NCBI GenBank assembly: GCA_030643485.1
Contig: DAOWLG010000030.1
Location: 1-36,252 of the forward strand
Source of the DNA: Candidatus Nealsonbacteria bacterium
GTDB lineage: Bacteria; Patescibacteriota; Minisyncoccia; Minisyncoccales; JAGMDC01
Reading direction: 5' to 3'
DNA: 36,252 nucleotides
Shown here: one piece after another, positions 1 to 36,252 of the stretch
How the letters are laid out: each line of letters opens with the position of its first letter
Numbering within the stretch: the first letter of the stretch is position 1
Made by a program: the position numbers and the translations under genes
Notes under the pieces: model-generated
Told to the model about the DNA's origin: nothing
Database searches by the model: none
What the model saw: only the letters and a program-made list of their open reading frames with translations

Positions 1-98
1 GCTATGTTTCTTAGCGAGTAATTCTTTTTTTTGAGAATTACAATTTCATCTCGCTCGCTTTTTGAAAGATGCGAGAACTTTTTTGTTTTGTTTTTCAT
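1..98 (-). mobile_element. IS30-family transposase, N-terminal fragment (runs off the window)
   Basis: Not in the ORF track. Minus strand from ATG at 98 reads MKNKTKKFSHLSKSERDEIVILKKKNYSLRNIA, matching the IS30 N-terminal HTH pattern (HLS.xER..I......S.R.IA). Confidence 0.8.
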
Positions 99-113
99 TC
101 TTTTATTCTACCA

Positions 114-139
114 TGTTCGGTTTCAAATGGGAATGTGGG
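114..139 (-). repeat. Probable IS30 left terminal inverted repeat
   Basis: Minus strand CCCACATTCCCATTTGAAACCGAACA lies just upstream of the transposase and resembles IS30-type ends (ATTC...CAACA). The partner end is outside the window. Confidence 0.5.
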
Positions 140-242
140 CACCCAACCGGTTAAACGGACAGATTTTACAATCAAGTAAGATTGTGCCTATGTTAAGGCA
201 ATCTTACTTAAAACAATTGGGCATAATCTGTCCGGTTGGGTG
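140..242. repeat. Nested inverted repeats (long stem-loop)
   Basis: CACCCAACCGG/CGGACAGATT (140-165) pairs with AATCTGTCCGGTTGGGTG (225-242); inner AAGTAAGATTG (174-184) pairs with CAATCTTACTT (199-209). Confidence 0.75.
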
Positions 243-365
243 TGATAACCAGTAAGGTTGTCTTTTTTTATTGGCAAAGAAAAGACATCTTTATTGGGAA
301 AAGGTCGGACCCCGAACTGAAAATTATTTGGTTCGGAAATAATGAATTGAAGTAAAAAAAACAAT

Positions 366-1217
366 ATGAACAAAATAAAAAATTTATTCAAAGCAAGTCC
401 TATTGCAATGGTTGTAGTTGGTTTAGTAATAGCTGGAGCAGCTAGCGCGGCATTAGTTAGTTATATAAGTAATGCTCCCACAGCTACAGTAAATGTATCT
501 TCTCCAGTAGACATAGGGATTTATGAAGGCGCATATGATATGGGCAATTCTGGTGCGGCATCAATAAATTTAACAGCTACTTATGGAGGAAGTACTTCTG
601 AGTCCTTTACAACAATAGCTAAAAACAATGCTAATAACAGAATTGGAGCATACTATGTAATGGTAATTGAAGCAACAGATGATGGAGATTTAATGACAGG
701 TGATGAATTTATAAAAATGATATGGACAGAAACTCCATGGGTAGATCTTAGGAATGATCTAGATGAATCTGGTAGTGATATAATAAACGAACTCTGTGTT
801 GTTAACTCAGATGGAATATTAACTGCATTAACGGAAGTGACAAATTGGAACAAACAAAGAATAATATTATTTTGGGACAGCGATGGAAATAGCTCAAATG
901 AATATTGTTATGGTGCACCAGACGGAACTACCCAATCGGCTTGTACAGAAAGCGAAATGGAATGGAGAGTAGAAAGTACTGGAATGTGCAGTGATTTAAC
1001 ACCTTATCTTGAAACTGCATTGGGACAGACTGAAACTCGTAGCGTTACTCATCTGAATGAAAAAGATGTAAAAAGTCTTAATCCTAGATCATGGACTTTT
1101 ACTCCGACATGGAATACAGGAGCTGATGGAACTTTTACGATATCTGCACAGTATGTTAATACTGATAAGTTAGCAGAATATGCTGCAGGAATATATGACG
1201 GTACTATTACTCAATAA
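366..1217 (+). CDS. Secreted/surface protein with N-terminal signal or TM segment
   Basis: Hydrophobic IAMVVVGLVIAGAASA followed by an acidic, Thr/Gly/Asn-rich, beta-prone mature region with several Cys. Confidence 0.75.
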   Translation: MNKIKNLFKASPIAMVVVGLVIAGAASAALVSYISNAPTATVNVSSPVDIGIYEGAYDMGNSGAASINLTATYGGSTSESFTTIAKNNANNRIGAYYVMVIEATDDGDLMTGDEFIKMIWTETPWVDLRNDLDESGSDIINELCVVNSDGILTALTEVTNWNKQRIILFWDSDGNSSNEYCYGAPDGTTQSACTESEMEWRVESTGMCSDLTPYLETALGQTETRSVTHLNEKDVKSLNPRSWTFTPTWNTGADGTFTISAQYVNTDKLAEYAAGIYDGTITQ

Positions 1218-1234
1218 CACTGATAGAAAAGAAT

Positions 1235-1304
1235 CTGATAGTCATTTTTTGTAATGACTATCAGGGGGTAGGTTTGCTTTTAAGAAGCAAACCTACCCCC
1301 TGAT
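1235..1304 (+). promoter_or_regulatory. Two overlapping hairpins (12-bp and 20-bp stems)
   Basis: CTGATAGTCATT(1235-46)/AATGACTATCAG(1253-64) and ATCAGGGGGTAGGTTTGCTT(1260-79)/AAGCAAACCTACCCCCTGAT(1285-1304). Confidence 0.7.
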
Positions 1305-2667
1305 GATGAATAATTTAATCAAAAAAATAATAGTTTTGAGCGTGATTTGTCTGATGACATTTTTTGCTGTTGTTGATTTAGCTAGGGCAGAGGAATTTAA
1401 TTACACTGACCTTATTTTGAGTTTTGAGGATATTGATATCACTGCCGGAGAAATAAAAATTACCGAACTAAACATTACAAATAATTCAAATTATTTATTA
1501 GATAATGGTCAGTTGATTTTAGAAGTAGAATGTAATGATGATCTATTTGACGGAGCAGGAATTAACATTTCGTTTTCGTCTGTTAATAATCCTTACGATT
1601 GGAAATTACCTGATTCAGTTTGACAAGATGGAAAATTAACATTTTCTGGATTTAAAATTAATAGCGGAGATTCTATTTTTTATCTTGAAATAGAAGCAAA
1701 TCCCGCTCTTTATCCCGGAAATTATACTTTTTCTTTGACTGTTAAAGGACAAACAGATACGGGAGTATATGTAGCTCCCACTGCCACAGAAGTTACGGTT
1801 TCTGCTACTCAATATGATGTAATTATAGACAGCAATGTTGCAAAACTGAACACAATAATTGTACCGAGCAATGTTACTAACGCCACGATTAATATGACTG
1901 ATTTAATGATAATTACTAATGAGGAGAGGATTGTTAATACTCCTGCTAATAATGTTTTAAAGATTCAGTCCAGTACCTCTGTGATGGAAATACCTGCCAA
2001 TACAAAAATTAGCGCAGCCAGTGATTCTAATTGGACAGGTGTAATAAATATACCAACGGTAAAACTTAATTCTTCTATAACGGTTATTCCTGATTCAGGA
2101 AAAACTGCGTTAGTAGATTCAGTAATTGAGATAGGGTTCGGAGATGTTGAACTAATTTTAGATAAAGCCGTAAAAATACTATTTGTCGGAAAAGCCGGTA
2201 AATATGTAGGTTATAGTCGCGGAGGCGTATTTACTCCAATTATTGCAACTTGCGGTGAAAATAGCCAGACCTGGGCTGATACAAATTTAGGCGATGGCGG
2301 AGACTGTAAAATTGATTCAGATTCAGGGTCTGATTTAATTGTTTGGACTAAACACTTTACCAAATTTGTTACTTATACTCAAACTGTTATTCCTCCTGTT
2401 GACTCTTCGTCTAGTAGCGGAACTGTTATCATTAGAGACGCTTCTACTTCTTCAACCAGCGATGTTGATTTTGAAGTCGCAAAAACAACAGCAAAAACTG
2501 AGATTACCGGCGATACAAATAATGACGGAAAAGTGAATAAATATGATTTTGCCTTAATGATGGCAGATTGGGGGAAAACTGGTCTAAGTGTTCTGTCTGA
2601 TTTGAATCAAGACAGCAAAGTAGATAAATATGATTTCGCTTTATTAATGGTTAATTGGAGTTTGTAA
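1303..2667 (+). pseudogene. Secreted protein with C-terminal dockerin-like domain, interrupted by in-frame TGA at 1621-1623
   Basis: ORFs 1303..1623 and 1735..2667 share a frame and the gap reads *QDGKLTFSGFKINSGDSIFYLEIEANPALYPGNYTFSL. Signal peptide at the N-terminus; duplicated GDTNNDGKVNKYDFALMM/DLNQDSKVDKYDFALLM EF-hand-like repeats at the C-terminus. Confidence 0.8.
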
Positions 2668-3530
2668 AAAATATGAATAAAAATAAAATAACAATTTTAA
2701 TTTTAGCGATTACGGGAATGATGATTTTTAGTTTGGGTGTTGAAGCATCTAATCCTTTTCTGTATGTTTCGCCGTCAGAGGCAAACAAAAATATAAACAG
2801 CACTTTTGATATTGCTGTTAAAGTTAGTCCATCTGGAGAAAAAGTTTGCGCAGTAGAAGGACAATTATTACTTTCCAAACTTTCCTGTCAAAAAATAGAT
2901 TTAGCACAAGGAATTATGCCGCAGAACTCGCCTTCTTTTAGTAATAATCTTTCTTTTTTGCTTGGTATTCCCGGCTGTACTACCCAAGAAAAAACCTTAT
3001 TTACCATCAGAGTTAAGGTAAACACGGTTGGTAAGGCATCTGCGAGTTTTAGGAATGTTGATGTTATAGGAGAGGGCGTTTCATTGGGTTCTGCTTTTGT
3101 TAAAGGGAATTATGAGATAACGGTTCCTTCCGCGCCATCTATTCCGTCTACGCCTTCCGTTCCTGTTCTACCTCCGGTTTCTTGCGTTTGCGAGGATTGG
3201 ATCCCTTGGCAGAATAAAGATTGCGGACAAGAAGATTGCGTTGATACTCAAAGGTTGCAAGAAAGAACCCGGATTTGCGCGCCTTTGGGTTGCGATATTG
3301 AAAAACAAACTCAATGCATAAACGATTCAACTTGTATTACTTTAGCTAAGGAAAAGCCGGAAGTTGATGAGATAGTACACCAAGCTTCTCTTTTAGCGGC
3401 AATTGGCAGCGCGATTACTTTAGGAACTAATAATGTTTGGTTAGGGATTATTGTCGGGATAGGAATTATCTTACTTTTAATTCTTGTGATTCTTTCTATT
3501 TCCAAAAGATATAAGAAATATCGCGGCTGA
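2655..3530 (+). CDS. Cohesin-domain protein with Pro-rich linker, TSP1-like Cys-rich module and C-terminal TM anchor
   Basis: Signal peptide (likely start ATG 2673); LYVSPS...FDIAVKV...AVEGQL...LFTIRVK cohesin-like pattern; PSAPSIPSTPSVP linker; DWIPW..C....C...QERTRIC; hydrophobic tail followed by KRYKKYR. Confidence 0.7.
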   Translation: MEFVKNMNKNKITILILAITGMMIFSLGVEASNPFLYVSPSEANKNINSTFDIAVKVSPSGEKVCAVEGQLLLSKLSCQKIDLAQGIMPQNSPSFSNNLSFLLGIPGCTTQEKTLFTIRVKVNTVGKASASFRNVDVIGEGVSLGSAFVKGNYEITVPSAPSIPSTPSVPVLPPVSCVCEDWIPWQNKDCGQEDCVDTQRLQERTRICAPLGCDIEKQTQCINDSTCITLAKEKPEVDEIVHQASLLAAIGSAITLGTNNVWLGIIVGIGIILLLILVILSISKRYKKYRG

Positions 3531-3545
3531 GGAAAATGAGGAGTA

Positions 3546-3576
3546 AAGCAGGGGTCAAACCCCCTGTTTTTGTTTT
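3546..3576 (+). terminator. Rho-independent terminator
   Basis: AAGCAGGGG-tcaaac-CCCCTGTTT followed by a T-rich tract after the stop at 3530. Confidence 0.75.
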
Positions 3577-3590
3577 GGTTGAATTAAATC

Positions 3591-3619
3591 GGAATAAATC
3601 GGAAGTTGGACTTCCGACA
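3591..3619 (+). repeat. Direct repeat family A, copy 1
   Basis: GGAATAAATCGGAAGTTGGACTTCCGACA with internal palindrome TCGGAAGT-tgg-ACTTCCGA; recurs at 10932 and 12163. Confidence 0.9.
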
Positions 3620-3661
3620 ATTTACTAATTCAAAAACAATGCCTTTGTCGGGCTTTTTTAC

Positions 3662-3690
3662 TTGAATTTTGGAAGTGGAAAAGGTAAGAT
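3662..3690 (+). promoter_or_regulatory. Putative sigma70 promoter for radC
   Basis: TTGAAT-17-TAAGAT upstream of ATG 3720. Confidence 0.5.
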
Positions 3691-3719
3691 GAAACAAAGC
3701 AATTCAAAAGTTTTAAATT

Positions 3720-4403
3720 ATGGAAAAGTCATTTACTATTCACGATTTACCCAAAGAAGAGAGACCGCGTGAGCGATTGGTTAAGTTTGGTGAACAATCG
3801 CTTTCGGCTCAAGAATTGTTACAGATTATTTTGGGTCGCGGTATTGCTGGGGAATCGGTTGTAGTCACGGCGCAAAAATTACTATCGCAATTCGGCAGTT
3901 TTCAAAAATTAGCCGGAGCAAGTATTGAGGAAATGTCTTTAATCAAAGGAATCGGATTAGCAAAAGCGACACAGATAAAAGCCGTTTTTGAGATTGGCCG
4001 CCGTCTTTCCACTCAGACTGAGCCTTACAAAAGTAAAGAACTTACAGATCCAAAAAAAGTATATCAGTTGATAAAAAGCAAACTTAAAGATTATCACAAA
4101 GAACATTTTTACATTATTGTGCTTAACAGTAGGAATTGGTCAGTTGCAGAAGTTTCAGTTGGCAGTCTTAACGCCAGCATTGTTCATCCGCGCGAAGTAT
4201 TCGCGGAAGCGATCAAAAACAAGGCGGCATCAGTTATATTTGTTCACAATCATCCATCTGGCAACCCCGAGCCATCAGAAGGCGATTTGATAGTAACAAA
4301 AAGATTGGTTGACGCTGGTAAAATTTTGGAAATAGAAGTGGTTGACCATATTATTATCACTAAAAATAGTTTTTTAAGCTTTAAGGAACATAAATTATTA
4401 TGA
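3720..4403 (+). CDS. radC: RadC (JAB/MPN domain) protein
   Basis: ERPRERL N-terminus, HhH GIGLAKA, VHPREVF and HNHPSGNPEPS..D...DHII JAB motif. Confidence 0.95.
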   Translation: MEKSFTIHDLPKEERPRERLVKFGEQSLSAQELLQIILGRGIAGESVVVTAQKLLSQFGSFQKLAGASIEEMSLIKGIGLAKATQIKAVFEIGRRLSTQTEPYKSKELTDPKKVYQLIKSKLKDYHKEHFYIIVLNSRNWSVAEVSVGSLNASIVHPREVFAEAIKNKAASVIFVHNHPSGNPEPSEGDLIVTKRLVDAGKILEIEVVDHIIITKNSFLSFKEHKLL

Positions 4404-6322
4404 AACCTAAAATAAACAAATACGATATTGAATTTTTAATTGATTATCTTAAAACTGGGAAAGAAATTCCGGAAGTTTATAAATACGCGCTTTTTCCGAC
4501 CAAGCAAAAAGAATACGAACTTGTCTATGCTGGAAAAATGCGAAAAGAAGATGTATTGGCGGACACCGAAGAAGCCAAGCCGGTGCCACTTCAAATTGAA
4601 AAGATTTTTAATGGCAAAAAATATCCTCTTTATTCAAAAGAGTGGCATAATCTTTTAGTTTTCGGCGACAATCTGCAAATCCTCAAAACTTTCAATGAAA
4701 ATAAAAATTCTTTGTATAATGGGGAGCTATCTAAAATAAAAGATAAAATCAAAGGCGAAGTAAAATTGATTTATATTGATCCGCCGTTTGCGACGAAAGA
4801 TGAATTTCAAAATAGAGAAGGCGCAAAAGCATACAACGACAAAAAGAAAGGAGCCGAATTTGTAGAATTTTTGCGCAGAAGGCTAATAGTTGCAAAAGAA
4901 TTACTCGCTTCAGACGGTTATATTTGTTGTCATTTGGATCAAAAAATGAATCATTATATAAAAATGGTAATGGACGAAGTTTTTGGAAAAAATCATTTTG
5001 CAAATGAGATTGTCTGGCGGTACTTTATGGGCGGTAAATCTAAAAATTTCTTTTCAAAAAAACACGATACAATTTACATATATTCTCAAAACGAAAAAGC
5101 AGAAATGAAAATATCTAACAGAGAAAGAATTTTAACTTATAAGCCAAACTTAATTGACGAAAATTCAACAATTAAAAAATATGAGGCTGTATGTAAAGAA
5201 ACAAGCGAAAAAAGAGACTTTTATACTAGCGAAGTTAAAGAAGATGATGTGTGGGAAATTTCAGGCGTGTTTAATATGGGGAACGAGTATCAAAATTATC
5301 CGACACAAAAGCCGGAGGAACTTTTGCAAAAATTAATTTTAGCAATGACAAATAAAGGTGATCTCGTTTTAGATTTTTTCTGCGGTAGCGGGACAACGCT
5401 TGCGGTTGCCGAGAAACTTGGTCGCCGCTGGATTGGCTGTGATATTGGTAAATTGGCGATATATACAACACAAAAGCGATTGTTAGAAATTGACAAAAGT
5501 AAAAATTTAGAAAATCCAAAAAAGAAATATGGCAAGCCAGCAAAATCTTTTGCTGTTGTTACTTCTGGACTTTATGATCTTGGAAAAATTTTTGCTCTGA
5601 AAAAAGACGAGTATATTCGTTTTGTGAAAGATTTGTTTGAGATTGAGGAAGCAAAGCGAGATAAAATTGGTGGTGTAGAGATTGACGGAACAAAACGCGG
5701 ATTCCTTGTAAAAATTTTTCCGTATTGGGAGTTAAAAAATATTAGTGTTGATGAAAAATATTTGCGAGAATTGCACAAAAGTATTGGAAAGAAAATTGAT
5801 AGCAGATTTTATATTATTGCTCCCGCAAACAATGTTGATTTTATTAGCGATTATCACCAAATAGATAATGTTTGTTATTACTTTTTGAAAGTCCCGTATC
5901 AAATTATTAAAGAATTACATAAAGTGCAGTTCAAAAAATTTTGTCAACCGCAAAGCAAAAGAAATATCAATGATTTAGATGAAGCAGTTGGCTTTCATTT
6001 TATCCGCCAGCCAGAAGTGAAATCAGAAATCAAAAAATTAAAAGACAAAATAGTTTTGAAAATTAAAAAGTTTGAGTCCGCGTATTTGCAAGACGAAACC
6101 GGCGAGAAACTCAAGAATTTTGAAAGTTTGGCAATGATTTTGCTGGATAAAAACTATAAAGGGGACGAATTTATGATGGATGATTATTATTTTGCGGAAG
6201 ATATTGCGGATAATAAATATAAATTGGAATTTTTAGAAAAAGATTGCGGTAAGCAGATTATGGCAATTTATATTGATATTTACGGCAATGAATTCCGGGA
6301 AATTTTTAAGATAAAAATATGA
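4400..6322 (+). CDS. mod: Type III R-M modification methyltransferase (beta class)
   Basis: GDNL, IYIDPPF, YPTQKPEELL, LDFFCGSGTT; lies upstream of a res-like helicase. Confidence 0.9.
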   Translation: MKPKINKYDIEFLIDYLKTGKEIPEVYKYALFPTKQKEYELVYAGKMRKEDVLADTEEAKPVPLQIEKIFNGKKYPLYSKEWHNLLVFGDNLQILKTFNENKNSLYNGELSKIKDKIKGEVKLIYIDPPFATKDEFQNREGAKAYNDKKKGAEFVEFLRRRLIVAKELLASDGYICCHLDQKMNHYIKMVMDEVFGKNHFANEIVWRYFMGGKSKNFFSKKHDTIYIYSQNEKAEMKISNRERILTYKPNLIDENSTIKKYEAVCKETSEKRDFYTSEVKEDDVWEISGVFNMGNEYQNYPTQKPEELLQKLILAMTNKGDLVLDFFCGSGTTLAVAEKLGRRWIGCDIGKLAIYTTQKRLLEIDKSKNLENPKKKYGKPAKSFAVVTSGLYDLGKIFALKKDEYIRFVKDLFEIEEAKRDKIGGVEIDGTKRGFLVKIFPYWELKNISVDEKYLRELHKSIGKKIDSRFYIIAPANNVDFISDYHQIDNVCYYFLKVPYQIIKELHKVQFKKFCQPQSKRNINDLDEAVGFHFIRQPEVKSEIKKLKDKIVLKIKKFESAYLQDETGEKLKNFESLAMILLDKNYKGDEFMMDDYYFAEDIADNKYKLEFLEKDCGKQIMAIYIDIYGNEFREIFKIKI

Positions 6323-6666
6323 TAACTAAAATAGCGATTTTCCGCAAAAAGGAAATTAGAAAAATTATTTATCAAAATGAATGGTGGTTTTCTGTTATTG
6401 ATATAATAAAAGTGTTGACAGGCACGGAAAGACCAAGAAAATATTGGAACGATTTAAAGAAGAAACTTGTGGACGAAGGATATTTTCAGTTGTCCGAAAA
6501 AATCGGACAACTAAAATTATTATCTAACGACGGCAAAAAATATAAAACAGATTGCGCTAATACTGAAGGGATGTTTCGCATTATTCAATCAATCCCATCG
6601 CCAAAAGCAGAGCCGTTTAACGCGGACGAATTTTCTAAAACATTTGCAAAACAAAAAATTGCTTAA
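6319..6666 (+). CDS. Bro-N domain protein, probably shortened
   Basis: EIRK....EWWFSVIDII...PRKYWNDLK...DGKKYKTDCAN...RIIQSIPSPKAEPF; ends 15 aa after AEPF. Confidence 0.8.
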   Translation: MITKIAIFRKKEIRKIIYQNEWWFSVIDIIKVLTGTERPRKYWNDLKKKLVDEGYFQLSEKIGQLKLLSNDGKKYKTDCANTEGMFRIIQSIPSPKAEPFNADEFSKTFAKQKIA

Positions 6667-6678
6667 AAACAAATAACT

Positions 6679-9246
6679 ATGCCAGATATAAAAATATACA
6701 AAACACAAGATTTGGTTTTACAGATAAAGCAAAATTATAATCCAGCCAAACTTAATTTGCAAAAGTGGGTTGATTTTATTGATGTGCTTTGCGGTGATAG
6801 AGAATATCAAAAAGAAGCGATTAGAGACGCAATTATTTTTTTTGCGTCTGGTGAATACAAATCAATTGAGGATTTAGTTGAGGAAAATTTTAGAAAAAAC
6901 AATGAATTGCAAAAAAGATATAAAAGTATTCGCGATTATCAAAAAAATTTGCCATTGCCGCGTAAATTGTCAGCAGTTATTGATTTGGCGACCGGCACAG
7001 GTAAAAGTTATGTGATTTACGGCATTGCGCAAATTGCTTTGGGTATTGGCTTGGTTGATAAGGTTTTGGTACTTTGTCCATCGCTTACAATTAAATCAGG
7101 ATTAAGAGAGAAGTTTGAAAAACTTTCTGGCGACGACAAAATCAAAGCAACTTTGCCTGAAGATGTTATTTTCAAAAATCCGAGAATTATTGACGCAAAC
7201 AGCACGATTAAAAAAGGCGATATTTGCGTAGAAAATATCCACACCGTTTATGAGAGAACGGGGTCGTCAATAAACGACAGCTTGAAAGGAAACGGCGAGC
7301 GGGTTTTAGTGTTGAACGATGAAGTTCATCATGTGTATAATACAACAGGGGATAAGGATGTAAAAAAGTGGAGACAGTTTTTACTTAATCCCGATTTCAA
7401 TTTCAAATACATTTTAGGACTTACTGGCACGGCTTATCTTGATGACGAGTATTTTAACGATGTTATTTATCGCTATTCAATACGACAAGCCGTTGATGAC
7501 AAAGTGGTTAAGTCGGTTGATTATGTTGCAGAAGATGAGGTCTCTTCAAACCCAACAGAAAGAAAAAACGAAAAATTTCAAAAAATTTACGACAACCACG
7601 ATGAGTTTGTAAAAAAGTATCGGCTCATTAAGCCACTCACAATTTTAGTTACAAAAGATATTTCTAAAGCAAAAATACTTCGGGAAGATTTGATTGATTT
7701 TTTGGAAAAATGGGAAAAAATATCACGGAAAGCAGTTGAGAAAAAAGTTTTAATTGTTACTTCGCACAAAGACCATAAGAAAAATGTTTTGAAATTGAAA
7801 AATGTTGATAATAAAGAGAGTTCTGTTGAGTGGATTGTTTCCGTTTCTATGCTTACAGAGGGTTGGGATGTAAAAAATGTTTTTCAAATTGTGCCGTGGG
7901 AAGATCGTGCTTTCAACTCTAAGCTTTTAATTGCTCAAGTTTTAGGTCGCGGGCTTCGCATACCGGAAGAATACAAATCGCCACAACCAAAAGTCAGAGT
8001 TTTTAATCACGACGCATGGAGCCGAAATATTCGCGGTTTAGTTGATGAGATTTTAGAAATTGAAATGCGTTTGACGAGCGAAATTTTGACTTCCAGTGAG
8101 AGGAAAAAATATAATTTTAATCTCTACAACATAAATTACGAAAAAATAGAAAAGCCAATCAAGTCTAAGGAAAATACGCAGATTTTTGATTACTCTAAAG
8201 GAATTATCAAGTTGGTATCAAAAGAGTTGAAAATAAGCAAAGAAACAGAATATGAAGATTTATATGGAGTTATCAAACCAAAGACAACAATTATTCAGAG
8301 AAATATTTTTAGTGTAGATGAAATTGTTAATAAAATAATAGCAACTTTTGAAATACGGGATTTTGAAGCAAAAATTAGATTTCCAAAAGGAGATTATGAT
8401 AAAGAAAATTTGCCACCTAAAAATGAAATAAGGGAAATCATTATTCGGTCAATGAAAGAGGTCGGTATTTCTGGTGGATTTTTGGATGAAGAAAATGCTC
8501 TCAAAATTTTTCAAGCATTTCAGACGCTTTTCCGAAAGAGAAGCTCCACAATTGTATTTGAAAGAAAAGTAAATGAACCTTTTTTGGTCAAAACAAAACA
8601 AATGCAAAAAGAAGGTGTCACCGTAGGCGCAATAAAATACGGCTCAACAGTTTTTTATACAGAAAATTTCAAAGATGAGTGTAGCAATGGTATGATTGAT
8701 ATTTTGAAAGATATAATTGATGACGAGAGTTTACCAAGAAGTGCGAGTAAATAAGTAAATTTTTATTGTTTCAAAACGCCAGTTGATGTTGTTTTGACCA
8801 AAAAAGAACCAGAAAGAAAGTTCGTTGAAGCGATTGTTAGCCCAAAAGTATGCGAAAAAATTGATGCTTGGATAAAATCGAGGGACATGGGATTTTATAG
8901 TATTGAGTATTCGTGGAGAAAAGGAGAACACCCGACGCAAGATAATTTTAATCCTGATTTTTTCTTAAAGTTTGGCGAAAATATCGTTGTCATTGAAGCC
9001 AAGGCGGATGGTGATGATTCTGACGAAAATAAGGCAAAGTATCGCTGGGCAAAACAGCATTTTAAGACACTGAATGAGGAATTAAAAAAGAATAATATTA
9101 AACAGCAATACTTTTTTCATTTTTTGAGTCCGAATAGCTATGCCGAATTTATAGAATATTTTTGCGACAATAGGATATTTGACAAGAAATTTCGTAGTAA
9201 AATTGAGGATTTATTGGACAGGGGACAAGGCGTGAAGTATGACTAA
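6679..9246 (+). pseudogene. res: Type III restriction subunit (SF2 helicase + C-terminal PD-(D/E)xK nuclease), split by in-frame TAA at 8752-8754
   Basis: ATGTGKS, DEVHH, MLTEGWDV, QVLGRGLR. The frame continues ASK*VNFYCFKTPVDVVLTKKEPER into the FNPDFF...IEAK nuclease domain. Confidence 0.88.
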
Positions 9247-9290
9247 CAAAGAATAGGAATACAAGATACGCACTTTTTTAATTTAATTAT

Positions 9291-9449
9291 TTTGTTGATA
9301 AAATCCTTGCCATCACCAAAGACGACGACTATCTCCAAAACGAAGCCAAACAAAAAAAGGTCAAAGAATACGAAGACCAAATTGACAAAATGGTATATAA
9401 TCTTTACGGGTTGACCAAAGAGGAAATTGAGATAGTGGAAAGGTATTGA
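9291..9449 (+). pseudogene. Orphan C-terminal remnant of a type IIG/Eco57I-like R-M enzyme
   Basis: Reads FVDKILAITKDDDYLQNEAKQKKVKEYEDQIDKMVYNLYGLTKEEIEIVERY*, the typical ID..VY.LYGLT.EEI.IVE C-terminus, with no N-terminal part upstream. Confidence 0.8.
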
Positions 9450-9474
9450 AATTTTATTAAAATAGTGATATTCT
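9446..9474 (+). promoter_or_regulatory. Putative sigma70 promoter with extended -10
   Basis: TTGAAA-17-TATTCT with TG at 9466-67; ATG at 9484, so the mRNA is nearly leaderless. Confidence 0.55.
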
Positions 9475-9483
9475 AAAATTGAT

Positions 9484-10101
9484 ATGAAAATTCAATCTCA
9501 GGAAATTAAACAATTAAATATTACTGCGGTTTTTACAGAAGTTGATCATACCTCTATCACTCCTGAAAAAATGAGAAAAATTTTTGAATTAACTAAAGAA
9601 GAAAATAAAACAAGCCCCTTTTTAGAGCCATCTCAATTTATAAAAATTTTAGGAATACCTAGTAGACAAAAGGATATTATTATTGAAGGTGAGAGATTAA
9701 GGGTTAATGATAAAGGAGGTAAAAAACCTCAAGATTCAGATCTAATAAGGTATTTTCAAATTGCATTTAGAGAACTTACAAAGAAAGATAAACTTATTGC
9801 TTATGGTTTTAATTATGATATATTAGTAATTTCTGAAAAGAAAGTAGATTTTAAGAAATTTTTAGGAACAAATGTAATCAAAAGCTTGTCGGCCACCTCT
9901 ATCTTAGAGAGCGGATTAAGAGTTTTATCTACTAAAAAGGAAAAACGTTACGATTTACAAATTTCTCCTACAGGCGACCCTAAGAGATTATTATTTCATT
10001 TAAATGTTCATTGTCCGTTTAAAAAAATCGATTTTGAGCAGTTACAAAAGCAATTCAAGGAAAACTATTTAAGCTTGATTAAAATAATTGAAAAAATTTA
10101 A
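9484..10101 (+). CDS. Hypothetical protein, TIGR04255-like alpha/beta family (tentative)
   Basis: 205 aa with a LIAYGFNYD strand and LFHLNVH near the C-terminus; first gene of a tight three-gene operon. Confidence 0.5.
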   Translation: MKIQSQEIKQLNITAVFTEVDHTSITPEKMRKIFELTKEENKTSPFLEPSQFIKILGIPSRQKDIIIEGERLRVNDKGGKKPQDSDLIRYFQIAFRELTKKDKLIAYGFNYDILVISEKKVDFKKFLGTNVIKSLSATSILESGLRVLSTKKEKRYDLQISPTGDPKRLLFHLNVHCPFKKIDFEQLQKQFKENYLSLIKIIEKI

Positions 10102-10108
10102 AGTCGAT

Positions 10109-10642
10109 ATGGACTCCTTAATTTTTCAAACAAAAACATCTGACATAAACAGCAAACAATTTTTTGATACTGATCAGGATTTTTTTGTTGGTCATGGAGG
10201 CATAGAATTACCGTCCGGCGTGCTTCCTGCAGAAGAAATAGATATACAAGGATTACTTTCTCAATATCGAACTTCTGTTGATTTAGAAATTCAATATTTA
10301 AAAAACCAAATTACTTCACTAACAGGAGAAATTATGTTTCAATCACAAATTATCCGAGAGTTACAAGAAAGAAAAATAGTTCCTGTCCAGAATTTACGGT
10401 CTTCAAAATTACACTTAAAAGAACCTCTATATATTTCAGTAGAATGTAGTAATGGGATTTTTGTTGCGTTTTCGGATGATTTAAATTTATATGGTCAAGG
10501 CGAAACCGAGTTAAATGCAATTAGAGATTTTTGTAAAGAAATAGAAAATTTATATTTTGACCTCAAAAAGTCAAAAAATAAACTTGGTAAAGTGATGAAG
10601 GAAAACTGGCAATTTTTTAAAAATATAACAAAAGAAACATGA
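10109..10642 (+). CDS. HicB-like antitoxin with long N-terminal extension
   Basis: C-terminal EPLYISVE...FVAFSDDLNLYGQGETELNAIRDF is a HicB-like fold. ATG 10109 preferred over TTG 10088. Confidence 0.65.
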   Translation: MDSLIFQTKTSDINSKQFFDTDQDFFVGHGGIELPSGVLPAEEIDIQGLLSQYRTSVDLEIQYLKNQITSLTGEIMFQSQIIRELQERKIVPVQNLRSSKLHLKEPLYISVECSNGIFVAFSDDLNLYGQGETELNAIRDFCKEIENLYFDLKKSKNKLGKVMKENWQFFKNITKET

Positions 10643-10929
10643 TGCAATTAAAGAAAAAAGAATTTGCGACTATTGTAAATAAATTAAGAAGAAAATTTGA
10701 AGTAGAGGAAGGACATACGGGACATTGGCAGATAAAATTTTTTTATCAAGGGAAATTTGTTGGCAGAACAAAATGTTCGGAAGGAAAAGGAGACATTCCT
10801 CCAATAATTGTCCAAAGAATGAAAGGTCAATTATACCTTGCTGACGATAAAGAACTCGCAGATTTTAAAAATTGTCCATTAAGTTGTGAAGAGTATATTG
10901 TACTATTAAAGCAAAGAAAATTTATATGA
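10639..10929 (+). CDS. HicA-like toxin
   Basis: Small basic protein with FEVEEGHTGHWQIKF...RTKCSEG..DI pattern; ATGA overlap with the HicB-like gene. Confidence 0.6.
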   Translation: MMQLKKKEFATIVNKLRRKFEVEEGHTGHWQIKFFYQGKFVGRTKCSEGKGDIPPIIVQRMKGQLYLADDKELADFKNCPLSCEEYIVLLKQRKFI

Positions 10930-10931
10930 GT

Positions 10932-10958
10932 GGAATAAATCGGAAGTTGGACTTCCGA
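10932..10958 (+). repeat. Direct repeat family A, copy 2
   Basis: GGAATAAATCGGAAGTTGGACTTCCGA, identical to 3591-3617, 2 nt after the toxin stop. Confidence 0.9.
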
Positions 10959-10993
10959 AAGATTAATTATGTCAAATATTTTTGCTTATCCAC

Positions 10994-11021
10994 TTGACAG
11001 GGTTTCTTTACACGCTATAAT
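10994..11021 (+). promoter_or_regulatory. Consensus sigma70 promoter, near-leaderless
   Basis: TTGACA-16-TATAAT, with ATG 8 nt downstream at 11030. Confidence 0.8.
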
Positions 11022-11029
11022 AGAAGTAT

Positions 11030-11815
11030 ATGGTTATAAATCTACACAAAAAAATTAAATTATTGAGGCGAGAAAACGGTTTCTCGCAGGAGTATATGGC
11101 TAAAGCATTGGGAATGTCCCGCCCTACTTATATGCAAATAGAAACCGGGGAGCGGGAATTAACAATATCCGAAGCAAAAAAGCTTGCCAGTATTTTTGGC
11201 ATGCGATTGGAGGATTTTTTGGCAGGTAAAGATACCGCAAAAGTAGAGGTCGTATTTGAAAAAGGCAAAAGAAAAAAAGAAAAAGAACCGGAAATCAGAA
11301 TAAGCGTGCCTCAGCAGAATTTAAAAAAATTTAAAGAGGTCTTGCTTTATATTTTAGAAAACGTTGGAGCTCGTCCTAATATCGGCGAAACCGCGATTTA
11401 TAAATTGCTGTATTTTATTGATTTTGATTACTACGAGAAATTTGAAGAGCAGTTAATCGGCGCCAAGTATATTAAAAATTATTTTGGTCCAACACCGGTT
11501 GAATTCAAAAAAATAACTGACCAAATGATCGCGAGCAACGAGATTGAAAAAGTAAAAAGCAAGCATTTCCAGTATGAACAAAAAAAATATTTGCCGCGCC
11601 GTTCGGCTAATTTAAAAGTTTTATCAGCTCAAGAAATTCAACACATTGACAAAGTATTGAATCGTTTGGCATGGAAAAACGCCAAAGAATTGAGTGATTA
11701 TTCACACTTAGATACGCCATGGCAGGTTCATGAAGCAGGCGAAGAAATTAGCTACGAATCCGTATTTTATCGCGATAATGATCACTCAGTAAGAAATTAT
11801 GAAGATGAACTTTAA
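11030..11815 (+). CDS. XRE-HTH + DUF4065 (SocA/Panacea) antitoxin
   Basis: SQEYMAKALGMSRPTYMQIETG HTH; YKLLYFID...FGPTP...LSDYSH.DTPW DUF4065 motifs. Confidence 0.88.
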   Translation: MVINLHKKIKLLRRENGFSQEYMAKALGMSRPTYMQIETGERELTISEAKKLASIFGMRLEDFLAGKDTAKVEVVFEKGKRKKEKEPEIRISVPQQNLKKFKEVLLYILENVGARPNIGETAIYKLLYFIDFDYYEKFEEQLIGAKYIKNYFGPTPVEFKKITDQMIASNEIEKVKSKHFQYEQKKYLPRRSANLKVLSAQEIQHIDKVLNRLAWKNAKELSDYSHLDTPWQVHEAGEEISYESVFYRDNDHSVRNYEDEL

Positions 11816-12152
11816 AAATTTCCAGGAATTTGACAAAGATTGTAAAAAATTGTCAAAAAAATTCAAATCTTTGGACGAGGATTTGTCAGAGTTTAAAAAA
11901 GTTCTCAATAAATTTCCATTAGGTATTGGTAAACATTTTAATATTATTAGAAAAACTGGCTCTATATATATTATTAAAGCCAGATTTTTTTGTAAAAGTT
12001 TAAAGAAAAAAGACCTAAGAATTATTTACGCCTATATTAAAAATCATCAAACAGTAGAAATGATCGGCATTGAATTTATTGAAATTTACTTTAAGGGCGA
12101 TAGAGAAAACGAAAACCGCAAAAGGATTAAGAATTATTTGAAAAATTTCTAA
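11799..12152 (+). CDS. RelE/ParE-superfamily toxin
   Basis: EFDKDCKKLSKKF...KAR...LRIIYAY...IEIYFKGDREN; overlaps the antitoxin gene. Confidence 0.75.
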   Translation: MKMNFKNFQEFDKDCKKLSKKFKSLDEDLSEFKKVLNKFPLGIGKHFNIIRKTGSIYIIKARFFCKSLKKKDLRIIYAYIKNHQTVEMIGIEFIEIYFKGDRENENRKRIKNYLKNF

Positions 12153-12162
12153 ATCCTCCCGG

Positions 12163-12191
12163 GGAATAAATCGGAAGAAGGACTTCCGACA
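12163..12191 (+). repeat. Direct repeat family A, copy 3
   Basis: GGAATAAATCGGAAGAAGGACTTCCGACA, 27/29 identical to copy 1, 10 nt after the toxin stop. Confidence 0.9.
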
Positions 12192-12202
12192 TTACTTTTT
12201 TT

Positions 12203-12222
12203 AGAAATAGTGAGTAGCGGGG
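12203..12222 (+). repeat. Direct repeat B, copy 1
   Basis: AGAAATAGTGAGTAGCGGGG, exact copy at 13428-13447. Confidence 0.9.
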
Positions 12223-12335
12223 GAGAGTGTTTTTAAGTTTTTTATAGGGTTGTATTTGATTTTTTTTATCAATTGGCTATAATTGGATATAGTTAATGTA
12301 TCCAATTAATTTACTTGTAGTGAGTATGTCGAATT

Positions 12336-13397
12336 ATGACAAAAAATAATAAATTAGACCAGCGACTCCAGCAGATACCAGCTGAAATCTGGTCAAAAAT
12401 AACAAAGATTGATGAATTAAAGGGGCAGTGGGTTGCCGGGGCGCGATTAAGTCCTCAGGTTTTGGGCCGTCTTAAGCGGTCAGTTTTGATTACTTCAACC
12501 GGCGCTTCTACCCGTATTGAAGGTTCTCGTCTTTCCGACGAGGATGTAGAAAAATTGATGCGCAGTATTGATATTCAAAAATTCACGAACCGCGACAAGC
12601 AGGAAGTAAAAGGCTATTTTGAATTGCTTGAAAATGTTTTTAACTCTTGGAGATCGCTTAAGTTTTCAGAGAGCACTATTAAACATTTTCATAAAGAGCT
12701 TTTGAAATATGTAAAAAAGGATGAACTTCACAGGGGCGAATACAAAAAAACCGAGAACAAAGTTGAAATGATTGACGCGGCCGGTAAGTCCATTGGCGTT
12801 CTTTTTGACACTACGCCAGCATATCTTACTCCCAAAGAAACGCAGGAGTTAGTTGAATGGACTCAACAATCTTTTGCCGAGAAAAAATATCATCCATTTC
12901 TTATTGTGGGCAACTTTCTTGTTGAATTTTTGCAAATCCATCCATTTCAAGATGGTAATGGCCGGCTTAGCCGCGTTTTGACCAATCTGCTTTTACTCAA
13001 AGAAGGGTATTTGTATATGCCTTATATTTCTCATGAGAAGTTAATTGAGGATAACAAGCCGAATTATTATATGGCTTTACGGAGAAGCCAGAAGACTTTT
13101 AAGACCAATCGCGAGAACATTATTCCGTGGCTGGATTTCTTTTTGACTATTTTTTTTAAGCAGTCGCAAATGGCTGTTGAACTTCTGTCTAAGGAAAATA
13201 TAGAAAAACTTTTATCTAAAAAACAATTGGCAGTATGGCAATATTTTCAAGAGATAGAAGAAACTACCACTGGTGAAATTATTAAAAAAACAAAAATTGT
13301 CCGGCCTACTGTAAAGCAAGCACTGGATAGACTTCTACGTTTTAAAAAAGTTGAGCGCATCGGCCTGGGAAGAAGCACAAGATATAGGAAATTATAA
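12336..13397 (+). CDS. Fic family protein with C-terminal winged HTH
   Basis: Catalytic HPFQDGNGRLSR; N-terminal STRIEG inhibitory motif; C-terminal GLGRSTRY wing. Confidence 0.92.
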   Translation: MTKNNKLDQRLQQIPAEIWSKITKIDELKGQWVAGARLSPQVLGRLKRSVLITSTGASTRIEGSRLSDEDVEKLMRSIDIQKFTNRDKQEVKGYFELLENVFNSWRSLKFSESTIKHFHKELLKYVKKDELHRGEYKKTENKVEMIDAAGKSIGVLFDTTPAYLTPKETQELVEWTQQSFAEKKYHPFLIVGNFLVEFLQIHPFQDGNGRLSRVLTNLLLLKEGYLYMPYISHEKLIEDNKPNYYMALRRSQKTFKTNRENIIPWLDFFLTIFFKQSQMAVELLSKENIEKLLSKKQLAVWQYFQEIEETTTGEIIKKTKIVRPTVKQALDRLLRFKKVERIGLGRSTRYRKL

Positions 13398-13427
13398 AAA
13401 TAGAAATAGGAATTAACTTCATTTTTC

Positions 13428-13447
13428 AGAAATAGTGAGTAGCGGGG
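13428..13447 (+). repeat. Direct repeat B, copy 2
   Basis: AGAAATAGTGAGTAGCGGGG; with copy 1 it brackets the fic gene. Confidence 0.9.
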
Positions 13448-13499
13448 TGGGGTATACCAGAAATTTGTCAATGAAGCGGTTTTTTGGTAGAATAACAGA

Positions 13500-14336
13500 A
13501 TGTATGTTATTAATTCAAAAGGAGAAAAGGAGATGTTTTCTTTTCAAAAAGTTTATCGCTCAGCGCGAAGAGCGGGCGCTTCAAACGAGCTGGCAAAAGA
13601 AATCGCAGAAATTATTAAAAGAAACGCTTTTTCCGAAATTAAAACATTAGATATTTTTCAAAGGGTTAGAAAATTGCTTTCAGAAAAAAATTCCAAGTCG
13701 GCTTTAAGATTTTCGCTGAAACAAGCAATGGCAAAATTGGGACCTACTGGCTTTCCATTTGAAAAATATATCGGGGAGGTTTTAAGATCAACCGGCTTTG
13801 AAGTAAAAATCAATCAACATCTACCCGGTTTTTGCATTCCTGATTATGAAATAGATTTCATTGCCAGAAAAGAAGGGTTAATATATGTTGGTGAATGTAA
13901 ATACCGAAATCTTGCTGGCGAAAGAGTGCGTTCAAAAAACGCTCTGTCAAACTATGCCCGATTTTTAGATATTTTGAAAGGTAATTGCTTAAAAGCGGAA
14001 AAACATAAAAATTTTGAGATTAAAACAATGATGGTTACAAACACAAAATTTACAAAAAGAGCAATGAGATATTCTCAATGTATGGGGGTTGAACTTTTAG
14101 GGTGGAACTGCCCAAAAGCTCGTGGACTGGAAAATCTAATAGAAAAACACAAACTTTATCCAATTACTATTTTGCCTTCATTAAAAAAAGAGCTTAAAGA
14201 TATTTTTATTTCAGAGAAAATGATGCTTGTTCAAAATGCCTTAAAGATTAAACCGGAAAAATTTGCCAAAAAATTCAAAATTCCGATAAAAACTTTGTTC
14301 CCCTTAATAAAAGAAGCAAAAATTTTGTTAGGGTAA
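13500..14336 (+). CDS. ATP-cone + PD-(D/E)xK (Mrr-like) endonuclease protein
   Basis: YVINSKGEKEMFS..KV ATP cone; GPTGFPFEKYI, YEIDFIA...ECK, VTNTKFT. Confidence 0.85.
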   Translation: MYVINSKGEKEMFSFQKVYRSARRAGASNELAKEIAEIIKRNAFSEIKTLDIFQRVRKLLSEKNSKSALRFSLKQAMAKLGPTGFPFEKYIGEVLRSTGFEVKINQHLPGFCIPDYEIDFIARKEGLIYVGECKYRNLAGERVRSKNALSNYARFLDILKGNCLKAEKHKNFEIKTMMVTNTKFTKRAMRYSQCMGVELLGWNCPKARGLENLIEKHKLYPITILPSLKKELKDIFISEKMMLVQNALKIKPEKFAKKFKIPIKTLFPLIKEAKILLG

Positions 14337-14386
14337 TGAAACACGCTATGTTGAAAATGTTTAAACTTGAAGTTTAAACAAACAAT

Positions 14387-15454
14387 ATGCCTTTATCAAT
14401 CGGGATTGTTGGCTTGCCAAATGTCGGCAAATCAACTTTATTCCAAGCCATTACTAAAAAACAAGTTGAACGGTCCAACTATCCATTTTGCACAATTGAC
14501 CCTAATGTGGGCGTTATCGCCGTGCCCGACAAGAGAGTGGATAAACTAACGAAATTATTTAATTCACATAAGAAAATTTATACTACAATAGAATTTGTTG
14601 ATATTGCCGGTTTAGTTGAGGGCGCCAATAAAGGAGAAGGTCTGGGTAATAAATTTTTGGCTAACATCAGAGAAGTTGACGCGATAATTTATGTTTTGCG
14701 TTGTTTTAAAAACGAAAAAATTATTAATGCGCAGCCCGGAACAGATATTTTGAAAGATAAGGAAATTTTAGACACAGAAATATCTCTTAAAGATTTAGCA
14801 ACCGTAGAAAAAAGGATTGAAGGACTGCAAAAAGAAATTAAAACAGGAACAAAGGAAATCAGGGAAGAATTAAAGGTTTTAATAAAAGGGCAAGAATTCC
14901 TTGCCCAAGGAGAGATATTGGCTGAAAAATTTTGGGATAAGGAAGAAAAAAAGATACTAAACAGTTTTCAGCTATTAACACTAAAGCCAAGATTATATTT
15001 ATTGAACGGCTCTATTGAGGAAGCGCCAATAAAAATAATAGAAATTTTCAAAAAAAATAACTGTGTATTTTTAATTATTGACATATTGACCGAATTTGAA
15101 GCAACGGATTTTAGTCCAGAGGAAAGAATATCTTTTGGCCTGCCCGAGGAATCAAAAATAAACGATTTGATAAAAGAGTCCTATAAACTGCTTGATTTAA
15201 TAACCTTTTTTACCACTGGACCCGATGAAACGCGCGCATGGACGCTTATCAAGGGGAAAACAGCTCCCCAGGCAGGTGGAGTAATTCATAGTGATTTTGA
15301 AAACAATTTTATTAAAGCAGAAATAATAAATTGGCAAAAACTCACTGACGCTGGAAGCTTTACAACGGTAAGAGAAAAAGGATATATTCGCATTGAAGGA
15401 AAAGAATACATTATACAAGACGGCGATGTAATTGAAATCAAAAGCGGAGCGTAA
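14387..15454 (+). CDS. ychF: Redox-regulated ATPase YchF
   Basis: [51 protein letters not shown]. Confidence 0.97.
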
Positions 15455-15526
15455 TGCACAAAAGATTGACAAATTTATGAAAATAATTAAGGTAAAAACA
15501 AAGGACAATGAAGTCCATTAGACAGA

Positions 15527-15548
15527 GTTCTTTAACAAAAAGGAGGTA
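15527..15548 (+). promoter_or_regulatory. boxA-like motif plus strong Shine-Dalgarno
   Basis: GTTCTTTAACA followed by AAGGAGGT before the purB ATG; TTGACA at 15466. Confidence 0.5.
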
Positions 15549-15553
15549 ATAAG

Positions 15554-16969
15554 ATGGAAAAAGGAGAAAAAATAGTAAAAGAAAGAGATATATTTGATAG
15601 TATATCGCCTATAGACTACCGCTACTGGGATAAAGAAGTCGCGAAATTTCTTTCAGAAAATGGTTTTACCGAGTATAAACTGCGAGTGGAATTGGCTTTG
15701 ATAAAAACTTTACACAAACGTGGAATATGTAGTAAGGAAGTTGTTGGGGAAGTAGAAAAGGCCTGTGGACAGGTAACGACTTATGAGGTCTATGCCGAAG
15801 AGGGAAGAATTAAGCATGACATTCGCGCTTTAGTGAACTGTATTCAAAATAAAGTGAGCGATAAAGCAAAGCCGTTTATCCATATGACAGCCACTTCGTT
15901 TGATATTTCAGATACTGCTAATGCCGCTCGTTTCAGAGACGTACAAACAGAAATAGTAATCCCGGAACTTATTAAATTGGAACAAATTTTGATAGAAATT
16001 ACCCTAAGAGAAGCGGAAACACTCCAAATCGGAAGAACTCATGGACAGCATGCAGAGCCGATTACTTTTGGTTTTGCAATGGTTGAGTACGTCAGTCGGC
16101 TCGGTGATTGCATCCAATCTCTCAAGAACCTGGTACCGCAAATTATTGGAAAATTTTCAGGAGCAGTAGGGGCATATAACGCTTCCTCACTATTTTTTGA
16201 CGACCCGGAAAAATTTGAAGAAGAAGTACTATCTGAACTTGGACTTAAACCAGCAGAATACTCAACTCAGATAATTCCGCCAGAACCATTAATGAGAATG
16301 CTTTCTGAGTTAATTTCTACTGGCGGTATTTTAGCTAATCTGTCCAGAGATATGCGAAATTTACAGCGGACAGAAATTGGAGAAATCGGTGAAAAATTTC
16401 AGGGAGAACAAGTTGGTTCGTCAACAATGCCGCACAAGAGAAATCCCATTAGTTTTGAAAATGTAGAAAGCATTTGGAAGATATTGATAGGTGATTTAAT
16501 CACAGTATATCTAAACCAGATAAGCGAACACCAGCGAGACCTGACAAACTCAGCAGCAGCGCGGATTTATGGAGAAATAGTGGGATATTTGGTCTCAATA
16601 ACTAAACGATTGACCAAAACGATGAAAAAGCTGAAAATTGATAAGAAAAGTATAGGACGAAACATAGAAATCCAAAAAAAAGTAATTGCCGCAGAACCTT
16701 TATATATCGTTTTAGCCGCCAATGGATACACAAATGCTCACGAGAAAGTGCGTCAATTGACCATCCAAGCCCAACAAGAGAATAAAGACTTGATAGAAAT
16801 CGTCTATGAAGATACGAATTTACGACCATATTTTAATTCAAAAATACCACAAAAGCAAAAGAGGATGATTGTGAATCCGGTGTTCTTTTACACTGGTATT
16901 GCCGCAGAGAAAGCAAAAGAGATAGCCAATCGCTGGGCAGATATACTCGAAATAGAAGTAAAAATTTAG
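15554..16969 (+). CDS. purB: Adenylosuccinate lyase
   Basis: SPIDYRY, KHDI, GRTHGQHAEP, GSSTMPHKRNP, HQRDLTNS. Confidence 0.95.
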   Translation: MEKGEKIVKERDIFDSISPIDYRYWDKEVAKFLSENGFTEYKLRVELALIKTLHKRGICSKEVVGEVEKACGQVTTYEVYAEEGRIKHDIRALVNCIQNKVSDKAKPFIHMTATSFDISDTANAARFRDVQTEIVIPELIKLEQILIEITLREAETLQIGRTHGQHAEPITFGFAMVEYVSRLGDCIQSLKNLVPQIIGKFSGAVGAYNASSLFFDDPEKFEEEVLSELGLKPAEYSTQIIPPEPLMRMLSELISTGGILANLSRDMRNLQRTEIGEIGEKFQGEQVGSSTMPHKRNPISFENVESIWKILIGDLITVYLNQISEHQRDLTNSAAARIYGEIVGYLVSITKRLTKTMKKLKIDKKSIGRNIEIQKKVIAAEPLYIVLAANGYTNAHEKVRQLTIQAQQENKDLIEIVYEDTNLRPYFNSKIPQKQKRMIVNPVFFYTGIAAEKAKEIANRWADILEIEVKI

Positions 16970-16988
16970 GAGGTGAAAAAGAAAAAAA

Positions 16989-17749
16989 ATGGAAAAAATA
17001 GATGAAGGGAAGACAAAAGAAATTTGGCAAACTGAACCTGGGATAGTAAGAATTATCAGCAAACCAATTATCACGGCTGAAGACGGAAAGAAGAAAAATC
17101 CAATGAAAGATAAAGACGAATTGGCAACAACACTACATCAAATATCTTTAAATTGTTTAATCGGCGTGGAATAAAGACACATTTTATCAAACAAGCATCA
17201 AGAACAAGTTTTTACGCTTTAACGTGCGAGATGATTCCAGTTGAGGTAGTAATAAGGAGAATTGGTACTGGCAGTTATCTCAAACGAAACCCAGAAGTTC
17301 AAGACGGCACCGTGTTTGACGAACTAATAGTGGAGTTTTTCTATAAAGACGACGATTTAGACGATCCATTTATAGTAATTATTCCAGGCCGTCGCTGGTT
17401 GCTTTACGACGCGCATAAGCCAATAAACGATTTAGATTTCATTAAAGTAATTCAGCCAAAATTCACTTGGGAAGAAGCAGAGTATATTGAGCAACAAGCA
17501 AAATTGATATTCTCTATTTTAGAGAATGCCTGGCGAGAATTAGGAATTACAATCTGGGACCTCAAAATAGAGTTTGGCAGGCATAACAATGAAATTATAT
17601 TGGCTGATGTGATTGACGCCGACAGTTTCCGAATTAAGGATAAAAATGGGCGGCAGCTAGACAAACAAGCGTACAGAGACGGCGCAGATATGGAAGAGGT
17701 CAAAGATATCTATAAAATAGTGTCTGAATTGACAAACCAATGGAAGTGA
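16989..17749 (+). pseudogene. purC: SAICAR synthetase with a 1-nt frameshift near 17127-17134
   Basis: EGKTK..ITAEDG in ORF 16989 continues as TSNIFKLFNRRGIKTHF, MIPVEVVIRR..GSY, DLKIEFG, LADVIDADSFR, LDKQ.YR in another frame. Confidence 0.88.
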
Positions 17750-17766
17750 TAAAAATAACAAAACAA

Positions 17767-17813
17767 CCGTTTTGGGTCAGATGAAAATCTGAACCTCAAG
17801 GCGGATTTTTTTT
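17767..17813 (+). terminator. Terminator hairpin after purC
   Basis: CCGTTTTGGGTCAGAT-gaaa-ATCTGAACCTCAAGGCGG followed by a T run. Confidence 0.7.
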
Positions 17814-17822
17814 GTCAAACTA

Positions 17823-17851
17823 TTGACATTGTTATGTGTTTAGTGTATGTT
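17823..17851 (+). promoter_or_regulatory. Putative sigma70 promoter of the RRM gene
   Basis: TTGACA-17-TATGTT, implying a ~135-nt 5' UTR. Confidence 0.6.
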
Positions 17852-17991
17852 TAAGGAAACTTAAAAAATCGAGTATTAAGCGCTTAAAACATTGAACGTT
17901 TGGTACTGCGGTCGTGCTCTCTAAATTTTACGTTAGTAAAAAAGTTAGAAGTAGGTCGTTAAGTTAAATTATTAGATAGTTTTCAAAAAAA

Positions 17992-18291
17992 ATGGAAAAA
18001 AAATTATATGTCGGAAGTCTTTCTTACGACACGACTGAAGACACTCTTAAGGATTTGTTCGCTCAAGCTGGAACAGTAGATTCAGTAGCCATTATCATAG
18101 ACAAAATTTCCGGAAGATCAAAAGGATTTGGTTTTGTGGAAATGTCTTCTGAAGATGAAGCAAAGAAAGCGATAGAAATGTTTAACGGAAAGGATTTGGA
18201 CGGAAGAAGTATTGTAGTGAATGAAGCCAAACCAATGGAAAAAAGATCTTTTGGCGGAGGCGGAGGTTCTCGCAACAGATTTGACCGATAA
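17992..18291 (+). CDS. RRM (RNP-1) RNA-binding protein
   Basis: RNP2 KLYVGSL, RNP1 KGFGFVEM, Gly-rich tail. Confidence 0.96.
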   Translation: MEKKLYVGSLSYDTTEDTLKDLFAQAGTVDSVAIIIDKISGRSKGFGFVEMSSEDEAKKAIEMFNGKDLDGRSIVVNEAKPMEKRSFGGGGGSRNRFDR

Positions 18292-18308
18292 AAAAGACAT
18301 CTGAATCA

Positions 18309-18345
18309 AAAAACCCCGCCAGTCAAGGTAACTGGCGGGGTTTTT
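18309..18345 (+). terminator. Bidirectional-type rho-independent terminator
   Basis: AAAAACCCCGCCAGT-caaggta-ACTGGCGGGGTTTTT. Confidence 0.9.
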
Positions 18346-18380
18346 GACTTTTACGCATAAAAAGAATAAAATATAATATT

Positions 18381-19565
18381 ATGTCAATAATTATTATTCC
18401 TTTGATTATTATCGCTGTAATTATATCTTTTTTCTATATCGGGCAATTCCCCACAGGAGATTGGGAATTTTTGCGACAAGGAATTTTCCCTCAAATTCAA
18501 GAACCTTCTTCAAAAAAGCAAACCTATTACAAAAAACCAACTGAACCAACAACACCTGACGAGCCGACAGAACCCACGGAACCCAAAAAATCCTCTATTT
18601 TAATTGATACTTTCATAACCGCTGGCCCGAAAAAAGGAGAATTAATAAAAGAAACAAATAAGGTAACTTTTGAATTTGAAGGAAAAATCACTGCGGAACA
18701 ATCTGACCAGCAAATATCATTTGAAACAAAAGTTATAGGGCTTGACGACAACTGGAAAAAAACTTGTTCCCAAAAAAGAACAATAATCCTGCCTTCTGGT
18801 CCTCAAGAATATACTTTCTTGGTAAGGGCAAAGATAGAGGATTCGGTTGACCCTACTCCTGCTGGCAGAACTTTTAACATAAATGTTTCTCCTTATTTTG
18901 AGAAAGTAAAAATCTTTAATGTAAAAGTTAAAACTTCTTCTAAACCCTCTTTAATAACCATAACCGCACAAATTAAAAAACAAGAGGAAATTAACTTTAC
19001 TGACTGGGAAATTAAAGGAAAAAGAGGAAAATTTACTATCCCGCAGGGGATAAAATATTATCACTCTCTTTTTGGTAATACTCCCAGGGATAATATTGTC
19101 GTAAAACCGGGAGATGTAATATATATATCCAGCGGCATAAATCCTTTTGGCAAAGGTAAAAATTTTAAGCCCAATAAGTGTTTTGGCTATTTGAGCAAAT
19201 TTTATTACTTCCCTATTTCTGTGCCAACAGGAAGATGTCCAGGTCCAAAAAAAGAAGAACTTTCTAGTCTAAGCGCTTGCTGCGAAGAATTTATTCTTGA
19301 TTTGAAAACCTGCGAAATCCCAAGTTATTCTCAAAACTTAAAAATAGCGACCGACTCAGAATGCACAACTTATTTGAATGAAAATTTTAACTATAATGGT
19401 TGTTTTAGAAATTTTTCCAAAGATAAAAACTTTTTGAAAAACAACTGGCATATTTACCCGGGCAAAAATATTGTTGCTAGCGAGGAACGGGATATATTGT
19501 ATTTACGGGACCAAAACGGTCTTTTCGTAGATAAACATTCCTACGGTTGCCGCGTCTGCAAATGA
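18381..19565 (+). CDS. Membrane-anchored extracellular Cys-rich protein
   Basis: N-terminal TM, PTEPTTPDEPTEP linker, Ig-like DTFITAGP...YTFLVRA...DPTPA segment, lamin-tail-like LRDQNGLFVD end. Confidence 0.7.
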   Translation: MSIIIIPLIIIAVIISFFYIGQFPTGDWEFLRQGIFPQIQEPSSKKQTYYKKPTEPTTPDEPTEPTEPKKSSILIDTFITAGPKKGELIKETNKVTFEFEGKITAEQSDQQISFETKVIGLDDNWKKTCSQKRTIILPSGPQEYTFLVRAKIEDSVDPTPAGRTFNINVSPYFEKVKIFNVKVKTSSKPSLITITAQIKKQEEINFTDWEIKGKRGKFTIPQGIKYYHSLFGNTPRDNIVVKPGDVIYISSGINPFGKGKNFKPNKCFGYLSKFYYFPISVPTGRCPGPKKEELSSLSACCEEFILDLKTCEIPSYSQNLKIATDSECTTYLNENFNYNGCFRNFSKDKNFLKNNWHIYPGKNIVASEERDILYLRDQNGLFVDKHSYGCRVCK

Positions 19566-19867
19566 ATAACTTCGGCTAATACTTCCTTGGCTGTTCCCTG
19601 TTTTTGAAAAAATTTTATCCCTTTCTCTTTCAAAGCATTTGCCATATTTTCACCTATAGTCCCGGCAATTACAATCTCAATATCTTTATCTCCAAGCATT
19701 TTAGCCACGGCGAATCCTACGCCGCCTCCGCCAATGGCAAACGGGTTGGAAATTACCTCTAAAAGCTCCTCTTTTTCATTAAAAATTAAAAAATACGGGG
19801 TTCGTCCCGCCAAGGAACTTATTTCCGCATTTTCATTTTTGTTAATTGTGGCAATAGCAATTTTCAT
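19541..19867 (-). CDS. NifB/NifX-family (FeMo-co-binding-like) protein
   Basis: MKIAIA...GRTPYFLIF...NP...GGG.G...VIAGTIGENM..AL. Confidence 0.88.
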   Translation of the reverse strand: MKIAIATINKNENAEISSLAGRTPYFLIFNEKEELLEVISNPFAIGGGGVGFAVAKMLGDKDIEIVIAGTIGENMANALKEKGIKFFQKQGTAKEVLAEVIHLQTRQP

Positions 19868-19894
19868 AATAAAGTAATAGGAAGCCCGCCTTCC

Positions 19895-20401
19895 TTAATT
19901 TTTAACAATTTTGTCGACCACGATTCCATTGATAATGGAAAATAAAATCATATAAAAAGTAAGTATTATGGTAAAAGGCAAACCAAAATAATAAATCATT
20001 ATAGGCAGGAGAGGAATTTTAATCGCCCGATTGTAAAGAAAGGCGGCAATAAAAGAATTTTTCATTCCTTTTTCCTTTAACTCGCTAAGCAAGGGATACC
20101 ACATATAGATAGGTCCGCTTGATAAAATCCCTCCGGCAATTGATATAAACCAGCCCTTAATTCCAGCGCTCTCTCCAACAAGTCTTGCTATCTTTTTAGA
20201 ATCAAGAAAAAGATTTGAAAGAAACATAAAAATAAATACTAAAATAAATACTGGAATAATTTTCTGAAGAATATCCAGAAATCCAATAAATGCGTGTTTT
20301 GCCAAGTCAAAGTCTACAAAGCACACAACTAAATATAAAACTATAACAATCACAAAAAAAATCCAGCTTGGTTCAATTTTTTCCAAAATTTTATTTATCA
20401 T
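19895..20401 (-). CDS. Permease (DUF318-like), half 2
   Basis: Multi-TM, GILSSGPIYMWYPLL..L..KG; start MINKILEK at 20401 overlaps the upstream stop. Confidence 0.8.
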   Translation of the reverse strand: MINKILEKIEPSWIFFVIVIVLYLVVCFVDFDLAKHAFIGFLDILQKIIPVFILVFIFMFLSNLFLDSKKIARLVGESAGIKGWFISIAGGILSSGPIYMWYPLLSELKEKGMKNSFIAAFLYNRAIKIPLLPIMIYYFGLPFTIILTFYMILFSIINGIVVDKIVKN

Positions 20402-20823
20402 ACAATTGATAGCGTAGAAATAGTTAAAATAGCGACTATTAGCGCTGTTACAAAACTCGCAATATTTCTTGTTACCGCGAATCTTTTTCCAAGCATTAAG
20501 GACTCTGCCGGCAACTGAATTATGCCAACAGTAACCCAAGCCAAAATAAAAGCAGTGATGGCAATCAAACTAATTCCTTGTTTTAATAGTTCTCCTCCTA
20601 TAATATAACTGGTTATCGGGTTCCCGGCGGCTATACTTCCAAATATCGCGCCGAACAACGGATCTATAATTTTATCGCCGGTAAAAATATTTGCGTAAAA
20701 ATTTTTTGGTATCGCTACAAGAGACAAACTCACAAGCAAAATCATACCTAAAATAATCGGCAGAACCTGCCTGAAACTATTTGCTGTTTTTACAAAAGAT
20801 TTTTTTGTATTCAAAAGTGTCAT
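20398..20823 (-). CDS. Permease (DUF318-like), half 1
   Basis: Multi-TM, GSIAAGNPITSY, AWVTVG..QLPAE...LG..F...RN. Confidence 0.8.
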   Translation of the reverse strand: MTLLNTKKSFVKTANSFRQVLPIILGMILLVSLSLVAIPKNFYANIFTGDKIIDPLFGAIFGSIAAGNPITSYIIGGELLKQGISLIAITAFILAWVTVGIIQLPAESLMLGKRFAVTRNIASFVTALIVAILTISTLSIV

Positions 20824-20888
20824 ATTAATAATAGTGTATTTTCATTATACCAAAAAATTGCCAAAATAACGATTTTTTGTTCATTTAT

Positions 20889-20920
20889 CTATTCCAATAT
20901 TCTCAAAAATTTGAGAATAC
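20889..20920. repeat. Palindrome family C, copy 1 (encodes the ArsR C-terminus)
   Basis: CTATTCCAATATTCT-CA-AAAATTTGAGAATAC. Confidence 0.75.
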
Positions 20921-21179
20921 TTTGGCCTCGGTCTGTAACTTTGTGCCTAACGTGAGATCCGTCTGACCGTTTTATTACCAAACCGGCAATAGCTAATCGC
21001 CTGATATGCTCTGATGCGGTTTTAAAATTTATCTCTAATTTTCTTGTGATATCAATCACTGAAAGTTCTGGTTCTCTTTTCAAAAGTTCCAAAATCTCAA
21101 TCCTTCCATGATTGGCAAAACCCTTAACAATTCGCTCTAATTGATGATAACTCTTTTGTTTATTTTTATTCTTTACCAT
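20889..21179 (-). CDS. ArsR-like winged-helix regulator
   Basis: GFANHGRIEILELL...LSV..I...L.INFKTASEHIRRL..AGLV. Confidence 0.85.
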   Translation of the reverse strand: MVKNKNKQKSYHQLERIVKGFANHGRIEILELLKREPELSVIDITRKLEINFKTASEHIRRLAIAGLVIKRSDGSHVRHKVTDRGQSILKFLRILE

Positions 21180-21263
21180 ATTAAATCTATCAAATTTACT
21201 ATTGAAATTAAAGTATTAAAATATCATTAAAATCACCATTAAGGTATTATAGCAAAAAGAATC

Positions 21264-21299
21264 AACTATTCCAATGTTCTTGAGAACATTGGAATAGTT
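21264..21299. repeat. Palindrome family C, copy 2
   Basis: AACTATTCCAATGTTCT-TG-AGAACATTGGAATAGTT, perfect 17-bp arms. Confidence 0.9.
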
Positions 21300-21352
21300 T
21301 TCTGTTTAACTTCCGAGAAAAACTTAAATTGAAAACCTTTTTTCAAACTCTC

Positions 21353-21390
21353 TAACTATTCTCAAATTCTCAAGAATTTGAGAATAGTTA
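21353..21390. repeat. Palindrome family C, copy 3
   Basis: TAACTATTCTCAAATTCT-CA-AGAATTTGAGAATAGTTA, perfect 18-bp arms. Confidence 0.9.
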
Positions 21391-21471
21391 ATGCCAACCT
21401 TCCTTTAAGTTAATTCTTTGACTTTTTTAAAATAAGCAATCCTCATAATGAATTTTATCAAAATCTCTATT

Positions 21472-21723
21472 TTAACCATTTATTGTCATATCCTTAAATT
21501 CTAAATCGCTTTCTCCCGAACCCCTGCAATCAATTCTTAATACAGCTATGTTTTCATTCGTCAAAGGTTTTATAGAATTATTTACAAAAGGATAGTACTC
21601 TTTGGCATCCTTAAAACCATGAATTATAATAACTACTGGCGGCTTCATTTTTTTTGGCAAGGATAACAAACCTGCAATTTTCTGATTTTTTTTATTATAA
21701 AATTCTACTTTTTGTTGTTTCAT
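21472..21723 (-). pseudogene. Truncated alpha/beta hydrolase
   Basis: From ATG 21723: PVVIIIHGF...VLRIDCRGSGESD..F.DMT, stopping before any G-x-S-x-G nucleophile motif. Confidence 0.75.
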
Positions 21724-21728
21724 ATTAT

Positions 21729-22928
21729 TTAAGAAACGCTCCTTAAACAAATGTCGCAGGCGCCGCAATTTTTTTTGGAAAATTTTTCTCCAAAATATCC
21801 AAGCAAAAATTTCCTTCGGCAAGTTCGGGTTTCGCAATATTCTACGACCTGATTAATCTTGCCTTGGACATTCAATCGCTGTTCAAGATTTTCAATCTGT
21901 CCAAGAAAATATTCATGCTTCATCTTATCCCCGTAAGAATAAAACAAAACGCATTCACTGGCAAGCCCGTCTCTGCCTGCGCGTCCGATTTGTTGATAAT
22001 ATTCTTCAAGTGTTTTAGGAAAAGTATAATGGATAATCAAACGAACATCTGGTTTATCAATACCCATCCCAAAAGCAATAGTGGCAACTATTATCCGAGC
22101 GCCGTCTTTAATAAACATTTCCTGAGTGCGCTTTCGGGTTTCTTTATCTAAACCAGCATGATATGGTAACGCGTTAAACCCGTTCTCCCTTAAATTTTTT
22201 GCAATATGTTCGGTATCCTTTCTGGAAAAACAATAAATAATTGCTGATTCGTCTTTGTGTTTTTCAAGAATTTGAACAATCTTGTAAAAAGTATTATAGC
22301 CTTTTTTTTGAAAAACAAAAAAGCTAAGATTTTTCCTGTCAAGACTGGAAATGGATATTTTGGGCTTGTCCAAAGAAAGCTGTTTTACAATATCTTCTCT
22401 TACTATTGGTGTAGCAGTAGCGGTAAGCGCAATCATAGGAACTCCTGGAAATCGCTTTTTAAGAAATTTAAGGTTGCGATAATCAGGACGAAAATCATGT
22501 CCCCATTCAGAAATACAATGCGCTTCATCAATAGCAATTAGATCTATTTTAAGTCCTTGTAAAAATCCCTGAAAATTTTCCAATGCCAACCGTTCCGGAG
22601 CCACATAAAGAATTTTAATTTTGCGTTCCATAAGTTGCTTTTGAATCTGGAAAATTTCTTTTGAAGCAAGAGATGAATTAATATACTCGGCTGCAATGCC
22701 ATTGGATTTCAAAGCGTCAACCTGATCTTTCATTAAAGAAATAAGAGGAGAAACAACTAATGTAAGCCCTTCAAATTTCAAAGCCGGTAATTGATAACAA
22801 AGCGACTTTCCTCCTCCCGCGGGCATTATTACAAAAGAATCTTTTCGCTCTAAAACATCAGTAATAATTCTTTCCTGAAAAGGCCTAAATTTTTTATGTC
22901 CAAAATAAGTGTTTAACAATTCCTGCAT
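21729..22928 (-). CDS. recQ: Short RecQ helicase (core + Zn domain only)
   Basis: MPAGGGKSLCYQLP, DEAHCISEWGHDFRP, ATIAFGMGIDK, QIGRAGRDG, CRR...CGACDIC at the C-terminus. Confidence 0.93.
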   Translation of the reverse strand: MQELLNTYFGHKKFRPFQERIITDVLERKDSFVIMPAGGGKSLCYQLPALKFEGLTLVVSPLISLMKDQVDALKSNGIAAEYINSSLASKEIFQIQKQLMERKIKILYVAPERLALENFQGFLQGLKIDLIAIDEAHCISEWGHDFRPDYRNLKFLKKRFPGVPMIALTATATPIVREDIVKQLSLDKPKISISSLDRKNLSFFVFQKKGYNTFYKIVQILEKHKDESAIIYCFSRKDTEHIAKNLRENGFNALPYHAGLDKETRKRTQEMFIKDGARIIVATIAFGMGIDKPDVRLIIHYTFPKTLEEYYQQIGRAGRDGLASECVLFYSYGDKMKHEYFLGQIENLEQRLNVQGKINQVVEYCETRTCRRKFLLGYFGEKFSKKNCGACDICLRSVS

Positions 22929-22944
22929 ATTAAATCATTATATC

Positions 22945-22973
22945 AAAAAACCGCCTATATTAAAAGGCGGCTT
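22945..22973 (-). terminator. Terminator after the DUF5320 gene
   Basis: Minus strand AAGCCGCCT-loop-AGGCGGTTTTTT. Confidence 0.7.
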
Positions 22974-22997
22974 CGCGATTTTTACCAACTCATTTCT

Positions 22998-23231
22998 TTA
23001 TTTTTGTTCTTTAAGTTCGGCTAATCGCTCTTTTATGGCTTTCAATTCTTGTTCTAAATCTTCTACATCTTCGTCTAATAATTCTTTTTCTTCTTTTTTA
23101 GTAAAAGATCTTCTCCATCCAAATCCGCGTCCAAATCCTCCTCCCCAGCCAAATCCATCGCCGCAGGGACCCATTCCCCTGCCAGTTCGCGGACCATAGC
23201 CCATAGGGCCTGTTCTATCTCTAAAAGGCAT
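22998..23231 (-). CDS. DUF5320-like Gly/Arg-rich protein
   Basis: MP..D.TGP.G.GP.TGRG.G.C followed by a C-terminal coiled coil. Confidence 0.88.
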   Translation of the reverse strand: MPFRDRTGPMGYGPRTGRGMGPCGDGFGWGGGFGRGFGWRRSFTKKEEKELLDEDVEDLEQELKAIKERLAELKEQK

Positions 23232-23245
23232 AATAATTTTTATTT

Positions 23246-23275
23246 ACCCCCACACTTATACATAAGTGTTGGGGT
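23246..23275. repeat. Hairpin in the DUF5320 leader
   Basis: ACCCCCACACTTAT-ac-ATAAGTGTTGGGGT. Confidence 0.7.
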
Positions 23276-23324
23276 TTAATCAATAACAACAGGATAATCC
23301 CCGACTAATGGACTATCTAATATG

Positions 23325-23353
23325 AGTATAAACCAATAACTATGCCGTGTCAA
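23325..23353 (-). promoter_or_regulatory. Sigma70 promoter for DUF5320
   Basis: Minus strand TTGACA-17-TATACT. Confidence 0.75.
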
Positions 23354-23358
23354 TCTTT

Positions 23359-24141
23359 TTATTCTCCTTGTTCGCTGTTCTTTTCTTTTAATATCTTTTT
23401 GCCCATTCCTTCAAATGCTCTTAAAATTTCCAGAGGCATGGCAAAGACAATGGTATTTGATTTGTCAGAGCTAATGTCATTAATGGATTGAAGAGTTCTT
23501 AAATGAAGAGCGCCGGTTGCTTCAGATAAAGTTCGCGCGGCTTTTGCCATATTATCAGCGGCAATTACTTCCCCTTCTGCCTTAATCACTATTGCTCTTT
23601 TTTCTCTTTCAGCTTCTGCCTGTTTGCCTATGGTTCTTTTCATTTCTTCCGGTAGAGTAATATCTTTTAATTCCACATTATCAACCTTGATACCCCAAGG
23701 GTCAGTAGCCTTGTCAATAACATCTCTAATGCTTCCTGAAACCTTGTCTCTCTGGGAAAGAAGCTGGTCCAAATCCACCTGGCCAACGGCATTTCTCATT
23801 GTGGTCTGGGCTAACTGAGAAATAGCATAGTAAAAATTTTCTACCTCTAAAACCGCTTTGTCTGCGTCTTTTACTTTGTAATAGATAACAGCGTTGACGC
23901 TCACTGAGATATTGTCTTTAGTTATCGCTTCCTGATTTGGCACATCTACTGCTTTAACCCGCAAATCAATTTTTTGGTAAAACTGAATTATCGGCAAAAC
24001 CAATCTCCAGCCGGGCTCCATTAAACCAGAATATTTGCCCAAAGTGAACTTAACTCCGTTTTGATACTGATTAATCTGCTTAATGGAAACCAGAATAATA
24101 AATGCGATTATTGATAAAATAAAATATGTTGTATTTATCAT
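23359..24141 (-). CDS. SPFH/band 7 (slipin/stomatin-like) protein
   Basis: N-terminal TM, ITKDN.SV.VNAV.YY, AQTTMRN..G, WGIKV..VELKD, QAEAERE.RA. Confidence 0.93.
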   Translation of the reverse strand: MINTTYFILSIIAFIILVSIKQINQYQNGVKFTLGKYSGLMEPGWRLVLPIIQFYQKIDLRVKAVDVPNQEAITKDNISVSVNAVIYYKVKDADKAVLEVENFYYAISQLAQTTMRNAVGQVDLDQLLSQRDKVSGSIRDVIDKATDPWGIKVDNVELKDITLPEEMKRTIGKQAEAEREKRAIVIKAEGEVIAADNMAKAARTLSEATGALHLRTLQSINDISSDKSNTIVFAMPLEILRAFEGMGKKILKEKNSEQGE

Positions 24142-24258
24142 ATTTTTTATATGTTTTTAACATCAATCATTTACTTAATTCGACCTTTTATATTTTTCTA
24201 TTTTACCAAATCTTATTTATTAAATCAAGAAAATATACAAGATGAGATTTAGATTTTA

Positions 24259-24292
24259 TCTATTCTAATATTCTCAAGAACATTGGAATAGA
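24259..24292. repeat. Palindrome family C, copy 4
   Basis: TCTATTCTAATATTCT-CA-AGAACATTGGAATAGA; both mismatches are G-T pairs. Confidence 0.88.
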
Positions 24293-24450
24293 CAATTGCT
24301 TTGATGTTTTTTGATTTACGGCGAAACCGTTGAAACTAATAGAAGGAATCAATAAAGGATTGACCCAGATAAATTATTCTTGAAAAGTGAAACCATCTAG
24401 AATAGATGGTTTTTTTTGTATTTTGTCTAAATTTATTGTATCATTTAACA

Positions 24451-25224
24451 ATGAAACAGGATTCTACAATAAGGCAAAATATTCCCTGGTTTGAAACTGA
24501 TTATCAAAAGAAAAAAGACTGGCAGAAGAGAAAATCTTCTCATTATGTTTTTCATTATTTTAAAAATTCTTTGGCCGAAAAGGATATTAAAAGGATTATT
24601 GCAGTTCAAGAACGAAGTTATAAAAAGATATTGAGAATTCTAAAATTGAAAAATGAAAGAAAGATAAATTATTATTTATATCCCTCAAAAAAAACAAAAC
24701 AAATCTTAATGGGAGATGACGGGTATGGAAATGCTATCTGGTTAGAAATTAAAAAAAGAAAGGTTTGGGTTTCCAAAAAATTTGAAGTTCACTCCATTTA
24801 CAATAATAAAATTCAATGTATAGGACCCCATGAAGATACTCATTTGCTTTCTTTGCCTTGGGGAGTTTCCATATTTTTATTTTCCGAGGGTTTGGCTGAA
24901 TTTATGGATAAAAAGTGGTGCGGTAAAGATATAGATATTTGGGCGAGAAAATACTTGAAAGAAAATAAACTTTATTCTATAAAATTTTTACTGGAAAATA
25001 AAAATTGGGATAAAGTCAATAATATGATTGTCTATCCTCAGTCAGGTTCTTTTGTAAGATATTTAATAAATACTTATGGAATGGGAAAATTCAAAAAAGC
25101 GTATAAAGGAACTTCGCGTCAAAAAATACTAAAAGAGAATATTAAGATAATGGAAATAATTTATTTGAAGCCGATAGAAGAAATGGAAAAAAATTGGAAA
25201 AAGCATTTAGGGGTAGAATATTAA
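24451..25224 (+). CDS. Gluzincin (peptidase MA-like) metallopeptidase
   Basis: HEDTH, FSEGLAE, Y..SGSFVRYLI..YG; ATG 24451 preferred; no signal peptide. Confidence 0.8.
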   Translation: MKQDSTIRQNIPWFETDYQKKKDWQKRKSSHYVFHYFKNSLAEKDIKRIIAVQERSYKKILRILKLKNERKINYYLYPSKKTKQILMGDDGYGNAIWLEIKKRKVWVSKKFEVHSIYNNKIQCIGPHEDTHLLSLPWGVSIFLFSEGLAEFMDKKWCGKDIDIWARKYLKENKLYSIKFLLENKNWDKVNNMIVYPQSGSFVRYLINTYGMGKFKKAYKGTSRQKILKENIKIMEIIYLKPIEEMEKNWKKHLGVEY

Positions 25225-25232
25225 AATTTCCA

Positions 25233-25261
25233 TTGACAAATTGTGGGTAATTTGAGAAAAT
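25233..25261 (+). promoter_or_regulatory. Putative sigma70 promoter
   Basis: TTGACA-17-GAAAAT. Confidence 0.5.
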
Positions 25262-25268
25262 AGAGATA

Positions 25269-25361
25269 GTGAAGAATAGAAGTTTCATAATTTTCAAAAA
25301 AGGAGATTTCCTTAACCCTGAAACAAGAGGGGATTTAGGTAATTGCTTTGATGTTTTTTAA
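25269..25361 (+). CDS. Candidate 30-aa peptide
   Basis: GTG at the predicted +1; MKNRSFIIFKKGDFLNPETRGDLGNCFDVF*. No independent support. Confidence 0.25.
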   Translation: MKNRSFIIFKKGDFLNPETRGDLGNCFDVF

Positions 25362-25374
25362 TTGTGAAAATCCA

Positions 25375-26373
25375 ATGCAGCGCATTGGATTTTTATTTAG
25401 AACAATGGTAAATTTATTTAATCCAAGTCAAAAGCCAATATCAAAATTTGAAGTTGGTGATAAATCAAAAAAAGATTATACAAAGCCATTAAGTCTTAAT
25501 GATCTTTGTGTAACTTACAGAGAGAGCGTTGAAGAAAATCTAAAAGATATTGAATCTATTCTAAAAGATGTTGGCGTAGATGAGCCTGTTATTATTTCTT
25601 CTTACAAGAACATTCTTATTTCTTCGTGCAGAAATCTTATAGAGAAATGGCTATCTAAGAGAAAATATACAAGAACTTTGTTTGTTAAAGAGGCGTTTTC
25701 TGATTTTTATCCAGATAAATATACAAAGATATCCCTTTACATAGATGCTCTCATTAATATATTAGACGATTTATTAGATGAAAAAATAGGTGAAAAAGAA
25801 AAAAAATATTATATTGTTGAATTTTTGAGAGTTTTTGCTTTGTATAACCAAGAGCAACCTTCCAAAAAAATTCAAATTGCTATGGGACATTATTTTAACA
25901 AATTTATCGCCTTAGCAATAGCAGAAGGCGGTTATAAGAACATTATAAAGAAAGAGATAGATATGGAAAAAATTGTAAAATATTCAGCAAAAAGTTACGG
26001 TATTCGCAGTTTGGATATAGATGTTTTTAATCAGATTGCTCTTATTGAATACAAAAAACAAGATAAAGAAATTGAAAAGATAAAAAAAATAGGAAGAATA
26101 TTTAGAGCAGTGAACATAATTAGAAAAGATATTGAAGATATAGAATACGACACAAAAAACAATATGGAAAGCATTATTACGGTAATAGTAAATAAAAAAG
26201 AATGTGATTTTCATAAGTATGTTTTAACTTTAATAGATCATTACATTGACAAGGCAAGAAAAATAAAGTTAGAAAATTTCACTGAAAGAAAATTCGCGAC
26301 TCCCATAAATAATTTTTATAATATGATAGAGATAAATAAAAAAGAAATTAAAAAAAGGATAAAATTTTTATAG
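25375..26373 (+). CDS. Class I isoprenoid-synthase-fold (trans-prenyltransferase/ComQ-like) protein
   Basis: Predicted all-helical; KRKYTR, ILDDLLDE (DDxxD), Y..R, and a degenerate second motif RKDIEDIEYD. Start uncertain (25348/25375/25405). Confidence 0.7.
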   Translation: MQRIGFLFRTMVNLFNPSQKPISKFEVGDKSKKDYTKPLSLNDLCVTYRESVEENLKDIESILKDVGVDEPVIISSYKNILISSCRNLIEKWLSKRKYTRTLFVKEAFSDFYPDKYTKISLYIDALINILDDLLDEKIGEKEKKYYIVEFLRVFALYNQEQPSKKIQIAMGHYFNKFIALAIAEGGYKNIIKKEIDMEKIVKYSAKSYGIRSLDIDVFNQIALIEYKKQDKEIEKIKKIGRIFRAVNIIRKDIEDIEYDTKNNMESIITVIVNKKECDFHKYVLTLIDHYIDKARKIKLENFTERKFATPINNFYNMIEINKKEIKKRIKFL

Positions 26374-26380
26374 GATTATT

Positions 26381-28000
26381 ATGGTTTTTGATTTTTCTTT
26401 AATTACTAATATTGCTGTATTTTTAATTAACGCCATTGATATCTGGCTAATTTTTCTTATTTACTCGGCTAATTCTAAAAAGAAAATCAATAAAACATTT
26501 ATTATGATGGCATTTTTTATGCTTATTTGGGTTGATTTTGCCTATTTTGCGAGATTGTCCAGTCAATCCAATGTAGCTCTTTTTTGGATAAAAATAGCTT
26601 GGGCAGTTACTATTCCTCTTTTTGCCACACTTTATTTTTTTGTGATTCACTTTATCAAGGAAGAAAAGAAGCATAAAATTCTTAACAAAATTGTTTTATC
26701 TATTGGGGTATTCTCTTTTTTTATTACTCTTTTTACTGATTTAATTGTTAAAGACATAAAATCTAAGCAGGTATGGTCAAAATTGATATACGGCGATGCA
26801 ATTATGGTATTTTATGGGTTAGTGCTTTTTTTATCGTTTTTAATCTTATTTTTTTTATTAAAAAAATATTTCCATTTTTCAAAAGTTGAGAAAGTGAAAA
26901 CGCAATACTTCTTGATTGGGATTTTAATTTTTTTGTTCATGAATATGGTATTTAATATAATTTATCCTTTCTTTTTAGGTATTTCAAAATATTATCAATT
27001 AGGCGATTATTCAACTGTAGTTCCTCTTTGCTTTATCGCTTATGCAATTACGAGACACAAACTAATGGGGATAAAACCTCTTCTATCATCTATATTAGTA
27101 GCTTTGATTGCTATATTGCTAGCATTAGATATTTTCATCTTTACTCCAAATTTTTTTCTTCAACTCTTTAAGGGTTTAATTTTTGTAATATTTCTTTACT
27201 TTGGGTATTTATTGGTTAAGAGTGTTTTAGATAAAATTAAAAGGAGCGAGGAACTGGAGCGGTTGGATTTTGAATTGGCAAGGGCAAATGCTGAACTGAA
27301 AAGAATTAGCAGAAGCAAGACAGAGTTTATTTCTATGGCTTCGCATCAGTTGCGAACACCTTTAGCCGCAATCAAGGGGTATAGTTCAATGTTGGTGGAA
27401 GGCGATTATGGAAAATTTGAGAAAAAAGGAGAAAGGGTTTTGAAAAATATTTTAATCTCCACTGAACGATTGATTAAAATTATTAATGATTTATTAAATA
27501 TCTCCCGACTTGAATTAGGAAAATTGAAATTAGAAAAAAATCCCTGTGAAATAGAGGAAATTATTGAGAATGTATACAAAGAAATGAAACCAAGGTCCCA
27601 GCAAAAGAAATTGAATTTTATATGGAAGAAACCTAAAATTTCCCTGCCAAAAATTAATATAGATGAACTAAAAATAAGACAGGTCTTATATAATATAGTA
27701 GATAATGCTATAAAATATACCAACAGCGGTAATATATCTATAACGTTAAAACCAAAACAAAAAGGCAGGGTTATTATAGAAATTAGAGATACTGGCGAAG
27801 GGCTAACCATGGAAGAGCAAAGCAAAATTTTTCAGAGTTTTACCCGGGGCGCGGCTGGTTTTACTTATTGGGTTCAGGGAACCGGTTTAGGACTTCACCT
27901 TGCCAAAAAGTTTGTTGAAATGCACCACGGTAGAATATGGGTTGAGAGCCAAGGCAAGGGTAAAGGTAGCACCTTTTATATTGAGTTGCCAGTGGGGTGA
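26381..28000 (+). CDS. Sensor histidine kinase with multi-TM (HisKA_7TM-like) input domain
   Basis: About 9 TM helices; SHQLRTPL H-box, NAIKYT, DTGEG, GTGLGL, GKGSTF. Confidence 0.92.
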   Translation: MVFDFSLITNIAVFLINAIDIWLIFLIYSANSKKKINKTFIMMAFFMLIWVDFAYFARLSSQSNVALFWIKIAWAVTIPLFATLYFFVIHFIKEEKKHKILNKIVLSIGVFSFFITLFTDLIVKDIKSKQVWSKLIYGDAIMVFYGLVLFLSFLILFFLLKKYFHFSKVEKVKTQYFLIGILIFLFMNMVFNIIYPFFLGISKYYQLGDYSTVVPLCFIAYAITRHKLMGIKPLLSSILVALIAILLALDIFIFTPNFFLQLFKGLIFVIFLYFGYLLVKSVLDKIKRSEELERLDFELARANAELKRISRSKTEFISMASHQLRTPLAAIKGYSSMLVEGDYGKFEKKGERVLKNILISTERLIKIINDLLNISRLELGKLKLEKNPCEIEEIIENVYKEMKPRSQQKKLNFIWKKPKISLPKINIDELKIRQVLYNIVDNAIKYTNSGNISITLKPKQKGRVIIEIRDTGEGLTMEEQSKIFQSFTRGAAGFTYWVQGTGLGLHLAKKFVEMHHGRIWVESQGKGKGSTFYIELPVG

Positions 28001-28012
28001 TAAACAGGGCTA

Positions 28013-28102
28013 TTGATTTTGAAATTTTAATAGTATAAAATAAAGTTGGTCGGGAGGATAGCACTCACTAAAGACTTAGAATTGGGGTCAACTCTCCCGG
28101 CC
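28013..28102 (+). promoter_or_regulatory. pilB promoter and structured 5' leader
   Basis: TTGATT-17-TAAAAT (28013-41); GGTCGGGAG(28048-56) pairs with CTCCCGGCC(28094-102). Confidence 0.55.
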
Positions 28103-28120
28103 ATCTTAAAAATTTTCATT

Positions 28121-29839
28121 ATGACTTTAATTAAACAATTAATACAAAAAGGGATTTTGGACAAAGAAAAAGCTTTAATTGTAGAAGATGAATCTAAATC
28201 CTCTGACAAGAAAATAGAAGAAATAATTTTGGACAAGAATTTTGTGCCAGAGGAAATTTTATTTCGTATAAAAAGCCAGAACTTAAAAATGCCTTTAAGG
28301 GAAGTTACGCCTGAGGATGTGCCTTTGAAAATTTTAGAACTAATCCCGGAAGAATCAGCAAGATATTACAAAATGATTCCATTAAATCGCACTGATAAAA
28401 TTTTAGAGGTTGGAATGGTATATCCTGAGGACTTAAAAACCAAAGAGGCGCTAAAATTTTTAGCAAGAGAAGGGAAATTTAGTTATCAGATTTCTTTAAT
28501 TACTTTAACTTCGTTCAGTAACATCTTAAAACAATATAAAACCCTGCGGCGGGAAGTTAGCAGGGCTTTAGAGGAATTAGAGACAGAACTCAAAACAGAT
28601 AAAAGAAAAACCTTAAAAGCCAGTATGGTGGAAAGGATAGCGGAAGAGGCCCCTATTACCAAGATGGTAGCAGTGATGTTAAGGTATGCAGTAGATAGAA
28701 ATGCATCAGATATTCACATTGAGCCAACTAAAGAAAAATTGAGGATAAGGTTTCGGTTAGATGGAATTCTGCATTCCAGTTTATTTTTGCCAATTAAGGT
28801 GCATTCCGCTGTGGTTGCGCGAATAAAAATTCTTTCTAATTTGAAAATTGACGAAGCCAGAATTCCGCAGGATGGCAGATTTTCCGCTAAAATTAATGAA
28901 AGAGATGTTGACTTCAGGGTTTCAACTTTCCCTACTACATTAGGAGAGAAAGTAGTGATGAGGGTTCTTGACCCTACTCATGGGCTGAAAGATTTTGAGA
29001 AATTAGGGTTAAATCAAAGAGACATTAAGATATTAAAGGCAACTATAAAAAAACCTTATGGATTGATATTATCTACCGGTCCCACTGGCTGCGGCAAAAG
29101 CACTACCTTGTACACTATTTTACAAATCTTAAATAAAGAAGAATCAAACATCATCACATTAGAAGACCCTGTAGAATATTTTTTGGAAGGCGTTAATCAG
29201 TCCCAAATCAGGCCGGAAATTGGCTATAGTTTTGCCCAAGGCCTCCGTCATATGTTAAGGCAGGACCCGGATATTATTATGGTAGGAGAAATTAGAGATG
29301 AAGAGACCGCGGCATTGGCTATTCATGCAGCGTTAACCGGCCATATTGTGTTATCTACGCTTCACACCACTAATGTTTTAGGAGTAATACCACGGTTGAT
29401 TGATTTGGGCGTAGCACCTTTTCTTATTCCTGCAAGCTTGAGATTATCTTTGGCTCAACGTTTAACAAGAAAACTTTGTGTTTTTTGTAAACAAAAGAAA
29501 AGACCAAATCTAAAAATTAAACAAATGATTGTAAAAGAAATGAGATCTTTGCCAAAGTCCTGGCAGGAGAAGATAAATTTTTCGGATTTATGGATTTGGG
29601 AGCCAAAAGGCTGCAAAAAGTGCAGGCAGGAAGGTTATGTCGGACGGCTTGCCGTTTTTGAAACTTTAGAAATGACTAATCAATTAGCAGATGTTACATT
29701 AAAGGAGCCTTCTGAAGTAAAAATAAGAGAAGAAGCGTTGCGACAAGGAATAATTACTATGAAGCAAGACGGAATCATAAAAGCGTTAAGAGGCGAGACC
29801 TCTATTGAGGAGATATTAAGAGTAGCGGAAGAGAAGTAA
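28121..29839 (+). CDS. pilB: Type IV pilus assembly ATPase (GspE/PilB)
   Basis: ASDIHIEP, PQDGRF, GPTGCGKSTT, TLEDPVEY, LRQDPD, GHIVLSTLHT, tetra-Cys; start MTLIKQL. Confidence 0.93.
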   Translation: MTLIKQLIQKGILDKEKALIVEDESKSSDKKIEEIILDKNFVPEEILFRIKSQNLKMPLREVTPEDVPLKILELIPEESARYYKMIPLNRTDKILEVGMVYPEDLKTKEALKFLAREGKFSYQISLITLTSFSNILKQYKTLRREVSRALEELETELKTDKRKTLKASMVERIAEEAPITKMVAVMLRYAVDRNASDIHIEPTKEKLRIRFRLDGILHSSLFLPIKVHSAVVARIKILSNLKIDEARIPQDGRFSAKINERDVDFRVSTFPTTLGEKVVMRVLDPTHGLKDFEKLGLNQRDIKILKATIKKPYGLILSTGPTGCGKSTTLYTILQILNKEESNIITLEDPVEYFLEGVNQSQIRPEIGYSFAQGLRHMLRQDPDIIMVGEIRDEETAALAIHAALTGHIVLSTLHTTNVLGVIPRLIDLGVAPFLIPASLRLSLAQRLTRKLCVFCKQKKRPNLKIKQMIVKEMRSLPKSWQEKINFSDLWIWEPKGCKKCRQEGYVGRLAVFETLEMTNQLADVTLKEPSEVKIREEALRQGIITMKQDGIIKALRGETSIEEILRVAEEK

Positions 29840-29840
29840 T

Positions 29841-29977
29841 AAATTATCAATTATCAATTTTCAATTATCAATCAATTATCAAACTCCAATTTTCAAACGA
29901 TAATAAGATTTATTAAATTTTTTGAAAATTGAAAATTGGAATTTGATTGAAAATTGGTCATTGAAAATTGAAAATTT
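29841..29977. repeat. AT-rich quasi-palindrome D of heptamer units, copy 1
   Basis: (AATTWTC)n arm facing a (GAAAATT)n arm, between pilB and pilT. Confidence 0.85.
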
Positions 29978-29987
29978 TAAGTCAATT

Positions 29988-31058
29988 ATGGTTTTATATC
30001 AAACACAACTTAAACAATTATTATCCCTAACCCTGCAACAAAATGCTTCGGATTTGCATATATCTTCAGGACATCCTCCTATTCTAAGAAAGGGTGGCAA
30101 TTTGGTTTTGGTGCCTAATAGAAATAAATTGTCAGCGAGAGATACCGAGGGCTTAGCTTTTGCTTTAATGAATGAAGAGCAGAAACAAAGATTTTTGGAA
30201 CAAAAAGAAATTGATTTTTCTTTCCATTTAGAAGACAAGGCAAGATTTCGGATTAATGTTTTTTTTCAAAAAGGAACCATTTCCTGCTCTTTGCGGCTAA
30301 TCCCTAAAAAAATCAGAACTATTGAAGAATTAAATCTTCCTTCTGATTTGCGTAAATTTATTGAACCCACGCAAGGATTTGTGCTTATCACTGGACCTTC
30401 TTCGCATGGAAAGTCCACCACTTTAGCCGCTTTAATTGATGAGATAAATCATAGCCGGGCAGAGCATATTATCACTATTGAGGACCCTATTGAATATCTT
30501 TTTGAAGAAGATAAATCTATTATTGACCAGAGAGAGATTGGCAAGGATAGTTTGAGTTTTGCCAAGGCATTACGTTCCACTTTTCGGCAAGATCCTGATA
30601 TAATAATGGTGGGAGAGATGAGGGATCCGGAAACCATTGCCACCGCGATTACCGCAGCAGAGACCGGCCATCTGGTTTTTGCCACTCTGCATACTAATTC
30701 TGCGGCGCAGACTATTCACCGCATAGTGGATAGTTTTTCCAGCGAACAGCAATCACAAATTAGGGCTCAGTTATCCGGTTCTTTATTAGGAGTGGTTTCT
30801 CAACGTTTAATTCCCGGGATTAAGGGCGGTTTATTTCCTGCGTGCGAAATAATGTTCGCTAATCCAGCAGTGTCAAATTTGATACGAGAAAATAAAGTTC
30901 ATGAACTTCCTATGGTTATTGAAACATCTAAAGAGCTCGGAATGAATTCCTTAAATCGGGCTTTGGCTGAACTGTCAAAACAAAATAAAATTTCCTTAGA
31001 AAACGCCTTGGCTTATTCTTTAGACACTAAAGGGTTAAAGGCGCTCCTTAGAAATTAA
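29988..31058 (+). CDS. pilT: Type IV pilus retraction ATPase
   Basis: ASDLHI, RFRINVF, GPSSHGKSTT, TIEDPIE, RQDPD..GEMRD, AETGHLV..TLHT, LIRE. Confidence 0.93.
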   Translation: MVLYQTQLKQLLSLTLQQNASDLHISSGHPPILRKGGNLVLVPNRNKLSARDTEGLAFALMNEEQKQRFLEQKEIDFSFHLEDKARFRINVFFQKGTISCSLRLIPKKIRTIEELNLPSDLRKFIEPTQGFVLITGPSSHGKSTTLAALIDEINHSRAEHIITIEDPIEYLFEEDKSIIDQREIGKDSLSFAKALRSTFRQDPDIIMVGEMRDPETIATAITAAETGHLVFATLHTNSAAQTIHRIVDSFSSEQQSQIRAQLSGSLLGVVSQRLIPGIKGGLFPACEIMFANPAVSNLIRENKVHELPMVIETSKELGMNSLNRALAELSKQNKISLENALAYSLDTKGLKALLRN

Positions 31059-31062
31059 TCCT

Positions 31063-32271
31063 ATGAAGTATTTTTATCAAGCAAGAACAAAAGAAGGAGA
31101 AGTTCGTTCCGGAACCGTGGAAGCCGCATCTCGAGAAGCGGCTTTAGAGGTTTTGCAAAAACATAATTTATTTATTACTGCTTTAGAATCGGCTAAGACG
31201 CAACCGGTTTTATCAAGGAAAATAACTTTTTTTGAAAGGGTTTCCAGAAAAGATATAGTTAATTTTTCAAGACAGTTATCAATTATGTTTAAGTCAAATG
31301 TTTCTTTATTGGAATCGTTGGAGACCATAGCCGAACAAGTAAAAAAAAGTGTTTTCAAGGAAAAAATTTTGGGATTGGCAAGCCAAATAAGAGGAGGAAC
31401 TTCTTTTTCCAAGGCGCTTAGTAGTGAGCCAAAACTTTTTTCCGGTTTTTATGTTAGTATGATTAAGTCAGGCGAGATATCTGGCTCTCTTTCAGACAGT
31501 TTAGATTATTTGGCTGACCATTTGGAAAGGGAATATAATCTTTCTTCTTCTATAAAAGGAGCAATGATTTATCCCGCTTTGGTAATATCCGTAATGATTG
31601 CAGTGCTGACTATTATGATGGTTTTTGTTATTCCAAGTCTCACGGAGACCCTGGAAGCCAGCGGACAGGAACTTCCTTTTGTTACAAAATTAGTAATAAT
31701 GGCTTCTGACTTTATGAGAAATCAAGGATGGATTTTTATCGTGTTTTTGGTTATTTTTGGCATCATTGGTTTTCGGTTCGCTAAAAGTAAAAGGGGCTTA
31801 AAATTTTTAGATAAAATTTCGTTATCATTGCCGCTTATCGGAAATTTTGTTAAAAAAGTGAACTTGTCTACTTTTGCAGAAAATCTTTCTACTTTAATTG
31901 GCGGTGGCGTGCCTATTACTCAGGCATTAGATATTACCGGCTCAATAGTAAAAAATTCCGTTTATAAAAAAATTATTAAAATAGCCAGAGACGAAGTGGA
32001 AAAGGGAGAGACCATAAGCTCGGTTCTTGTTAGGTTTCCCAAAGCATTTCCTCCCATGTTTTGCCAAATGATTTCAGTAGGAGAAAAAACAGGTAGTTTA
32101 GATAAGACATTAATGAATGTTGTGAGTTTTTATCAAAAAGAAGTGGACAGAACAATTAAGTCAATGTTGAGCATACTGGAGCCAATGTTAGTGGTGTTTT
32201 TGGGTTTAATTGTGGCAGGCATTATGGCCGCAGTTATGCTGCCTATGTATCAGATGATGGGCTCAATATAG
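31063..32271 (+). CDS. pilC: Type IV pilus platform protein (GspF/PilC)
   Basis: FSRQL, GE.SG.L, AMIYP, GEKTGSLD, LEP...PMY. Confidence 0.93.
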   Translation: MKYFYQARTKEGEVRSGTVEAASREAALEVLQKHNLFITALESAKTQPVLSRKITFFERVSRKDIVNFSRQLSIMFKSNVSLLESLETIAEQVKKSVFKEKILGLASQIRGGTSFSKALSSEPKLFSGFYVSMIKSGEISGSLSDSLDYLADHLEREYNLSSSIKGAMIYPALVISVMIAVLTIMMVFVIPSLTETLEASGQELPFVTKLVIMASDFMRNQGWIFIVFLVIFGIIGFRFAKSKRGLKFLDKISLSLPLIGNFVKKVNLSTFAENLSTLIGGGVPITQALDITGSIVKNSVYKKIIKIARDEVEKGETISSVLVRFPKAFPPMFCQMISVGEKTGSLDKTLMNVVSFYQKEVDRTIKSMLSILEPMLVVFLGLIVAGIMAAVMLPMYQMMGSI

Positions 32272-32275
32272 AAAT

Positions 32276-32408
32276 AATTTTCAATTTTCAATGACCAATT
32301 TTCAATGAATTTTCAATGATTCAATTTTCAATTAAAAAATTAATTGATTTGTTTGAAAATTGAAAATTGATAATTGATTGGTAATTGAAAATTGATAATT
32401 GAAAATTT
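32276..32408. repeat. AT-rich quasi-palindrome D, copy 2 (inverted relative to copy 1)
   Basis: 32276-32306 is the exact reverse complement of 29946-29976; 32367-32408 matches the reverse complement of 29841-29882 at 40/42. Confidence 0.88.
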
Positions 32409-33311
32409 ATGCAGGTATTCGTTATTATTGACGGTAATGCCTTAGTCCATAGGGCTTTTCACGCTCTTCCGGAATTAACCACGAAAACAGGCGAAATAGT
32501 GAATGCGGTTTATGGATTTTTATTGGGATTTTTCAAAGTTATCAAGGAATTACAACCGAATTATTTAGTAGCAACCTTTGACACCGCGCCGCCAACTTTT
32601 CGGCATAAGATGTTCAAAGAATATAAAGCAACAAGAAAGAAGGCACCGCAATCTTTATACGACCAAATTCCCAAAATTAAAGACATTTTGAATTCTTTTA
32701 ATGTTCCTATCTTTGAAAAGCAGGGCTTTGAAGCAGATGATTTAATCGCTACTATTTCAGAGAGAGCGGAGCAACAGTCACAAGAAGCAGAAAAAGCAAC
32801 AGAAATTTATATTTTAACAGGTGATTTGGACGCGCTTCAACTTGTAAATGAAAATATTAAAGTTTATACTTTTAGCAAAGGGATAAAATCTCCGAAAATT
32901 TATGACCTGGAAAAAGTAAAGAAACGGTTTGAACTTTTGCCGAACCAGATAATTGATTTTAAGGCGTTAGCAGGCGACGCTTCTGATAATATCCCCGGTG
33001 CTTCGGGCATAGGCGGAAAGACCGCTACTGAATTATTGAAAGAATATAAGAATATTAAAAATCTTTATCAAAATCTAAAAAAAGGAGAAGCATGGGATAT
33101 TAAATCAAAAACCAAAGAAACTTTATTAAAATACAAGGACAAAGTTTTTCTTTCTTATAAATTAGCAAAAGTAGATAGAAATGTTCCAATTGATTTTAAT
33201 TTAGAAAAATGCCAATGGATAGCGCCCTCTTTGAAACCGAAAACCAAAGAAAAAGTGAGCCAAATTTTAACTACCTATGGTTTTTTTAGTTTAATTAAAC
33301 GGATACCATAA
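32409..33311 (+). CDS. Stand-alone 5'-3' exonuclease (PolA N-terminal/FEN domain)
   Basis: IDGNALVHRAFHA, YKATR, FEADD, TGDLD..QL, GDASDNIPG..GIG.KTA; no polymerase domain. Confidence 0.93.
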   Translation: MQVFVIIDGNALVHRAFHALPELTTKTGEIVNAVYGFLLGFFKVIKELQPNYLVATFDTAPPTFRHKMFKEYKATRKKAPQSLYDQIPKIKDILNSFNVPIFEKQGFEADDLIATISERAEQQSQEAEKATEIYILTGDLDALQLVNENIKVYTFSKGIKSPKIYDLEKVKKRFELLPNQIIDFKALAGDASDNIPGASGIGGKTATELLKEYKNIKNLYQNLKKGEAWDIKSKTKETLLKYKDKVFLSYKLAKVDRNVPIDFNLEKCQWIAPSLKPKTKEKVSQILTTYGFFSLIKRIP

Positions 33312-33349
33312 TCAATAATTAATCCAAGGGTAAACTTTGACTATTTTTT

Positions 33350-35152
33350 ATGAAACGTTATTCCCTCTACACTGTTGTTCCCATAGTTTTTTTAGTCCTG
33401 ATATCGGTTAATTTTGCCGTTATTTCTTTTTCAGTGGAAAGACATGAGAATGATCTTTTAGAAGCTGCTGTTGAAGAAAAAATTCATTTGGCAGAAACCA
33501 TAAATCAAGGTATTACTTCACTTACCTGGACTAATTTGCCTATGATAAAAGAAACCTTTGTTACAGAAATGGCAAATTTTCAAGATGTGCGTTATATACG
33601 GATAGTAAACAGCGACGGAACTATTTATCAAAGCAGCATTAAAGGAGAGAGTGGTCAGTTTCTTGATAATAAGGATATTTCCAGAGTAATAAGCAGTGGA
33701 AAAGAAATAGTAAAAGATGACTTCTATGAAAATGAATTTATAAAATTGGTTATTTTTCCCGGGCATCAAGATGTAACTATCTGGATAGGATTTACCTTGG
33801 ACGCGGTCCAAGAGACAATTCAGAATATATGGTTCAGAGATATTTTAATCATTTTGAGTATTTTAGGTTTTTCCATTTTGGCTCTCTTGATGATTTTATA
33901 CAATATCATTAATCCTTTATCAGAGATAACTTTTGCCTGTAAAAAGGTGATGAAAGGGAATTTAGATGTTAAAATTCCGGTCACTTCTCAGACCGAAATT
34001 GGGGAATTAGCTGTTACTTTTAATAAGACCATAGCCGCATTAAAGGAAAGTTATAGTTCCTTGACTAAAGCCAATCAGCAAACCGAGGAAGAAAAAAATA
34101 AAACATTAGCTATTATCAGGAATTTTGATGATGGACTTTTATTCTTTGATGAAGAAAATGAACTTGCCTTAGTTAACCCTCAAGCCGAGCTTTTTTTAGG
34201 AGTTAAGGCAAGGAAAATAATAAAGAAACCTGTTTTAGAACTCACCAAGATTGAACCTCTGAAAAAAATAATTCAGATTTCCGGCCGTCGTTCGCCTACG
34301 ACTCTAAAAATCAAAAAAGTAATTAGAAAAGAATTATTCATGGGACCGGATTTAATTTTAGAGGGTTCTGTTATCCCCATATTAAGAAAAAGAAAATTCC
34401 GCGCTACTGGCAGGAGAGCGGGAACTTTAGTAATTTTTCACGATGTTACCAGAGAAAAAAGAATTGAGCGAATGAAAACAGAATTTGTTTCTATTGCCGC
34501 TCATCAATTAAGAACCCCTTTGTCAGCTATAAAATGGACCCTAAAAATGCTTTTAACGGGTGACATGGGAAAGGTTTCTAAAAAACAAAAGGAGTTTATG
34601 GAAAAAACCTATAAGAGTAATGAGAGAATGATTACCCTTATCAATGACCTTTTGGATGTAAGCAGGATTGAAGAGGGTAAGCATCTCTATAAAAAAATTC
34701 CCTCTGATATTGAAAAAATATGTAAAAATGTGATAAAATTATATAAAAGAGAAATAAAGGAAAAAGCCCTTGAATTCAAATTTATAACACCCGGGAAATT
34801 ACCTAAAGTCATGGTAGATAAAGAAAAAATAGAAATAGCCATTAAAAATATTTTTGAAAACGCTATAAGATATACTCCTCCTAAAGGGAAAGTGGCAATT
34901 TCTTTAGCCACTGGTAAAAAACAAATAGAAGTTTCTATTAGCGATACCGGGGTTGGTATCCCTGAAAACCAGCAACATCGGCTATTTACTAAATTTTTTA
35001 GAGGGGCTAATATAATAAGAATGGAGACAGAAGGAACCGGACTGGGTTTATTTATTGCTAAAAACATTATTGAGGCGCATAAGGGGCGGATTTGGTTTGA
35101 ATCACAAGAAGGAAAGGGATCTACTTTTTATCTCACATTACCAATAGTTTGA
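33350..35152 (+). CDS. Sensor histidine kinase (2 TM, HAMP, PAS, HisKA, HATPase)
   Basis: NPL...EIGELA.TFN HAMP, VNPQAE..LG PAS, AHQLRTPL, NAIRYT, DTGVGI, GTGLGL. Confidence 0.93.
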   Translation: MKRYSLYTVVPIVFLVLISVNFAVISFSVERHENDLLEAAVEEKIHLAETINQGITSLTWTNLPMIKETFVTEMANFQDVRYIRIVNSDGTIYQSSIKGESGQFLDNKDISRVISSGKEIVKDDFYENEFIKLVIFPGHQDVTIWIGFTLDAVQETIQNIWFRDILIILSILGFSILALLMILYNIINPLSEITFACKKVMKGNLDVKIPVTSQTEIGELAVTFNKTIAALKESYSSLTKANQQTEEEKNKTLAIIRNFDDGLLFFDEENELALVNPQAELFLGVKARKIIKKPVLELTKIEPLKKIIQISGRRSPTTLKIKKVIRKELFMGPDLILEGSVIPILRKRKFRATGRRAGTLVIFHDVTREKRIERMKTEFVSIAAHQLRTPLSAIKWTLKMLLTGDMGKVSKKQKEFMEKTYKSNERMITLINDLLDVSRIEEGKHLYKKIPSDIEKICKNVIKLYKREIKEKALEFKFITPGKLPKVMVDKEKIEIAIKNIFENAIRYTPPKGKVAISLATGKKQIEVSISDTGVGIPENQQHRLFTKFFRGANIIRMETEGTGLGLFIAKNIIEAHKGRIWFESQEGKGSTFYLTLPIV

Positions 35153-35180
35153 GTGTTGGACAATTCAACGGTCTAATATA

Positions 35181-36252
<1,072 letters not shown>

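What the first reader, a model, noticed from the sequence alone, without database searches (positions are those of the whole stretch)
3591..12191. Defence island partitioned by three direct copies of a 27-29 bp palindrome-containing repeat
Seen: repeat A occurs in the same orientation at the left island edge and immediately after each toxin stop (10932, 12163), defining [radC-RM-triad] and [XRE/DUF4065-RelE] units that each have their own promoter. No integrase is in the window and the repeats lack attC GTT/AAC cores. Inference: tandem accretion of cassettes at a recombination site served in trans, an integron-like array with a different site.
Basis: partly seen in the sequence, partly recalled or inferred. 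Interest (0 to 1): 0.72.

Follow-up and report, generated by a model that had tools for sequence, protein, structure and literature searches.

The report
Defence modules stacked at host palindromes
Three copies of a short DNA hairpin do sit at the joints of this anti-phage gene cluster, but the same hairpin is scattered through the genome, and it was likely just the landing spot duplicated when gene modules inserted rather than the signal of a new integron-like system.

Summary
The three direct copies are real (3591, 10932, 12163; 27/27, 27/27 and 25/27 identical). The palindromic core has 13 copies genome-wide and is one of several dispersed palindrome families. Its core matches the hairpins flanking a RAYT-like Y1 HUH gene in a relative (L119), and in relatives it lies mostly at housekeeping 3' ends, tRNAs and in frame inside genes. 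The cassettes do not own the site: 1 of 29 homologous XRE-Panacea modules, 0 of 15 Fic loci and 0 of 4 triad loci in other genomes carry it. Instead, 5 of 25 homologous modules sit between direct repeats of unrelated host sequence (ordinary genes: 11 of 570), the pattern of insertion with long target duplication. 'Unit 1' has unmarked internal joints, and the Fic gene beyond copy 3 has its own 20-bp direct repeat. No attC, excision joint or empty site was found. This scan reported both the Patescibacteria RAYT-palindrome system and target-duplication cassettes before, on other DNA.

The parts
3545..3570 (+). Terminator-like hairpin at the island's left edge; part of a 137-bp terminator-repeat-promoter leader shared with contig C58 (88%) and, for its first 88 bp, with C52 (93%)
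3591..3617 (+). Repeat A copy 1 (8-nt remnant of a reiterated left arm plus 19-nt palindrome TCGGAAG-TTGGA-CTTCCGA)
3618..3719 (+). Promoter-like leader recurring before unrelated defence genes, with repeat A (C58, C57, C5, G006) or without it (C52:8800, G423)
3720..4403 (+). RadC/JAB protein
   Evidence: Pfam PF04002 E=2e-41
4400..6322 (+). Type III-like N6/N4 methyltransferase (Mod)
   Evidence: PF01555; PADLOC MTase_II/III
6319..6666 (+). Bro-N domain protein
   Evidence: PF02498
6679..9246 (+). Type III Res subunit interrupted by one in-frame TAA at 8752-8754 (ORFs 6679-8754 and 8794-9246); probably inactive (inference)
   Evidence: PF04851, REase_III, frame check; an X1 contig spans it with 0 differences
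9292..9441 (+). Remnant of a type IIG R-M C-terminal tail: an internal module joint not marked by repeat A
   Evidence: 83% over 150 nt to the 3' end of the C58 Eco57I gene, 80% over 107 nt to C52 3451-3557; a similar piece by eye in G005
9484..10929 (+). Three-gene module with its own promoter-like site (9446-9474); likely TA-type (the C5, G446 and G606 relatives of gene 1 are followed by a small gene and a PIN-type gene)
   Evidence: no significant family hits for the window proteins
10932..10958 (+). Repeat A copy 2 (27/27)
10968..12152 (+). Self-contained XRE-Panacea (11030-11815) plus putative RelE/ParE-like toxin (11799-12152) module with a 12/12 promoter (10994-11021); toxin homologues in 54 of 400 other genomes of the order
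   Evidence: PF13274 and PF01381
12163..12189 (+). Repeat A copy 3 (25/27; loop AAGGA)
12203..12222 (+). Repeat B copy 1 (AGAAATAGTGAGTAGCGGGG), left of the Fic module
12336..13397 (+). Fic/SoFic-like gene: an accessory module beyond copy 3
   Evidence: PF02661; PADLOC SoFic E=4e-39; DNA homologues in 15 of 250 other genomes in varied contexts
13428..13447 (+). Repeat B copy 2 (20/20), right of the Fic module

Best explanation
Repeat A is a dispersed hairpin of this genome, likely spread by a RAYT-like Y1 HUH enzyme, and it was likely duplicated as the target when self-contained defence and toxin-antitoxin modules inserted here one after another, without a dedicated recombinase. SHOWN: the repeat is dispersed (13 copies); a RAYT-like gene in a relative is flanked by the same core; homologous modules use other host sequences as flanking direct repeats; the island has further joints made of other recurrent pieces (terminator-promoter leader, IIG tail, repeat B). 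INFERRED: each module arrived as linear or circular DNA and was fixed by crossover or repair over 20-80 bp of local sequence, leaving a direct repeat. At this locus that sequence was the 27-bp repeat for the TA module, probably also for the radC-RM-triad block, and repeat B for Fic. The enrichment beside defence genes likely arises because copies sit in tRNA-3' and leader modules that are reused when defence genes are swapped. Hairpin nicking or fork stalling may add a hotspot effect (untested).
For: 13 core copies on 8 contigs among several other palindrome families. In G006 (10 copies) and G481 (14 copies) the copies examined lie in frame in CDS, at 3' ends of groEL and prfA (named by eye), and behind tRNAs. 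21 of 26 scored RAYT-like loci have one matching palindrome on both sides and 19 also in frame inside the gene. L119's gene is flanked by TAAGGAAGTCGGACTTCCTTA, the same core. 14 of 120 homologues show EVGLP, an in-frame reading of the core, at residues 58-62. Repeat A core in 1 of 29 homologous TA loci, 0 of 15 Fic loci and 0 of 4 triad loci from other genomes. Flanking direct repeats in 5 of 25 other TA loci against 11 of 570 ordinary G000 genes (p=3e-4). Two of these (L070, L090) and one Fic case (L155) duplicate the start of the downstream host gene, as described for long target duplication (PMC2853133).
Against: No empty site or near strain was available: the genus has only this genome, and X2/X3 hold only distant pieces. 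Duplication on insertion is therefore inferred, not seen. G000 and G481 have no PF01797 match (85% and 97% complete), so no cognate enzyme is shown in the genomes richest in the repeat. Some flanking repeats counted (L069, L091, L156, L163) are terminator-like motifs that could recur for other reasons, and 20 of 25 TA loci show none. Palindromes of this class touch the same TA module in four genomes (G000 both sides, G530 both sides, G481 and G601 at the toxin stop). Copies 2 and 3 begin their homology at the same base. Both points suggest more specificity than passive targeting predicts.
Confidence: 0.58

Rival explanations
1. Repeat A copies were added after the genes, by local RAYT-type copying into tolerant intergenic gaps at gene 3' ends; they mark joints but played no part in building the island (they may act as terminators or mRNA stabilisers).
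For: In relatives most copies examined sit at housekeeping 3' ends with context-matched arm extensions. RAYT-like genes carry clustered own copies. Copies 2 and 3 are listed as terminator-like. Promoter leaders occur with and without the repeat.
Against: The same TA module is bracketed by direct repeats of host sequence in 5 of 25 other loci, so a bracket here is expected from its way of inserting. No PF01797 gene was found in G000.
Confidence: 0.22
2. Repeat A is a dedicated single-strand recombination site: a RAYT-like HUH enzyme (or one of the genome's four serine recombinases) acting in trans excises and stacks defence cassettes at it, as an integron does at attC.
For: Local subfamily with a common 5' breakpoint. 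Enrichment at defence genes. Class palindromes touch the TA module in four genomes. RAYT-like genes are themselves gene-between-two-palindromes units. TnpA-REP cleaves and recombines ssDNA in vitro (PMC8266576 passages). Short pieces next to copies 1 and 3 resemble the att flank of the serine-recombinase island at tRNA-Asn on C52.
Against: Cassettes do not carry the site in other genomes (1 of 29, 0 of 15, 0 of 4). Orientation is not fixed relative to cargo (C57, C5:1297 and C67 are reversed; RAYT flanks are 12 direct and 9 inverted). G530's flanking palindrome differs from its RAYT's main palindrome. No joint between copies is listed in the X1/X2 contigs, which bridge copies 2 and 3 intact (contigs drop rare forms). 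Internal joints are unmarked.
Confidence: 0.15
3. Repeat A is an operator bound by a regulator of defence genes.
For: It lies upstream of promoter-like leaders of defence genes at five loci.
Against: Its distance to the -35 box varies between loci. It occurs in frame inside genes and at 3' ends in relatives. The TA module's conserved upstream inverted repeat begins after the repeat.
Confidence: 0.05

Closest known systems
Insertion with long target duplication of R-M genes (Furuta, Abe and Kobayashi 2010, PMC2853133; passages and Discussion read. Nobusato 2000 seen only in its reference list)
   Same: Defence genes between direct repeats of variable host sequence with no mobile-element genes; type III systems included; repeats can span translation starts or stops.
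   Different: Here the duplicated target is itself a dispersed palindrome, several modules are stacked, the repeat (27 bp) is under their 30-bp cut-off, and no empty site was seen.
REPtrons/TIRtrons: RAYT (TnpA-REP) or TIRYT with REP or TIR repeats (PMC3733652, PMC6006769, PMC8266576; passages read)
   Same: Short dispersed palindromes at gene 3' ends and in frame in genes; a cognate Y1 HUH gene flanked by its own palindrome in relatives.
   Different: No GTAG or CGTC foot; near-perfect stem with a 3-5 nt loop; low copy number (13); no cognate gene found in this genome. PMC6006769 reports no REP-like hairpins near subclass 2.1/2.3 genes, whereas these Patescibacteria genes are hairpin-flanked. 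I did not test their subclass.
Integron cassette arrays/CALINs with attC (features recalled)
   Same: Tandem accessory modules, often TA or defence, with a palindromic repeat after some genes and no local recombinase.
   Different: No RYYYAAC...GTTRRRY pair, 27 bp instead of about 57-141 bp, modules have their own promoters and several genes, the site is not carried by homologous modules, and it is dispersed outside arrays.
pdif modules of Acinetobacter plasmids served by XerCD (recalled)
   Same: About 28-bp sites bracketing TA or accessory modules, with the recombinase in trans.
   Different: At best 12-16 mismatches of 28 to a recalled dif consensus; GC-rich hairpin; no 11-6-11 layout.

Membership tests
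Integron attC array | RYYYAAC inverse core and GTTRRRY core at the two ends of a long imperfect palindrome | tested here: not met
   GTTRRRY only in the loop of copies 1 and 2; no RYYYAAC from -80 to +150
Integron attC array | Site travels with the cassette | tested here: not met
   1 of 29 TA, 0 of 15 Fic and 0 of 4 triad loci in other genomes
Integron attC array | IntI-type tyrosine recombinase in the genome | tested here: inconclusive
   Two PF00589 genes on other contigs, Xer-like by eye; the IntI-specific insert was not tested
RAYT/TIRYT-associated palindrome (REP-like) | Dispersed short hairpin, intergenic at 3' ends, sometimes in frame in genes | tested here: met
RAYT/TIRYT-associated palindrome (REP-like) | Same palindrome flanks a Y1 HUH (PF01797) gene | tested here: met
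   Met in a relative, not in this genome: L119 has the same core with a different outer arm and loop; L113 and L114 are one-pair variants. No PF01797 in G000.
Classical GTAG/CGTC REP | GTAG or CGTC tetranucleotide foot | tested here: not met
   No such conserved foot in the alignment of 13 copies
RAYT/TIRYT-associated palindrome (REP-like) | Cleavage or strand transfer by the cognate enzyme | not testable with these tools
   needs biochemistry
Insertion with long target duplication | Accessory genes between direct repeats, no mobility gene inside | tested here: met
Insertion with long target duplication | Target sequence varies between insertions of the same module | tested here: met
   Five different repeats in 5 of 25 other TA loci; Fic 3 of 13 above its own null, 2 of 13 at the stricter score
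Insertion with long target duplication | Empty allele with a single copy in a close strain | tested here: inconclusive
   No close strain found
pdif/XerCD module | dif-like 11-6-11 site | tested here: not met
   12-16 mismatches of 28 to a recalled consensus

The most novel reading that the evidence does not exclude
Patescibacteria RAYT-like HUH enzymes use their cognate palindromes as recombination hotspots that capture and stack defence and toxin-antitoxin modules, giving these domesticated transposases an integron-like job. This island and the four-copy C5 array would be its footprints.
Probability: 0.15. Interest if true: 0.8.

Novelty: new variant of a known kind. Interest (0 to 1): 0.3.

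Why it matters
On the best reading it is a modest extension. It shows that small TA and Fic modules in Patescibacteria often sit between duplicated host sequence, and that a REP-like palindrome can be that sequence, which can be mistaken for a cassette array. If the novel case held, it would supply a long-sought function for RAYT-like enzymes and a route by which ultra-small bacteria refresh their defence genes without integrons. The island gives a defined substrate for that test.

Tried and rejected
Exact-pattern scans: genome contigs gave 4 loci (pilin-like array, an AAA-type gene on a 1.4-kb contig, tRNA flank, obgE-like 3' end; named by eye). Metagenomes gave 8 loci, all GC-rich and with the core inside a longer MITE-like unit. 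Viral contigs gave 0. The class sample gave 3 of 401 genomes including G000. None gave a second array or an empty allele. Read mapping listed no joint between repeat copies. Only contigs of one study were available, 45 joints were not shown, and X1 may be the window's own sample, so this is no proof of absence. X2 (share 0.09) and X3 (0.00) are not evidence of habitat. Family orthologues of the two flanking genes are not syntenic, so the ancestral empty locus could not be rebuilt. The idea that repeat B is the native sequence behind the surface-protein gene was considered. B recurs after varied genes in G004, G005 and C58, so it is another recurrent junction piece and the point is undecided. 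A link to the tRNA-Asn serine-recombinase att rests on 13-17 bp resemblances, and no tRNA-like closing half-site exists at the island; it is kept only as a lead. Toxin identity: both AlphaFold models had pLDDT under 50, the fold search found nothing at E<=0.001, the PDB profile search found nothing relevant, and the protein atlas did not answer. Literature searches listed no paper on these palindromes in Patescibacteria or on RAYT-driven cargo capture. The library lacks most subscription papers and no supplements were read.
Full report
Setting. The window is contig C47 of a 765-kb, 72-contig, 85%-complete genome. Titles and names of related records point to Patescibacteria; no call names G000 itself.

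Observation. Repeat A is at 3591-3617, 10932-10958 (identical) and 12163-12189 (two loop changes), all on + and far above chance. It is a 19-nt hairpin preceded by GGAATAAA, a remnant of a reiterated left arm. Between the copies lie radC, Mod, Bro-N, a Res gene split by one in-frame stop, a three-gene module, and an XRE-Panacea gene with a 117-aa partner. A SoFic-like gene follows copy 3. The 'toxin' names are inferences: there are no family hits for the 96-aa ORF and one weak ParE hit among 28 homologues of the 117-aa ORF, and folding was uninformative. No tyrosine, serine or Y1 recombinase match is on this contig. The genome has two PF00589, four PF00239 and no PF01797 matches.

The repeat is dispersed. 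The core has 13 copies on 8 contigs and is one of several palindrome families. It is patchy in relatives: 1 of 7 other family genomes (10 copies), 2 of 400 other class genomes for the exact 19-mer, and G481 with 14 copies. The copies examined there sit in frame inside genes, at housekeeping 3' ends, behind tRNAs and in inverted pairs (genes named by eye).

Its likely origin. PF01797 genes of the order are flanked by their own palindromes. Of 30 loci returned, 26 were scored and 4 were dropped by my ORF filter; one search shows both flanks in three of those four. 21 of the 26 have a matching palindrome on both sides (12 direct, 9 inverted) and 19 also carry it in frame. One gene (L119) is flanked by the repeat-A core with another outer arm and loop, and two by one-pair variants. 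Among 120 homologues, 47 contain a pentapeptide reading of core variants against 0 for reversed peptides. Most are one conserved position near residue 200 and are not independent; 14 show EVGLP in the variable loop (their DNA was not seen). Repeat A therefore looks like a REP/TIR-type palindrome of a RAYT-like enzyme (PMC3733652 and PMC6006769, passages), without a GTAG or CGTC foot. The scan noted this system before on other DNA.

Do modules own the site? The 117-aa gene has homologues in 54 of 400 other genomes. Of 29 loci returned, 1 has the core (G481, at the toxin stop, in that host's loop variant), and G481's second copy has none. Fic (15 loci) and triad (4 loci) homologues have none. 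I then asked whether these modules are bracketed by any direct repeat. Of 31 TA loci, 5 were dropped for truncation or a missing partner. Apart from the window, 5 of 25 exceed the 99th percentile of cross-locus pairs, each with a different sequence, against 11 of 570 ordinary G000 genes at the same score (p=3e-4). For Fic the count is 3 of 13 by its own null and 2 of 13 at the TA threshold. L070, L090 and L155 duplicate the start of the next host gene, and L081 has a perfect 82-bp repeat. This matches insertion with long target duplication (PMC2853133). Some counted repeats are terminator-like, and no empty sites were seen.

Other joints. 'Unit 1' is composite: an IIG-tail remnant (9292-9441) and a separate promoter-like site precede the triad. 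Copy 1 belongs to a 137-bp terminator-repeat-promoter leader shared with C58, where it heads a PLD-SNF2/Eco57I system. The promoter part occurs without the repeat at C52 and in G423. At the orthologous pbp2-tRNA-Glu locus G000 and G006 both keep the repeat and promoter while the cargo differs, so there the swap is behind the promoter, not at the repeat. Fic has its own 20-bp direct repeat.

GGAATAAA directly before the core is exact in 3 of 3 window copies and 0 of 10 others (p=0.0035), and copies 2 and 3 start their homology at the same base. Repeat A neighbours a defence/TA gene in 6 of 13 cases by library hits (Pfam or PADLOC) and 11 of 13 by eye. The figures for five other families are 8 of 63 (PADLOC or NCBIfam, after setting aside four housekeeping cross-hits: an ABC transporter, a kinase, TatD and ComEC) and 12 of 63 (p=0.011 and 1e-5). 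The libraries were not identical for the two sets, and the 13 copies fall in 8 loci and are not independent. Palindromes of this class touch the same TA module in G530 (both sides, inverted), G481 and G601, although G530's RAYT has a different main palindrome. The promoter module's homology with repeat-less copies begins right where the repeat ends. These points keep a hotspot or site-specific reading alive.

Reads. One run (X1, possibly the window's own sample) holds the stretch. Its contigs bridge copies 2 and 3 unchanged, depth of the long contigs is 12-23, and no joint between copies is listed. Contigs cannot show rare circles.

Membership. Not an attC array and not pdif (defining features recalled). 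It works like long-target-duplication insertion at a RAYT-type palindrome; the empty-allele criterion is untested.

Verdict. Observation confirmed; interpretation partly supported. Best explanation 0.58, later local copying 0.22, dedicated in-trans cassette site 0.15, operator 0.05. Five literature searches listed nothing on these palindromes in Patescibacteria or on RAYT-driven cargo capture; subscription papers and supplements were not seen. New variant of a known kind; interest 0.3.

Noticed in passing
window 12203-12222 and 13428-13447: A perfect 20-bp direct repeat (B) brackets the Fic module; its 14-nt core recurs at C58:5904 and in G004 and G005, the latter beside an IIG-tail remnant.
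   Followed up: partly
window 8752-8754: The type III Res gene is broken by one in-frame stop; the Mod gene looks intact.
   Followed up: partly
L144 (G000:C52:1-19900): A 19-kb island with a large serine recombinase integrated at tRNA-Asn. The recombinase ORF ends inside the att, and the distal att is followed by the same terminator and repeat A as the window's left edge.
   Followed up: partly
L143 (G000:C5:1-5800): A second array behind tRNA-Trp with four repeat-A copies (+,-,+,+) around Panacea, PIN-triad and AAA_31 genes; 62 bp of the tRNA 3' flank including the repeat is duplicated at 1613-1670.
   Followed up: partly
L145 and L197 (G000:C57; G006:C5): Orthologous pbp2-tRNA-Glu hotspot: the repeat and promoter are kept while the cargo differs (Eco57I-type versus radC plus a Mod-like gene).
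   Followed up: yes
L070, L090, L155: TA or Fic modules inserted with a 55-80 bp duplicate of the downstream host gene's start.
   Followed up: partly
L035-L042: The exact core occurs inside a longer MITE-like unit in GC-rich soil metagenome contigs, far from Patescibacteria.
   Followed up: no
window 20886-24302; 29840-29977 and 32263-32408; 35615-36252: Three more palindrome families in the window (TTCTCAAGAA type, TTTTCAA-iterated inverted arrays, GAGACCCGTTCTC type).
   Followed up: partly
L109, L113-L142: RAYT-like genes of the order each carry their own palindrome upstream, in a variable loop and at the stop; several match other palindrome families of G000, which itself has no PF01797 hit.
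   Followed up: yes
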